A stretch of DNA of 64,000 nucleotides, from NCBI GenBank assembly GCA_965240325.2, contig OZ251231.1, positions 1,550,001 through 1,614,000 of the forward strand. The letters run 5' to 3'. Origin of the DNA: Rebecca billardiae RCC1528 (taxonomy: Eukaryota > Protista > Haptophyta). The notes beneath the pieces were generated by a model that saw only the letters and a list, made by a program, of their open reading frames with translations, searched no databases and was not told the DNA's origin. This document shows positions 1 through 64,000 of the stretch, in pieces; position 1 is the stretch's first letter, and each line of letters begins with the position of its first letter. A program made the position numbers and the translations under genes.

Positions 1-2558
1 CGCCCAGTGAGTGAGGCGGGCCCACACGGCCGGCCCGCGCTGGCGGCCCGGCGGGCACACGCGCCGTCGCCGTCCGCCGTGCCTGCAATATGATCGGGTA
101 TCGGGACGGGGCTCACCCGTAGAGCTGCGTGTACGGCAGCCCGCCAGACGGCTGGCTGAAGCCGGCGCCGCCGTCCGCCCACGCGTCCCCCCTCGTGTCT
201 GCGCGCTCGCCAGCCACTCCACCAACGGGCCCGCGTGCGCGCCCCCCAGCATACTCTGCGTATGCAAACGGGTCGTACCCGCCACCGGGCTGCGCGCCGT
301 CGAGTCCGTCGGCGCCGTCCATCATCCGCATGCCGTCAGGCACGACGTCGTCGACAACCATCGGCCCGAGCAGGCTCCGCGCCCCGAGCCGGCTCGCGAC
401 CGTCGCGGGCGGCGGCGCGAGGCCGCCGGGCGCGCGCGGGCCAGCCGAGGCCGGCGCCGGCGCGTGGAACAACGTGCCCGTGAGCTTGGCCGGGCGGCGC
501 GCGTGCTCGGCGCGAGCGGCAAGCGCGTACTGCGCCGCCGCGGCTGAGGCCTCGAGCACCTCCTCCTCCTCCTCCTCCTCGTCATCGCTCGACTCCCCGT
601 GGTGTCCGGCGCGCGGCGGCCCACTGCGCAAGTTGGGCAGCCAGTCGCCCGCCGCGTCGTCGCCGAGGGCAGCTGCGCTCGCGCGACCGTCGCGCGAGCC
701 GACCAGGCGCGTCGTCGCGAGGGCGTGCCTCGTGCGTCCACCGTCGTCGCTGTCTGAGCTGAGATGGTCGGCGAGCACGCCGCGTGGCTGGGCGGCAGGC
801 CCCGCCGCGGGCGCGGGCGCGCGCCGGGCGGATCGTGTCGCCGCGCCGGCCTCAACAACGCCCCTCGCCTTCGCCGCGCGCACCTCGGCCACCTCCGCCG
901 AGACGAGGCGCAGCTCCTGCTCCAGCTCCGCCTTGGCGGCCGCTTCGGCCGCGAGCTGGCGCCGCAGCCGGTCGAGCGCGAGCTTGGCGCGCCGCTCCTT
1001 CTGCGAGGCCTGCTCGGCAGCCTCGTCCAGCTTCTCACGCAGCACCTCCGCCTCTCCGCGCTCGCGCCGGTCCGGCAGCCTGAGCAGAGTCTGCGCTCGC
1101 CGCGCGCGGGGGGCACGCGATGGAGCGCGCGCGCGTGTGTGGGCAAGAGGCGAGCGAGCGCGAGCGCAGCGGTCGCGACGCTCGCGCGCTCCGAGCGCGC
1201 GGCCGCGCAGCGCGCGCGGCACCTTGGCCTGCTTCTCGAGCGCGCGCTGCTCGCGGCCGAGGCGCGCGGTCTCAGCCTGCCGCCAGGTCTCAAAGTGCGC
1301 GCGGTCGTCCTCCTGCGGCGCGCGGCGGGCGCGGCGGGCGCGAGATGAGACCTCACAGCAAGCCCGCGAGCGCCCACACGCGCAGCGGTCACCACCCGGG
1401 GGACCGGAGCGGCGCGGCGCCGTAGCGGGTGCGCGCAGCCGGCGCGTGCGCGCTCACCAGTGCCTTGGCGGATGCGTCGAGCTGGCGCTCGCGGAGCTCG
1501 AGCTGCTGGTGGTGCCGCCGTGAGCGCTCGCGCGCTCGCACCAGCTTCACGCGCTCACGAGCCATCGCCTCTCGTGTGCGCTCGAGCTCGCGGAGCGCGG
1601 CGTCAGGCGCTGAGGCTGGCTGTGCGCCGGGCTCCGCCTCAGCAGCGCCGCCGTCCGCGCGCGAGTCCGGCGCGTGAGCTCGGCCCGCGGTGGTCGCCGC
1701 GCAGCGAGTCTCACGGCGCGGCGCGGATGCCGCCGTGTGCCGCGGCTTGTGGAAGAGCGTGCTCACCAGCCGCGAGGTGGGCGCATCGGCTGCCGAGGCA
1801 CTCGGCGCGGCACTCGGGCCGGCAGCGCGCTCGCTCGGCGGCGGCTCGCTGGGCGCACCGCGTGCGCGCTCGCCCCGCGACGTCTCGGCGGGCCCCTTCT
1901 CTGGCGAGCTGGGGAGGTGCAGCTGCAGCGAGGTGCACAGCTGGTCCCACCACTGCCCGGTGTCCTCTACCGTCGAGGGCGGCTGCTCAGCGGAGGTGGT
2001 CGCCGTGCGCGGCATTGCGGCGTCTGCGGTCCGCCCGCCCTGCGGCGATGGCACGCGGTCGACGCGAGCCCGCTCGTCGTCGTCGGCTGAGCTGGGCCGA
2101 GCCGCGCGGTCGTCAAGGTGCGTGTGGACGAGTCGCTCCAGCGCCTCAAACTCGGCCAGCGAGGACTCCTCGTGCATGAGCCGGTCGGTAGTGCGCGCGC
2201 CTGTGCTGCTCGCCATTGCCGCGGCCCGCGGATCGGCGGAAGGGCTTGGCGACAAGGCGTGCGGATTGGCGTGGGCGGGAGCACGCGAGCGCCGATCGAC
2301 CGTCTTGGCCGCGCTCATCGGGCTCAGACCACCATCACCCTCGCTCGGCTTGGCTTGGGCCGGTGGCGTGTGCAAGGCAGGCTTCGCGTCGGCGCGGTGC
2401 ACAGCCACGCGGCGCTCGACGCCTTCCCCCTTGCGGAGGAATGCGCGCTTGACCGGCGCCTCGGCGGATGCGGGCGAGCCGAGAGCATCCGCGCTCTGCA
2501 GGCTGGCCTCGAGCATCGCCTCGAACAGCTGGCGTGAGTCGGGAGCCGTCGACGTCAT
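1..2558 (-). CDS. Centriolar coiled-coil protein SAS-4/CENPJ(CPAP)-like, 3' partial (continues left of window); introns ~1313-1457, ~1091-1222 and a donor at 116
   Basis: KRAFLRKGEGVERR resembles the CPAP PFLKRGEG motif; SLAEFEALE resembles the LID motif; spliced coiled coil HFETWRQAETARLGREQRALEKQAK|TLLRLPDRRERGEAEVLREK resembles CPAP 'FPDKKEREEI'. GT..AG introns join the frames. The C-terminal TCP/G-box domain is not visible in the window. Confidence 0.7.
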
Positions 2559-2828
2559 CACTCGCCGTCGTCGTCCGTGCGCCTCGTCCACGTTCGAATC
2601 CGCTGCCGCGCGCGCCCTTCGAAACTCCAAGGCCTCCGGCGCCCGAGTGAGTAGTGCCGACGACAAGGCCGTTGGTGGCTGTCCGGGAGCGAGGCGTCCG
2701 CCTCGAGCAGGACTCCGACCGAGCTTGCGGGTGGGCCCGCCCACCCGGGTTTGAAAGACGTGGTGTCCAACCGACCACCTCACTCACACGACCAACCGGG
2801 CAACGAACTCGCCGTCTCAACACACCAG

Positions 2829-3045
2829 GTGCGCCGACGCCGCGGCGACCGCCGCGCTCGCCCAGCGCGCGGGGTGGGGGAGGGGGGCGCGCGAGGCGGA
2901 CACGCGCGCGGTGTAAACCAGCACAGTGCTGGGCAGCGCTGCCGCTGCGCCGCCGCCCTCCCCTGGGTGCCAGCACGCGCGCCCCGCGCGCGCGGCCGGG
3001 CACTTGCGCTAACGCACCCGGCGCGCGCCCCCCCTTTCGCCGCAG
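2829..3045 (+). other. Probable 5'-UTR intron of H2B
   Basis: cag|GTGCG donor at 2829, CTAAC branch-like motif at 3009, C-rich tract and CAG ending 5 nt before the ATG. Confidence 0.5.
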
Positions 3046-3050
3046 TCGCC

Positions 3051-3416
3051 ATGCCCGCGAAGAAGACGCCCTCTAAGAAGATCGTCAAGAAGTCGGTCAA
3101 GAAGTCTGGCGACAAGAAGAAGAAGTCGAAGAAGCGCACCGAGAGCTACTCCTCGTACATCTACAAGGTGCTCAAGCAGGTGCACCCGGACACGGGCATC
3201 TCGTCCAAGGCGATGTCGATCATGAACTCGTTCATCAACGACGCCTTCGAGCGCATCGCCACGGAGGCGGGCAAGCTGGTGCGCTACAACAAGAAGGGCA
3301 CGCTTTCGTCGCGCGAGATCCAGACGGCGGTGCGGCTCATCCTGCCGGGCGAGCTCGCCAAGCACGCCGTGTCGGAGGGCACGAAGGCCGTGACCAAGTA
3401 CACGAGCAACCAGTAA
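3051..3416 (+). CDS. H2B: Histone H2B
   Basis: [43 protein letters not shown]...[17 protein letters not shown]. Confidence 0.99.
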
Positions 3417-4438
3417 GCGGTGGCTCGGACGTACGCACGGCGCCGAGCGTTGAGCAGCTACACCCTGCCCGCGCGTCGGCGCCACCAACCCCTTGGTGTA
3501 TATCTACACCCCACTCTTACGCCCTCTTTCGCGGATGCGCCCGAGCACGCGCGTGCCGCCCGGCCCCGATCCGCGCGCGCGCCCGCGGCTCATTCATGCC
3601 CCGTCTTCACTCACTCACAAGCCTCCACGTGCGCGCCGCTGTCGCAGAAAAAGCAATCGCCTTTCAGGAGCCGCAAGCGTGTGTGGCGACAGCGCTCGAA
3701 CGCACGACCGCTGCTATCGAGCCAGACGTCAAGATCGGCCTCCGCCGCCGGGGTCGGCGCGGCCGCGCCCCGGGCGCGGGGCCGCGGCGGGGACACGACC
3801 GCCCGTCACGACTCACGAGGCCGGGTGCCGGCGGTGCGGCGCCGGTGTCGGTGACGGGGCCCGAGTGTGTGACCGAGTCGCGGTCGACTGACAGGCTACC
3901 AGTACTGAGAGTGAGACTGCGTCGGACTCGTAGCTACCGTCCGATCCGGGCGATCGGAACTCATCGGTCACTGTACCGACACTGTTAGTCACTGTACGTC
4001 CCGTAATCGACCGGTGTGAGGCTCCATCACCATGACTCATGATGACTGTCTCATGTCTCATGGACATGAGGCATGACGGATGTCGGATGGGATGACCGCA
4101 TGTAGTATGTACTGAATAACTGACTGAGTGATCACCATGTCACACTCACAGCTCACAGCCAGGCCGTGTGACCAGCCGGTCGGCGCCGTGACGGTGCGGA
4201 GCCAACTGCCAAGCGCCGAGCACAGCCACGGCCCACGGGCATGCGCCACAGACCGCCTAGAGCAGCCGGCTCCGCGACCGCATGGCCGCGGCGCCCGCGG
4301 CCGCGGCCGGCGCGGGTGCTGACTGACCGCTGTCGGCCCGGGGAACGGGGCCGCCGGCACCAGCCTGGTCGCTGGTGGCGGCGCCGGAGCTGCCCCTCGC
4401 CGACTCGGCCTCGAGGCGGCTCAGCGCGCTCCGCGGCG

Positions 4439-5713
4439 TCAGAGCTCGTCGGCGAGGATTGCCTCGCGCAGCCGCGCCATGCGCCAGTTCATGAAGGCGA
4501 TGTTGTGCAGACTGGCGAGCATTGTGTACAGCGGCTCCTGCTGCTTGTACAGGTGGTGCAGGTACGACCGAGAGACGCCGCCGGCGCCTCCGCCCGGCAG
4601 CTCGTGGTCGGGCAGATCCGGGTCGAGCGGCCCGAAGTCGCGCGCGAAGCGCGTGCTGCGGATGTTGATGCGCCCCGTCGAGAGCAGGATGGTGCCGTGC
4701 CGCGCGACGCGTGTCGGCCAGCACGAGTCGAACGTGTCGATGCCGTGCGGCGCCGCGTTCACGACGCTCTCGTCGTCCGCGATCCCAAGCAGGTGCACCG
4801 GCCGGCCGGCGGGCAGGTGCGGGGCGAGGTCGGCGAGGAGCTCGAGCATCTCCGCGCGGTCCGCACCGAGCGAGCCCCCGATCGCCGTGCCGTCGAAGTC
4901 GTTGGCGCCGAGGAACGCGGCCGAGTGCGCTCGCAGCGCGCGGTCCGTGCCGCCGTGCAGGACGCCGTACATCGCCTGCCCGCGCACGTCGAGCTTGTGC
5001 TCGGCGAGGCTGCGCGCCATCCAGCGGTGCGAGCGCTCGACGGACTTTCGTAGCCGCCAGCTCTCCATGTCGTTCGGCGGGAGCTCGTCCAGCGGGATGA
5101 TGATGTCCGCGCCGAAGGCCTTCTGCGCACGCACGGACGACTCGGGCGTGAGCCGGATCTCTGAGCCGTCGCGGTACGAGCGGAAGCGCGCGCCGCGCTC
5201 GGAGACCGAGAGCAGGGTGCCCTGGTCCTGGCGCGAGTAGCGAGAGCGCGACTTGAGCTCCGCGCGCTCGGCGACGGGCGCGCCGTCGTCGCCGCGCTCG
5301 AGCTGGCCGAGGCTGAAGAGCTGGAATCCTCCCGAGTCGGTGATGATCGGCAGGCTGCGCCCCATGAACGCGTGCAGCCCGCCCGCCTCGCGGATCACCT
5401 CGGGCCCCGGGTGCACGAGTAGGTGGTACGTATTCGCAAACATGAGCTGCACGCCGCATGCCTCCGCCTGCGCGCTCGTCACGCCTTTCAGCGCCGCGTT
5501 CGTCCCAACCGGGACGAATGCCGGTGTCTCGATCACGCCGTGCGGCGTGTGGATGCGGCCGACGCGCGCACGTGAACCCGAGCGGCGCGAGGCGTGCACG
5601 ACCTCGAAGTGGAAAAAGCGCCCTCTCGACCCGGACGAGCGCGACGCGAGCATCGACAGCGACAGCAACCCGAGGCGCGCAGGCGCGCCGACCGAGCGGA
5701 GCCCATTCTGCAT
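4439..5713 (-). CDS. tgt: Queuine tRNA-ribosyltransferase (TGT), intronless, with N-terminal extension (possible organellar targeting; start 5713 or 5653)
   Basis: HTPHGVIETPAFVPVGT, FANTYHL, ITDSGGFQ, FGADII.PLDE, LHGG, VHLLG, DTFDS, SRSYLHHL, LASLHN. Confidence 0.93.
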   Translation of the reverse strand: MQNGLRSVGAPARLGLLSLSMLASRSSGSRGRFFHFEVVHASRRSGSRARVGRIHTPHGVIETPAFVPVGTNAALKGVTSAQAEACGVQLMFANTYHLLVHPGPEVIREAGGLHAFMGRSLPIITDSGGFQLFSLGQLERGDDGAPVAERAELKSRSRYSRQDQGTLLSVSERGARFRSYRDGSEIRLTPESSVRAQKAFGADIIIPLDELPPNDMESWRLRKSVERSHRWMARSLAEHKLDVRGQAMYGVLHGGTDRALRAHSAAFLGANDFDGTAIGGSLGADRAEMLELLADLAPHLPAGRPVHLLGIADDESVVNAAPHGIDTFDSCWPTRVARHGTILLSTGRINIRSTRFARDFGPLDPDLPDHELPGGGAGGVSRSYLHHLYKQQEPLYTMLASLHNIAFMNWRMARLREAILADEL

Positions 5714-5775
5714 GCTCGATGCTGTTATAAGGTGTGCTGATGCAAGCTTTTTATACCTGCTGGTTATTACAAGCA

Positions 5776-6005
5776 CAGTTGACTAATAAGAATAAGAGAC
5801 GCACACAGCTCAGGCAGGCGAGATTACTGTGACGGGCGCTGGCGCGAAGCGAGGCGGCCGCAGCCCTCATCCAGGCCTCGCAGGCGGACGGCTGAACGAA
5901 TTTTCCGGCGGCGCAGCCATCGGCGACGGCTTCATGGGCGGTGACAGTGGCGGGCGTCGATCTCGCCTGCCTGAGCTGTGTGCGTCTCTTATTCTTAGTA
6001 AACTG
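5776..6005. mobile_element. MITE (230 bp) with ~46-49 bp TIRs starting CAGTT
   Basis: 5776-5824 is the reverse complement of 5960-6005 (consensus CAGTTTACTAAGAATAAGAGACGCACACAGCTCAGGCAGGCGAGAT); TA after the right end. Confidence 0.8.
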
Positions 6006-6562
6006 TACTGCACCTGTATTGTATCATGCTGATTGTACTACCAGGTATGCTGCATGTGTTGTCGTAAAGTAAGGTTACAACGTAAAAGTACCTACTACTA
6101 CCATTGTACAAAGCTTACTGTATACTCGTACGACAATACTGTAGCTACCGTGTACGTGATCAGGCTTATGCCAGAGAGTCTGATTTTCTTGACTCATTCT
6201 ATGAAACTTTAACGACACAGGTACTAGGTAGGACGGCGCAGGTCTCCTGATTCGTCGTCGGCAGTGCCTGATCGTCGACACGAAGTCGGCGCTGGTGACT
6301 ATGATGTGACATCAGAGTACATCAGTGATGAGTATAATCAGTGCGGTCCGAGACCGAGTGTGACTGCTGTTCATGAGTGTTATCGACATGCCGGTCCCAA
6401 TTATTATGATATTGGATTGAGATGATTCTGTAAGTGACTGATCGGGCCTCACTCGTCATTTAAGTGGCACAGTCCCGGACAATCTGAATCTTACGAATTA
6501 TTATGTACGTGAGCCTTGTAAACGGCACAGTGCAATAGTCTAATTATTTAATGGGCTGAGGC

Positions 6563-8958
6563 CTAGTGGGGTTAGAGCTCCGACCGTTACACTCCCGAGT
6601 GACACAATCTCCCGAAATCTCGAAATATGAAATATCTCCTCGGTTTGTATAACTGCTGTTTGAGTCCGTTTAAGTTCGTTTAGGCTTAATTCCAGGACCG
6701 TCCAGAGGACCGTGTAGAATCCGTCTGTGCCAATTTCAGACTGCCAAAATGTGATCTAGACGGTGCGATTCTGGTGCAAATAGCGAGATCAACTTGGAGA
6801 TCGTGTATCTCCCCTACTAATGTTGCCGAGATCGCGTCGAGATTGAGGTCGTATATCTCCAGTATGTGATATTTTTTCGCAAAACTTGTCAGCGTGACCC
6901 CAGGTCATTTCAGCAGGCGAATATTGACATCCCGAAGTTTGAGAGCCTCATCTCAAGACGACAGGAAGTTGGATTTTGGTAGCCTGGTCCAAACGCACTG
7001 GAGCACTTTCGGGGATTTTATCGCCAAATGAACGCGGGCCCCTAGGCACGCGCTCACACCCGGAAACAGCGTAACAAATGGGCCCAGCCCGGGCGCAGCA
7101 AAAGTTTCGGCCTAAAAATCGCATCCGTGGCCCGTCGTGAGCGTGCGCGCGCGCGCCGCGGACAACTACGGACACATAGAGAATCGTCAGTCTGAATGTG
7201 GGTAAGTACTTAGCCGAAATGAGCCCAAACGCACGAACTTACTTATTGGCGTACGTCGAGGCGAGCATGAACCCTGGTACAGGCCATTAGGATGGGCTGT
7301 GGTCTGTGCGCAAGTGGCCGTACTCAACTACTGCAAGATCGACTATATTACCCATTTATACCCGCATATTATGGGCAATGTACCCGCATAAGTATGAGTT
7401 CTGGACCTGTATAGTTGAAATGCCACTATGTCGTTACATATTCGCCATAGGTGGGTAGCTGTCCCAGGCTGCACGATTAGTGCGGCGCTCGGGGTGCAGT
7501 GGTCGGACGAGGCTCCGCCTGGCCTTCCGCGCACTCCTGCAGACAAGAAGAGGGCCGGACTCCCACCCGGCCAGGCGTGCGGCAGTCGGTCAGGTGCTGG
7601 ACCTGATCTGGAGACCATCTCCTGCGTGGCAACTGGCCGATCTGCGGCACAACGCGCGCCGCCGTGAGCCACACGGCAGGTTCGCAATGGATCCGGATCG
7701 CGTGTCCATGGCGGCGTGCATCGAGTCATTCAAGCTGTCAAGTCGCGTGCCACGCCCGCCCTTTCACTTGGGGCATCAGTACTGCCTACAACGACGACAT
7801 GTGCGTCCTTAGATGAGGCATAATCGCGATTCTAGCTGCCCGTCCAAGGGTCAGATCGCACGTCTTTGCTCGCCCGACAGCCTCAACGGCGGACTGATGT
7901 GATCCGCGGGTGACGATGCGACCGCTTCGAGTGCGCCTACGGCCACCACCGGGGTGGGGATCGTTCATGGGCACCCTCTGCGTGCCATGACATGCTCTGG
8001 CCGTGCGTGGTGACTTGGCCCACCGCGCGTAAACGGGAAAGACACCCGAGCACGTGCTTCCGAGCCACCCGAATGGCACAATGTGCCACCCATGGACACC
8101 AAACACGTGCCAGAGCGCGAGCCTTGCGTGCTGGAGTAGCCGCACGACACCAAGGAAGACGTATGAGCGCTCTCAACCATCTTCAAGCGACGACTCCGTC
8201 GACTCTGCCTCGCAGACCGCGGTACGATCCTCGACCTTGTGCTCGCAGCAAAGGCCATGACGGTAAAGCAGCACCCAGGCGATGGGAGTCAGCCGGCAGC
8301 CACTACACTGCGACTGTACACACCCAGCCCCGCAAGGCGAGCCATCCTGCTCGCCACCAGCCCGTCATACAGCTCCACGAGGAGCACAAATCGACAGCCG
8401 CCGCTCAGGACGACCCATGCGCGAACGTGACGGGACTGGCCGGATGAAGCGTTGGCGATGCGCAGCGCGCCCAACGCTGGTGGTGGCATCGAGTACATGC
8501 TAGGGGTAGGCGGTGGCCCACACGAGCCGTCGCGTGGCCCGCATATTACCCGAGGTGGCCCGTCTCGAAGGCGCCGCGCAACCCAGCAGGTGAGCGTTCG
8601 ACGCGCGCCGTCAGGCGAGAAGTCGACCTGGCGACGGACCGCGGGCGGCGGAAGCAACGCAGACATGTCGCTCAAGGTGTGCACGCACACCACCGGGGCA
8701 CCCGAACGATGTGTCCAGCACTACACCTGACATGAGGCGGCGCAGTCGTCCAGTCGAGGCTCTCGAGCCCCTTCCAACCTTCGTCGCGGCGAGCCGTCGG
8801 ACGGCCGGTGCGATTTTTGACGAGCGCGACGAGCGACGAGAAAAATCGGGAGAAATGAGGCGCCCAAAATCCGAAAAGGCTTTTTCACTGGCGAAAATCG
8901 GGATGGACCAGGCTAATTTTGGGCCACGCACCCCCCGCAGTGGGGCTCTGACCGCTAG
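6563..8958. mobile_element. Possible degenerate TIR element in a gene-poor block
   Basis: Imperfect inverted ends CTAGTGGGGTTAGAGC / GCTCTGACCGCTAG; lower GC interior with broken coding-like stretches; no TSD found. Confidence 0.25.
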
Positions 8959-9041
8959 ATATGCAGTATGCAATAGTAATGTTAGCGTGAGTAAGACTAG
9001 CTACACTCCGAGCGCGGACCGTCTCACTACGGACTACCAAT

Positions 9042-9045
<4 letters not shown>

Positions 9046-9135
<90 letters not shown>
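9046..9135. repeat. (TA)n microsatellite with two phase slips
   Basis: ~90 bp of TA repeats. Confidence 0.98.
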
Positions 9136-9139
<4 letters not shown>

Positions 9140-9261
9140 ATAACACCGCGACCAGTGAGTAGTGACTCGGAGGTCCATACTATGCTGTGCATAAGACAGG
9201 CTTCCCGGAGTCCGGTCGACTCAGATCCAGACGGCATCCGAGTCGTGCCAGGGCCAGCAGT

Positions 9262-10389
9262 TCAATGCCGGAACGCCGCGCGGATCCGACCCATGCCCCG
9301 AGGCCGAGCCGAGGCCAGTGCCTGCAAGACGGAGCCGCCGGTGCGCGGCGCGATGGCCGGCACGCCTGTGTCGCTGGTGGCCTGTGCGCTGGCGCCGATG
9401 CTCGGCAGCACCACGCGCCCACCTGGCGCGCCCGGGTCGCTCGAGCGCACAGTGGTGACGGTCCTCGGGAGAGGGCGAGAGCATGCCGCCGGCACGGAGG
9501 GCTGGCTCTGGACCAGGATTCCTGGGTGGGTGCGGAAGTGGTCGGCATGCCTGGACTCGACGGCCGCCCCTCGTATCCTGCGGCGGCCCCAGCTCAGGCT
9601 GCGCTCGCAATAGCTGTTCTGGCCGTTGACCCCGCGGCGAGGACCGAAGCTGCTGCTGAGGTTGGCGCCGCTGCTGCCGCAGCTGCTGCTGCTGCTGCTC
9701 TCGTCGCTGCCGCGCGTGGAGCGCGTCGCACGAGATTCGCGCATGCGGCCGAGGCTGCTGCTCAGCGCGTGCAGCCCGTCGGAGATCGGCGTGCGCACCG
9801 ACAGCGAGAGAGTCGCGCCCGAGCAAATGAAAGACTCTTCGACGGCGCTGGCAGGCAGGACGAGGGTGTGCGCTCGCGTGGTCGCCGTCAGGAGTTCGAG
9901 CGCGTTGTCAGCGGGGGTGCGATCCCACGCCGTGTGCTGGATGAGTGACGCGAAGGCCTCGTACTCGTGCGGGAGGACGAGCATGCCCGATGTGTCGAGG
10001 AGGGCGGTGAAGGCCGCGAGTTCGGCGCGTCGAAGCTCTGCCATGTTGATGTGCACAGCGTCGGCGACGAGTGGCAGCAGGTTGTCATAACTGCGGTCGT
10101 TGCAATACTTGTCGGCGAGGATGACGCACGTCGCAAAGTGGAGGCGCGCGTTCGTCGAGAACAGCCGCAGCGCCTCGCTCCGGCGTGCGCCCCCGTCCAC
10201 GCTCGCGACGAGGCGGCCAAGGTACACGCACGCGAGCACGAGCGACTCGGACTTGATGCCGGACGTCCAGCGCATGTCGGGGGCCGGGCCATTGATGGTG
10301 ATGGCGTCGAGGAGCGGGCGCATGCGTTCATGCATCTTTGGCGCCGGTTCCGTGACAGGACCCTTGCGCGGGTTGGGGGGAGGACCCAT
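9262..10389 (-). CDS. PHO80/P-U-type cyclin
   Basis: Cyclin box SESLVLACVYLGRL...NARLHFATCVILADKYCNDRSYDN...INMAELRRAELA; low-complexity C-terminus uncertain. Confidence 0.8.
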   Translation of the reverse strand: MGPPPNPRKGPVTEPAPKMHERMRPLLDAITINGPAPDMRWTSGIKSESLVLACVYLGRLVASVDGGARRSEALRLFSTNARLHFATCVILADKYCNDRSYDNLLPLVADAVHINMAELRRAELAAFTALLDTSGMLVLPHEYEAFASLIQHTAWDRTPADNALELLTATTRAHTLVLPASAVEESFICSGATLSLSVRTPISDGLHALSSSLGRMRESRATRSTRGSDESSSSSSCGSSGANLSSSFGPRRGVNGQNSYCERSLSWGRRRIRGAAVESRHADHFRTHPGILVQSQPSVPAACSRPLPRTVTTVRSSDPGAPGGRVVLPSIGASAQATSDTGVPAIAPRTGGSVLQALASARPRGMGRIRAAFRH

Positions 10390-11145
10390 CGGGTCGTTGG
10401 CGCCGTTGAGGAAGGGCGAGCGGGCGCGTGCGGATGACTTGCTGCCGTGCGGCGAGTCTCCTTGGGTAAGTTGCTACGGTTGAAAGTATCGTCTTACGTC
10501 GCCAGGCTGGGTGTGATACGATAACCCCGCATCGCTTGATGATAGCGTATGCGCGATGATCATATCGGCCCGCGGCGCGGCATCCTGATGCAGACCTCTT
10601 AGATCTCCGGGAACGACATACTGTACGACATACGAGCAGGCATGGAACTATCCAGTATACCACTTTTGATTGGTAGTCGTCATAGTGGACCGCCTCTTAC
10701 GACGACGTCCCTTGCTCCTGCACACTGATGACGGGATGGACGGCCTTCCTGATTGGTGGATTTTCTCAATTGCGCGCGGCGAGAGATATATCCTCATATC
10801 TCGTTATGAATGGTTATACCATTTTATCGGTAGGAAGCGGCATAATCAACCAAAACGAGGCAAGCGACATAATCACCCTCGATCCCTCTGATCAACTACA
10901 CAACATCATGAATATGATCGGTTGAAGAAAGAATAGGCGCGTACAGAGTACAACTTCCATCGGTTCATATTTCGGTTGATGCAGAGCAACGTTAATCATT
11001 CGTCAAGTCATGGGGGGAATCGCCTTGGAGGGGTTGATGACTATGATGAGGTCCATACCAAGTTCAAGACAGTAACCAAGTTGTCAACCAAGTGGAACTG
11101 CAAGAGAAAGCGATGCGGAAGTTGGCGGAAGCAGCGGAGGCTGTA

Positions 11146-11261
11146 CTGAACGAATTTTTCCGGCGGCGCTACCATCGGCGACGGCTTCATGGGCGGTGAC
11201 AGTTGGCGGGCGTCAATCTCGCCTGCCTGAGCTGTGTGCGTCTCTTATTCTTAGTAAACTG
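11146..11261. mobile_element. Right-end fragment of the CAGTTTA MITE family
   Basis: Nearly identical to ~5892-6005, ends TAGTAAACTG|TA. Confidence 0.8.
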
Positions 11262-13269
11262 TACCCAACGACGACGGCAAGGGGCGAGTCCGTAAGCTTC
11301 GAGGGTCCGTCACCCGGACTATGCACGCAGGCACGCCGGCGATGCTGCTCGACACCTTATTGGTCCGACAGCATGCACGATAACACCGCCGCGTAGTCCT
11401 GGTACTTGGCCGGGGGAAGCCTCAGGCGCCCTCTCTCAGCTGGCCGTGCGCACGGCGTACGTCTTGGGCACTTGCTCCACGCGAAACACGCGCGCACCTG
11501 TCCCTGCGAATCTCGCACAAGCGGTCGCTGTTGACATCGACATTGACATGAACTTTAGGGAAGCAACGAGCTTGCCGTTCGTTCACCTGCACCTCCCACA
11601 CTCCCGCGACGAGCCAAAAGGAAGTGGTACTCGCCAGGCGGCAGGCGAGCGCAAAGTGCACGCACCTTGCGCCCGCCTCAGACGGGCGCACGGTGCGGTC
11701 CGGCTTGACCGTGATGCGCAACAGCCAAGTCCCAGGGCACAAGGCCACTACTCGGCAGAATCACTGCACGGGTCGTCTCCTCCCTGCAGAAGCCACCGCC
11801 GCTCGCGACTTGGACGCCGCCTGCGGTGAGCTCGCTGTCGCCCGGCCCGTCACCGTACGCACGAGTCGCCGATGGTGAAGCCAAGGTCGCCCGCCGCCGT
11901 GCGCACACCTGCGCCGCCGCGCGCCAGCAGCAGGGGGTGGGAGGCGCACTCAGTGGATCGCACGCAGGGTCGGTTGCTGCCGCTGGGGTGGCTTTCGCTG
12001 GCACGCGAACGCGTGCGCGCGCACATTGGCAATCCCGCCATCGCACGGCGGCATGGGCGGCGGTGGAACAGGCGGTGATGACGGCAGCGAGTGTTGCCTG
12101 TAGTGGCGCGGGCGGGGCGAGCATGTGTCCGCCTGCAGCAGCACGTGTGGATCGGTGAGCACGCCGTGCCGAGCAGCGTTGCTCAGCTTGCCCGTTGCGG
12201 TGGCGGCGAGCAGCGCCGCGTGCGCCTCGGCCGGCCTGCGCGGATGACAGCGCATGTGCGCGCAGCCGAGGGGGTGCGCGTCTGGGCGCCCAGCGGCCGA
12301 GACTCACGCGCACTCAGCCTGGCAGAAAGAGGCAGCACACTCACGTCACAGCTGCCAGCTGAGTGGCCCTCCGCACCGTCGGGCCCGCCATGAGCCTGGC
12401 CCTGGTGTCTAGTAGACATTAGCCGCTGACGCGATCGGCGATGCCACGCCGCACACGGTGACGGATGAGCACAGAGCAGGCCCGGATGGCGCGGGCCCGA
12501 ACGGGCGGCACGTCACCGCCGGCACGGCCTGGCACTTCAACTTGCCCTATTGAAGTGGCATCGGCCGAGTTGTCCGACCGGCGGCGACGACCCGTCACCC
12601 GGGCCCCGGGCTCAGGCCCGCCCCCGGGCCTGCCAGAGGGCACTCGGCACGCGGGCCGTGCTGGCGGCTGCGCGGAGCGGCTGCCGGGCATCTGAATCGT
12701 CACTGCGTACTACCGTAGCTCCACTAAGTGAGCTAGACCGACGGCGACGCCGACGGATCAGCACGGAATACTCTGATACCGAACCTCGAGTCTGTGCCCG
12801 TCATTCTGTGCCCGGGAGACAGTCCGGCCGAGGGCCGCCACAGGCCGGCCGGTGGGCCCGGTCCGCTCCGAGCGAATCACACCTCACTGACGGTACGTCT
12901 GACAGGTTACTGATCAGACTGAGTTAATAGGCAGTGCAGACGGTGCTAACTCACTACTAGTAGTCAGTAGGCTTCAGTTACTCAGACTGCTAAGATCCTG
13001 CCTGCGTCTCACTCTCAGCCAACGGTCTTACGGCCCCGAAGAGACTCAGCGATCAGTTACTTGCATCAATCAACGGACACGGTCACGGTCTACTCTATGA
13101 CTACTCTACAATGATCATAGTCCGCAACGGCCACCGCCCGACGGCCGAAACAAAGCCTGATGGTGCCGTGTTGTCGCAGCATGTCGAAAGTCTGTTTCTG
13201 GGATGAGTGACAAACCCTCATCAACGGCGGAACGCTTACGACGGGGCCCATTGGCCATCACATTTATTT

Positions 13270-13338
13270 GGTGACAGTTGGCGGGCGTCAATCTCGCCTG
13301 CCTGAGCTGTGTGCGTCTCTTATTCTTAGTATAAACTG
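13270..13338. mobile_element. Right-end fragment of the CAGTTTA MITE family
   Basis: Matches 5940-6005 with a TA insertion in the TIR; followed by TA. Confidence 0.75.
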
Positions 13339-14257
13339 TACACGGCTGTGACGGGGGCTGGCCAGGGTAGGGCTGGAGGCTTTGGCCGCCAGTCTGATCA
13401 CCCGGAGCCCGTTATTATTAAGGGGAATTTATTACACTACACGATTCGTCAAGCTGTTACACTCGGGCGGGCCGACTCTGCCCGCGACTCGATCATCATT
13501 GAACTCAGAACTGATTCATCGATTTTTACTGACAATACTCAGAGTGACTCAGCCACTCGCGTGACGCGGCCCGTGGGACTTCAACCGAGCAGTCCGAGAG
13601 ACCGAGAGCCTCTCGTCACTCGACGTCCTCGATCACGGAGCGCCCCGAGCGGGCTCCGACTCTGAGTCTGACAGTGACGAGCCGCCGCTCGGCCCGCCGC
13701 CGCGGCCCGGCCCGGCCGCGACGGGCCCGGCCCGGCACTGGCGTGAGTCGTCGGCCACTCACGCCACTCGGGCTCGGCCCGACGGGCCCGCTGGCCGCAG
13801 TCCTGAGACGCCTTCGGACGGTCCGCTCACCGACACCGCGCTAACGCGGACGCCTAACACTGACTCGTCAGTGAGTCACTGAGTATAACTCCGCGCTACT
13901 AGTGTCTAGTGGCAGAGAGACTGAGAGTGTAATTCTAGAATCTTAGCAGTGAGATATCATCAGATAATCCGTAAAATAATTATAAAAAAATCCGTGAATC
14001 GGGCGAGTGCTCAGATCTATGCTTGTGCAGCAATGCTGTGTCATACTACTACGCTGATACCTCCATTGAAAAACAGACGCGGCGCCAGCCACGATACGAC
14101 GGTCAGTCAGGTGCAGGTCTCAGTCACCGCTGTGACCGTCGCACGCCCGTGAATCGCCTCCGGGAATGGCTGCGCGGCAGCACCGCCCTTTGGACTGGCG
14201 CATGACTGCACCAGCTATCGAAGGCTGTGCTCGCGCACGTCGTGGAAGGATGCGCCT

Positions 14258-15098
14258 TTACGCGGCCTTGACCGCATCGATGACTGCTCGGTGTAGGAGA
14301 CGGCGCGCGGCGCGGGGCGCGACGGGGATCAGCACATGTCGCCGCACCAAGCTGGCATGGGGGCGCAGCGCCGCACGGGCGCACGCGCATGCTACGCACA
14401 GTCCACCGTCGTCGCGAGGACGCCCTTCCCGCTGATCCACGACTGCAGGATGAACGCGATCGACGTGAGCATGCAAAGGCGGCCGTGCTTGACCTCCGCG
14501 AGCGCGAGCTTCGGGTCGATGCCCTCATCCGAGAGGCCGAGCGGGTCAAAGCCAATGTCGCCCGGCACGCGGCCCTCCGTCTTGCTCGTGGCGTTCTCGA
14601 CGATCCAGCAGCCGATGATGATCTGGAGCAGGCCAAGACGCGGGGTCGTGGCAAGCGCAGTGTACGGGCCCGAGTTCTGGAAGAGGCCAACGCCGTTGGT
14701 CCAGCCGCCAGCGAGCTCCTGCCACAGCATGCCCGCCGTCGCGAGCATCGCAACGCGGCCGTGCTTCAGCTCGGCCTCGCGGTACTTGACGAGCTTAGAC
14801 TCGTCAGAGGCGAGGTTGAGCGGATCCCACACCTGACCACCCAGGCCGAACTCCGTCGACGCGCCGTACAGCTCCTCCACAGCTGCGCAGCGCGCAGGTG
14901 CGCCGGGGCGGATCGCAGGGGGTGAGACGTGCGATGCCGAGCCAGTGCGCGTGTCGGGAAGCACGCAGCCGCGCGCAAGGAGCCGCGCGGGACGGTCGAC
15001 GCACCGATCATCTGCGGCGACGACCGCGCGGGCGCGGCGGCGCGCGGCGCCATTGGCGCGCTGAAGGCCAGAGCCGACACGGCGAGCTGAAGGAACAT
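14258..15098 (-). CDS. Light-harvesting chlorophyll a/c-binding protein (LHC/FCP), 3 exons, bipartite plastid targeting
   Basis: MFLQLAVSALAF signal; WDPLNL, REAELKHGRVAMLA, PGDIGFDPLGL, LAEVKHGRLCML; splicing gives QMI-AVEELYG and VD-FIDAVKAA*. Confidence 0.95.
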
Positions 15099-15780
15099 CG
15101 TGCGAAGGAGCTGCTGTGGATCGCGCAAACACGCTGGATCGCGCGCTGATTATTGGGCCGTAAATTGAAGGCGGGTCCGATGCGGCGGTGCATCTCCAAG
15201 CAGTCCGGAAAGGGCTTCCAGACTTTCGAGTTTCGGCATGCACCGTCGTCCGGGCGGTCTTCCGGATCCAAACTGGCCGATGCGGCCGGACGACTCGATT
15301 TGAGATTCTCGAGAATCAAGCCGGCACCCAGCAAGCCCGATGGTCGCGATCATTCATGCACTCGTCTAGTCAGGCTCCTCAGACTCTCTGAGGCTGCTCC
15401 GCACTTCCTCGTCGCAGCCACCGGGTCTACGGGGCCCAATGGTCGCTCGCCGCACCTCCGGGAAAGGCAAGCCCGCGTGCTGATGGCAGCCGCGGCTGAC
15501 TGTAGTCGACGCGGCGCATTATCATGCGGCAGTGGAGGCACGTCCCGCTTCTCAGTCTCACAGGACCAGACACCGATCGCAGGTGCGGTTTGCAATCCAG
15601 TCATCGCGTTGCACTCGCGAGAGGCCGCCGCTCCTCCAAGCGGCTGTCCTCGCCCATCGCTCTCATCCTGCCGGGCTCCCTTGCCAAAGCCGTCCAGCGC
15701 ACACCGCAGTAGAAACTCATCCTCGCCAATATGCCCAAACCATCAGCCCGCGCGTGAGTCCGCCCTCCCGCGCGCGCCGC

Positions 15781-16919
15781 TCAGCCAAACCGCGCGCGCA
15801 GCTGCTCCATCACGATGAACACGATGGTTACTCGCGGCACGACGCGGCCAAAGTTCGCCCAGAAGCCGTTGTACAGCGCCATCGGCCCCTCGCTCGCGCA
15901 CGTCTTGACGAAGCAGTCGACCATGCCGCTGTACATGGTGCCCACGCCGTTGGCGTCGAGCGGCTGCCCCATCACGCGCGACTTCACCACGTCGAACGGC
16001 GACGAGGCGACGGTGGAGACGTAGCCGGCGATGGTGGCGGTGGAGACGTGCAGGGGCAAGCCGTCCTGGGTGAAGATCTGCTGCTTCTTGAACTGCATCT
16101 TCACCTCGTCGTACGTCGCAAGCTCAGCCGCCGCCAGCGCCGTCGCCCGGCCGACGGTTGGCCCAACGCCCTTCCAGAGTGCTGCGCCCCGCGGCGCGCG
16201 GCGGCGGCGCGCGCGGCGAGCGGGGCGCGCGGGGTGAGAAGGGGTGCCGACGGCGCGGGGCCGAGCGCAGGCGCGGCGTTTGCCGCGCGCACAGAGGACA
16301 CCCTCCTCCTTGATCGTCGTGAAGAAGCAGTCGAGCATGCCCTTGTACTTATTGGGCAGGAACTCGCCATCCGGCCCTTTCACCATGCCGTCCGTCTGCA
16401 TGCGCACCTTCACGAGGTCGGTGGGGTTGGCAACGGCGGAGGCGATGGCACCGGAGCCGGCGCCCGCGACGATCTTCTTCCACAGCGGCACCTCCGACTT
16501 CGGCTTGGTCGGGTCCACGCCGAGCATATCGCGGATGGGCGTGTAGAAACCGTACCGCATCGAGCCGTAAGTTGACTGGCGCACCAGCGCGGGCGGAAGG
16601 CCCTTGAAGAGCGCGCCGACCCCTTCGGCGCGGGTGAGCTTCAAGGCGCAGTCAACTGTTCCATTGTACAGCCTCGCGCTCGACGACCCATCCATTTGCA
16701 GCCTGGGCGAGCGCACCAGCCGGCACGCGGGCGGCGGCCCGTCTCCTGAGTGAACGCACCGACCGCGCGGCCACGGGCGCGTACGCGAGACGTGCGCAAA
16801 GCGTCGCCGCGCGTCGCGTACCGAGTCTTGACGACATCGACGGGCATCGTGACCGTCTCGGCGACGCACGAGGCGAAGCCGCCGTAGACCATGCCCATCA
16901 CGACCGACTTGTTCTCCAT
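15781..16919 (-). CDS. Mitochondrial carrier (SLC25; UCP/oxoglutarate-malate carrier-like); introns 16703-16821 and 16182-16292
   Basis: Three Px[DE]xx[KR]xR motifs (PVDVVKTR, PTDLVKVR, PFDVVKSR), EGVGALFKG, EGPMALYNG. Confidence 0.95.
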
Positions 16920-17117
16920 GGTCCCTCACGCGCCTGGCGCCCTGCTGCAGCCTGCTGCCTGCCGGCCTGCGTGGCTAATTACTTGTACGTACAAAGATTC
17001 CCCGCCGCGGCGTAGCAAAAACATTATTATCTCATCGCCCCACGCCCAGCCGGAGCGGGCAGCGGCCGGGCCTGCCGCAGGGACGTACATAGACTCACAC
17101 CGGCGCCCGCCCGAGGC

Positions 17118-17789
17118 ATGCGCATCACCGAACGGCCGACGAAACGAGCGCGAGCCGCCACTGTGCCCGCATTCTTTCTGCGCGCAGCTGCTGAGACCGC
17201 CACGGACGCTAGCGTGGCGCCCTCGCTCGACGCGCGCGCCCTCAAGCTGCGCGGCGAGCAACTTGCAGAGGCGGGCGCGTGGCGGGATGCCCTCGCTGCC
17301 TTCACGGCCGGCGTGCGCGCACTGCAGAGCACGCCAAATGCCATGGAGGCGGCAGTTCTTCATGAGCTGAGAGCCCAGGCCCACCTCGCCTTAGGCAACG
17401 ACTTCGAAGCCGTGCGCGCGGCGACTGACGCTGTCGGTCTGGACGACTCGTGGCATCCGGGGTACCAAACTCTGGCGCGCGCGCAGCTCAATCTGGGCGA
17501 GCTGCCACTCGCGCTCGCCAATTTCGAGCGCGCGCGAGAGATCGTTGTCGGGGCGGTGGCGGCCTTCCATGACGCCCCCGCGCACGAGCAGCGCGACGCC
17601 ACCGTTGCCGTGCGGCGAGATGTGCGCGAGCTCGATGAGGAGATGCTCGAGGCCGAGCAGCTGCTCGTGCGCGGCATGGTGCTGGAGCACGGCCGTGTGC
17701 CGGTTGAGGAGGCGGTGCGGCACTGGCGAGACGCGGCCGCTTGTCGGGCGCCATTCGATCTGCACGTGCCCGAAGGTGAGCGCGGTTGA
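17118..17789 (+). CDS. TPR protein, TTC33-like
   Basis: LKLRGEQLAEAGAWRDALAAF, LHELRAQAHL, WHPGYQTLARAQLNLGE. Confidence 0.75.
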   Translation: MRITERPTKRARAATVPAFFLRAAAETATDASVAPSLDARALKLRGEQLAEAGAWRDALAAFTAGVRALQSTPNAMEAAVLHELRAQAHLALGNDFEAVRAATDAVGLDDSWHPGYQTLARAQLNLGELPLALANFERAREIVVGAVAAFHDAPAHEQRDATVAVRRDVRELDEEMLEAEQLLVRGMVLEHGRVPVEEAVRHWRDAAACRAPFDLHVPEGERG

Positions 17790-18398
17790 AGCCGCTCAGC
17801 CGCAAGCCATTCAATTATGCCGGCATCCAGTTTAGACGCCAGGCGCTAGGGACGCCGTGGCTGTGCGCTGAGAGCCCCGCCGCGCTGACGACGACTGACG
17901 CCGAGCTCAATGACAACTTGCTTCGGACCGTTGCGGATTATTGCTGAGCATCATAAGCATCGTGCATTTAATTTGTGCTGGGCCATAGCCAATCAGTAGG
18001 CCAGCGCGGCACCAATGTAGTGACGCGCACTCCGCGCCAGGAGGCTCGGGCGGTGTACTCGGCCGCTGAGTCGCGCGGGCCGCGCCGGCGCGGAATCACG
18101 ACTGCGCCAAGCAAGCCACTAGGCACTAGCTTGTTTAACCAGCAGTTCCCGCCGACGATATTAAATCGCGGACCATAAAGTAATGATGCCGTGCCCGTAA
18201 AGTAATTACTTTGAGGCGATCGACTACTCTCAAGATACTATACTACGACGAAGCCAATAACTATAGTTACAGTCTGCAACTTACAATAATATAATACTGT
18301 AATTCCTGTGAGCCCTTAGTACATTATAAGAAGTCGACTAGTCAGTCAGTGGCTAGCGGCCCGACAATAGTGCTGGGCGCACCGTTGCCAATATTGCA

Positions 18399-19274
18399 TC
18401 AGCTCGGTGCCATAACTCCGTGGAGGCTGCGAGACTTCTCCCGGTGCAGAGCCTCGCAGTCGCAGCAGTCTGACGACTCGTCGGAACCCGATGAGGCAGG
18501 CGCGACGGTGCCGATCAGCAGTGATGACCTTGCCGAGGCGGGGCGGTGCACATCCCGGTCTGGGTGGTGTCGGCAATGGTACTTCAGACGGGGGCCGTCC
18601 TCCGCCGAGAAGCTGCGAGTCGCTGCCAGGAGCGCCTTCGCCACACCTGCTCTCCACTCGCGCTCCCGAAGGAGCACAAGCTCCTCTGCCGTGCACCCGA
18701 CGAAGACGTAGTTGATGTACATCTTTATCACGCCTGCATGCTGCGCGCGCGTGCGGTCGGCGCACGCGTCCGTGACGAGCACGACCTCGTAGCCGTGGCG
18801 GAAGGCGCCGAACGCGGTGTTCAGCACGCACGCTGACGTCACGAGCCCGCAGAGATACACCCGCCGGACGCCCATGCCCTTGAGCAGCTCGTCCATCTCC
18901 GTCTGGAAGAACGCGTCAAACGTCGGCTTATGAATCACACTCTCGCCGTCCTCCTCCTTCGCCCAGTCCTCCGGCTCGAGGGACACGTCGGCGCGCTTCT
19001 CTGGGTTGAGCATCTTGAAGAAGGGCACGTGTGTTGCGCTCGTCACGTCGTACTTGGCGCGCACATGCACCACGGGCATCCCCGTCTCGCGGCAGTTCTG
19101 CAGCAGCTGTGGGATCGTCGATGCGATCTGTGGGAAGGCGGCCGAGATGCGCGCGTCCCGCGAGTACCAGTCGCGCTGCACGTCGACGACGATCAGCGCC
19201 GAGGGGACCCCCGTCGGCATGTCGAAGAGCGAGATCGCCTTCGCCTGCGCCTCGTCGAACGCGAAGGAGTCCAT
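18399..19274 (-). CDS. Isochorismatase/nicotinamidase-family cysteine hydrolase (possible upstream start at 19358)
   Basis: ALIVVDVQ, IHKPTFDAF, GLVTSACVLNTA (Asp-Lys-Cys triad), VTDACAD. Confidence 0.92.
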   Translation of the reverse strand: MDSFAFDEAQAKAISLFDMPTGVPSALIVVDVQRDWYSRDARISAAFPQIASTIPQLLQNCRETGMPVVHVRAKYDVTSATHVPFFKMLNPEKRADVSLEPEDWAKEEDGESVIHKPTFDAFFQTEMDELLKGMGVRRVYLCGLVTSACVLNTAFGAFRHGYEVVLVTDACADRTRAQHAGVIKMYINYVFVGCTAEELVLLREREWRAGVAKALLAATRSFSAEDGPRLKYHCRHHPDRDVHRPASARSSLLIGTVAPASSGSDESSDCCDCEALHREKSRSLHGVMAPS

Positions 19275-19529
19275 GGCGCCAGCAGCGGACGGGACCGCAC
19301 GCAAGCGATGCGGCGCCCCAAAACACAGCGCGCGCGCGCTTTTGAGGACTGCTGTCATTGATCAAGAGGAAAATGCTGCTGACCAACCGAGCAAACCGCC
19401 GCTCTATGGGGGTACGGAAAAATCACCGTGCATACCGATGATTGTCCAGATGGCGTTGTCCGGGCGGCGCGGCCACGCCCGCCGCCCGGGCCGGTCGTCA
19501 CGGCTCGGGCGTCACGAAGCTTCACCGCC

Positions 19530-20633
19530 ATGCAGCTGTCAGTCTGCGTCCACCTCGCAGCCGCCGCGCTGGTCACGCACGCCGCTCGGCGCTCGTGCCT
19601 GCCCGCAACTCGTGCACTGTCGGCCGTGCCTCGCTCTCGCCCGCAGATCCGCGCGGCCGCCGACGGTGAGGAGAAGGGCGGCGGGCACGATGTGGGCGCG
19701 CGGCCAGAGGTGTCGGCCGAGGAGCAGGCGGCGCAGCAGCGCTTCATGGAGCACCAGAAGGCGGCGCCGCGGCTCTCCACCCCCGTCGAGGCCCGGTCAC
19801 TCGTGCAGTACTCCACGGGCTACGCTGTCATCTCCACGCTCGCGTCGCAGCCGCACCTGGATGGCTACCCGGGCGGCGGCGTCGTCGGCTTTGCGCCCAA
19901 CGAGGCCGGCCTGCCGCTCTTCTTCTTCTCGACGATGTCGGGGCACACGCAGGACCTGATCAAGTCGCCCAAGGCGAGTCTCACCGTGACGGCCTCGGGC
20001 TTCACCGGCGCCGCGGACGGGCGCGTCAACCTCGTCGGCGACATCGAGCGCGTGCCAGAGGAGCAGGCGCAGGCGGCCCGGGAGTCGTACCGGAAGACGC
20101 ACAAGGACGCGTTCTGGATCGACTTTGGCGACTTTGCGGTGCGCGCGCGCGCGCGCGCGCGCGCGCGGCATTGCGCGTGGTGGCGCGCCGTCTGCGCCCG
20201 GCTGAGCCCCCCGCCCTGCCCATGCGCCTCCGCCCGGCCGGTCCCACTGCGCCCACACCAGCCGTACCAGATGACCAGCCTCAAGGCTGTGCGCTTTGTG
20301 GGCGGCTTTGCGCGCGCGGCCGACATCAAGCCAGAGGAGTTCCTCTCCGCGCAGCCGGACCCGATCCTCGCGTTCAGCGCGCCCGTGGCCGGGCACATGA
20401 ACGCCGACCACTCCGACTCGACCATCGCCATGATCTCGCACTACGTCGGCCTCGACGTGCAGAAGGCGGACATCACGTCAGTCGACAGCCTCGGGATGAC
20501 CGTCAAGGTGCAGCGCGGCAGCGACGGCTTCAAGCTGCGGCTGCCCTTTCCTCGGCCGGCGCAGGACAGGAAAGACGTCAAGACGCTCATCGTCGAGATG
20601 ACCCAGGCCTCCGCGGCAGCGGCAAAGGCCTGA
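19530..20633 (+). CDS. HugZ/GluTR-binding-like protein (split-barrel + DUF2470), probably plastid-targeted; intron 20139-20261
   Basis: Signal-like N-terminus; GYPGGGVVGFA, STMSGHTQDL, FWIDFGDF, FVGGFARA, HMNADH, VDSLG, LRLPFPRPA. Confidence 0.85.
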   Translation: MQLSVCVHLAAAALVTHAARRSCLPATRALSAVPRSRPQIRAAADGEEKGGGHDVGARPEVSAEEQAAQQRFMEHQKAAPRLSTPVEARSLVQYSTGYAVISTLASQPHLDGYPGGGVVGFAPNEAGLPLFFFSTMSGHTQDLIKSPKASLTVTASGFTGAADGRVNLVGDIERVPEEQAQAARESYRKTHKDAFWIDFGDFAVRARARARARHCAWWRAVCARLSPPPCPCASARPVPLRPHQPYQMTSLKAVRFVGGFARAADIKPEEFLSAQPDPILAFSAPVAGHMNADHSDSTIAMISHYVGLDVQKADITSVDSLGMTVKVQRGSDGFKLRLPFPRPAQDRKDVKTLIVEMTQASAAAAKA

Positions 20634-21007
20634 TCGGATGCGCCGCCGAATATACTGCCAGCATAATTTACGCTAGTCGTCCCGCGGACCATCACGGAGC
20701 TTGGACTGCGGTGTGAAAGCGTTACCAGCGAGTGCCGCCAGGCACGATGGCAACCAGCGTGCGCCATGCTGCATGGCCGTAAGTCAGCCGACACCGGACA
20801 GCACTCAGGTGTCACAGCACTCAGCAGTCAATACATAGTACTCCGACGAGGGCAAAGTCTCACCATAGCATCAGCTAGATGATGTACATATTACAGCAGC
20901 AGTATAGAACCAGAACTCGTGATACTGCACGTAGCTTAGTGCATGCATGTGCCATGTTCGCTCCGGGCTGCTGACTTGCTGAGCCACGGTCGGCTCGCTC
21001 ATGCGCG

Positions 21008-21754
21008 TCACTGCTCCACGCCCTCGTGCAGCCTGAGCTCACGCAGCTTGCTGAGGTAGTGCTCGATCTGCTCACGATCAGCGTTGCGGTCCCGTCTTTG
21101 ATGCTTCAGCTCCACCATCCGCGCGATCACCTTGCTGCGCACGTCCTTGGTCGCCGCCTTCACGCTCTCGTCCTCGTCCGCGAGCGTCTTGCGAGCCTCG
21201 ATCAACTGCGTCTTGGTCTGCTCAGCGCGATCGACGAGGTTGCTCACGCGTGTGCCAGCCATCTCTCTCGCGCGTCGATGCGTGCGGAGGTCCATGACCG
21301 CCGCTTTGACGTCGTCGCCCAGCACGGTTTCGTCGAGGCCATTCTTGGGCGCTGCTGGCGGGATGCGGCCTGCCGCTGGTGCCGTCTCGCTCTCGGGAGC
21401 GCTTATGGCCTGCGCAAACTTGCGCAGCTCGTGCTTCAGGTTCGGGCACGTGTCGGGGTAGTTCTGTGCCCACCAGACTCCGCTCAATGTGCCCGTCGTC
21501 GCGCTGATGACGTTGAGCGTGCCGGCATGGCGGGCAGCCATGCCGGCCATGCCGCCGCCGAGGAAAGCAGCACCTGTTTGCACGCGGGGTCGAGCGCAGC
21601 AGGGCGGTGGGTGGTGGGAGATGAGCAGGGCAGGACTCGTCGCCTCCGAGGGCGCTCGTCCACCGCTGCATAGGGCGCGGCGGATGACCACGCCCTTCGC
21701 GCACCGACGATGGGGTTCATGGCGAGCGACGGCGGGCGCGGGCGTGGGGTCCAA
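21008..21754 (-). CDS. Hypothetical protein with hydrophobic segment and C-terminal coiled coil (5' structure uncertain)
   Basis: Coding-like ORF with heptad C-terminus; possible intron near 21578-21680. Confidence 0.5.
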   Translation of the reverse strand: MDPTPAPAVARHEPHRRCAKGVVIRRALCSGGRAPSEATSPALLISHHPPPCCARPRVQTGAAFLGGGMAGMAARHAGTLNVISATTGTLSGVWWAQNYPDTCPNLKHELRKFAQAISAPESETAPAAGRIPPAAPKNGLDETVLGDDVKAAVMDLRTHRRAREMAGTRVSNLVDRAEQTKTQLIEARKTLADEDESVKAATKDVRSKVIARMVELKHQRRDRNADREQIEHYLSKLRELRLHEGVEQ

Positions 21755-21862
21755 GACTCGTGTATGGTGGGATCCTCACGCGACCGCGCAGAAGCCGGGC
21801 CGGACTTCATGACTCTGTCAGGACAGACACGTCTGGCGCCCGTCGCCTCGTCTCCGCGGGCG

Positions 21863-24800
21863 ATGGCGGACGACGGGGGCCTCACGCTTCCATGGCTGGA
21901 GCGCCGTCTCGCAGAGTTGCTCGGGGCCGAAATGAGCCACACTGACCTGGCGAACATGCTCCTTGAGATGAGTGACGCGGATCTCGAATCATACGCCGTC
22001 GTTCTTCTCGGCGACGATGCCGGCGCCGCATTTGGGCGCGAGCTCATCGAGCAACGCAAGCGTTCGCCGCCCGGCGCGAGCGCGAGCGGCTCGGAGGGCG
22101 GCGCCCGCGGCGCGCGGCCAGTCACACCACCTTCGGCAGCGGCGGAGGACGCCAAGGATGCCTTCTACCGCCTGGGTGCCGCGGCCACCAAGCCGGCACG
22201 AGACGAGAGACCCAAGGGCGGTGCGGGTGGCGGCGGTGGGGCGAAGAAGAAGAAGGCCGCGGCAAACGAGGCGGCTGCGCGCGACGCACGGCGAGGCGCC
22301 GCGTCGAACACGCTCCCTGGGCGGCGCATGTGCACCTGCCTCGCCACGCGCCACGCGCTGCTCACCAACTGCCTCTCGTGCGGCAACATCGTGTGCGAGC
22401 AGCAAGGAGACGGCGAGTGTCTGTCGTGCGGCTCTGACCCGGACGTGTGCGCGCCGGCCGCCGGCCGCGAGCTGGGCGAGGGCGCGTCCGAGAAGGCGTT
22501 CGCGCATCGAGACAAGCTTCTCCACTTCGAGCGCACCTCGGCGAAGCGCTCCGTCGTCATCGACGACCAGGTCGACTACTGGGACACGACTGCCGACGCG
22601 TGGCTCTCCGCGTCCGAGCGTGAGGCGAACGCAGAGCGGCGGCGCGAGGCGGCGGAGCGCCTGGAGGCGGCCAAGCGCGAGCTCACGGTCTCGATCGACG
22701 TGGGCGCGGGCGAGGTGGTGCAGGAGTCGCTGGGCTATCGGCGCGCGGGCGAGGAGCTCGCGCTCACAGGCGCGGGGCCTCAGGCGTCGGCCGCGCCGCG
22801 CTCGGCTGGCGGCGGCGGCGGCGGCGGGAACGGCTGTGCCGACGGCGCGACCGGCGGCGCTGGGCCGCACGCCTCCCAGCTGGATGCCGCTCTCGCCTTC
22901 ATCGCGCCATGGCGTCCACCGCCGGTGGCAGGCTCGCTCGGTGGCGGTGGTGCTGCGAGCGCCGCCGCCGCGTCCACACCCGCTGCAGCCGGCCGCGGCG
23001 CTGCCGCCGGCGGCAGTGGCGGCGGCGGTGCCGGTCCGAGCGCTGCCGCCCGCCCGAGCCTGGTGAACCCTTGGGTGAGGGAGGAGGACCGCCCTCGGTT
23101 CAAGAGCCGCGGGCAGCCGGGCGCCGAGGGCGAGCCGTCCGCCTCGGACGGCGTGCGCGAGCGCGCGTGGGCGGAGGGCCTTCGGCACTCGGCAGCCGCG
23201 GCCAGCGCGCGCGTGCAGGTGCGCGCGCGCCCGCGCCTGCGCCCTGCCCGATCCGGGGGCGCGCCAAGGCGGGACGTGTGCGTGATGGGCGCACGCGCCC
23301 ATCCCAGCGCGCTCGCGCGGGCCACGCCGCCCTCGAGCCGCCCGCATCGCACGCTCGAAAGCTCACCGCCGCCCGCGCCGCCGCCCCCGCCGCCCGCGCC
23401 GCCGCCCCCGCCCCCGCGCCGCGCTCGGGGCTCAGCACGGCAACCCCTGGCTGGCGGCCATCCTGGAGGTCGAGCAGAGGGGTGGCGGGGCGTCCGGCGA
23501 GCCCGGGCTCTCCGGCTTCGAGGCGGAGGTCGCGCGCGCGCAGGCGGAGCGGCAGGCGGCGCTCGCTGCGGAGCTCGCGGCGCAGGAGGCGGCGCAGGAG
23601 CCACCGCCGTGTGGCGGCGGCGGCGGCGCGGCGGCGCGAGGCGCCGAGCTTGCTGCAGCCGATGGGCCCGCGCTCGGGCCGGCGTGGGCGGACGCGCGCG
23701 CGTGCCTCAGCCTCCATCAGCCGTGGGCGTCGCTCGTCGTCTCCGGCGCGAAGGCGGTGGAGGGCCGCAGCTGGAGCTCCGCGCACCGCGGTCCGCTCTT
23801 CATCGCCTCGACTGCGCGCGTGCCTACCGATCTCGAGATCGCGACAGTCCTGGACGAGTACGCGAGGCTCTTTGAGAGGCGGCGCGCGGCGGTGGCCGCC
23901 GCGCGCGCGGCGGGCGTGCCCGCGCCGTGGCCCGCCGAGCCGCCGCCCCTGCCGACCGCGTTCCCCGCCGGCGCGCTGCTCGGCGCGGTCGAGCTCGCCG
24001 ATGTCCTGAACGAAGCTGAATACGAGGCGCGGTACCCGGACGAGAGGACACGCGAGGAGAACGGCTCGGCGGCCCTCTTCCTGCTAGCGCGGCCGCGCGC
24101 GCTGCCCGTGCCGCTGCGGCAGAGGGGCGAGCACAAGATCTACCAGCTCGACTCGAGGGTCGCCGCCGACGCGCGCGCCGCGCTGCTCAGCGTCGCGGAG
24201 ACGCTCGAGTGGCACCGCGCCGGCAGCGGGTGGAGCGACGTGGCAGGCGCGGCGGCGGTGGGCGCGAGCGCTGACGGCGGCGCGGACGCAGTGCCACGCG
24301 CTGCGTCCGACGGCGGCGGCACAGGCACGGGTGGCGCGGATGGCGGGCCAGGTGGCAGCGGTGGCGGTGGCAGCGGTGCTCGGCTCGATCTGCTCGAGGC
24401 GCACGCACTCGCCGCCGCGGCACCGCGCGCGCGCATCGCGCTCGCGCCCGTGCGCGCGCGCGCGGAGGGCGGCGCGCGCGTGCTGCAGGACGGCGTCGTG
24501 CTGCTGCGCGGCGCGGTCGACCTGGCCGCGCAGAACGCGGTGGTGGCGCTGTGCCGGGAGCTGGGCGTGGGCGAGGCCGGCTTCTACACGCCGCTCGTGC
24601 GCGACGGCGCGCGCATGCGCCTGCAGATGTTCTGCCTGGGCAAGCACTGGGAGCCGAGCACGCAGCGTTATCAGGACAGCCGCGAGGCGCCGGGCGGCCC
24701 GGCCGTCCGGCCGCCGCCCATCCCGCCTGAGTTGTGGGCGGTGGTCGAGAGCGCCGCGGCCGAGGCGAGCGCTGCGTGCCCGAGCGTGCCGCGCGTCGCG

Positions 24801-25139
24801 CCTGGCATCTGCCTCGTCAACCACTACGCGCACGCCGGCCGGCTGGCCTTCCACCAGGACACGTCCGAGTCGGCCGCGTCCATCGAGCGAGGCTCGCCCG
24901 TCGTCTCGCTCTCGATCGGCGACGCGGCCGACTTTGCCATCGCGGACCACCACCCAGACAGCGCACCGCCGGGCGCGCCGAAGCCTCGGGTCGTCCGTCT
25001 CGAGAGCGGCGACGTCCTCGTCTTCGGCGGGCCGGCGCGGCTCGCGTGGCACGCCGTGCAGCAGATCCACCGCAGGCAGCGCCCAGAGGGGCTTCGCATG
25101 GTCCCCGGCCGCCTCAACCTGACGTTCCGCGAGCTGTGA
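21863..25139 (+). CDS. TRIP4/ASC-1 homolog (zf-C2HC5 + ASCH) fused to AlkB-family 2OG-Fe(II) dioxygenase; intron 23219-23435
   Basis: CTCLATRHALLTNCLSCGNIVCEQQGDGECLSC and VIDDQVDYW; ASCH CLSLHQPWASLVVSGAKAVEGRSW..HRGPLFIAS; AlkB CLVNHY..GRLAFHQD, VVSLSIG, LESGDVLVFGGPARLAWHAV, GRLNLTFR. Intron phase checked. Confidence 0.88.
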
Positions 25140-25469
25140 CGGCCGAGTCTGGGACAGTAATACTGGCATCAGTGACGACGATGCCGCCGATGATGATCCG
25201 CAGTCCGCCCGCAGCAGCCGCAATACGCGTCACGGAGTCGCATCGTCATATATCGTCGTATATGTATCTCACTGCAGGCTGTCGCAGGCCAGCCGTCAGC
25301 CCGCGTCTGAAATGAATCAGATTCAGCAGTCATCATCCCGGCGCTGAACGAACGTCGAACCGCCGGTCGGATCGCGCGCTGCCGCCGCCTACTGCTCGTC
25401 AGCATTACGCAATAATCAAAAAGGTCGTACGCGAGCTGAGCTCGAGCGACGATGTAATTGCGCGCGCGC

Positions 25470-26090
25470 TTACTGCTGGGGACACTGCACGTCGCCGTTC
25501 GCGCCCGCCTGTGCCGCGGGGTCGTCCGCTGTTCCGAGCTTGCGCCGCGCCACAGCCGCCTCGCGCTCGGCCGCCATCAGCTGTTGTGGCTTCTTGTACT
25601 GGATGATGAGCGTGTTGTTCTCGTGCGTCCAGTCGAGCGCGTCAGCACTGAGGGGTAGCTTCAGGCGGTCCATGTCCTCTATCGCGATACGCTTGTAGTA
25701 TTTCTTGTTCGACGTGCGCACGACCACCTTGCGGTCTGCCTCGTCGAGCGTCACTGAGTACGTTGACTTGGGGTAGGGGAGGTTGCGGACGCGCCACTCG
25801 AAGCAGTCTATGCGGTCCGCGCGGGTGAAGACTGGATTGGCAGTGTTCTCCGCCAAGGTCTCGTTGGCGACCGTCGCGCGCGGCGGCGGCGCCCCCACCT
25901 CGTACACCCAGTCCAGCTCGCGGCCGAGCACCGTTTTCGCTCGCCGCTTGCGCACGAGCAGCTGATCTGTCTGCAAGTCGAACTCCTCGATCACCTCAGC
26001 CCCGTCGGGCAGGACGGTGGACACCTTCTTGCGCCCGCCGGTGATGATCGCCGTCTGCTTCGCGCCGGGAGGTGCTGGAAGCGCGCACAT
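25470..26090 (-). CDS. DPCD: DPCD protein
   Basis: GRKKVSTVLPDGAEVIEEFD, NPVFTRAD..FEWRVRNLPYP, VVRTSNKKYYKRI, HENNTLIIQYKKP, C-terminal CPQQ. Confidence 0.92.
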   Translation of the reverse strand: MCALPAPPGAKQTAIITGGRKKVSTVLPDGAEVIEEFDLQTDQLLVRKRRAKTVLGRELDWVYEVGAPPPRATVANETLAENTANPVFTRADRIDCFEWRVRNLPYPKSTYSVTLDEADRKVVVRTSNKKYYKRIAIEDMDRLKLPLSADALDWTHENNTLIIQYKKPQQLMAAEREAAVARRKLGTADDPAAQAGANGDVQCPQQ

Positions 26091-26315
26091 GGGCCTTCTC
26101 CGGGCCGTTGGCGTCGGACGTTGAGGGCCGCGAGACCGCCGCAGCGGGCGCCGCTGCTCCTGACCAGCCGGAGCGGCTCCGCCAGAATGGCGGAAACCGG
26201 GAAAAATCAAAAAACGAGGAAGGAGAAAAAGAAAAGAGCTTGTCAAGAACTGCTCGACACGAGCACGGCGGCCGCTTTCCGTTGAGCATCGGTTTCGAGA
26301 CAGCTGGCTGCAAGG

Positions 26316-26965
26316 ATGGCTGCCAACTCTCTGGTGCGCAACGCCTCGGCGCAGCGCCTGCACGCGGCGGTGGGGGGCGGCAAGCTGCCCAGGTGCGCAC
26401 GACGAGTCGGTCAGGCCTAACGCGTGGGCATGCGCCACCCCCGCCACGCCCACTCCTCCGCCCGCGCAGCAAATCGAAGAGACGCTCAAGCGGATCCAAA
26501 CGGCGACCAACGTGGAGGGGTACATCATTTCAGACGAGGTGGGGAATGTCTTGCGAACGACCTACACAGATGAGGGCGAGAAAGATCTCGTGGCAAAGCT
26601 CTCCGCAGACCTCCCGGCGCTGGCCGAGCGCGCCTCCTCCGCTGTGCGCGACCTGGATCCCACGGTGAGTGCGGCGCTGCGCCCTGGCATGTCAGGGCAC
26701 ACCTGCACTATGACTCACTCGACACGAGCGCCCCGGCCATTCGCCACGTGCGTCGCGCAGAATGTGATGCGCTTCGTCCGCGTGCAGACAAGGAAGAAGG
26801 AGCTCATGATCTCGAAAGGTGAGTACGCAGGCGTGCGCGCGTGCTGCTTACTGCACGCCCTCCCATACCGCCCGGCTCACAAAGGCGCGTGCCCTCGCCA
26901 CACGATGTTGCGCAGATACCGGCTTCGTCCTGATGGTCGTGCAGGGCTCTGTCAAGGCGGAGTAA
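26316..26965 (+). CDS. Dynein light chain roadblock/LC7, 4 exons
   Basis: Spliced MAANSL|QIEETLKRIQTATNVEGYII...ASSAVRDLDPT|NVMRFVRVQTRKKELMISK|DTGFVLMVVQ; canonical GT-AG introns. Confidence 0.9.
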
Positions 26966-27690
26966 CGTGAGGTGAGATGGGAGAGCCAGAGTTGACTGGC
27001 AAGAGATACAGAGGCGGCCTGGCGCGGACGGGCTCCCGCCCCCGAGCGGCCCGACTCCCACGGGCACCGGTGACCGGAGCGGGGATTGCCCGCACGGTCC
27101 AATAACGACGTCTCCCCTTGAACCAACCACCAGTCCTTAGCAGACGACTCTGAGTGAGAGTACGGTGAGACGTACGGTCACTCAGCAGACTCACGGACTA
27201 CATGCACAGTAGTAGTAGTCACTAATACTTAGTTAGCAGGCTGATTAGCCTCCGACCGCCGCCTGGCACGGATGACGCCGACGGATGATGATTGATCAGT
27301 GAATTTAATTGATGACGGGATGTCGACTACTCGAATCTGCTCGATGCCACGGTCCGAGATCTATGGCGCTCGGCCCGTCAACTCCACGGGCACTATACTC
27401 TCCATATATCGGTCCATGACCACCGCACCCTACCAGGCCACCATCACCACGGCGGCACGGACTGGACCAGGACCTGGACTGACACTATAGTGTGAGTAAG
27501 TGTCAGTAGTGACAGAGACCAGGACCACCACCGTCCACCCGCCCGAGTGACCCGGCGCCTTGTGGTGATACCACTGAGATCACCCGAGCGGACGGCGCCC
27601 TAGAGCGCGGCAGAGCAGGAGTTGGAGGAAGGGCACGCGGGACGATTCATCAGTCTTCAGAGCGCACGCACCCACGTCGGAGGGCGCGCA

Positions 27691-30234
27691 TCAACTCGCC
27701 ACCTCGGCAGGGCCCAGCAGCTCCCACGCCCACTGCATGAGCACCGCCGTGCTCGGCGCGCGCGCCGCACGCGAGCCGGGGTCGTGCGCGCCGGGCTTGA
27801 GCTCCTGCCAGAATCGGAGCGGCATGCCGCACTCCATCGCGACGCCAGAGGGCGTGAAGTACGTGTTGTTGCGCAGCCGCGTCGCGCCCGGCGGGTTGCA
27901 CTCCAGGTCGCCCACGCTGTCCGCCGTGAGCACCGCGCGGTTGTGCGCGAAGCTGAGCGCTCGCCCCTCGAGCTGCCGGGCGTGGTTCATCACAGCACCG
28001 GTCATCCGCAGGTAGAGGTTACCCACGTGGGTACTGTCGTGCCCGCCGTAGTCCGACTTGAGGCCGTAGTCGCCGTAAGCGAGCACGTTCCGCCGCGCGA
28101 GGTAGCCCGCCGAGCCATCGTCGTTGTCGATCGCCCACTGCCGCCCGTGGTGCCACCGCTCGACGATGAGCAAGTTGCGCTCGAGCGTGCGCGGCAGCAT
28201 GGAGACGGATGGCGCGCCGCGCCGCGCGTAGCCGGTCAGGAAGGGCTGCCGGTCCCAGCTGTTGAACGGGCCGTGGTCGGAGGACTCACGGCACGTGCCA
28301 AACACGAGGTTGCGCGCGAGCACGTCGCCCCCGCCAAACCCGTCGTTCAGGCTGATCCCGGCGCGCGGCCCGTTGAAGAAGACGTTCGCCTCGACGCGCG
28401 AGCGCGCGGCCTTGGCCTGCACGAAGAACGAAGACTGCTTCGTGAAGAGCCCGACCTCGCGCGCCACGTTGCCGAGCACGAGGGTGCGGTCGGGGTGCTC
28501 GCCGTCCGTGCCGTCCACGCCGGCCGGGCTCGGCACGAGCCGCCCGCCCTCCCCGCGCTCCACCTCGCGCGTGCGGCCCCACGCCACAATGGCCGAGCCG
28601 CCGAGCAGCTCAAAGTTGCTCCCGACAACGCTCACGTTGCGCGCGCGCCCCGAGATGAGGAGGGCGTGGCCGTCGAGCCGGGTGAAGTTGCACGCGGACA
28701 CGCGCGCGCGCTCGACGCCTTCGAGCACGACGGCCGCCGTGCGCTCGAGCGACCAGTCGCCGCCCGAGAGCACGGCGTGCGGCTCCATGAACGACGGGCG
28801 TGTGGCCGTGATCTCGAGGCCGGAGATCTCGAGGTCGCGCACGGGGCGCGCGGCGCTGCCGCGCACGAGCACGAGCGAGATGAGCGAGGGGACGACGAGC
28901 TGCGTGCCCGCGGGCGGCGGCGCGGCGATAGGCTCGCCGTCCGCCCCGGCGGCGCCGCCGCGGGGCGCGTCGTACCACAGGTAGAGCTCGCGCCGCGCTT
29001 CGTCAAAGTACCACTCGCCCGGCGCGTCCAGCTCCTCGAGAAGATTCTCAACGTGCAGCTCGCCGCCGCTCGGCGCGCCGCGCGCGCCCTGGAAGCCACC
29101 ACGGCCGAAGTGGAAGGCGTGGCTGCCGTCTTCGGCGTGCACGCTATAGTTTGCCACGTCGAACATCCAGTTCTCCCACCGCCCCGGGTGCCACACGTGC
29201 ACGAGCGCGCGGCGCGCGCGCGCGAGGTCGTAAGGGCCGTTGGGCAGAGCGTGCGCACGCAGCCGCACGCCTGACGGTGTGCCAAACATGCTCGCGCCGC
29301 CGCCCGTCGCGTGCTTCGAGCACCAGAAGGAGACGGGCGGGTCGAAGACTTCACACGGCCCTCCCACGCCCACGGTGTACCGCTGGAACCACCCATCCGA
29401 CGAGCCGTTCCGCCAGCGCCGCGGCTCGTCGTCGACGTAGCTCTGTGCGGGCGTGGCGGGTGCGCGCGGCGCCATCCATTGCGTGACATTCGCGGTCGAA
29501 ATCACGCTGCCGTAGCGGGGGGAGACCTCGATGCCGCCGGGCAGGTTGGGGAAGCGCGCGCGGGTGGCGCGCACGCCATCGACGAGCAGCGAGCGCACGC
29601 CCGCCGCGGGCAGATCCACGTCTTTGAGCGATGCACGCCACACGTTCCGGCCACGCGACACGTCGTGTGCCCGCCACCGCAGCGGCTGCAAGCGCTTGCC
29701 GCCGGCAAGGACAGCGCGCTCCCCGACAGAGCCGCGCACACGGAGCCCGGAGTGCTCGGGTCCGAGCATGAGCGGCTGCTCCAGCCAGTAGGTGCCACCT
29801 CGCAGCACGACCTCGCCGCGCAGCGCCTGCGAACGCGCATAGCGCGCGAGCGCGGCGCGCGGGGTGCGCAGAGGCAACTCTGCAGTCCCGGCGTTGGCAT
29901 CGTCGCCGATGGTGGGGTCGACGTGGATGACGAGCCCGGTGGCGTGCACGTCCACCGGCGTGTACTCAGCGCGATCCCAGCCCGCGGGCTCCCACGAGCC
30001 TCGCCCCGAGACAGGCGCGCACGTGCGAATCGCGCACGCCTCGCTCTCGAGAGCAGCCTGCAGCTCGACAAAGCGGCCGCGCGCGGGCAGCAGCCGCGTG
30101 CCGAAGCAGTAGGCCAGCCGGCGCAGCTCACAGTCGAAGTCGTCGTCACCGGCGTCAGGCTGCGCCGCGCCGCCGTGCCGCGCGAGTTGGGCCAGCAGCA
30201 ACCCGACGATCACGACTCGGCCGTCCACGCCCAT
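27691..30234 (-). CDS. Secreted right-handed parallel beta-helix protein (putative carbohydrate-active enzyme)
   Basis: Signal peptide; GDDANAGTAELPLRT, LRGGTYWL, ENLLEELDAPGEWYFD, FNGPRAGISLNDGFGGG, CRESSDHGPFNSWDRQP, IDNDDGS. Confidence 0.8.
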   Translation of the reverse strand: MGVDGRVVIVGLLLAQLARHGGAAQPDAGDDDFDCELRRLAYCFGTRLLPARGRFVELQAALESEACAIRTCAPVSGRGSWEPAGWDRAEYTPVDVHATGLVIHVDPTIGDDANAGTAELPLRTPRAALARYARSQALRGEVVLRGGTYWLEQPLMLGPEHSGLRVRGSVGERAVLAGGKRLQPLRWRAHDVSRGRNVWRASLKDVDLPAAGVRSLLVDGVRATRARFPNLPGGIEVSPRYGSVISTANVTQWMAPRAPATPAQSYVDDEPRRWRNGSSDGWFQRYTVGVGGPCEVFDPPVSFWCSKHATGGGASMFGTPSGVRLRAHALPNGPYDLARARRALVHVWHPGRWENWMFDVANYSVHAEDGSHAFHFGRGGFQGARGAPSGGELHVENLLEELDAPGEWYFDEARRELYLWYDAPRGGAAGADGEPIAAPPPAGTQLVVPSLISLVLVRGSAARPVRDLEISGLEITATRPSFMEPHAVLSGGDWSLERTAAVVLEGVERARVSACNFTRLDGHALLISGRARNVSVVGSNFELLGGSAIVAWGRTREVERGEGGRLVPSPAGVDGTDGEHPDRTLVLGNVAREVGLFTKQSSFFVQAKAARSRVEANVFFNGPRAGISLNDGFGGGDVLARNLVFGTCRESSDHGPFNSWDRQPFLTGYARRGAPSVSMLPRTLERNLLIVERWHHGRQWAIDNDDGSAGYLARRNVLAYGDYGLKSDYGGHDSTHVGNLYLRMTGAVMNHARQLEGRALSFAHNRAVLTADSVGDLECNPPGATRLRNNTYFTPSGVAMECGMPLRFWQELKPGAHDPGSRAARAPSTAVLMQWAWELLGPAEVAS

Positions 30235-30769
30235 CGGTCCACCGATGGTGGTCTCCGGCGAGTCTCGTCACCAAACTTGGGCCCAAGATTTTTTGGGGCG
30301 ATGGCCCCCCCAAAAAAATGGCCGACTCGACCGGCGTGGCGGGTTTGGCAGTCCGTCCGCGGCGATTATCGCATTATGACTGCCGACGCCGAGTTGGCAT
30401 CGTCCCGGACTTGACCCCGGACCACCCGCCCCCCCCCCCGGCGCGCACGCCCCTCCCGGCTCGGTCTCGGCGCATATGCAGCGGCATCCCCGGACTCAGT
30501 GTGTGTGCTGCAAGCAGCCGCTCGACTTTGCGGCGCAACGCAGGAATTGGAAAGCGAGCGGCGGTCATTAGATTTAGACTCCGATTAGCCCGGCGGCAGC
30601 GGAAGGTTTGGAGAGTGACCTGCCAAACATTGGCCGGGGTGATGCGGTGACTACTCAAAAGCGGCGAACGCTGGAATCATCACCCCTGCGCGGCATGGAT
30701 AGCCCTCTCGCGGGACTCGGGGACTTTGACCCAGCGATAGTATTAATGAACCAGCCAGCATGCTCCTCA

Positions 30770-32588
30770 TCAGCCGAGCCGTTGGCTTGCCCGCCACGCG
30801 CGCGCAATCACAGCGTCAAAGGCAGAGACCGCATCACATATGTCACCATGATGTCCGCCCACGCAGTCGTCTCGCTGGTAGACGAAGTATGGGAGCACAC
30901 GCTGCAGCTCGGCACGCATCCGTGCTAGCCGAGTTGTGTTGAGGCCCAGCTTGTACAGGGCGTCCAGCCACAGCCTCTTGCCAGCCACCGGCTGCTGCTC
31001 AATCTGCCTCGCGGGCACGAATGTGCTGAAATGCTCGTACTGCAGCACAAGGGTGCCACCCTCGCCGATAGTGATGGTGCTTCCGGCAGCAGTGGCAGCG
31101 GTGCTGCTTGCGGAGACGGTGGGCGCGCCATCGGTGCCTGCCAACGGCAGCGGTGCCCGCCAGGCCCACCAGGCGGGCTCGCCTTCGACAAAGGATCGAT
31201 GGCCATCCTCGATGAATGCGACGATGCACCCGGAGAGCATGGCTGCATACGCGTGCGAGCGGCCCTTCTCGTCGCCGGGCGGCTCGATCACCACCTCGGC
31301 GTGGACCAGCGCTTGGTGCGCAATTGTGCTTGCATTGGTGCTCGCGCTGAGGTTTGCACAGCGCCTTCATGTTCTTCGTGCTGCACTTGCCCCTCTTCGC
31401 GTGGGCCCACATGGTGCGCTGCACGTGTGGGCGCACCGTCTGCATGCTCTGGAACTGGCCCTTGCCGCGCCTTACCGAGTCGGCGTCGTACAGCACGGCA
31501 ATTGGTCGCCCGTCACTTGGTTGCGCGGTCCAATCGACTGCGTGGTCCATACCCACTGTGCATGGTAGCGTCACGAGCAGGGGGCCGCCGCCGAAGCTTT
31601 TGAGCCGCGAGCCACGAGTCTCCGCCTCTGCAATGAGCTGCTCCCTCCGCCTCTGCTCCTCCTCGGCGCCGTCCCGCCAGCTGCACGCGCTCCTGCGTCC
31701 GCACAGCTGTTCAATGTGCTCGGTAGGGCGTGAGCTCATCTGCATGCCGAGTATGAGCCGGTCCAAGAATCCAGGCGGCTGCTGCCCCAGGACTTCGACG
31801 CTCCAGCCCATGTCGATAGGATCAAACGAGCGCGGCTCGACGACCACCACCACGCGTGCGAGAGGCCCCGCATGCGCGTGCACTGCACTCACACCCTGTA
31901 GGCCCTTCTCCGGGCGCAAGAAGAGTCTACCCACAGCCGTCCAGTAAGCGTGAGCCAAGGAACGCGTCAGGCACTGTCGCCTCCCGTTCTCCATGTCGCA
32001 GTTCATGAGGTACCAGTGCAGCCGCATCGAGGGCACGTACACAACGTCTGCCTCGCACCAGCGCGCTGATTGGGCCCTGCTCTCCAGCTCGGCTGTGCTG
32101 CGCGCGCCGTCGCCGCAGATGATAGTGCCCGCGCGGCGCAGCACCCTCGACAGCACGTACCGCTCGTGCGCCACCTGGTCGTACCAGCGGCCGCCCAGCG
32201 CGGGTCTGTTGGGCCCGCTGTGGTGGACGCACAAGTCAGCGGGCACCGTGGCCACGACACCTTTTCTTCCAAGCAGCTCGTCTCTGCCGCACGACACGAG
32301 AGACGAGTTGAAGAGGTAGTCGGGGGAGAGAATGGTCGCATTGAGCACGCTCATTGATGGCAGCAGCGTGGGCGGCCCAGCGTCCCATCCACCGGCGAGG
32401 GAGGCCATCTGCACGAGCCACGGTGCTTTGGAGTGGTCAACGCTGCAGTTATCTCCACGGTCATGCGCGAATACGTCGCGAAAGAGTTCGCTCACCGCCA
32501 CGCGTGGGCGTGCACGCGTGGGCGGCGTGTCCTCGCCTGTGATGCCGCGGACGAGGGCAGCGAACACAACCAGCTTGCGTGCAGCCAT
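30770..32588 (-). CDS. Exostosin/GT47-like glycosyltransferase with apparent 1-nt frameshift near 31354
   Basis: Signal/anchor; ADVVYVP; C-terminal VIEPPGD..RSHAYAAMLSGCI and RLARMRAELQRVLPYFVY lie in a second frame. Confidence 0.62.
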
Positions 32589-32794
32589 CGCCTGCGCTCG
32601 CCGAAACGATTGATGGTCGCCGACCAATTACGCCTCGACTTGCCCGTTGTCGGAGTAGCCATGGATGTGGGGGACGGGACACCGGTGCGACGCCTTGGCG
32701 GCCGGAGGAGGCCAGGAGTCCGGGAGCCAAGGCGCTGGGTGCGTACCAGGACTGGTGGTAAAAACGTCCAATCTGCAATCTCGCGTCCGCAGCC

Positions 32795-33703
32795 ATGGCC
32801 GACGACCCGCTCGCGAGCGTGGTGAGTGACCTGAAGAGCAAGATGCCCGCCGGGAGCTCAGAGCCGGCCAAGGCGCCGGCTAAACCTAGAGCCACGACGG
32901 GCTCCTCCACATCCGCCGCCCAGAAGCCAGGGGCTTCGGGATTCAGCACCGCGCACGGCAGCGCGGGCGGCGCCAGCAAGCGGTCAGACCCGACTCGCGC
33001 ATTCGCGGCCAAGCTCGACACGGAGGAGTTCCACCGGCGGCACGACGATCTCTCACAGGGCGTCGCGGAGCGGCTACGTCTCGTCGCGGGCGAGTTGCAC
33101 ACGCTCAAGCGGCTACAGGCCGAGCTCCACGCGCTCACTGGGCCGGGCCGGAAGAGCGTCGAGGAGATGCGCACGCAGATCACACACCTGAGCGTCGAGG
33201 TGGAGCAGGCGCGGCAGGTGTTCGAGGCGGACAAGGCGGCGCTCGCCGAGGCGGACGAGCGCGTGCGCAAGCACTCCGAGCTCAAGGAGGCGCTGATGGA
33301 GCGGCTCGCGCAGATCGTCGCGCAGAACGAGGCCGCCAAGCTCGCCAAGCTCAACGAGCTGATGGGCTCGCTTGAGCACCTCGAGGACGACGACGACGTG
33401 AGCCACGCGCGCGCGTCGGCGGCCGCGGCGGCCGCGGCGGCGGCCGAGGCGGTGAAGCGCGGCGGGACGGTGTCCTCTGAGGAGCTCCTCAAGCATGCGG
33501 CGCGGGTGGGCAGCGCCTCCTCCGAGGGCGCACCGAGTGGCACCGCACGGTCAGCCGGGTCAGCGTGCGGGCCATCGGATCATTCGCAAGCTGCGCCATC
33601 GCAGCGTGCCTCGGGGCCGCCACCGCCCGCAGCGACACACAGCGCGGCAAAGCAGCCGACGACGGCGCTGGTCGAGGAGGCCCCGGCATTTGATGGCTTC
33701 TGA
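32795..33703 (+). CDS. RAB6-interacting golgin (GORAB)-like coiled-coil protein
   Basis: ELHALTGPGRKSVEEMRTQI...KEALMERLAQIVAQNEAAKLAKLNELMGSL resembles the GORAB domain. Confidence 0.7.
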   Translation: MADDPLASVVSDLKSKMPAGSSEPAKAPAKPRATTGSSTSAAQKPGASGFSTAHGSAGGASKRSDPTRAFAAKLDTEEFHRRHDDLSQGVAERLRLVAGELHTLKRLQAELHALTGPGRKSVEEMRTQITHLSVEVEQARQVFEADKAALAEADERVRKHSELKEALMERLAQIVAQNEAAKLAKLNELMGSLEHLEDDDDVSHARASAAAAAAAAAEAVKRGGTVSSEELLKHAARVGSASSEGAPSGTARSAGSACGPSDHSQAAPSQRASGPPPPAATHSAAKQPTTALVEEAPAFDGF

Positions 33704-33967
33704 TGGGATGCATGCGCACAGCCCGACAGGTGGCCGCCGCTTGGCCGAGCAATGGGCTGTGCCGGAGCTTTTCTGACCGAGCCGCCGAAGCCTGCGCGGC
33801 TGCGCGTTACAAGGCGATCGTAGTAGCCGCCAGTGCTGTTGTTCGTCATGACGATGCACTGATGCTGACTGCAGTTTCTGTCTCCGACGGCTTCTGACAA
33901 ACTGAGATAGCAGACCCTACCCGTGTCGCACGGTAGAGCTCTATGATATGTAGCCAATGGTGGTAAT

Positions 33968-34023
33968 ATCTCGCCTGCCTGAACATATTGTGCGTCTCTT
34001 AGCTACATTATTCTTAGAAACTG
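33968..34023. mobile_element. Degenerate solo TIR of the CAGTTTA family
   Basis: ATCTCGCCTGCCTGA..TGTGCGTCTCTT..ATTCTTAGAAACTG|TA. Confidence 0.65.
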
Positions 34024-34734
34024 TAGCTAACTATGATGATATGACCGCGTTCCGCGGTCCTTTTCCGTAGAACCAACGCAGTTCGGGGCCCGCGGCGCAG
34101 TGGTTGAGAATGAGACTGACGAGTCAGTCAGTCCGAGTCAGAAAGACAGTTCAGCCACTCTGAGAGGGAGAGTCAGACCCGAGACCGAGTCTCGGACTCG
34201 GCGCGAGTATGCGGGCGCGCACGGCCAAGGGTGGCATGGGACACCAGCGGACGGGCCGCGCGGGGAAGCGGGGCGGCGCGCTCGCAGGGCGAGAGGCGCG
34301 GACGGGCCGCGCGGGGAAGCGGGGCGGCGGCGCGCGCAGGGCAAGAGGGCGAGAGGCGCCGCGCGGCGCCGGGCCGGCGCGTGCGCGCGTGCGGGCGCAC
34401 CTGCTTCAGCTTGCTTGCAAGGTGCTCGCGCTGCGCCATGCGCTCGACGAAGGGCCGCTGGTCGCGAGCCGGCGCGTGCGCGCGAGCGGGCGCACCTGCT
34501 TGAGGTACTCGCCCTGCGCCATGCGCTCGACGACGGGCCGCTGGTCGCTCAGCCGGCACGCCTCGTGCCGGCAGAGCGAGAGCGCGCGCCACTGCAGACT
34601 GCTGGCCCGCCGGCCTGCCGGCTGCGCAGCCGCGCACCGAGACCGACCGAGCGGAGCTCGGGGCGGTGGAACGAGGCGAGCGGCGCGTCGCGCCTGCCGC
34701 CGCGCGTGCGCGCCTGCTCCACCGCGCCGCCGTG

Positions 34735-35563
34735 CTCGCCCGCCGCCTCCTCCGCCGCGTCGGCCTCGAAGACGGCGGCTGCCAGCGGCAGGCTGAGCTG
34801 CGCGCGGCTCACTCACACTGTCTGTGAGTCCTCACGCTGCTGCCGGACCTCCGCGCCGCCGTCGACCGAGTTGAGGAGGAGCTCGGGCTCGGCGTCGAGG
34901 CGCGAGCTCGCGTGCTCGAGCTCGCCCTTCAGCCGCGCGAGCTCCGGGCGCATCCGGCTCATCAGCTCTGCCGCGCCGCTCGCTCGGCGGCGGCGGGCGG
35001 CGCGCTCTGCTCCGGTCGGCGAGCGACGAGCTCGCGTGCTCCGGACTCGGCTCGCCCTTGCGCGCTGCTCCTCGAGTGACGAACGCGCCCGCGGGCAGGT
35101 TGTTGCCCGTCGCCCCCGCCGCGATCTCGCCGCCCCCGTCGCGATCTCGTCGCCCGCCGCCTCCTCCGCCGCGTCGGCCTCGAAGACGGCGGCTGCCAGC
35201 GGCAGGCTGAGCTGCGCGCGGCTCACTCACACTGTCTGTGAGTCCTCACGCTGCTGCCGGACCTCCGCGCCGCCGTCGACCGAGTTGAGGAGGAGCTCGG
35301 GCTCGGCGTCGAGGCGCGAGCTCGCGTGCTCGAGCTCGCCCTTCAGCCGCGCGAGCTCCGGGCGCATCCGGCTCATCAGCTCTGCCGCGCCGCTCGCTCG
35401 GCGGCGGCGGGCGGCGCGCTCTGCTCCGGTCGGCGAGCGACGAGCTCGCGTGCTCCGGACTCGGCTCGCCCTTGCGCGCTGCTCCTCGAGTGACGAACGC
35501 GCCCGCGGGCAGGTTGTTGCCCGTCGCCCCCGCCGCGATCTCGCCGCCCCCGCCGCGATCTCG
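34735..35563. repeat. Tandem duplication, unit 414 bp x2, inside element A
   Basis: Identical peptides and stops offset by 414 (34813 vs 35227; 34832 vs 35246). Confidence 0.9.
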
Positions 35564-35946
35564 TCGCGCATGTGTCCGTGGCGCGCGCCTGCGAGGTGAC
35601 AGGCGGGCCGCGAGCTCAGCCTCGGGGAGAGCGGAGCGAGAGGGCGAGAGTGCGAGACGCGCGGCCTGCGAGGCGACAGGCGCGCTCGGGGAGAGCATTT
35701 TACTATTCACATTTAGATGTGATCAAGTTTCCCGATCCCGCCCGTCGCCCCCGCCGCGATCTCGCCGCCCCCGCCGCGATCTCGTCGCGCATGTGTCCGT
35801 GGCGCGCGCCTGCGAGGTGACAGGCGGGCCGCGAGCTCAGCCTCGGGGAGAGCGGAGCGAGAGGGCTAGACGCGCGGCCTGCGAGGCGACAGGCGCGCTC
35901 GGGGAGAGCATTTTACTATTCACATTTAGAAGTGATCAAGTTTCCC
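35521..35946. repeat. Tandem duplication, ~220 bp x2, inside element A
   Basis: ccgtcgcccccgccgcgatc...gagagcattttactattcacatttaga..gtgatcaagtttccc occurs twice. Confidence 0.88.
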
Positions 35947-36311
35947 GAGCCCTTGCCTTGCCGTTTTTATCGGTTGGCGGTTGGCGGCAATCTCATACTT
36001 AAAATCGCGCTCGTAACGAACCGTTACACTAATGTCACGTCCAGCTGACGTCCAGATCGCACTTTACTTAAGGGAATCAGCTGGACGCGCTTTTTTTCGG
36101 CCTAATAGACCTCTCTATGCGATCTCAAAAACTCGAAACTCGGTCTCCGCCAGCCCTAAAAATCGCCCCCCGTCCCTTTTTTCTTGATCAAAGATCTTTT
36201 TGAAACGTGGTTCGGGCCCGCTGGTGCGGGCTCCACGCTGCGCGCTCCGCCCTGCACCGCGGGCCACAATGTGGCTCAGGCTGCGCGACTCTGCCGTGCT
36301 GAGTCCAACTA

Positions 36312-36358
36312 CAGTTTACTAAGAATAAGAGACGCACACAGCTCATCAGGCAGGCGAC
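36312..36358. mobile_element. Solo TIR of the CAGTTTA family
   Basis: TA|CAGTTTACTAAGAATAAGAGACGCACACAGCTCATCAGGCAGGCGA. Confidence 0.8.
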
Positions 36359-36420
36359 AGTATCACAGGGCTGCCTTGCTGGCCGGCGAGAACGCGCGCA
36401 AATCCGGCGCGGCGGGCGCC

Positions 36421-37831
36421 ATGGCCGGCCGTGGCGGGACGGGCGATGCGCACACCCGTGAGGCGGTGGACGTCGTGGTGGCGGACGTGGTCGCCGGGCT
36501 GGTGGACGGCGCAGTGGAGCTCGCCCGTGCGGACGCCTCCGAGACGCTCGCCCGCTTCGTCGCCGAGCGCGCCGCCCGCCGGCGCAAGCGCTACATGTCG
36601 ACGATCGTCGAGCTGAGCGTGTCGCGCGCGACGCCGACGCTCGAGACGGCGCGCGAGCTGCTCGACGTGGCGCGCTTCTTCGCGCGTGCGGGCGAGCCGA
36701 GCTACATCTCTTCGAGCGGCGCGATGCACGCGCTGCTCTCCGCCGTGCTCTCCCCGCAGGCGGAGGCTCGCGCGACGGCGCTGCTCGCGTTCGCCTACGT
36801 CGAGATAGGCCGCAAGGAGGTGGCCCCGCTGCTCGAGGCGCTCGGGGCGCGCGCGAGCAGCGTGTGGAGCGCGGCGAACGCGGTGACGGTGCTGCGCGCC
36901 ATGTCCGTCTGCGCCGCGAACCAGCCCACGCTCGTCGCCCTCGGCGCGCACATGCCGCTCCTTGCGCTCGCCAACAAGCGAGGGTGCCCGGCCGCGCTCG
37001 GCGCGGACGCTCTCGGCCTCGTGGCGAACTGCGCGACGGACGCGCGCGTCGCGGCGCAGCTCGGCGCGGACGGGGCGGTGAAGGCGCTCTGCGCCGCCGC
37101 CGCCTCCGCCGCCGCCTCCGACGAGCCGCGCCCGCTCGAGCCCGCGCTGCTCGCGCTCGCGCGCTGCGTGTCGAGCTCAGAGGAGAACCGCTCGCGCCTC
37201 GTAGACTCCCCGGGTGGCCTGCGCAACTTGTTCACGTGGCTGCTGGCGGCGGAGGGCGAGGCGCGCGGCTCGGCGGCGGAGATCCTGCTCGCGCTCGCGC
37301 GCTCGCCGCGCCTCGCGCCCCGGCTCGCGCAGCGGCCGTACGCGCCGCTGCTGATCGAGTGCCTGCAGCGCTCGATGGCGGCAGACGCGGCGCACTGGCT
37401 GCCCGCCACGTGTGAGGCGCTCGCGCTCCTGTGCGAGCCGGAGGAGCTCGCCGCGGCGCTGTCCGGCGCGTGCGGGGAGCAGCTGTACCGCGCGCTGCAG
37501 CACGTGCTCATGACCTCCTCCGTCACCGCCGCGCGCGAGGAGGTCATGCGCACCGTCCAGCGCCTCTCCGAGCTCGACATCGAGGCGGCCGCCGCCACGT
37601 CCGCGCTCGCGCAGCTTGGCTACTCAGTGGGGCCCGGCCGGCCGCCCGCCGGCGCCGCCGGCGGGGGCGGGGGCGCGGGGCTGGGCGGCGGCGTTGGGAG
37701 CGGCGGGGGTGGCGCCGGGGCTGCTGCTGGCGCCTGCGCGGCCGGGCTGGGGCCCACCGCCGACGGCAGTGGCGGCGCAGGTGCCGACGGCAGCGGCGGC
37801 GGCGGCGGCTGCGGCGGCGGTGGCGGCGGCA

Positions 37832-37868
<37 letters not shown>

Positions 37869-40752
37869 GGTGGCGGCCGCCCCGTTCGCCGGTCTCAGCC
37901 GCGTCGACCTGCGGCTGCTGCTGCACTGCGCGTGCGTGGACGCGGGCGCAACGCCGCGGCTGCGCGAGCTCTCGCTGCTCGCCGTGGGCAACCTCTGCTT
38001 CCGCCACGAGGTGCGCCACACCGTGCTCAGCACCTCAGTCGCTGCCATTGCGGCGATCGCCCGCTCCGCGCCTGAGCCGCAGCTGCGCGCGGCGGCGGTG
38101 CGGCTGCTGGCCGCGTGCGGCGCGGAGTCGGCGCTCGGCGGTGCGGGGGGCGGCGATGCGGGGGGCGCGGGGGGCGCGGGCGTGGCGGACCGCGGCGCAT
38201 CCCCGCCCGCGGCGACGTCGGACGCCGACAGCGACGCCGACAGCGTGGAGGACACGTCCGCACTCGGCGCCCTCGGCCGACGGTCGACGCTGCCACGCGG
38301 CGGCGGGCGCGCCGAGCCCGCCGCGCGGCGCGCATCGTCCGCGCCGCTGGGCTGCATGGAGCGCGCGTCGTCCGAGCCGGTGATCAGCCCGCACTGGCGC
38401 GGCGCGGCCGCACAGCCGCCGCCCACGCCGCACCCGCTCCTCGCCCGCCCCCTGCCCTCCGCGCGCGGCGGCGCGCGGCCAGTGCGCATCCTGACCATCG
38501 ACGGTGGCGGCATCCGAGGTCTGGTGGCCCTGCAGGCGCTCCGCCGGCTGGAGGCGCTGGTGGGCGTGCCGCTGCGGAACGTGTTCGACCTGATCTGCGG
38601 CACCTCGACGGGCTCGATCATCGCGTACCTCCTCGGCGCCGTCGGCATCGGCGTCGACGCGGTCGAGTCGCTCTACCTCGACCTCTCGCGCCGCGCGTTC
38701 ACCCGCGCCAAGGGCACGCTCCGCGCGTCAGCTTACAGCGCGACCGCGTTTGCGGAGCTGCTGCAGGACCAGCTGGGCGGCTCGCGGATGCTGGACGCGG
38801 CGGTGTCCGCGGACGGCGTGAGCTCGACCAAGGTCTTCTGCGCCGCCGCGCTCGTCTCCACCTCGCCCCCGCTGCCCTTCCTCTTCCGCAACTTCGAGCA
38901 CTCTGCCCGGGTCCCCTCCCGCTACCCAGGCACAGCGGGCGCGCGCGCGTGGGAAGCACTGCGCGCGTCCACGGCGGCGCCGGGGTACTTCGACCCGGTG
39001 GTGATCGGGCGGGGCGAGGCGCGGCTCACGCTGGCTGACGGCGCGCTGCTGCACAACAACCCCACCTCGCTGGCGCTGCACGAGGCGGGCTGCCTCTGGC
39101 CAGAGAGGCCCTTGGGTGCGATCGTCTCGATCGGCACCGGCCGCGCGCCTGTCGCGGAGGCGCGCGCCTCGCTGCTGTCCGTGCAGAAGACGGTGTCGGC
39201 GCTGGTCTCGTCGGCGACGGACACGGAGCGGACGCACCAGGTGCTCGAGGACGTGCACCCGCCGCACGTCTACTTCCGCTTCAACCCCGAGCACGAGGCG
39301 TGCGCCTCCGAGCTCGACGACACGCGCGAGGCCACCGCCGAGGTGCTCCGCTCAGTGGGCACCGACTATGTCGAGGCGCACGACGAGCGGCTGAGGGAGG
39401 CGGCGGCGCGGCTGGTCGAGCTCGGGCAGCGGGACGCGGCGGCAGGGCGCGAGGCCCGCCGCCGCACGCCGCCCTCCGCGCCCCCGACCCCCGCGGCGGG
39501 CGTGCTGCTGGACGGCCGAGAGGCCGTGCCGGCGCGCGGCGCGCTCGCGCACTCGGCGTGGGCGTGCGCTCCGCACGATGGCGCGCCGCCTCTGTGCCCG
39601 GCGCACTCAGGGGCCACGGAGGAGGGCCTCGGCATGTCGCCGCTGCCCTCGCCTGACGTCGACGGCGGCTCGCTCCTCCCGCCGCACGACGGCAGCCGCG
39701 GCGTGTCCGGCGCGCCCGCGGGCGTGCGCGGCGCAAGCCCCACCCAGCGCGGCGCGGGCGCGGGCGCGGCGCTCGCTGCGCGTGTGCGCCGCACCGTCGA
39801 CTCCCAGCTCGTGCATTTCATGCGCCACTGCGCGACGTCGAGCCTCGCGCGGCTGGTGGACGCGGCGGTCGCGCACATGTCGAGCTCACACGACCGCTTC
39901 ATCCGCTGCCAGACCTTCCTCTCGTGGCTGCTGCGCGGCTTTGCAGAGCCCGAGGCGCACCACCTCGGCGAACTTTGGGTGCTGGTGCAGCCGCTCGCGG
40001 TCGTCGAGCGGCACGAGGCGGGCTTCCGCGCGTTCCTCGCGGACGCGGGGATCGGCGCGGAGACGAGGCGGCATGGCGGGCGGCCGTGGATCGCCGTGCA
40101 CGCCGCGGGGCTGCTCCCGTCCGCCCTCGGCGGCGCCGTGCCCGGCGGCGCGGGCACGGCCGCTTCGGGCGCGACTGCGCCGCACGGCTCGGGCGGCACG
40201 GCCAAGGCCGCCGAGCAGGCACAGGCGCGCGCAGAGACGGAGGCGGCGATGCGCTGGCTCGCCGGCGTGATCGAAGCTATCAAGGAGAAGGCGTGCCTCG
40301 TGATGCTCGCCGGCGCCACGCCCGCGCATACGCGATTGGCGCCTCGCACGGCGCGCGCGCTGCCGAGCACTGCGCGCGCCGATCGCGCCGAGGCGAACGG
40401 CGATGGCGCTCCGATCGCGCAGTGGGCGTCGCCGGTTCGAGCGCTGCCCGCGCTTGGCCACGCGACTGAGCCCGTGGCCGAGAGCGCGCACCGGCCGGGC
40501 GCCTCCCAGCGCTCCGCGCCAGACTCGACCGCGCCGACGCGCTGCGGCACGCGCGGAGACGCGCGCGATGATGTGGCTGCCGCGGCGAGTGCGCCAGCGA
40601 CATGGCCAGGCGGCAACGTGCAATCTGCTGGGGGGCACGCCTCTGCTGACAATGCTGCGCCAGTCACGCGCGCCGATTTTGATGCGCTCAACGCGAAGGT
40701 CGAGCGCATCCTGGAGATGATGGTGAACGGCCGTGCGCCGCGTCATGACTGA
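36421..40752 (+). CDS. ARM-repeat + patatin-like phospholipase (iPLA2-gamma/PNPLA8-like), apparently intronless
   Basis: Helical ARM-like N-half; RILTIDGGGIRG, FDLICGTSTG, ALRASTAAPGYF, DGALLHNNP, VSIGTG, YFRFNP. Confidence 0.92.
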
Positions 40753-41038
40753 TGACTGCGTCAGCGGCGCACCGCGCACGTCGGTCGCGTCGTCGTCGTC
40801 TGCGTGACACTTATCTCTTACAGTATGGCGCACGGCCCCCCCGAAAGGTCTGATGAGCGTGAGCGAAAGCCGGGGGGGGCGGCGCACGTGCTCCGCAAAA
40901 TCAAAAAGAGGATGCGCGCGCAGGATTTTTGGGTTTTTTGTAGGCGGTCGACTTAGGTGTGACATCAAGCGCATATATTAACGACGTGGTATATATATTA
41001 ACGACGTGGTATGCAACGGGCAGGCGTCAGTATATATA

Positions 41039-42704
41039 TGACCGCGTTCCGCGGTCCTTTTTCCGTAGAACGAACGTAGTTCAGGGCCCGCGGTGGCGGT
41101 GCACCCTCCGTCGCAGTCGTCTATTGACAGACCAGTTGCATATGCCCGTACAACTAGACTCCATCAGCGGCGCGCCGCCGCCCGCCGCGCCGGGCGGGCC
41201 CATTGCAGCCGCCGGCGCGGCGCCGATTGTGTACAGGCGGATGCGACGAGGCGTGATCGACGCATGAGCGCGACTCCACGTGCACACCAGGCCACGCGGA
41301 GCTGACAGCCAGGGAGCACGGTGCGGGGCCGCGGATTCGTTCGGGCCGCTGCTGCTGACCGCTGTCCCCGGGGTCCGACCCCCCGCGCCGGCAGCGCCCG
41401 GGAGTAGGGCTGGAGGAGTAGGGTCCGAGTAGGGTTCGACCAGCGCCTGCGCGACGGCCGACAGGCGGGCGCGAGGCGTGATCGACGCATGAGCGCAACT
41501 CTACGTGCACGCCAGGCCACGCGGAGCTGACAGCCCGAGGGAGCACGGTGCCGAGGTGCGAGGGCACCGGTGATCCGGTTCGCGCACTCGCCGCGCGTGC
41601 ACGGGCAGCTGACACACCTCGATCAGGCTCGGCACGCGTTGCAGAGGCACGGCCAGCTCTGGGGACGTCACGCACCACCGTCGCCCGCGCAGCTCGTCCT
41701 CCTCGTAGAGTACCGTTCAGTTCCGAGGCGTAGCCCTCGCTCAGAGTCGACCGACGATGGACTCGGATCGTCGGCGCGCCTGCTCTCTCTCAATCAAGAA
41801 GAGTTCTGGGAGACCCCGGAAAGGCATGGCAAGGGCGGCGCGTGGTGAAGTCGAAGGCTCAGAGATCGATCAGTCCGGCATCAGGCGCCGCTGCCCCCGA
41901 GCTTGCGAGAGCCCGAACACAGGGCGGCGGCTGCGGCGCCGGCTCGCGGACACGCCGGGGCCGCGCAAGGCCGCGCCGAGGCATCGACAGGGCGGCAGGG
42001 GCGGCGGGGGCGCGCGGAGTGAGCGGGGGCACGACGAACGCGATGTCGACGGCAGTCGGGACCCGCCGCAGCCGCGCGCTCCAGGCGCCATTCGCCGCGC
42101 GCACCTGCCCATCGCCGTCCTCACCGTCGGTCGCTCGTGAGCCTCGTGCCCGTGGCTCGCCTCCAAACGCGGGCCGCCTCTGGTGGGCCGCCGCCCGGGG
42201 CCACGCGCGCGCCCAACCAAGTCCGTTCGCGTCAGATAGTATTGAGATTCGCCGAGGTTGGCCCATCGGCTACTGACCCTTGCCTCGTCGGCTCCTGATA
42301 CAGACACGGCGCGATTGAATAGTTGATTCAACTGATTCAAGGGACGTACATGGTCACATCGGTTCGCGGCAATCTATCTAGATACGTCATCGCTCCTTGG
42401 ACCTTGCTGCAATCTCATTGGCCGGAAAAATCGCTTGTAACGGTTCGTTACGTTAGGGATCCTAAAGGGCGTGAAGTTTTTTGGACGGGCGTCACTCCAC
42501 GCTTTACTATGAACTTGCCGTGGGCGCGACCTTTTTCGGCCTTGATGCATGTTAGAGAGGGTCTCAAAATTCGAAACTCGGTCTCCTCCAGCCATGAAAA
42601 TCGTCCCCCGTCCCTTTATTCTTGATCAAAGATCTTTTTGAAACGTTGTTCGGGCCCGCTGGTGCGGGCTCCACGCTGCGCGCTCCGCCCTGCACCGCGG
42701 GCCA
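41039..42704 (-). mobile_element. Non-autonomous element, copy B
   Basis: Same termini; interior is a diverged homolog of copies D/E; abuts (TA)n. Confidence 0.88.
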
Positions 42705-43012
42705 TGAGTGGATATCGCTGCCAATGATTGCGTTTGTAGTAATTGTACTGCCCGCCCTTAATTTTACGATATAGTAAGTAATAGAAGAAATCGAAATCAA
42801 ATAGGACAAAGACATTTCTAGCTACCTTTCTGATAGTCAAGATTCGCCTGTTGAACAGATTATTGCAAACAAGGTCTGAGATATCGAACATTCTTTTGAT
42901 GATAGTCGTTCACTCGGCCTCATATTCATCAAGCGACTCGAGATGTTATTGCGCGGGTAGTCCGAACCGACGTTCCCGCGCGCTCTCGTATCATACGGCT
43001 ATCGAGCTACTG

Positions 43013-43190
43013 ACTTGCTGATATACTCTTGGTCATCTACTGATTATTCTGATACGACGTCAATGCGGGTGGTAATCCATTCTTGACAAATTGTCCAATA
43101 CCCTTTTCCTCTGAAAGGGCCAAAACACTTGCTGATATACTCTTGGTCATCTACTGATACGACGTCAATGCGGGTGGTAATCCATTCTTG
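43013..43190. repeat. ~65-70 bp direct duplication in an AT-rich island
   Basis: acttgctgatatactcttggtcatctactgat...acgacgtcaatgcgggtggtaatccattcttg at 43013-43085 and 43127-43190. Confidence 0.9.
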
Positions 43191-44422
43191 TATTGCGCAG
43201 GTAAGATCTCTTTCAAACCCCATAGGCGGGTGCTGGTATCTTTGATTCCGTTCTTTGAAGATCGAGCTACGCGCGCCCGCGCTCGCTCGAAGACTGCCAC
43301 TGTGCGGGTGGGCTCTCTTCAGCGAGCTCCGTTGGCGTGGAGTCAGCGATCAAGCTGAGGTTGCAGCGCGGCAACATCGTGCATGGTGGGCGGGTACCGA
43401 CGCCGCGCTTTGCACGCCGTCTGCGACGGCATCAAACGCCGCGACCACCGCGGCGCCCGGCCAGCGCGGCAGCATCGGGCCTGCTGACGGCGGGCGTGAC
43501 GGTCGGGCGGGCGCTACGGCATCCGGGCGCGGCGGCGAGTGCAGCAGCGGTGGCGGGCGCGGCGGCTGGCAGAGCGCATCTCGCGACGAGGAATTACTCG
43601 GCGCGCACGTCACGCCGCGCGCGGTATCGATTCGTCGCCCGGTGAGCGCGGCAGCACCGGGCCTGCTGAATGCGGGCGTGACAGCGGCCGGGCGGGCGCC
43701 GCAGCGGTCGGGCGCTGCGCCTGCGCTGGCGCGGCACTGTGGCGGGCGGCGCGGTGGCAGACGCAGCGGCGGACGCCGCGGCGGCGGGCGCGACTGCGGG
43801 CGGAGCGCATCTCGCGACGAGGAGTTACTCGCCGCGCACGTCACGCTGCGCGCATCTTCGAGTGGTTGCTCCGCAGCGAGTGCGGGCAGCACCGGGCCGC
43901 GACAAGAAGACGTTCGGTGCGAACTTCATGCCGCGCACATCATCGAGCGGGGGCTGCGGTGCTGCTTCGGCGAGCGCGTCAGCTGCACCTCCGGCCGAGC
44001 GACTAGTCGACGCAAACGACGACGCGCGACGCATCGAGCTGTTCCGAGCAGTGCCACTTGGCGCTAGTGGCAGCGGCGGGCTGTACACGCTGACGACGTA
44101 TCGAGGCGTGAGGTGGTGGTCCACGCCACCATCGTACCGCGTCGCCTCGCGCACCCCGAGCGCGCGCGACGAGCTGTACGGGCTGGCGGAAGCTGACAGC
44201 ATCCCCGCGCCCGGCGCCGCGACCGCCGGACCCGCGCAGGCCCGGGGCCCTCTCGGAGAGCTGACTGATTTTCGTCCGCGCGCTTTGCTGACTGGTAGCA
44301 TCGTGCCGTGTGATTGGCGGTGAAGCCAACGCGACAGCAACTACCAGCCAGAGCCTACCAGGGCCGTGCGCCCTCAACTTCGTTGTTTACTACCCGAAGA
44401 TCGGCGTAGCCGATCATAGTTA

Positions 44423-46372
44423 TGGCCCGCGGTGCAGGGCGGAGCGCGTAGCGTGGAGCCCCGCCGGGGGCCCTCACTACGTTGTCAAAAAGATCTTTTG
44501 ATCAAAGAAAAGGGGACGGGGGACGATTTTTAGGGCTGTTGGAGGGTGAGTTTTCGATTTTTTGAGGGGGGTATTGCTGTCCATCACAGCTTAAAAGGCC
44601 GCGCCCAAGGTCATTCCGCGTATGTCGTTGGACGGCCGTGGGGTCGATTTAGGTCGAAGATCGAAGGCCGTCACTTTGTCAGTAAAGTTTAGTCATCGTG
44701 TCATCGACGCTATTGAAAACTTGGTCGCCGGTCCAAGGGCCGTATTGTTTTGACAAAGTGCATGTGCATGGGTCATATACTACGACTGTTTCAAACTGCA
44801 TGTCGGCGTACCGAGCGCGCTGTTTGCCGGTTTGCATTATTTTGCGCACGCGGGGGTCATATTGAAAAAAACCGTAGTAAACTGTAATCACGCCTTAACC
44901 AAGTGTGCACGTTAAAACATGGTAAATGGTAGAATATCGGGTTGAAGAATACTAACGACGAAGCTTTGCGCTCGCGTGGCTCGAGCGCGAGATGGATGAA
45001 CCTCCTTTGCCATAATATGAAAGAAAAACGGGTTACCCGCCCGCCAGCGTCTCGCGACGAGGACGGGTGCCCAAGCGGCAAGCGCGCACATCATGATCAT
45101 CGCCGTCGGCGGGCCCATCTTCGGCCGGCTCGAGCTGATGCACATCACGACGCTCAAGCAGGCGCTGTCCGTACCGACGTTGGCGCGCCTCCAGCGGATG
45201 GTCGACAAAGCACCCGTGGGCGAAGGAGGACCACAATCATGGCCGAGTCATCGGAGACGTCGCTGACCTCGCGGCTTCAAACAATCAAACATCAACTGCT
45301 CAGCCGGTTGCCACCGCGGCCGAGCGGTGCGCGCTCGCCACCGCGGCCGGCGCTGTGCACGGGCGTGCTGAGCCCGGGCCGCGTGAGCTCGCCCACCTCG
45401 CCCGGCGCGCACGCCGACGCCGCCACCGCGGCTCGGCGGCCGGACTCATCTCGGCCCGCAGCGCTTGCGTCCCCCCGCGGCGGCGCGCGCCGCCGTCGCC
45501 GCCGCGCAGGCCGTGCACTCGGTGGATGAGGAGACGGCCCTGCTGCGCGCGGAGCGCTGCGCGCCGCGCGCTGCTCCTGCTGCGGCGCGCAGTAGTCCGC
45601 TCGTCCGCCCCGCGGGCTCGCCACGGAGCCGACGAGCGCGATGACGACAATCGAATGAGCACGAGTGCGCACGGAGGCGCTGGGCGCCGAGCTGGCGAAG
45701 CGCGGCGCCGAGCTCGACGCGCTGCGCGACGCGGCGACGGACGCGCTGGGCGCGCGCGGCGCCCTCGTCGCGACGCCCCGTGCAGCAGCTCGAGCAGCCA
45801 GCTGTGGAGTAGACGGCCGTCGACTCGAGGGCGCCACCGCGCCGGGTGAGTGAGCACGCACGGGCTCCGCCTCGGTCGGAGGCTGGCTGGCCGCCGCCGT
45901 GGCTTCGAGGCCGACGCGGCGGAGGAGGCGGCGGGCGAGCACGGTGGCGCGGTGGAGCAGGCGCGCACGCGCGGCGGCAGGCGCGACCCGCCGCTCGCCT
46001 CGTTCCACCCCGAGCTCCGCTCGGTCTCGCCTCTCGGTGCGCGGCTGCGCAGCGCCGTGAGCGCAGGCTGGGGCCGCTGGGGGTGGGGCCAGCAGAGTGG
46101 TGCGCGCTCTCGCTCTGCCGGCACGAGGCGCGCCGGCTGAGCGACCAGCGGCCCGTCGTCGAGCGCGTGGCGCAGCGCGAGCACCTCAAGGCAGGCTCGC
46201 CCTGCGCGCGCGCGCCGCTGCCCCGGCCGCCGTCCGTACTTCTTCGCGCGGGCCCGCGGCGACAGTCCTCATCGGCCCGCCATGTTGACCAGACTGAGAC
46301 AGCAGCCGACGGAGGGTGCACCGCGGGCCCCTAACTACGTTGGTTCTACGGAAGGACCGCGGAACGCGGTCA
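44423..46372 (+). mobile_element. Non-autonomous element, copy C (opposite orientation)
   Basis: Starts TGGCCCGCGGTGCAGGGCGGAG, ends TGCACCGCGGGCC...GACCGCGGAACGCGGTCA|TATATA; ~45900-46190 homologous to ~34490-34770 of copy A. Confidence 0.85.
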
Positions 46373-48015
46373 TATATATATATATGTCTAGCCACTCCGC
46401 CATGCCCGGCTCGTACAAGGCGTCGGGTACGAATGGACTCTGGAGCTGGATGGTCGCGGCGCGCGGCGTCGTGGAGTAGACGACCACGATGATCAATCAT
46501 GGAACGATCAGGTTAGCTATGTTGGGATTTGAGCAACGAACGACAGCGGGCGCTGGCAGCGGCGTGGCGGTTGAGCTGCTGCCCGAGGTCGAGAGGGCGC
46601 CCGTAGCGTGCGGGTTGACGCGACAGCGGCGAGAGCAAGAGACCATCGCATGAGGGGCGACGCGGCGAAGACAGATGATGACGTCGCGCCGCCGAACGAT
46701 CAGGCGGGGAGCCGGGCCACACAGACAGCCAGCGACCTTACCGAGCAGAGGGGCTGCGGCGACTGCGGTGCACCTCCTGCAGCGGAGCGTGCACCCGGCA
46801 GTGCCCGATGCAGGCGATTCCCTTGCCCAGCTCGGCGCCTTCGTCGTGAGCAGCCCCATGGCGCCCCCGAGAGCGAAGCCTGATCGATCCGATGTGAGCG
46901 GTAACCAACCGAGTCCTGCAGGTGCGCCACTGTGGGCCAGATTGGCAGCGCACCAGGACTCCTGCGCGCGGCGGTGCGCGCGGGATGAACGCAGGAATGC
47001 CGTGCCTGACGCCGTGCGACGGTGCGAGCCGGATTCTTGGCGTCGCTCATAGACACTCAGTTATAGGTGCCCTATAACGCCACATATAGGTGTCTGCTTG
47101 ACCCTGCGTACGCAACCAACTGCCTGGATCTAGCCTGGATGCGGCAGGCGCATGATACTACTTACTTCACGCAGCTAGATGATCTACACTCCTGCGTATT
47201 ATTTAGGGCGGATGCCTCTCGTCGTCGTAAACGGCGAATATGTGATGATCATATGTTGCAGCCCGCCACAGCGGGCTGCAGAGGGGCACAGCAGGCAGCG
47301 ACCAGAAGCAGGCGGAGCGAGAGAAGGTTGTCGTGTCACGCCGTAAGAGCTATAGAACATAGCTGGGCGACCGAGTTCGTATTCAGCATTGATGCATCAC
47401 AAAGGCTTGTACGATGCTTGACGATGGCGGGGATGGTGAGCGCTCGGGGTGGTTGCTCCGGCCGCCAGAATGATGAGATTGAATGAATAATTTATTGTAT
47501 CCGCCATGCTGTAGGCGAGCGCGGAACAGGTAAGCTATATATAGCGTTTCATCAGCAGTGGGCCAGCTCAGCTTGGGAGGCGCAGGGTGCCGAGGCAAGC
47601 GGCTGCAGCAAGCGCGTGACTGTGCGTTGATGTCGAGAACAATCGCCAATTGGTTCGCCTTGAACGACGCAAGCAGACAGAGTCGATCATCGGCGGGCTT
47701 ATGGCCACGTACTTCTCGCCAGCGGACACAATCGATTACGGTGCCGCCAATAACACCATCTCGCACTTATACTGATGTCGTCGCGTCGTCGTCGTCATCA
47801 TCTGATGCTCGTCATATGATGATGATGAATGATGATGATGACGATTGATGATGTATCATGATGACGATGTCATGCATCTGCTGCCATCGGCATCTGGAAT
47901 ACGCGGCGCGGTACGTCGTAGCTGCTAGCTGCTATAGGCCTAGCAGCAGACGTACTACTTTACGACACTTATGACTATATATAGCTAGTCGTCGTCGTAT
48001 ACTGTCGTAGATACA

Positions 48016-49380
48016 TCAGCAACCGTACACCCGGATGGCCGAGGTGACTGTCCCCTGACAGATTGGGCACGGCATCGCGCGGAACTCGCGCGCGCTTGCG
48101 CCTTGAAGCTGTTGCAGGCACTCCGCGCACACGCACTTGTGCCCGCATGGGACGAGCACATGGCTGCTGCCACTATCCAGGCAGACGACGCACGTGCTTG
48201 CTACCACTTGTGCCTCCAGCTCTCGGGCGCGGCTCTCCGCTTCGAGCCGCGCCTGCTGCTCGGCGAACAGCAGCTCGATCGATACAGTCAACCCCGCGTT
48301 GGGCTGCCGCTGCGCGCCGTGCGTCCGGTGAGATGATCTCCGGGCTGGCGGCGTGGTCTCCCCCTCGCGTGCCCGCCGGCTGGGCTCCGCCGCGGCCGGG
48401 CGGGAGGACTCAGCCGGCTCGCCCTCCGCTGTCACCACCCGCTGAGCGCGCTGCCTTTCGTCCCAATCCAGAGCCAAGCTAATGTGCTCCGGCCGGTAGC
48501 CCCACCGCGGCAGCGCGAGTGCAGCGACCGCTGCAGAGATGCTGTCCGCGCTGAGCCCGAGCTCGGCCAGGCGATCCGAGATGCTCCGCTCTCGCGCGTC
48601 CGCGGCTGGTGCGAGTGGTGCGGGTGCGCCGCTGACCGGCGCCGCCGTGCTCGGCGCGCTAGCACCATCGGCGGGAGGAGAGGGGTGGTCGGAACGGGAG
48701 GGAGGCGGCGGGGCCCGCTGCTGCTCTCGCGCACGAGGCGTGCTGGCCCGGGGCCCCAGGAGCGGCGGGGCTGCCTGCGGCATGGCTGGCGCAGCTACCG
48801 AGGGCGCCGCCGCTGCTGTGCCCGCCGAGACAGACTCCTCCCGCTGCCAGGTCGCGCGCGGCCTGCGGTACCGCGCCACTGTGCGTCGTTCGTGCACGTT
48901 GGCGCTCGCCCCAAAGACTAAGGGACCATGCCCGCTGCTTGGCGGTTGCTCCGCCTGCGGCATGTGCGCATTACGCGCCACGTCTCCCGCAGACGGTGGC
49001 CCGAGCCCAGGCCTCGACGTGTGCTGGTCTGCCGGGGGATGGAACGGAAAGCCCGAGGTGCTCGGCATCGTCTCTGGCGGATCGAAATGAAAGCCAGCTG
49101 CTGGATGAGCGGTTGCAGGTGGTACTGCTGGCAGCTCAAACAGCAGCTGCTGCAAGCCGAACCTCTGCGGGGCACGCGACGCGCCTGGCTCAGTGACGAT
49201 GTTGCCCCACGCATCGAGCTCGTGCAGCGGCGCGTGCTTGTTGACAAGGATCGGCTCGCCCGTGGACTGATCTTGCTCCACGCGGTAGCGCGACGTGATT
49301 AGCGAGCCCCAGCCTTCGTCGCTGCTCCACACGCGCCCGTTGCTCAGCACGCGGACTCCGGACGCCGCCGCCGCGCGCAT
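48016..49380 (-). CDS. C-terminal C3HC4 RING (IAP/MIB-type) ubiquitin ligase-like protein; start uncertain
   Basis: CVVCLDSGSSHVLVPCGHKCVCAEC...CPICQGTVTSAIRVY. Confidence 0.8.
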   Translation of the reverse strand: MRAAAASGVRVLSNGRVWSSDEGWGSLITSRYRVEQDQSTGEPILVNKHAPLHELDAWGNIVTEPGASRAPQRFGLQQLLFELPAVPPATAHPAAGFHFDPPETMPSTSGFPFHPPADQHTSRPGLGPPSAGDVARNAHMPQAEQPPSSGHGPLVFGASANVHERRTVARYRRPRATWQREESVSAGTAAAAPSVAAPAMPQAAPPLLGPRASTPRAREQQRAPPPPSRSDHPSPPADGASAPSTAAPVSGAPAPLAPAADARERSISDRLAELGLSADSISAAVAALALPRWGYRPEHISLALDWDERQRAQRVVTAEGEPAESSRPAAAEPSRRAREGETTPPARRSSHRTHGAQRQPNAGLTVSIELLFAEQQARLEAESRARELEAQVVASTCVVCLDSGSSHVLVPCGHKCVCAECLQQLQGASAREFRAMPCPICQGTVTSAIRVYGC

Positions 49381-49710
49381 CCCACTGCTCGCCACCGCCT
49401 TGCCTGCCGAGCCAGAGAACGCGCGCTCGACGGCGACCCGCCTGATGCCCGCCGCACGGGCACGGGCAGGGCGAACGACCGTGACAAACGGCAAGTAGCG
49501 AAGAAATGTTGTGTCGAATCAAAGGAAAATCATCGTCTCAAATCTTTTCCTTTTCTTCAGCATCACAATGCCGAGCCTTTGTTATTTTTCGGGCCGCCTT
49601 GAAAACGACGACATCGAAAGTCTTCGTGGCCCGGCCTCATGCGCGGCGCAATCAAGCAGACATCAGCGTGCGGGGCGGCCCGGTCGGGCCGGCCCACGCC
49701 GTCACTGGGC

Positions 49711-50454
49711 ATGCTTGCCGTCGCGATCAGCGCTTCGAGCTCATCTCGCCTCGCACACTCGCCACTGCGCGCCGTGGGCATGTCGGCGACGGGGATGCAG
49801 CTGCCACTCGTTGAGCAGGCGCGTGCGCTGCGCGAGAAGGCAGCGAGCAATGGGGAGATGGAAGGGCTTCTCCAGGAGCTGGAGCAGTCTGGCAGCCGTC
49901 CACTTACACCCGAGTTCCTCGAGCTGGGCTTGAGCGGCCGTTGGCAGCTCTTGCATTGCACGCCGACAGATGCGGAGGCCACCGCAACTGTTGATGGCGG
50001 CGACCAGCGAGCGATGGCCGCGGCGAGCGGCTTCGTCGCGATGCCCGCGCGCGCACACTTTGCCTCGGTCTCGCCCGGCTTTGGCACGCTCACGACTGTC
50101 GTGCCCTGGTCGTGGGCCGAGCACGCAGTCGACGGCACGTTCACCGTGGAGTGCACATACCTGACCACGGCCGATTCGCGCGTGCAGATCTCTCGAACAG
50201 ACGCCTCGCTCGCGGTGAAGCAGGACCTCGAGCCCGCGCTGGCGGAGCCCCTCTTCGAGCATCTCCAGGCCTGCGTGCCCGAGCCCGTGCTCGATCCGCA
50301 CAAGTGCATCTTCGAGGTGCCTCACCTCGACGCCGAGCTGATGCTCACGCACTGCTCGGGCGTGCGCCACCGCGGTGCGCGCACGGCGTGGGAGCGGCTG
50401 AGCTGGAGCGCGCCGGCAGCACAGGACGAGTCCGCCGCGGCGCAGCCGGAGTGA
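49711..50454 (+). CDS. Probable plastid-lipid-associated (PAP/fibrillin)-like protein
   Basis: Signal/transit-like N-terminus; LLQELEQ..LSGRWQLL and FEVPHLDAELML resemble fibrillin motifs. Confidence 0.5.
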   Translation: MLAVAISASSSSRLAHSPLRAVGMSATGMQLPLVEQARALREKAASNGEMEGLLQELEQSGSRPLTPEFLELGLSGRWQLLHCTPTDAEATATVDGGDQRAMAAASGFVAMPARAHFASVSPGFGTLTTVVPWSWAEHAVDGTFTVECTYLTTADSRVQISRTDASLAVKQDLEPALAEPLFEHLQACVPEPVLDPHKCIFEVPHLDAELMLTHCSGVRHRGARTAWERLSWSAPAAQDESAAAQPE

Positions 50455-50840
50455 CGGGCGTCGAGCGGGGCGCGAGTCATTGCGAATGAGCTCGGCGGGG
50501 CCAAAGCTGCCGGCATTGAGCGTGCCGACGAGTGGCCTGCGTGATGACGGCGACCACTTTGGTCTTTGCGACGACGATGATGCCACGGCGGATGACACCG
50601 TTCGACAGAATGGCGAGAGCGCGCGCACAGACTCTTCGCTTGATGCGCCATTCCACACTGGCAGCCGCAGACCCTGCCGTCGTCGAGTGTGCTACCGTAC
50701 CCCTAGGCTGTCAGCTAGCCTTAGTCGTCGTAGTACACTTGTAGCTAAAACAGATCCAACCTCATCGAGGCGTAAGACTACTGTACAGTATGATACACTG
50801 TGACACACAATACTGGTCCCGGGCCAGCGCGATCGCCGCG

Positions 50841-53800
50841 ATGGCTGCCGCCTCGGCGGGCGACATTGCCATCTTCGCGCAGGCGCTGCAGCAGAGGCTA
50901 GGCCTTAGGGTCGATGTCGTCGAGTTGACCCCGCCGCCAGACGGCGCAGCGCCCCTCACGTCGCCCTGCGGGCTCATTGCGCTCCAGCCGTTCGCGCCCG
51001 GCGGCACGCGCGTGTTGCTTCTGAACAAGTGCTCGCCTCTCGTTGCGCGGCTTGCGGATCTGCACGCACGCGGCGACGCGGAGCTCGCGCTCGAGCTGGG
51101 AGAGGCGATTGAGGCCACTGGCTCGTTTCCGAACCAAGGCGTCGACCTCGAGCCCGCCGTACGCTGGAACCGCATGATGAACTGCGGCAACGCGCTCGCT
51201 TTCACCTGCCCCGTCCCGCTGAGGAAGCCGAGCCCGGGCCGTGCTGTCGTGCACGGCCGGCGCGTGCTCGTGCAATACGAGCGCGAGAGCCTGAGTGAGC
51301 CCTTTGTGGAGCGCATGGCCGACCGCTGGGCCGTCCGCGACGCCGCGCTCGCCGACGAGCTCGAGTGGGCACTCGCGCGCCGGCCGCAGCCACACGGGAG
51401 GCTGTGGAGCCTCCTGCGGCCGCTGGAAGGCCTTCTGCTCGGCACCGCGGCGGAGGGCGACGCCGGCGGCGGCGGCGCGGGCGGGCGCGAGCACGACGCG
51501 GCGGCGCGCGCGCCCGGGCATCCGGCCGAGCCGCTCCTCACCTACGCGCCGATGCTGCCTGTGCTGCTGGGCGCTGAGCGGCTGCTGGGAGCGACGCCGG
51601 CGGACGGCGGTGCCGAGGCGGGCGCGGCCGCCGGCCGCGGCGCACGCGGCGGTGCGCTGGTCGAGGCGTGCTCGCGGCTGCTTGCGACCGATCGGCTGTT
51701 CGCGCTGTCGGTGTTCTACTCGATCACCCTGATCGACCGCACGGGCACGCTGCGCGGCCCGCTGCGCACCGCCGCGCTCGACCCGCTGCCTTCTCGCGAG
51801 CTGATTGGGCGGCACGGCGCGCGCCCGCTGGCTGAGCTGCTGGAGGAGCGGGCGCGGGCGCTGTGGGCGCTCGCGGACAGAGGCGGCGCGGCGGAGGGCG
51901 AGGGCGCAGCTGCCGGGCCGTTGGAGCTGCAGGTCATGTGGAGCGGCGGGATCGACTCGACCGCCGCGCTGTGCGCGCTGATGCGTGTCGCCTCTGCCGA
52001 GCAGCGCGGCCGACTGGTGGTCGCGTGTGACGACGCTTCGATCAAGGAGTACCCGTACTTCTATTCGAGGTTCGTGCTCGGCGAGGGCGAGGGCGCGCAG
52101 CGCGCGCTGCGCGTGGAGCGCCTCGCGGGGCGCTCCGTCTCGCGCGAGGCCTTCGCCTCCCGCCGCCGCCTCAGCGTCACAGGCGAGCTGGGGGACCAGC
52201 TGTTCGGCTCAGACCTGATGGAGGCGGCGTTTCTCACCAGCCCCCCTCCGGACGGCGCTGGGGGCGGCGGCGCGGCGGGGTTCAACGCGTTCGCGGTGGA
52301 GGGCGGGCTGGATGCGCCGTGGCAGGCGACGCTGCTGCCCGCGCTCGAAGCCTGCGGCCTTCTCTGCGGCACAGCGGCCGAGTGGGAGGCTTGGGTCGCG
52401 CCACAGCTGGCCAAGGCTCCGCTACCCATCCGCTCGACCTTCGACATGCTGTGGTGGCTCAACTTCTCGTGCAAGTGGCAGCAGGTCTCGCTGCGCGTGG
52501 CGCACAACGCGCCCGAGGCGGCGGCGCTCGCGGACGGCGGCGTCGACGCGCCCGCCGCCCGGCTGCGTGTGCCCTTCGACCGCGTGCGCCACTTCTTCCA
52601 AGCGGCCGAGCTCCAAGGTGCGCGGCTGCGATGGGCGCGCCGCGCCCCCACGTGCGGCCGCGCCCGGCCGCCTGCGCACGCCCTCCTCTCAGCCGGGCGC
52701 GGCCTCGCGCACGTCGCGCCGCTCGCGCGCGCGCGCAGCGTGGGCGTGCGCGCCGCACAGCCACGCGACCAAGTTCGGCGACCGGGCGGTGTGGCGGAGC
52801 TACAAGGAGCCGCTCAAGGCGTACATCCGGGCGTGCACGGGGGACGAGGAGTACTACGCGCACAAGTGCAAGGTGGGCTCGCTCCACCGACCCACCGAGC
52901 GCCCGGCCGTCAGCCCGATGCAAGGGCTCGACGCCGCGGGGCGCGTGTTGCGATGGGGCGCTCTCTCGCTGCTGCCCGCCAACCTCGACCGCGCCGCCGT
53001 CGCGAGCGCGGTCGGCCTGCTCTCGGATGAGGCGCGCGCGGTGCTCGCGCCGGTGCAGAGCGCGGTGTGGCACCCGGCGACGCGCGCCGCGCACGTGTAC
53101 CCCTGGCCCTCCCTCAGCGGCGGCCGCAGCCCGTTCTCGGCCGAGCGCGGCGGCAGCGCACTGGCGCGCGCGGCGGTGTCGCGATTCAGCCGATCCGGCC
53201 GGCGCGCGAGCGAGCGAAGTCTGGAGGGCCTGTGCTCGGCGCTGGTGCCTGAGGAGCTGGTGCGCGGGCGCACGGTGCTGGAGCTCGGGCCGTGGCTCGG
53301 CGCGATCTCGCACTGGGCGCTCGCGCACGGCGCCGTCGCCGCCACGTACATTCATCACGATCAGGTGAGCAAACAAACACGCAGACGCGCGCGCGCGCAC
53401 CGCGCTCTGTCTGCGCGTCGCCGTGCACCGTGCGCGCCGCGCCGCGCGCGGCTGTGCGCCCGAGGGATCGGAAGCGCGAGGATTGGAAAGGGAATCGCTT
53501 TGCCCGAGTGCCACGTGGGGACGCGCGGCGCGTCGACACCCTGCGACCCGCCACGCCACGGCGCTGCGCCCCTTCCGGCGCAGGAGACGTGCGCACGCGC
53601 CTCTCAGCTGCTCCTGGCAGCAGCGGCCGCCGCGCCGCGCGCCGCCGACGTGCACTGTGCGCCGGAGCTGGAGTGGTTGTGCGGCCTCGCCGAGGGCAGC
53701 GTGGAGGTGGTCGTCGTCGCCGACGTGGTCGACGCCCACCCGCGAGCGCTGAGCGTGCTGCACGAGGCGGCGCGCGTCGCCGCGCGCGCCGTCGTCCTGA

Positions 53801-55530
53801 GCGGCGCACATGCTGACGGTGCGGTGCAAGCGCGCGCCACCCGCCGCGGCGTGCGCAGCTGAGCGAGCGAGCGCCCGCACGTGCGTGCGCTGCACGCTCT
53901 CGCGCCCGCTGCGCTGGTGGCGGAGGTAGGCGGAGCCGGGCGGCGGGTGTGGCCTCGCTGGACGGACACTGACGTGTGCACGCGCCCGCCTCCCGCCTGC
54001 CCCGTGCGCGCTGGCGCGTGTGCAGCGACGCGCGGCGGTGAGCTTCGAGAGACAAGTCTCAGAACGGTGCGCACCGCCCAGCGCGCGGCCGCGGTGGCGC
54101 AGCTGCAGCCGTCGGCGCCAAGCGCGCCTCTGCCCGGGCCCGGCGCGGCGCACGCGGGGACGGGGGCGACGGCAGCAGCAGGGCCGAGCGCGCGCGCGCC
54201 CACGGGCGCACACGAGACGCTCTCACTGTCGCGCGAGCTGTGCGTGCGCGCGCTGAGCTCGCACGGGCTTGAGTGCACCTCCGTCAGCCTGGCGCCACCG
54301 TCGTCGGGGGCGGCGGCGCGGACGGGTGCCGAGCGCGGCGTGCCCTCAGCCGATGCGACGGACGGCGTCGATGCCGCCGTGGACGAGTACTCGCACGTCG
54401 CGCGTGGCGACGTGCTGCCCCGGCGCTTCCTCCTCCGAGCAGAGCGCAGTGAGCCGGCGGCGGCGGTGCCCATGCCAACGGCGGCTACAGCCAGCACGGC
54501 AGGCTCGGCCGCGGCCGAGCTGCTCGGCAGCGTGCCGCGCTCGCACGCTGCCGAGCCGTGTGCCGCGGCGGCCTCTGCCGACGGCCCGGCCGCCGACGCC
54601 GCCCATGCCGCCGCGCCTGCCGAGCGCAAGGCCGAGGCGAGTCGCAGCTTCCTCGTCTGGCCGCAGGGCGTGGTGGTCGGCGCGGCGGGACGCCTCGTCG
54701 GATGCGCCGAGCGCGCGGGCACCCCAGCCCATGCGCTCGAGATGCACACCTGGTCGGCTGCGCGGCCCTGGTCGGGCGGCTCAGTGGGCGGCACCGCCTT
54801 CGGATTTGCGTTCTTCCCACCACCCGACGCGGCGGCGGCGGCCGAGCCGCCGGCCGCTGGGCGCGCGCTCGGCTCGGCTGCCGCCACCGCCGGCCCGGCC
54901 GGCCCCGCCCAGCTCGCCCACTCCAACGGCGCTCACACGGACGCGCTCCGCCCCGGCATGTACTTTAGCGCAGCTGGCGAGCTGAGCGTGCGCGGCGGTG
55001 CGGGCGGATTCGTGATTGTCGCGCCGCAATTCCACGGCCTGCACGCGCTCGGGGGCCCGATCGAGCGCCGCGGGCGGCTGCCCTACATAGACGGCTGCAC
55101 CGACACGCTGCTCGTGCCGCCGCCGCTGCTCGGCGACCCCTGCCTCAACCACCTGCACTTCCCGCCGGCGACGGTGCAGACGCTGCACACGCACCCGTCC
55201 GCGCGCGCGGGCTGCGTGGCGCGCGGCCGCGGCACGTGTGTGTACGACGGGAGCGGCCGGGCGCTGGGCGATGCGGATGGCATGCCGCAGCGGGGCGCGC
55301 TGGCACGCGCCCCGCTCTTGCCAGGCAGCGTCTTCATCATCCCGGCCGGGCTGCTCCACGCCTTTGAGACCGACGATGGGTGCAGCATGGACGTCATCGC
55401 CTACCATCCAGACTCTGATTTCGGGCCGACGCCCTCCGCGCACCCGATGATCAACCGCACCATCATCAACGGCATGTCGGCATCGCTCCTCGTGCAGCAG
55501 GCTGAGTGTCAGCAGTCGCAACGTCAATGA
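50841..55530 (+). CDS. Multidomain enzyme: unknown N-domain + PP-loop (asparagine synthase-like) + class I SAM methyltransferase + cupin; introns 52618-52738, 53365-53583, probably 53819-54025
   Basis: VMWSGGIDSTAAL, SVTGELGDQLFGS, DMLWWLNFSCKWQ, YKEPLKAYI; VLELGPWLGAISHWALAHGA; YIDGCTDTLL..GDPCLNHLHFP..QTLHTHPS..LHAFET..VIAYHPDSDFGP..HPMINRT. Intron phases checked; the third intron is least certain. Confidence 0.75.
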
Positions 55531-57144
55531 CCGCGTTCCGCGGTCCTTTTCCGTAGAACGAACGTAGTTCGGGGCCCGCGGTGGCGGTGCACCCTCCGTC
55601 GCAGTCGTCCCGTACACGTGTAACTAGACTCCATCCAGCGGCGCGCCGCCCCAGCGCCGCGCCGCCGCCGGCGTGCGCCGAGTGTGGATGTCGGTCGTCG
55701 GCCGAGCTGCCCTCATCACAGACGGCCCTTACCTGACCCCCTGCGCGTGCGCGACGGCCGACAGGCGGATGCGACTCGGCGTGATCGACGCACGAGCGCG
55801 ACTCTTGCACGCCAGGCCACCGGCGGAGCTGACTGACAGCCAGGGAGCCGGACGGCGCGGGACCGCGCGGATTCGACCGTTCGTTCGGGCCTGCCGCTGA
55901 CCGTCGTCGCCGCGACGCCAGCAGCGCAGGAGTAGATGATCTGCAGGTCAGTAGGGTTCGACCTGCGCGCCTGCGCGACGGCCGACAGGCGGGCGCGAGG
56001 CGTGAGCGACGCATGAGCGCGACTCTACGTGCACACCAGGCACCACGCGGCCGAGCTGACTGACCGCGAGCCAGGGAGCACGGTGCGAGCAGCCATGCAG
56101 CACCGGTGCTTGCGCGCGCCGCGCGTGCACGGGGTGACACACCTCGGTCAGGCTCGGCACGCGTCGCAGAGGCACGGCCAGCTCTGGGCACGCCAGGCGC
56201 CCAGGCCACGCGGAGCTGACAGCCACGGGGAGCCGACGGCGCGCGGGGCCGCGGCCAGTTCCGAGTTCGACTTGCGCCTGCTCTGAAGAAGAGTTCTGGG
56301 AGACCCTGGCGGAGAGGCATGGCAAGGGGGGCGTGTGGTGAAGTCGGAGACTCCGAGATCGATCAGTCCGGCATCATGCGCCGCTGCCCCCGAGCTTGCG
56401 AGAGCCCGAACACAGGGCGGCGGCTGCGGCGGCGGCGGCGCGGCCGCGCGCCGGCCGGCCGCGCAGGCATCGACAGGGCGCGGCAGGGGCGTGCGGAGTG
56501 ACTAGTGAGCGGGCACGAACGCGATGTCGACGGCCGTCGGGACCCGCCGCAGACGCGCGCTCCAGGCGCCACTCGGCACTTGCCACGCGCACCTGCCCAT
56601 CGAGCGCCCCCTTGCGGACCAACCAAGAGTCGTCGAGGCTCGCTCGCCACCCCAGCAGAAGAAACCTGCACAGCACGTCGTCCTTGCGACGACGGCAGGT
56701 TTTGAGCTCGCCAGCTCGGTAAGTCAGTGACTATGGAATGGGCTGGCAACGAATAGCTGCGCGGGTATTTTCAATAAGGCTTGCGGGTTTTAGACTCTAG
56801 ATACCAACCGCCGCGAAGCCAAGTTCATATTCATCAAGGCGGAGGCAAACTATCACACATGAACGAGAGTCTACCCACAAAATCGCGCTCGTAACGAACC
56901 GTTACGTTAATGTCACGTCCAGCTGACGTCCAGATCGCACTTTACTTAAGGGAATGAGCTGGACGCGCTTATTTTCGGCCTAATAGACCTCTCTATGCGA
57001 TCTCAAAAACTCGAAACTCGGTCTCCGCCAGCCCTAAAAATCGCCCCCCGTCCCTTTTTTCTTGATCAAAGATCTTTTTGAAACGTGGTTCGGGCCCGCT
57101 GGTGCGGGCTCCACGCTGCGCGCTCCGCCCTGCACCGCGGGCCA
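55528..57144 (-). mobile_element. Non-autonomous element, copy D
   Basis: Family termini; near-identical to copy E. Confidence 0.92.
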
Positions 57145-57150
57145 TAATAA

Positions 57151-58770
57151 TGACCGCGTTCCGCGGTCCTTTTCCGTAGAACGAACGTAGTTCGGGGCCC
57201 GCGGTGGCGGTGCACCCTCCGTCGCAGTCGTCCCGTACACGTGTAACTAGACTCCATCCAGCGGCGCGCCGCCCCAGCGCCGCGCCGCCGCCGGCGTGCG
57301 CCGAGTGTGGATGTCGGTCGTCGGCCGAGCTGCCCTCATCACAGACGGCCCTTACCTGACCCCCTGCGCGTGCGCGACGGCCGACAGGCGGATGCGACTC
57401 GGCGTGATCGACGCACGAGCGCGACTCTTGCACGCCAGGCCACCGGCGGAGCTGACTGACAGCCAGGGAGCCGGACGGCGCGGGACCGCGCGGATTCGAC
57501 CGTTCGTTCGGGCCTGCCGCTGACCGTCGTCGCCGCGACGCCAGCAGCGCAGGAGTAGATGATCTGCAGGTCAGTAGGGTTCGACCTGCGCGCCTGCGCG
57601 ACGGCCGACAGGCGGGCGCGAGGCGTGAGCGACGCATGAGCGCGACTCTACGTGCACACCAGGCACCACGCGGCCGAGCTGACTGACCGCGAGCCAGGGA
57701 GCACGGTGCGAGCAGCCATGCAGCACCGGTGCTTGCGCGCGCCGCGCGTGCACGGGGTGACACACCTCGGTCAGGCTCGGCACGCGTCGCAGAGGCACGG
57801 CCAGCTCTGGGCACGCCAGGCGCCCAGGCCACGCGGAGCTGACAGCCACGGGGAGCCGACGGCGCGCGGGGCCGCGGCCAGTTCCGAGTTCGACTTGCGC
57901 CTGCTCTGAAGAAGAGTTCTGGGAGACCCTGGCGGAGAGGCATGGCAAGGGGGGCGTGTGGTGAAGTCGGAGACTCCGAGATCGATCAGTCCGGCATCAT
58001 GCGCCGCTGCCCCCGCGCTTGCGAGAGCCCGAACACAGGGCGGCGGCTGCGGCGGCGGCGGCGCGGCCGCGCGCCGGCCGGCCGCGCAGGCATCGACAGG
58101 GCGCGGCAGCGGGGGCGTGCGGAGTGACTAGTGAGCGGGCACGAACGCGATGTCGACGGCCGTCGGGACCCGCCGCAGACGCGCGCTCCAGGCGCCACTC
58201 GGCACTTGCCACGCGCACCTGCCCATCGAGCGCCCCCTTGCGGACCAACCAAGAGTCGTCGAGGCTCGCTCGCCACCCCAGCAGAAGAAACCTGCACAGC
58301 ACGTCGTCCTTGCGACGACGGCAGGTTTTGAGCTCGCCAGCTCGGTAAGTCAGTGACTATGGAATGGGCTGGCAACGAATAGCTGCGCGGGTATTTTCAA
58401 TAAGGCTTGCGGGTTTTAGACTCTAGATACCAACCGCCGCGAAGCCAAGTTCATATTCATCAAGGCGGAGGCAAACTATCACACATGAACGAGAGTCTAC
58501 CCACAAAATCGCGCTCGTAACGAACCGTTACGTTAATGTCACGTCCAGCTGACGTCCAGATCGCACTTTACTTAAGGGAATGAGCTGGACGCGCTTATTT
58601 TCGGCCTAATAGACCTCTCTATGCGATCTCAAAAACTCGAAACTCGGTCTCCGCCAGCCCTAAAAATCGCCCCCCGTCCCTTTTTTCTTGATCAAAGATC
58701 TTTTTGAAACGTGGTTCGGGCCCGCTGGTGCGGGCTCCACGCTGCGCGCTCCGCCCTGCACCGCGGGCCA
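57151..58770 (-). mobile_element. Non-autonomous element, copy E (head-to-tail with D, spacer TAATAA)
   Basis: Differences from D that I could see: a 3-bp indel and one substitution. Confidence 0.92.
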
Positions 58771-58919
58771 TAATGATGATGGCAACCTCACCGTTCAACC
58801 TGTATGTGACCAGCAGGACGTCGGACTGAGACACCGGACTCGATGCGCGCGCAGGCGCCTGTAGTCGGGCTGACATCGATATAGTACTGATGCCGGCCTA
58901 GCTGCTGCTGCTGCTAAGA

Positions 58920-61900
58920 CTAGGTTCTGCCTTGCAGCACGAAGACCTCCTCGGCGAGCAAGGCTGTCCAGCTCGTCGAGCAGAGCACCTCTGCTGAAGC
59001 AGCATGAGCACCAACCGCGTGGCCCGCTGCCAGCGATGACGATGTAGAGTTTGCAAGCATGCGGGCGTGCAGCTCGCGATAGCTGCGGAAGACGTAGGCG
59101 ACGATGGGGGCGTCCCACCACACGCCGATCTCGCTCACCCTGCCAAAGTCCAACGCAGGCCTGCGGTGGCGCGTCGGGATGAGGAGCTTGCGCAGCGCGC
59201 TGTCGCCGAGTGCGGCCAGGTCCCTGTTCTCGATCCGGTACTCATCGGACAGCTTTGGCGGCGGCCTCCTGCTTCTGCGCGGTGTGGACGCCGTCGAGGC
59301 TAGAGCGGGGACGAGAACGACGGGCGTGATGGCCCCGGGCTGGCGCTCCGCGCGCACGCTGCTCCCAGCGCATGGGTCCTTGCTGGCTCGCGTGCGGCGC
59401 GGGTGCCTGCCCGCCGCCGCAAGAGCGCGCTGGATCTCAATTTCCGAGACCAGCTCGCGCACCGCGTGCGCAAAGCTGCACTGCGCGCGCGGCTGCCGCG
59501 GCGGGAGCAGGTCGACATCGCAGTGCGAGTAGATCAGGTACTCGGGGGTGCCCACGCCCTGCGCGTCGAGCAGCGCGAGCACGAGCCCCCTCGCGTGCGC
59601 CGCGCCGCCCTGGCGGCCATCCGTCACGAGCAGCTGCACAGTGGGGGGCGCGCGCTCGCGCATGAGCTGCTCGAGCGCCCAGCCGCTGTGGGCGTCCAGC
59701 GCCGCGCGGCTGAACACCAGGTAGGTGGGCGCCTCGAGCTGCAGGAAGCGCTCGAAGGACGCGCAGCCCGGCGCGGCGGCGTCGCGATGGGACACGACCA
59801 CGACGGCGCGCAGCGGCTCGAGCGCGTGCACGGCTCGACGGGCGCTCGGCCCCGCCACCCAATCGATGAGCCCGCCCGCGCGCGCCGCGGCCTCCGTCGA
59901 GGGCTGGCAGGGCGGGCGGTGCTCCGAGCCCTGCGCCGGCCGGCGGCGGAAGCCGCGCGCGAGGCACGGCGCGAGCTCGCCCTCCACCGGCGCGCCGGCT
60001 GGCACCAGCTCAAAGTTTGCCTCGAGCCGGAGCGGGTGCGGGCACGCGCTCTGCCCGTAGTGCAGGAGCTGCGCCAGCCTGCCAGCCTCGCGCAGCCCGC
60101 AGCCCGCGGGCAGCGAGACGACGTGGTCGTTGCGCTGGTAGTGGAAGACGGGGTGGACCGACCTATCGCCACTGCCCTGGAACAAGAGCTGCGGCCAGAC
60201 GTGCAGCGCGCGGATCTGCCCGCGCTGGTACGCAATCGTCGTCATCCAGTCCGCCCCGACCTGAATGTACTTGGTCCACGCGTCGAGGTACTCGTCGTCG
60301 CCGCTCGGGCGGGCAAGGCCGTCCTGGCGCCAGTACGCACGCGAGCAGTCGCGCGGCGGCTGCACGAGCTTGGTGGCGGCGTGATACGTGTCGAGGAAGC
60401 CTCGGAACGCACGGATGACGGCGAGCGCGCCGGCGGGGCTCACCAGCCAGCCATGGCCGCACGTCGCCTGCACCGGTCGAAAGGCGAACAGACCGGGGGC
60501 GGCCTGCGCGCACTGCGTCACCCTGTCGGTGCGCTCGTAGCAGCTGCCGAGGTAGACGAGGTCTGCGTCATCCGCCAGGCGCAGCGCGCGGGGCAGGTGC
60601 AGGGCGAAGTGGCCCGCCGAGAAGCGCACGTCGTCCTCGACGAGGATCGACGGGCCCAAGCGCCGCGCGGCGATCTCGAGCGCGCGCAGCTGCGCGACCC
60701 AGTTGCCGACGCGCTTGTACGCCATGTTGATCCACGGCGTGCAGCGCAGGTGCGAGAAGGTGCGCTCGGCGAGGACGAGCTCGCGCTCGGCAGGGTCGCG
60801 GAGGAGGAAGCACGCGTCGGCGAAGAGCACCTCGGAGATCTGCTCCGACGCTGCCAGCGCGCGGTGGGCGAACGCGGCCCGCTGCGCGCTGTCGCGCGGC
60901 ATCATCGCCACGACGGCGAGCCCTGCGCCGGACGCGCCGCTCGGGGTTGCGCGGCGAGCGCGCTGCACGCGGTGCGGACTGAGCGGGATGCGCCGCGCCG
61001 CGAGCTCCGACCGCATGTCCGGGAACGGCGCGCGCAGGACCAGCGCGCTCGAGATGTACAGCCAGTGCCTCGGGTCCTGGTCGAGCGGCACGGCGGGGGT
61101 GCCATCCCAGTTGCGCTCGGTCAGGCTGTTCATCCGGCTGCGCTGGCTCAGCCGCTCGGCGGGGCCCAGGTTGTCGGGGATGAGCAGCCGCTCGTGGAGG
61201 CGACTGGGCTCGAAGTCGCCCACGCCGAAGCCCAGCGTGAACGCGTTGGCGAGCAGCGTGTCGCCGATCCGCCACCGCTCCTCCACGCTCAGCCCCGCAT
61301 CCGTGAACATGGCCGCCGCGCCGTCGACCGTGTACCTGAAGCCGTCGGTCGGGACGCCGTGGAAGCGCTCGACGAAGGGCGCGGTGAAGAAGACGCGGCC
61401 GCCCGGCTTGAGCAGGTGCGTGAGCGCGCGCGCGGCGGCGAACGGGTGCATGATGTGCTCGAACACCTGCACGCACAGCACGGCGTCGAACAGGCCGAGC
61501 GCTGCGCCCGCCATGCTCGTGTTCGAGATCGCCGCCAGATCGCCTCGAAGCGTGTTGTGCGCGCCGTGGACGACCTCGAGAGCGACCGCCGCGTCCGGGC
61601 GCACGGGCGCGAAGGTGAGCACCCACGCGCGCCGCGGGTCGCAGCCGGGCACGAGCTCCAAGTAGCTCGTGTCGTCCCAGAACAGGCACGTGCTGCCCGG
61701 CTCGACGAGCGCGCCCGCGCGCTCGGTCAGGAAGAGCTCCATGCCCGCGCGGCTCAGAATGCTGTGGAGAGACGGGCTGCCGCGCCCGACGCCCCAGCCG
61801 TCGATGCCGCTGGTGCCGTTGCGCGGCGCGATGGGCAGCAGCCCGTGGTCGAAGAGGAGCGTGGTGAAGCGCACAAACGCCTCCTGCAGCAGCCGCGACG

Positions 61901-62291
61901 GGTACGGGTCCGTGCCGTTCTCCGGGCCGACGTGGCCCATCTTTGGAAGCGCGCGGCCGCTTGGGATGGTGAGCGGCGGGGGCTCGCGCTCGTGCGGCTG
62001 CAGCCCGAGCGCGTCAAGCTCGCGCGAGATCGCGCCGAGAACGCCCGGCGTGAGGCCGAGGAGCTGGTTCACTGTCTGCTCCGCGCCGCCTTCGACGACA
62101 ACGCCCGACGTGCCAGCTGCCGCCCACGACGTGCGTGCATCGTCGTCGAGGCGGCGCCCCGCGCCACCGCACTGGCATTCCACCGCAGGCCTGAGCTGCA
62201 CGCCGACGACCACGCCAAGGAGCGCGCTCAGCACGCACGCGTCCCAACGAGGCGGTGAGGACGGCGCTGCGCGCAAGAGGGGGCCCGCCAT
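58920..62291 (-). CDS. Type II membrane protein: SAM methyltransferase + GT25-like glycosyltransferase + further C-terminal domain
   Basis: TM ACVLSALLGVVVGV; FDAVLCVQVFEHIMHPF..LLKPGGRVFFTAPFVERFHGVPTDGFRYT; ILVEDDVRF, DLVYLG, CGHGWLVSPAGA. Confidence 0.78.
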   Translation of the reverse strand: MAGPLLRAAPSSPPRWDACVLSALLGVVVGVQLRPAVECQCGGAGRRLDDDARTSWAAAGTSGVVVEGGAEQTVNQLLGLTPGVLGAISRELDALGLQPHEREPPPLTIPSGRALPKMGHVGPENGTDPYPSRLLQEAFVRFTTLLFDHGLLPIAPRNGTSGIDGWGVGRGSPSLHSILSRAGMELFLTERAGALVEPGSTCLFWDDTSYLELVPGCDPRRAWVLTFAPVRPDAAVALEVVHGAHNTLRGDLAAISNTSMAGAALGLFDAVLCVQVFEHIMHPFAAARALTHLLKPGGRVFFTAPFVERFHGVPTDGFRYTVDGAAAMFTDAGLSVEERWRIGDTLLANAFTLGFGVGDFEPSRLHERLLIPDNLGPAERLSQRSRMNSLTERNWDGTPAVPLDQDPRHWLYISSALVLRAPFPDMRSELAARRIPLSPHRVQRARRATPSGASGAGLAVVAMMPRDSAQRAAFAHRALAASEQISEVLFADACFLLRDPAERELVLAERTFSHLRCTPWINMAYKRVGNWVAQLRALEIAARRLGPSILVEDDVRFSAGHFALHLPRALRLADDADLVYLGSCYERTDRVTQCAQAAPGLFAFRPVQATCGHGWLVSPAGALAVIRAFRGFLDTYHAATKLVQPPRDCSRAYWRQDGLARPSGDDEYLDAWTKYIQVGADWMTTIAYQRGQIRALHVWPQLLFQGSGDRSVHPVFHYQRNDHVVSLPAGCGLREAGRLAQLLHYGQSACPHPLRLEANFELVPAGAPVEGELAPCLARGFRRRPAQGSEHRPPCQPSTEAAARAGGLIDWVAGPSARRAVHALEPLRAVVVVSHRDAAAPGCASFERFLQLEAPTYLVFSRAALDAHSGWALEQLMRERAPPTVQLLVTDGRQGGAAHARGLVLALLDAQGVGTPEYLIYSHCDVDLLPPRQPRAQCSFAHAVRELVSEIEIQRALAAAGRHPRRTRASKDPCAGSSVRAERQPGAITPVVLVPALASTASTPRRSRRPPPKLSDEYRIENRDLAALGDSALRKLLIPTRHRRPALDFGRVSEIGVWWDAPIVAYVFRSYRELHARMLANSTSSSLAAGHAVGAHAASAEVLCSTSWTALLAEEVFVLQGRT

Positions 62292-62302
62292 TGTACACAC
62301 TA

Positions 62303-62348
62303 CAGTTTACTAAGAATAAGAGACGCACACAGCTCAGGCAGGCGAGAT
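62303..62348. mobile_element. Solo TIR of the CAGTTTA family, 11 nt upstream of the ATG at 62291
   Basis: Exact consensus TA|CAGTTTACTAAGAATAAGAGACGCACACAGCTCAGGCAGGCGAGAT. Confidence 0.85.
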
Positions 62349-62349
62349 A

Positions 62350-62593
62350 CAGTTTATTTGTTTTAACGTGCGTAAGGCTCACGGTGGCAGGTTGCCGCGC
62401 CATCCTTCATCGCACGCTCTCCGAAGAGAGACCTGGAAACTGGTTTTGAACCCATGACCTCAGTATCTCGAACCGATGATGAGTTATAACGCGGCCTGTC
62501 GCCTATTGATGACTTTTTTTCGTCTGAGACCACTACAGTTTATTTGTTTTAACGTGCGTAAGGCTCACGGTGGCAGGTTGCCGCGCCATCCTT
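62350..62593. repeat. 58-bp direct repeat (second CAGTTTA TIR type) at 62350-62407 and 62536-62593
   Basis: TA|CAGTTTATTTGTTTTAACGTGCGTAAGGCTCACGGTGGCAGGTTGCCGCGCCATCCTT twice. Confidence 0.9.
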
Positions 62594-63211
62594 ATTAACT
62601 AACGAGGCCAGCCGATTTCCGACTTTCTCCTGGACCACAACGACATCCACCATAAAAGCAGCTGACGCTTCGCTTTTCTCCGCCCCAGCGGAACGGCGTG
62701 CAGAGCGAAGGGACGACCAGTCGTGCCCTGCGCTGCGCTGGCAACCCGGCAGCCGTTCGCGGACGTCGAGTTTCCCGCTCCGGGAAAAAGGCCGGATTAA
62801 AAAAGCGCACCCCCCCACCGCCGCTCGCCAAGCCGCCAAACTTAGTAGGCTCCAACAGGGGTCAAATCGCGGCAGCTGCTTATGGCGACCAACATCAACG
62901 TGCTCACACCACTGCCACTGCTGCAAGCTTCGACCAGTACCACTACAGACGAATCAGGAGAGCTGCGCCCTCGTGCCTGTGTCTTAAATCATATCGAATT
63001 AGTATGCGCCGCCATCGTGATTCGCGCTCGCGGGTTTGGTACACGGCCTACTAAGCCTAAGGGCCTACACGGGCCCTCCGGGCCCGCAAGTAACAATACT
63101 GAGCTCATGAGGCATCAGTCGTAGGGGTAGTAGTAGTCTTACGTGATGTACATTCGTTCTAAGTAGTCGAATGTAGATGTGAGTTCCCCGTGGCTGAGCG
63201 TAGCCTCTCAC

Positions 63212-63868
63212 TTAGTGGCTGTAAGAGGCTGAGCGACGCTGCTGGTACGACGTCGAGAGGCGTCGCACGCTCTCGTCGAGCTCGTTGCGCGACAGCGGTT
63301 TGCGCGCTGAGTCGGGCCGCTTGAGCTCCTCTTTCCTCTTCTCGGCGTTCTGCTTACGGACCATGTCGCGATGCTGAATCTGCTTGTCGTACAGCGTCTT
63401 CAGGTTCGCCTCCTTCTCTTCCTGGGTGCGCAGCACCTTCTTGCGCTGCTTCTCCTCGAAGGGCTGGTAGATCTTCTTCTCTAGGTCCTTCACGTTTGCC
63501 GCCTTGCGCTCCATCGACTCGTTCACGAGTCGCTTGACCATCTTCTCGCGCTCTTCCTTGGTCAGCTTCTTCTGCGGGCGCTGATGACGGGCGCTCAGCG
63601 GCCGCACGATTCTCTCGGGCGAGCTGTGCCTGCTCGACGTGTGCTCGATCTGCTTGTTCAGCTCGATCGACAGCATGGTCGACAGCCGAGATGCGAGCTG
63701 GTCGCGCTGCCGTGTCATGGCCTCGAGGTCGTGCTTGCACGCAACGAACCGGACATTGAGCCGGTCGCAGCGTCGGAGCGCCTCGTCACGCTCCGCTCTC
63801 ACCTCGGCCAGCATCTCAGCCTGCCTGGAGAGCGCGACGTCAAGCTCCGCCATCGCTCCCGATTTCAT
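63212..63868 (-). CDS. Hypothetical charged coiled-coil protein, intronless
   Basis: 218-aa ORF with host-like codon usage; repeated helical motif (KLTKEEREKMVKRL / LRTQEEKEANLKTLY / LSRNELDESVRRL). Confidence 0.72.
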   Translation of the reverse strand: MKSGAMAELDVALSRQAEMLAEVRAERDEALRRCDRLNVRFVACKHDLEAMTRQRDQLASRLSTMLSIELNKQIEHTSSRHSSPERIVRPLSARHQRPQKKLTKEEREKMVKRLVNESMERKAANVKDLEKKIYQPFEEKQRKKVLRTQEEKEANLKTLYDKQIQHRDMVRKQNAEKRKEELKRPDSARKPLSRNELDESVRRLSTSYQQRRSASYSH

Positions 63869-63902
63869 CCACTTTCAAGACATGATTTGCTGAAAATACT
63901 GT

Positions 63903-63937
63903 TTAACCAAGTGTGCACGTTAAAACATAGTAAACTG
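63903..63937. mobile_element. Inverted TIR (second CAGTTTA type)
   Basis: Reverse complement CAGTTTACTATGTTTTAACGTGC matches 62350/62536; followed by TA; related copy at ~44896-44930. Confidence 0.65.
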
Positions 63938-64000
63938 TAATGCTTCATCATCAGAAATTCAAAATGACTATGGGGGTATAAAAGGCCGCCCGCCATTGTC

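Follow-up and report, generated by a model that had tools for sequence, protein, structure and literature searches.

TRIP4 acts in ribosome rescue and as a transcription cofactor; enzymes of the AlkB type clear methyl damage from DNA or RNA. Human TRIP4 and ALKBH3 compete for ASCC3, and their binding is mutually exclusive (PMC10076317). The same study found that the TRIP4 zinc finger (ZnF) by itself is enough for stable ASCC3 binding, that the TRIP4 ASCH domain is located at the DNA exit, that the single strands made by ASCC3 are used by ALKBH3, and that TRIP4 knock-out human cells are not sensitive to MMS (PMC10076317). As for AlkB-type enzymes, changing D135 of E. coli AlkB to Ser or Thr raised its activity on m1G, and activity on m6A came with D135I (PMC7968990). 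Rice OsALKBH1 is reported to be a DNA 6mA demethylase and not a repair enzyme (PMC8118384), and the plant "ALKBH1B/OsALKBH1" enzymes are currently regarded as 6mA or m6A erasers. Here we describe a locus of the haptophyte Rebecca billardiae at which a TRIP4-type protein and an AlkB-type dioxygenase form one predicted chain. It lies in the 64,000-nucleotide stretch of DNA that we analysed (the window).

Gene Structure and Domain Order

A two-exon fusion gene was confirmed at the locus on the + strand (21863-25139), with a predicted protein of ~1019 residues. Its domains are, in order, zf-C2HC5, the TRIP4 third domain, ASCH, a disordered linker of ~45 residues, and an AlkB-type Fe(II)/2OG dioxygenase (Table 1). 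The initial annotation had placed zf-C2HC5, ASCH and a complete AlkB domain here. Pfam matches and intact motifs bore this out at the same coordinates, and a fourth domain, TRIP4_3rd, was found as well. Searches, alignments and folds were run on each exon separately or on the uninterrupted open frame.

Frame 0 runs without interruption from 23286 to 25136 (617 codons) and covers both ASCH and AlkB. Since this span has no stop, the two domains share a common frame, and the claim that their fusion is independent of any splice held. The sole splice that the gene requires, GT(23219)..AG(23435), restores the motif RVQ-H(G/D)NPWL, in which the hyphen marks the exon junction. In our alignment the same motif, as RVQHGNPWL, is unsplit in the intronless orthologues P0001 and P0002. 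The start ATG at 21863 was picked by homology, and four further in-frame ATGs lie at 21710-21862; the start codon is the least certain point of the gene model. We are highly confident that the fusion gene itself is real.

Table 1. Features of the fusion locus, in coordinates of the window.
Feature	Coordinates	Strand	Support
Exon 1, TRIP4/ASC-1 N-terminal half	21863..23218	+	Open frame, 452 codons
zf-C2HC5 (PF06221)	22331..22429	+	E 4.4e-9; 36.6 bits vs. cut-off 25.8; aligned to human TRIP4 ZnF
TRIP4 third domain, TRIP4_3rd (PF23134)	22565..22726	+	E 3.8e-8; 34.1 bits vs. cut-off 27.7
Intron, 217 nt, GT..AG, phase 0	23219..23435	+	Frame mod3=2 to mod3=0; GT and AG checked
Exon 2, ASCH + linker + AlkB, one frame	23436..25139	+	Pfam ASCH and 2OG-FeII_Oxy_2; TGA 25137-25139
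ASCH (PF04266)	23691..24221	+	Pfam E 1e-4; 23.4 bits vs. cut-off 21.2
Gly/Ala-rich disordered linker	24240..24371	+	AF2 pLDDT <50, exon 2 residues 269-312
AlkB-type Fe(II)/2OG dioxygenase (PF13532, 2OG-FeII_Oxy_2)	24384..25136	+	Pfam E 3.4e-36

The TRIP4 Half

Exon 1 matched the human TRIP4 chain 8alz_A with an E value of 4e-25 and yeast RQT4 with an E value of 9e-3. The zf-C2HC5 domain keeps all eight Zn ligands, spaced as C-x-C-x4-H-x5-C-x2-C-x4-C-x7-C-x2-C. TRIP4_3rd corresponds to exon 1 residues 235-288, and the alignment reaches human residues 262-343. At the N-terminus of exon 1, Pfam gave no match to TRI4_N at E ≤ 0.01, and the human TRIP4 N-terminus aligned to exon 1 weakly and non-significantly (-4.1 bits).

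The ASCH domain matched human TRIP4 ASCH with an E value of 1e-25 over chain positions 23-166 of 172. It contains the motif HQPWAS (23715-23732) and the octapeptide GAKAVEGR (23745-23768). AF2 modeled the domain with pLDDT >90, and Foldseek matched it to 8yew and 9kyl with TMt values of 0.87-0.93.

The Linker and the AlkB Half

The AF2 model of exon 2 consists of two confident domains (pLDDT >90) with a disordered stretch between them. Its top Foldseek matches were OsALKBH1, E. coli AlkB, and the TRIP4 ASCH domain. The linker cannot be aligned among relatives. A bacterial promoter and terminator scan of the linker found nothing, and such a scan has no bearing on a eukaryote.

The AlkB motifs are complete. 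HQD (24852-24860), the distal His within AWHAV (25050-25052), and RLNLTFR (25110-25130) align to H131, D133, H187, and R204-R210 of E. coli AlkB, and Ser stands at the position equivalent to E. coli D135. In a PDB sequence search with this domain, the best match was rice OsALKBH1 (5xeg; E 8e-46, positions 7-230 of 231, ~40% identity), followed by E. coli AlkB (1e-12) and human ALKBH1 (1e-4); no ALKBH2 or ALKBH3 chain was found at E <1e-3. The AF2 model has a complete AlkB fold, for which Foldseek gave OsALKBH1 as the best match (TMt 0.88) and E. coli AlkB as the second (TMt 0.85). Among its best 50 matches ALKBH3 was absent, and human ABH2 was present at rows 43-50. The PDB ranking, with which Foldseek broadly agrees at the top, upholds the earlier view that ALKBH3 is the more distant relative: the domain stands nearer to bacterial AlkB and to the plant enzymes named ALKBH1. 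Because the domain is not of the ALKBH3 type, any functional parallel with ASCC3-ALKBH3 would be convergent. The domain missed the NCBIfam equivalog cut-offs for PRK15401 (82.7 bits vs. 267) and TIGR00568 (60.7 vs. 231); judged by these scores, it is a homologue of bacterial AlkB and not an equivalog. An ESM Atlas feature search returned generic AlkB/FTO clusters only, with scores <0.9.

The affinity to OsALKBH1 bears on what the protein might do. OsALKBH1, with its reported DNA 6mA activity (PMC8118384), is the best match in both sequence and structure, so the protein could be a transcription-coupled epigenetic eraser: a TRIP4-type chromatin coactivator whose ASCH domain binds or reads DNA, possibly N6-methyladenine, and whose AlkB domain erases DNA 6mA. 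Iyer et al. suggested the TRIP4 ASCH as a possible m6A reader (PMC4738411), and structures of TRIP4 ASCH with dsDNA have been solved (8yfi and 9kyl, both among our Foldseek matches). However, the active site is just as AlkB-like, the Ser at the D135 equivalent corresponds to the substitution that favors m1G and not to the D135I change that gave m6A activity (PMC7968990), and the conserved ZnF is the part that docks onto ASCC3 (PMC10076317). We regard this explanation as unlikely.

Distribution and Evolution of the Fusion

A word search with exon 1 gave only four matches, in which low-complexity words were dominant, and a profile search was used instead to gather relatives. We classified 150 profile matches with local HMMs. 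The ASCH+AlkB architecture was present in ~20 clusters (at 50% identity) from haptophytes, gregarines (apicomplexans), and Amoebophrya. In a further ~18 clusters, spread over land plants and green algae, ASCH is lost and the TRIP4 N-terminus is joined to AlkB; these green-lineage proteins keep the ZnF and third domain, and AlkB occupies the place of ASCH. The relative from Prymnesium parvum (P0110) is a short gene model.

The nearest named relative of the Rebecca billardiae fusion is a Chrysotila carterae (haptophyte) protein. The transcriptome sequence P0167 from that species is a full fusion of 859 aa, with the C-terminus GRLNLTFREL as in Rebecca billardiae. Gregarine transcriptomes also contain complete fusion transcripts, and in three metagenome contigs the four domains form one intronless ORF (P0002/L001, P0001/L002, and P0013/L003). 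The catalytic triad and the 2OG-binding motif are conserved across the whole fusion family. An ML tree placed Rebecca billardiae as sister to Chrysotila (100/85) within a clade made up entirely of fusions (100/98). The protein is thus a member of a conserved TRIP4-AlkB fusion family. The intronless ORFs and the Chrysotila transcript show that the fusion did not arise through faulty annotation.

Seed-plant enzymes of the OsALKBH1 type nest within the ASCH-less green clade. An HMM built from the ASCH-less fusions found no remnant of the TRIP4 N-terminus in the seed-plant-like AlkB proteins of the studied set. A Ginkgo survey states that GbALKBH1B retains zf-C2HC5 (PMC13296198).

This genome is not alone in having the architecture, given its occurrence in haptophytes, gregarines, and Amoebophrya and that of the ASCH-less form across Viridiplantae. 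Our literature search found no paper interpreting a TRIP4-AlkB fusion, with only the Ginkgo survey mentioning zf-C2HC5 in passing. The fusion is therefore present in several eukaryotic branches, yet apparently it has never been studied.

A continuous frame could still be expressed as separate products, by way of a promoter or start inside the gene (an internal start would give a free AlkB protein), early polyadenylation after ASCH, or proteolysis of the linker, which AF2 predicts to be long and disordered. Two close relatives, P0205 and P0207, stop directly after ASCH and have no AlkB. In P0207 the ORF is intronless and the next gene lies on the opposite strand, so some lineages do without the AlkB module. 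Two shorter Chrysotila carterae isoforms of the same gene also depart from P0167 midway, within ASCH and within AlkB; we read them as intron retention. However, neither the Rebecca billardiae gene nor the three intronless orthologues have a stop between the domains, both Chrysotila and the gregarines have complete fusion transcripts, and the arrangement has been kept across several distant eukaryotic lineages, a sign that selection favors keeping the two parts linked. Separate products are, in our judgment, very improbable.

The octapeptide points to another activity. In a 2026 preprint, human TRIP4 ASCH expressed in E. coli lowered tRNA ac4C; substitution of the octapeptide Lys abolished this activity, and the Glu was also critical, as shown by its change to Ala (10.64898/2026.02.27.708502). 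The Rebecca billardiae ASCH retains the octapeptide, and its AlkB domain carries at the D135 equivalent the Ser of an AlkB variant applied to tRNA m1G demethylation (PMC7968990). The protein might then be a double eraser of RNA modifications that strips marks from tRNA or rRNA without ASCC3: ASCH would be the N4-acetylcytidine amidohydrolase, and AlkB would demethylate m1A, m3C, and m1G. Its support stands at preprint level, however, and in the same preprint TRIP4 ASCH had no activity on free ac4C in vitro (10.64898/2026.02.27.708502). The green variant, moreover, pairs the ZnF and third domain with AlkB in the absence of ASCH, so the conserved partnership is that of ZnF with AlkB and not that of ASCH with AlkB. 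We consider a double eraser improbable.

A Proposed Role with ASCC3

Few signs that can be read from sequence alone point to joint function as strongly as a gene fusion. The partner suggested by the TRIP4 half is ASCC3, and we infer a mechanism of ASCC3-coupled dealkylation, tentatively and with slightly less than even confidence. By analogy with human TRIP4, the zinc finger would dock the protein onto the C-terminal cassette of ASCC3/Slh1. Docking would position ASCH by the nucleic-acid exit, and the flexible linker would allow the AlkB domain to reach the emerging single strand. There AlkB is predicted to remove N-methyl lesions oxidatively, among them 1-methyladenine and 3-methylcytosine; with Ser at the position that D135 holds in E. 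coli AlkB, 1-methylguanine may be an extra substrate. The single strand would be either unwound DNA or RNA that collided ribosomes have released. One such role would be the repair suggested in the initial annotation, that of alkylated RNA where ribosomes stall.

The fusion does not simply anchor a demethylase on a TRIP4-ALKBH3 assembly that already existed, since human TRIP4 and ALKBH3 exclude each other on ASCC3 (PMC10076317). For the same reason, the fusion joins two alternative ASCC3 partners: the alga would unite in one chain what is separate and mutually exclusive in humans. The presence of AlkB in the place of ASCH in green-lineage proteins would fit an enzyme stationed at the strand exit. 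The 6mA activity reported for OsALKBH1, the relatives without AlkB, and the lack of MMS sensitivity in TRIP4 knock-out cells count against the mechanism. Taken together, a gene of the fusion family acting by ASCC3-coupled dealkylation is the best overall explanation, and we lean modestly towards it.

In humans, it is ALKBH3, a competitor of TRIP4 for ASCC3, that connects the ASC-1 complex to AlkB-type repair. A conserved TRIP4-AlkB chain in distant lineages is independent evolutionary support for helicase-coupled dealkylation, and it predicts where the enzyme sits, namely at the strand exit, beside ASCH or replacing it. The plant ALKBH1B/OsALKBH1 clade is re-framed as a derivative of the TRIP4-AlkB fusion, a hypothesis made testable in Chlamydomonas relatives, Marchantia-like liverworts, and Closterium. 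A broader reading, possible but doubtful in our view, is that in many non-opisthokonts (haptophytes, alveolates, and the entire green lineage) TRIP4/RQT4 carries its own AlkB, that repair of RNA or DNA alkylation is ancestral and built into the ASCC3 complex, and that the plant ALKBH1B/OsALKBH1 enzymes descend from a helicase-docked repair module, with ASCC3 perhaps still their partner.

Comparison with Known Systems

Human TRIP4 and yeast RQT4 of the ASC-1/RQT complex (PDB 8alz and 7zpq) have zf-C2HC5, the third domain, and ASCH in the identical order, and the G-K-E-R residues of the octapeptide are common to human TRIP4 ASCH and the Rebecca billardiae protein. Whereas TRIP4 and RQT4 terminate at ASCH, the algal protein adds ~300 residues of linker and AlkB. 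It also differs from human TRIP4 in its long Gly/Ala-rich inserts, and Pfam detected no TRI4_N in exon 1 at E ≤ 0.01.

With E. coli AlkB, the dioxygenase domain shares the fold, the HxD...H triad, and RxNxTxR, at 26-28% identity; it differs in having Ser for D135 and in being joined to TRIP4. OsALKBH1 (PDB 5XEG/5XOI) and the plant "ALKBH1B" group represent the AlkB subfamily common to all of the fusion proteins, but the seed-plant-like AlkB proteins of the studied set have Asp at the D135-equivalent position, in contrast to the Ser of Rebecca billardiae.

The proposed logic is that of the human ASCC3-ALKBH3 module, in which single strands produced by the helicase are demethylated by an AlkB enzyme (PMC10076317). 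ALKBH3, however, belongs to another AlkB clade and is a protein in its own right that competes with TRIP4 for ASCC3, whereas the Rebecca billardiae dioxygenase lies covalently within TRIP4 itself.

Gene Model and Domain Content

The sequence around the TRIP4-AlkB gene is very GC-rich (65–82% in 500-nt windows), with a GC fraction at third codon positions of 0.84 for exon 1 and 0.91 for exon 2. TRIP4 homology runs in the mod3=2 frame to ...SARVQ at 23218 and then continues in the mod3=0 frame from HGNPWL at 23436. The predicted intron is supported by intronless orthologues, in which RVQHDNPWL is contiguous. As proposed in the initial annotation, ASCH and AlkB share one uninterrupted exon, with no stop between them in their common frame. 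A rival explanation of this arrangement is that separate products would be made from one frame.

Features of the TRIP4-AlkB gene and its neighbors (window coordinates)
Feature	Position	Strand	Description
Upstream ORF	21008–21754	−	248 codons, divergent
Open frame, mod3=2	21674–23872		
TRIP4-AlkB gene	21863–25139	+	two exons
Exon 1	21863–23218	+	452 codons
Intron	between 23218 and 23436	+	217 nt, GT..AG, phase 0
Open frame, mod3=0	23286–25136		contains ASCH and AlkB
Exon 2	23436–25136 + TGA	+	567 codons
HQDTSE motif	24852–24869		AlkB active site
DPCD-family gene	25473–26099	−	tail-to-tail, ~330 nt downstream of the TRIP4-AlkB stop

The upstream ORF overlaps possible alternative start codons ahead of the TRIP4-AlkB gene; its C-terminus is charged and coiled-coil-like, and it has no Pfam match. 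The downstream gene belongs to the DPCD (ciliary dyskinesia-associated) family (Pfam E 9e-69), which suggests that Rebecca billardiae has flagella.

Each exon was searched on its own or within its continuous open frame. Exon 1 matched the Pfam families zf-C2HC5 (ZnF; E 4.4e-9), with all eight zinc ligands present in the ligand pattern, and TRIP4_3rd (the third domain; E 3.8e-8). It also matched human TRIP4 from the cryo-EM structure with ASCC3 (8alz_A, E 4e-25) and, weakly, yeast RQT4 (E 9e-3). Exon 2 matched ASCH (E 1e-4) and 2OG-FeII_Oxy_2 (E 3.4e-36). The low Pfam score for ASCH is due to an insert in the domain; solved human TRIP4 ASCH domains matched the whole of it in two stretches (E 1e-25).

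The AlkB part aligned over its full length with rice OsALKBH1 (5xeg, E 8e-46), followed by E. coli AlkB (~1e-12) and human ALKBH1 (1e-4). In this comparison with solved structures, no ALKBH2/3 was found at E < 1e-3. NCBIfam AlkB equivalog models were matched far under their cut-offs. HQD, the distal His and RLNLTFR are all intact.

An AlphaFold2 model of exon 2 only, built from an 83-row alignment, had a mean pLDDT of 84.1, with both domains above 90 and residues 269–312 below 50. Foldseek ranked OsALKBH1 first (TMt 0.88–0.89) and E. coli AlkB next (~0.85); ALKBH1 and ABH2 were far down the ranking, and ALKBH3 was absent from the best 50 matches. The ASCH half matched human TRIP4 ASCH (TMt 0.87–0.93), including crystal structures with ASCH bound to dsDNA. 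Pfam, solved structures, the model and the intact motifs thus confirm a zf-C2HC5, an ASCH and a complete AlkB domain, and the AlkB domain is, as first suggested, closer to bacterial AlkB than to ALKBH3.

Conservation and Distribution of the Fusion

Four-domain relatives were found in several lineages. P0002, P0001 and P0013 are each encoded by one intronless ORF on a metagenomic contig with GC content similar to that of the window. On the P0001 contig (L002), the first called gene (L002:3-2180) encodes a reverse transcriptase domain of the Ty1/copia type (RVT_2, E 1e-37) and lies ~2.5 kb upstream of P0001; a metallophosphatase gene lies between them, and a cold-shock-domain gene lies downstream of P0001.

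Three UniRef proteins of the haptophyte Chrysotila carterae (P0016, P0166 and P0167) form one 90% cluster and come from the same gene. P0167 (859 aa) is a complete fusion whose C-terminal GRLNLTFREL is identical to the window's. P0016 and P0166 begin with the same N-terminal sequence as P0167 and depart from it further along, one of them within ASCH and the other within AlkB. We read both as intron-retention isoforms; if so, Chrysotila introns would sit at positions that are intronless in the window gene. Transcriptome-derived, complete four-domain ORFs occur in the gregarines Digyalum oweni and Lankesteria metandrocarpae. A 2871-residue gene model from Amoebophrya sp. AT5.2 (P0088), which probably results from over-merging, also contains all four domains.

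Searching 1.84 billion cluster representatives with a fusion profile yielded 12,990 matches with E ≤ 1e-3. Architectures were classified for the best 150 of these 12,990 plus earlier hits, using HMMs cut from our own alignment. About 83 representatives were ordinary TRIP4 and 26 were AlkB only; about 15 had ZnF, third domain, ASCH and AlkB, and 8 were ASCH + AlkB fragments. About 18 more had (ZnF+) third domain and AlkB with no ASCH detectable by Pfam, even at E ≤ 1. This ASCH-less type occurs in chlorophytes (Volvox africanus, Edaphochlamys debaryana, Astrephomene gubernaculifera, Prasinococcus capsulatus), zygnematophytes (Closterium), liverworts (Riccia sorocarpa, Calypogeia fissa), a lycophyte (Diphasiastrum complanatum) and a fern ally (Psilotum nudum).

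The AlkB module is missing in some near kin, since the close relative P0207 (698 aa, L006:845-2941), an intronless TRIP4, ends after ASCH beside an opposite-strand Peptidase_C69 gene. Neither P0205 nor P0206 has an AlkB domain, and P0205 ends 46 residues past ASCH.

A claim that the fusion is rare does not stand: haptophytes, gregarines and Amoebophrya have it, and the ASCH-less variant extends across the green lineage. It is widespread by profile search but not described in the literature searched. A full-text search for TRIP4, ASCH or C2HC5 with AlkB returned no paper describing or interpreting it, and the proteins are in databases under generic names. Iyer et al. (PMC4738411) discuss the TRIP4 ASCH and other AlkB fusions, with the TRIP4-AlkB fusion absent; a 2026 Ginkgo survey (PMC13296198) records zf-C2HC5 in "GbALKBH1B" with no comment. 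Judged by sequence, TRIP4-AlkB is a real, conserved, widespread and uncharacterised domain architecture, and the window gene is one more member, from a haptophyte.

Relationships of the AlkB Domains

An unrooted ML tree of AlkB domains had 69 rows after removal of near-duplicate members of clusters and of seven domains that were partial or over-long. In it the window domain has Chrysotila as its sister (100/85), making a haptophyte its nearest named kin, in an eight-row all-fusion clade (100/98). Green-lineage sequences form a 36-row group (92/97). Within its streptophyte clade (100/99), 16 stand-alone AlkB proteins, one from Salvia, lie nested inside a set of ASCH-less fusions from Closterium, liverworts, lycophytes and ferns (98/94). 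The stand-alone proteins have 96–342 residues ahead of AlkB, mostly more than 200; these N-termini are unrelated, and an HMM built from the ASCH-less fusions detected no TRIP4 remnant in them. By its motifs, rice OsALKBH1 appears to belong with these seed-plant-like proteins, including P0011; a short motif, (F/Y/L)D(I/L)C/L, is conserved ahead of the AlkB core in all proteins of this type.

The simplest reading would be that TRIP4 and AlkB fused long ago, that the green lineage then lost ASCH, and that seed plants later lost the TRIP4 part. We infer this order rather than read it from the tree, since the tree has no root and places two ASCH-less rows outside the main green-lineage group.

Predicted Function

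At the active site, Thr and Ser take the places of E. coli K134 and D135. The Ser is common to the haptophyte-type clade of the window (HQD[K/T]SE); most other family members have Asp. D135 controls AlkB specificity (PMC2800194), and engineered D135S/T has higher activity on 1-methylguanine in RNA (PMC7968990), so the substrate range of the window domain may be broader than m1A/m3C.

The human TRIP4 ZnF by itself binds stably to the ASCC3 helicase region, and this places ASCH where DNA leaves the C-terminal cassette. Unwinding is stimulated by TRIP4, and the single strands that ASCC3 makes are used by ALKBH3; TRIP4 and ALKBH3 bind ASCC3 mutually exclusively, and TRIP4 knock-out cells show no MMS sensitivity (PMC10076317). 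In the window protein both the docking ZnF and ASCH are retained, and AlkB is added on a disordered tether of ~45 residues. From these features and the human data, we infer a helicase-docked dealkylase: the ZnF would dock on ASCC3 as in human TRIP4, and the tethered AlkB would dealkylate the strand emerging from the helicase.

Two other functions can be proposed. A transcription-coupled DNA 6mA eraser is suggested by the report of OsALKBH1 as a DNA 6mA demethylase (PMC8118384) and by the proposal of ASCH as an m6A reader (Iyer et al., PMC4738411). A double RNA eraser, with ASCH and AlkB both removing RNA modifications, would fit a preprint in which TRIP4 ASCH lowers tRNA ac4C (10.64898/2026.02.27.708502), and the window ASCH keeps its octapeptide.

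For the predicted helicase-docked dealkylase, the Rosetta-stone logic of the initial annotation is sound, and human TRIP4/ALKBH3 competition for ASCC3 sharpens the argument. The green-lineage variant retains the ZnF and third domain, with AlkB in the place expected for ASCH, which is consistent with the same predicted exit position.

Follow-up and report, generated by a model that had tools for sequence, protein, structure and literature searches.

The window, 64,000 nt of genomic DNA from the haptophyte Rebecca billardiae RCC1528 (contig OZ251231.1), carries at 50841..55530 a set of reading frames for which a preliminary description proposed a whole pathway in one polypeptide: a PP-loop adenylating enzyme, a methyltransferase, a cupin and an unrecognised N-domain. 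This raises the questions whether the region is one gene or two, which enzymatic activities its product would retain and on which substrate these would act. From comparative sequence analysis, the region is one eukaryotic, intron-containing gene for a multi-domain enzyme of 1380 aa.

Gene structure

The gene model and the domains of its product are as follows.

50841..55530, + strand: whole gene, 4 exons and 3 GT..AG introns, 1380 codons plus stop, end-to-end HSP with the relative P0034
50841-52617, + strand: exon 1, begins at ATG 50841
52618..52738, + strand: intron 1, 121 nt, GT..AG, phase 1, missing from L001 and the intronless relatives
52739-53364, + strand: exon 2
53365..53583, + strand: intron 2, 219 nt, GT..AG, phase 0, position as in L001
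53584-53818, + strand: exon 3
53819..54025, + strand: intron 3, 207 nt (a multiple of 3), GT..AG, phase 1, with an in-frame TGA at 53860-53862
54026-55530, + strand: exon 4, stop at 55528-55530
50841..51689, + strand: N-domain, aa 1-283, conserved only in eukaryote-type relatives
51690..53106, + strand: PP-loop adenylating domain, aa ~284-715, intron 1 within
53182..54447, + strand: class-I methyltransferase-family domain, aa ~741-1020, introns 2 and 3 within
54448..54642, + strand: Ala/Pro-rich low-complexity linker, aa ~1021-1085, site of a CmoA-like domain in P0036, P0037, P0049 and P0016
54643..55527, + strand: cupin domain, aa ~1086-1380, putative metal ligands His 55186-55188, His 55192-55194 and His 55357-55359 with an invariant Gln and Arg beside them

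Splicing yields a CDS of 4143 nt with no internal stop, and at all three junctions the gapless alignment to intronless relatives is regained. The full model aligns in a single BLASTP HSP (q12-1368 / s10-1262, E 1.5e-159) with P0034, whose domains are arranged alike in a stop-free ORF of 1270 aa from a 40.8-kb eukaryote-like genomic contig. The open CDS and this colinearity bear out the proposal of four parts in a single plus-strand gene with three GT-AG introns. The motifs also lie where they had been placed: SGGIDS at aa 368-373 (51942-51959), TGELGDQLFG at aa 447-456, HTHPS at aa 1267-1271 and LLHAFE at aa 1322-1327. The related contig L001 (46% identity) shares the domain order and has introns 2 and 3 at identical positions with the identical donor GACG/GTGCGG, while intron 1 is absent. 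GC3 exceeds GC2 along the whole of exon 4. A search with exon 1 against 1.84 billion representative proteins returned 658 relatives at E<=1e-3 (best 8e-134), and hence a chance origin is rejected. An in-frame ATG at 50790 offers an alternative start.

Alternatively the region could hold two genes, the first (N-domain, PP-loop and a truncated methyltransferase) ending at TGA 53860-53862 and a separate cupin gene starting downstream, for example at a Met codon near 54470. The protein collection indeed holds a bacterial-style call, P0013, a 549-aa ORF at 53881-55530, and DNA of ~75% GC produces long stop-free frames by chance. However, intron 3 splits the methyltransferase-family domain, so that termination at TGA 53860 would halve it and the conserved C-terminal half, in frame just past the TGA, would be lost. 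Moreover, splicing from 53818 to 54026 creates AHAD-ATRGG, which matches VHTNATRKG in the intronless P0034, and the intron 3 donor is the same in L001. Methyltransferase domain and cupin occupy one uninterrupted ORF in P0034, P0036, P0038, P0040, P0045 and P0016, and no AT-richer intergenic dip is visible, unlike at 50700-50800 and beyond 55530. We regard two genes as highly improbable. A single chain, as first proposed, is supported by the intronless P0034, P0038, P0040 and P0045, in each of which one ORF spans all four domains; it is comparative evidence, not RNA, that points to a single mRNA.

The N-domain and the PP-loop domain

The N-domain has no match among Pfam, NCBIfam, PHROG or PDB profiles. 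This includes the N-terminal Cys-nucleophile (Ntn) glutaminase, for which the Pfam and PDB-profile searches gave no match, although the fold might be a degenerate Ntn one.

In the PP-loop domain the motifs SGGIDST (in the context WSGGIDST) and VTGELGDQ.F are invariant in eukaryote, phage and bacterial members. A PDB profile search matches LarE, TilS, GMP synthase and NAD synthase at the PP-loop motif. The AF2 model of P0007, a relative of 338 aa with 35% identity to the window protein, has a pLDDT of 72.8. Foldseek ranks human and E. coli asparagine synthetase, carbapenam synthetase, beta-lactam synthetase and TsnB9 first (E 4.5e-4 to 5e-3, TM 0.32-0.47) and LarE after them; structurally the match to AsnB-type enzymes is weak (TM 0.37-0.47, E about 1e-3). 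The SGGxDS motif together with the fold of the P0007 model places the domain in the PP-loop ATP pyrophosphatase (adenine nucleotide alpha-hydrolase) superfamily.

Assignment to a family within it gave a negative result. The domain has no significant match in Pfam, NCBIfam or PHROGs; exons 1 and 2 match no Pfam or NCBIfam profile at E<=1, including Asn_synthase PF00733, and neither P0034:280-700 nor P0036:330-890 matches PF00733. Membership in Asn_synthase was therefore rejected for lack of a family profile match. Membership in CmoY was rejected likewise, as hhalign of A1 against SpCmoY (L124:47774-48586) gave a probability of 11.6% over 22 columns covering the PP-loop only. The stand-alone phage members (338 aa) lack a glutaminase domain entirely. 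The view that this is not an ordinary AsnB thus holds: an Asn_synthase match and a recognisable glutaminase domain are both missing, with a predicted fold nearest to asparagine, carbapenam and beta-lactam synthetases.

The methyltransferase-family domain

The pieces of this domain in the window match no Pfam or NCBIfam profile. They align end to end with relatives above the Pfam thresholds, namely L103 (Methyltransf_12/25) and P0034 (Methyltransf_11), and it is this homology to relatives matching Methyltransf_11/12/25 on which the methyltransferase identity of the domain rests. The G-loop of the window copy reads VLELGPWLG and does not conform to the Gly-rich motif I. The Glu after strand 2, the cofactor-ribose acid (E69 in 12/12 aligned family members), is a His, and a later conserved Glu is a Ser. 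As judged from these substitutions the domain looks degenerate. Of the Rossmann SAM methyltransferase proposed initially, the family homology stands; a profile match, motif I and the strand-2 acid are not seen in the window copy.

The fuller relatives (1334-1812 aa) additionally have a CmoA-like carboxy-SAM synthase domain, which tblastn did not find in the window. It is associated with the PP-loop in P0036, P0037, P0049, P0055 and P0016 as well as at loci L059, L093, L095 and L103; in P0016 one ORF joins the C-terminal half of the methyltransferase, the CmoA-like domain and the cupin. The CmoA-like domain of the relatives matches the whole of the TIGR00740 model with E-values of 1e-24 to 1e-26, below the equivalog cutoff, and PDB 4GEK at 6e-16. 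That relatives fuse such transferase domains to a carboxy-SAM synthase of the CmoA-like kind speaks for transfer of a carboxymethyl group and not for the methylation originally suggested. NCBIfam CmoB is among the top matches of the transferase (E 1e-7 in L103, 5e-4 in P0034), far under its cutoff, and in a PDB profile search RsmD-like and RlmI-like enzymes rank above CmoB. By these profiles the transferase domain does not appear to be specifically CmoB-like.

The cupin domain

Five residues of the cupin (Q100, H103, H105, R109 and H160) are invariant in 39 sequences. The AF2 model (pLDDT 89.5) retrieves many cupins with Foldseek at E 4.7e-6 and lower, and a PDB profile search gives 4.6e-5; Pfam Cupin_2 scores 19.6 bits, below the gathering score of 27.2. 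The HTHPS...H motif, the beta-barrel model and the invariant His place the domain in the cupin superfamily. The earlier reading as a metal-binding cupin agrees with the three invariant His and with the profile and fold matches, the metal site itself being putative. No match to a 2OG-oxygenase family was seen, and the sequence is HxH...H, not HxD/E...H.

Relatives and gene neighbourhood

Homology, colinearity and gene neighbourhood support the assignment of family and domains. On these grounds the window protein is not unique, and is a member of an unnamed, widespread protist family. Each catalytic domain of this family has homologues encoded by separate genes that lie near one another in phages, prophages and some bacteria (Bdellovibrionota, candidate-phyla-radiation lineages). 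Relatives of the PP-loop domain number 525 in IMG/VR viral contigs versus 28 in 185,579 bacterial and archaeal species genomes, bearing out the initial view that this PP-loop subtype stands alone mostly in bacteria and phages. The window cupin is 44% identical to a prophage cupin (E 5e-42).

In about 60 of the 110 fetched phage or bacterial loci, a homologue of the cupin is encoded no more than a few kb away from the PP-loop gene. A methyltransferase homologue, fused or adjacent to a CmoA-like one, occurs in four (L059, L093, L095 and L103). Both counts bear out the idea of a fused operon. Immediately upstream of most PP-loop genes sits a conserved partner gene of ~200 aa, sometimes as repeated partner/ligase pairs; homology between its product and the N-domain is not detectable. 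The contexts of the loci are mixed and comprise tail-fibre/baseplate modules, a DNA polymerase neighbour and secondary-metabolism-like clusters. The gene appears to be phage-derived, although an unrooted tree gives no proof of which way it was transferred. As its parts occur as separate neighbouring bacteriophage genes, the gene marks an uncharacterised modification pathway, and the family so far carries no name.

Proposed mechanism and substrate

The PP-loop domain may use ATP to adenylate a carboxylate and then couple an amine to give an amide or a ring, a chemistry suggested by the asparagine-synthetase-type fold, the intact SGGIDS and TGELGDQLFG and the missing glutaminase. In the fuller relatives the CmoA-like domain would make carboxy-SAM, with which the adjoining class-I transferase would carboxymethylate the substrate; by analogy to phage CmoA/CmoX/CmoY, the carboxymethyl group could be the carboxylate handle for the ligase. 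Methyltransferase and CmoA genes are found in only 4 of about 110 phage and bacterial loci, so that such a handle cannot serve the PP-loop/cupin pair as its general substrate. The cupin, with His-x-His...His and the invariant Gln and Arg, might catalyse a metal-dependent oxidation, hydroxylation or isomerisation of the same substrate. Since the CmoA-like domain is missing from the window copy and its transferase has lost two conserved acids and the Gly-rich loop, ligase and cupin probably form the active core, the transferase domain probably serving as scaffold. Most phage loci, too, retain these two together. Gene identity and ligase/cupin mechanism combined make the best overall explanation, which we consider reasonably probable.

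As to the substrate, our leading guess is a polymer- or carrier-bound group (a nucleic-acid base or a protein/peptide residue) over a free metabolite. Tentatively, a pyrimidine or another base of DNA or of tRNA/RNA could be carboxymethylated, amidated by the PP-loop ligase and hydroxylated or oxidised by the cupin, as a phage genome or tRNA hypermodification co-opted by protists. The action of CmoA/CmoX/CmoY on phage DNA is a direct precedent (PMC12783734), and the known carboxy-SAM users CmoB (tRNA), CmoX (DNA) and the C-terminal domain of the microcin-C-like MccB (reference 24 of that paper) all have pyrimidine nucleobases as their targets. In the jumbo-phage locus L081 the partner/PP-loop pair adjoins a DNA polymerase, and the best PADLOC match of the transferase is mad2 of a methylation-associated defence system (E 2e-22), a lead only. 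On the other hand, no nucleic-acid-binding domain is recognised, the transferase falls outside the C5-cytosine methyltransferase family, most loci have neither methyltransferase nor CmoA genes, and many lie in tail-fibre rather than replication modules. It is this last context that suggests, as a possible though uncertain target, a protein or a peptide/carrier-bound residue (phage tail-fibre or adhesin, scaffold peptide), on whose side-chain or C-terminal carboxylate the ligase would make an amide or isopeptide. Lasso cyclases are AsnB-like. In Mu-like prophages, SU10-like contigs and phage Cygsa01, PP-loop and cupin genes stand amid genes for baseplate, tail-fibre and gp38-like adhesin proteins. 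The partner gene lies directly 5' of most PP-loop genes. P0020 fuses the cupin to an NRPS condensation domain and a carrier protein, in a Xanthomonas prophage a prolyl-hydroxylase-type 2OG-Fe(II) oxygenase follows the cupin, and TglE/TglF use carboxy-SAM on a peptide-bound thiol (PMC10989515). Yet no precursor or recognition motif can be made out in the partner, to which the eukaryotic N-domain has no homology; the contexts vary, and unrelated accessory genes are common beside tail-fibre genes as well.

A free small molecule, either a secondary metabolite or a compatible solute, made or altered with no macromolecular substrate, is rather unlikely. In its favour, the nearest structures to the cupin model, RemF cyclase, SbzM, hydroxynitrile lyase, oxalate oxidase and quercetinase, are enzymes acting on small molecules, AMP-binding, alpha/beta-hydrolase and rhodanese genes lie near the Bdellovibrionota and Saccharibacteria loci, and the NRPS-linked cupin is in line with this as well. 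Phage structural modules and lytic phages are, however, an unusual place for metabolite pathways, and the presence of a large N-domain or partner that is not catalytic suggests that a macromolecule is recognised. Returning to a bound substrate, we offer one far-reaching proposal that we ourselves hold doubtful: marine protists may use a phage-derived one-polypeptide pathway to write a new carboxymethyl-amide hypermodification on DNA or RNA bases, with the PP-loop/cupin pair of hundreds of phages as a second carboxy-SAM hypermodification branch, or the same enzymes may covalently modify phage receptor-binding proteins. If true, the PP-loop/cupin pair would represent an unrecognised branch of this chemistry.

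Comparison with known systems

AsnB-family synthetases (AsnB, beta-lactam synthetase, carbapenam synthetase, TsnB9, lasso cyclases) share SGGxDS with the window PP-loop domain, whose TGELGDQLFG corresponds to the second acidic Gly-rich motif, SGEGADELFG in AsnB. They are also its top Foldseek matches, and the acyl-adenylate-then-amide chemistry would be common to both. In contrast, the window family has neither a PF00733 match nor an N-terminal Cys glutaminase, its structural scores are weak, and its PP-loop domain occurs as a stand-alone protein of ~340 aa.

With small metal-dependent cupins (Cupin_2: RemF, SbzM, hydroxynitrile lyase, acireductone dioxygenase) the window cupin shares the double-stranded beta-helix core and His-x-His...His, with profile and fold matches at E about 1e-5. 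What sets it apart are conserved extensions of its own: upstream GRLPYIDGC(T/S)D..L, downstream HPDSD.GP....HPM.NRT. Cupin motif 1 has a Glu ligand 3-4 residues after the HxH pair, which the window cupin lacks.

In the CmoA/CmoB pathway to tRNA cmo5U34 and the TglE/TglF pathway to 3-thiaglutamate, a CmoA homologue is paired with a carboxy-SAM-dependent transferase of class-I fold; the same pairing is seen in phage gene c63 and P0036-type proteins. Neither pathway includes a ligase or a cupin, and in the former the transferase is CmoB, which that of the window family does not appear to resemble specifically.

The closest known logic is, by analogy, that of phage CmoA/CmoX/CmoY, a carboxymethyl handle followed by an ATP-dependent amide. 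In the DNA hypermodification of Synechococcus phage S-B43, CmoA, CmoX and CmoY, an AsnB-like ligase, produce first 5cxmC and then the glycine amide of it (PMC12783734). The window-family transferase has a generic class-I fold and is not a C5-cytosine methyltransferase; CmoY matches Pfam Asn_synthase at 1.7e-14, whereas the window PP-loop family does not match it and reaches CmoY with only the low hhalign probability given above. The window family adds a cupin and an N-domain; in the window copy a CmoA-like domain is absent and the transferase domain looks degenerate. Common to both systems are a phage-borne carboxy-SAM synthase and SAM-fold transferase that would provide the handle, and an AsnB-like ligase without glutaminase that would form the amide; in P0036, P0037, P0049 and P0016, CmoA-like domain, transferase and PP-loop ligase are combined in a single chain.

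Gene structure

The GC content of the window is ~70%, and the region of the gene reads as eukaryotic coding DNA. A start ATG opens a frame that is broken three times. The exon breaks were placed from the sequence and checked against relatives.

Exons and introns of the gene
50841, + strand: start ATG
50841-52617, + strand: exon 1
52618-52738, + strand: intron 1, GT..AG
52739-53364, + strand: exon 2
53365-53583, + strand: intron 2, GT..AG
53584-53818, + strand: exon 3
53819-54025, + strand: intron 3, GT..AG, length a multiple of three
54026-55530, + strand: exon 4

The spliced coding sequence of 4143 nt translates into 1380 aa without an internal stop. The four-domain gene noticed in the preliminary description is confirmed. 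GC3 (0.83-0.93) exceeds GC2 in all exon blocks, even where exon 4 opens with low complexity, and in intron 2 GC is flat over the three codon positions. An alternative in-frame ATG lies 17 codons upstream of 50841 (window 50790-50840) and could be the true start. Relatives align only from residue 12 of the 50841 model onwards, which fits either start codon.

A sequence of ~1.25 kb beginning 2 nt before the stop codon (AATGACCGCG...) is present at window 55526-56779 and again at 57149-58405. The second copy sits 1623-1626 bp further downstream. Identity is 100% over the first ~945 bp, after which comes a 3-bp offset; the left-hand sequence differs between the copies. This repeat could represent a genuine segmental duplication, of a 3’ flank or of a mobile element, or else be an assembly artefact. 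Scans for Rfam families and for tandem repeats were negative over both the window and the region.

One spliced gene or two genes

As the length of intron 3 is divisible by three and the intron includes an in-frame TGA (53860-53862), a bacterial-style ORF list gives two ORFs in the same frame. Whether these are two separate genes instead of one spliced gene was judged by comparison with relatives, and the two-gene reading appears highly improbable. AT-richer, boundary-like stretches are located at ~50700-50800 and past 55530, with none around 53860. The related locus L001 (Logan run SRR30664515, GC-rich) encodes a protein of 46% identity, P0001, with the domains in the same order, all on one strand. 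Intron 1 is absent there, introns 2 and 3 sit at the same codon positions as in the window gene, and the intron 3 donor GACG|GTGCGG is identical in both.

Long relatives were retrieved by an exhaustive representative search using exon 1 as query. N-domain, PP-loop, methyltransferase and cupin are encoded without interruption in P0034 (1270 aa), P0038 (1365 aa), P0040 (1275 aa) and P0045 (1569 aa), and with a truncated N-domain in P0044 (1165 aa). P0036 (1812 aa) and P0037 (1647 aa) have a CmoA-like domain in addition to these four; P0049 (1334 aa) comprises PP-loop, methyltransferase, CmoA-like domain and cupin without the N-domain. P0034 and P0194 (same cluster as P0040) are located on contigs of 40.8 kb and 37.6 kb, respectively, with sparse, eukaryote-type genes.

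One BLASTP segment (q12-1368 to s10-1262, E 1.5e-159) spans the alignment of the window model with P0034, and every splice junction is locally gapless (junction 1, ELQ-A-WAC against LECWAC; junction 2, HHDQ-ETCARA against EVQPDFCARA; junction 3, AHAD-ATRGG against VHTNATRKG). Intron 3 splits the methyltransferase-family domain, and the conserved elements at the C-terminal end of the domain, PS..L...M...GF and P.RFFLR, lie past the TGA. At a third eukaryote-like locus (L116/L117) a single 779-aa ORF, P0016, covers the methyltransferase C-terminal half, a CmoA-like domain and the cupin. Just upstream lies a 1101-aa ORF with N-domain, PP-loop and methyltransferase N-terminal half, separated from it by one GT..AG intron. 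Taken together, the end-to-end segment with P0034, the gapless junctions and the intronless four-domain relatives argue for one chain across three introns, as had been proposed.

Domains of the predicted protein

Domains of the 1380-aa protein
aa 1-283: N-domain, conserved across 14 eukaryote-type sequences, its invariant residues spread over the whole length
aa ~284-715: PP-loop domain, WSGGIDST and VTGELGDQ.F invariant from phage to alga
aa ~741-1020: methyltransferase-family domain, end-to-end homology to the N-terminal domain of phage/bacterial cluster c63
aa ~1021-1085: low-complexity linker, standing where relatives carry a CmoA-like domain
aa ~1086-1380: cupin, AF2 model pLDDT 89.5

The PP-loop, N-domain and methyltransferase pieces of the window match nothing in Pfam, NCBIfam and PHROGs. 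Nor does the N-domain match in a PDB profile search, and the PP-loop family and the N-domain show no significant curated-family match in Pfam, NCBIfam, PHROGs and PADLOC. Two counterparts of the N-domain were considered, namely the ~200-aa partner encoded beside phage PP-loop genes and the N-terminal half of 564-568-aa phage proteins. Both were rejected at hhalign probabilities <1% with small and enlarged alignments. Three prophage neighbours (197, 231 and 108 aa) gave no tblastn match to the window N-domain or methyltransferase domain.

A PDB sequence-profile search with the PP-loop alignment matched the PP-loop motif only. There is no Pfam Asn_synthase match, and a glutaminase domain is absent. 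P0007, a stand-alone relative, shares 35% identity with the window protein; its AF2 model (pLDDT 72.8) most closely resembles asparagine synthetase, carbapenam synthetase, beta-lactam synthetase and TsnB9, then LarE, with weak scores.

Cluster c63 exceeds the thresholds for Pfam Methyltransf_12/25/23/11. In the PDB profile search RsmD-like and RlmI-like enzymes lead for the methyltransferase-family domain; CmoB models are among its top NCBIfam matches, but far below cutoff. In the window its G-loop reads GPWLG, and His stands in place of the family-invariant Glu after strand 2, as does Ser in place of a second conserved Glu. These residues suggest a domain that is probably inactive or altered. 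CmoA-like sequence is found nowhere in the window. The strongest library match of the domain, ahead of any Pfam methyltransferase family, is PADLOC ‘mad2’ of a methylation-associated defence system (E 2e-22 and 1e-7 for L093:6593-8053 and P0034:736-943). In this PADLOC test for anti-phage defence the PP-loop protein, cupin and partner gave no match; generic 2OG and mad2 methyltransferase matches were all that came up.

The cupin invariants are Q100, H103, H105, R109 and H160 (numbering of window:54880-55527), and its fold matches are generic small-molecule cupins. In P0020 (L114:10001-12418) a close homologue of 53% identity forms one chain with an NRPS condensation domain and a carrier protein. 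Other members of this bacterial cluster are two methyltransferases, an adenylation enzyme and a carrier protein that stands free, whereas a PP-loop gene is absent.

Phage and bacterial counterparts

The stand-alone form of the PP-loop protein has ~340 aa. Relatives confirmed by tblastn number 525 in IMG/VR versus 28 in one-genome-per-species bacteria and archaea; 79 distinct loci out of the 525 were fetched for their neighbourhoods. Among 112 loci with tblastn matches, 111 contain the PP-loop and 64 a window-cupin homologue. Excluding the eukaryotic L001 leaves the cupin at ~60 of 110 loci, nearly always within 1-3 kb. Of the 28, the copy in Xanthomonas albilineans sits inside a Mu-like prophage, and the prophage cupin is 44% identical to that of the window (E 5e-42).

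Directly upstream of most PP-loop genes lies the gene of the helical partner, whose clusters c3, c21 and c14 are mutually homologous (hhalign 87-95%). Partner and ligase occur as repeated pairs, two or three times per locus at L103:5281-16125 (a Saccharibacteria MAG), L042, L093 and L095. In some of these loci two adjacent PP-loop paralogues belong to different tree branches. At L059, L093, L095 and L103 a methyltransferase homologue is fused or adjacent to a CmoA-like domain (PDB 4GEK 6e-16, TIGR00740 1e-26). The Bdellovibrionota locus L093 combines methyltransferase-CmoA with the partner, two PP-loop genes and a cupin. All three catalytic domains of the window protein, and the CmoA-like domain of its fuller relatives, thus exist in phage or bacterial DNA as individual genes close to one another.

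A tblastn search of a phage-type member against 50,697 GenBank phages returned Pseudomonas phage Cygsa01 only. Here (L113, PP179332.1 11421-13570) two genes labelled ‘tRNA-specific 2-thiouridylase MnmA’ follow baseplate and tail genes. One of them is a distant PP-loop family member (24% identity, E 3e-9), and the name is probably an over-annotation from the PP-loop motif.

Phylogeny

In the unrooted tree of PP-loop domains the eukaryote-type sequences group together in a single clade (SH-aLRT 99) with the window sister to P0001. Adjoining it is a second clade, likewise eukaryotic, whose motifs read WSGGIDTT and TGDPADML, and both are placed amid a much wider phage and bacterial diversity. The simplest reading of this unrooted tree would be a single acquisition by eukaryotes. 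The earlier idea of a fused, horizontally acquired operon gains from the separate phage and bacterial neighbour genes; the unrooted tree does not fix the direction of transfer. The gene is a clear case of sharing between phages or bacteria and eukaryotes, now with spliceosomal introns.

The second-clade proteins (P0081, P0084, P0092, P0093, P0113, P0152; motif TGDPADML(F/M)G) have different partners, among them N-terminal membrane segments, Gly-rich tails and, in P0093, a CmoA-like domain. By eye, P0113 looks like it carries a ubiquitin-like domain and a RING finger.

Proposed reaction and candidate substrates

Domain fusion is among the strongest computational signs that enzymes share a pathway. 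The enzymes joined in the present case are a PP-loop ligase family, a cupin of distinctive type and a class-I transferase, with a carboxy-SAM synthase as a further member in relatives. What is observed is the homology of the parts, their colinearity, fusion and neighbourhood, intact PP-loop and cupin motifs, and the loss in the window of CmoA and of transferase residues. The ligase would adenylate a carboxylate and then form an amide in AsnB-type chemistry. In the fuller relatives this carboxylate may be a carboxymethyl group put on with carboxy-SAM, and the cupin would contribute a metal-dependent step. Since methyltransferase and CmoA genes occur in 4 of ~110 loci and this branch is lost in the window, the ligase/cupin pair must also work on a carboxylate that its substrate bears from the start. 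The interpretation first proposed, with PP-loop, methyltransferase, cupin and N-domain in a single chain, has proved largely right.

Genomic contexts in phages and bacteria are mixed. In Xanthomonas, Comamonas and Undibacterium prophages the locus lies between Mu gp45-48 baseplate genes and lysis genes, followed by a 2OG-Fe(II) oxygenase. The X. albilineans stretch from gp48 to holin (L002:9415-14956) begins with the 197-aa partner, followed in order by PP-loop, three small ORFs, cupin, 2OG-Fe(II) oxygenase (2OG-FeII_Oxy_3) and DUF5675; no recognisable tail-fibre ORF was seen in it.

A protein or peptide as substrate is a tentative possibility. Carboxy-SAM is used on a peptide-bound thiol (PMC10989515), and SU10-adaptor-type contigs carry the locus between tail-fibre, gp38-like adhesin, virion-structural and tail-lysozyme genes, Cygsa01 downstream of the baseplate wedge. 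A nucleic acid is possible to the same limited degree: one 236-kb contig has the locus adjoining DNA polymerase, and substrates of other carboxy-SAM users are tRNA uridine and a peptidyl-cytidylate antibiotic (reference 24 of PMC12783734). A free metabolite seems somewhat less likely; in its favour, the neighbours of the locus in Bdellovibrionota and Saccharibacteria MAGs include rhodanese, AMP-binding, alpha/beta-hydrolase and beta-propeller genes. Should the substrate turn out to be a nucleic-acid base or a virion protein, this would mean a natural modification of a new kind.

Comparison with known systems

We found no description of a window-type system in the literature on PP-loop, cupin and tail fibre, and no paper on the four-domain architecture or the PP-loop/cupin phage pair. 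The gene offers an example of a ligase/cupin-type pathway fixed in eukaryotes, and a testable pathway hypothesis at once for several groups of ‘hypothetical’ phage proteins, hundreds in all. The general chemistry already has a 2025 precedent. In phage S-B43 CmoA is the source of carboxy-SAM, the C5 position of cytosine in DNA receives its carboxymethyl group from CmoX, and glycine is ligated onto the carboxymethylated cytosine by the AsnB-like CmoY (PMC12783734). An identity of the PP-loop family with CmoY was rejected, as S-B43 CmoY is a Pfam Asn_synthase member and the likeness is confined to the PP-loop. The pathway hypothesis would extend this recent ‘carboxymethyl handle plus amide ligase’ chemistry past C5-cytosine methyltransferases and past phages, into eukaryotes. 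The window-type system shares the outline of CmoA/CmoX/CmoY, yet its enzymes stand outside those families.
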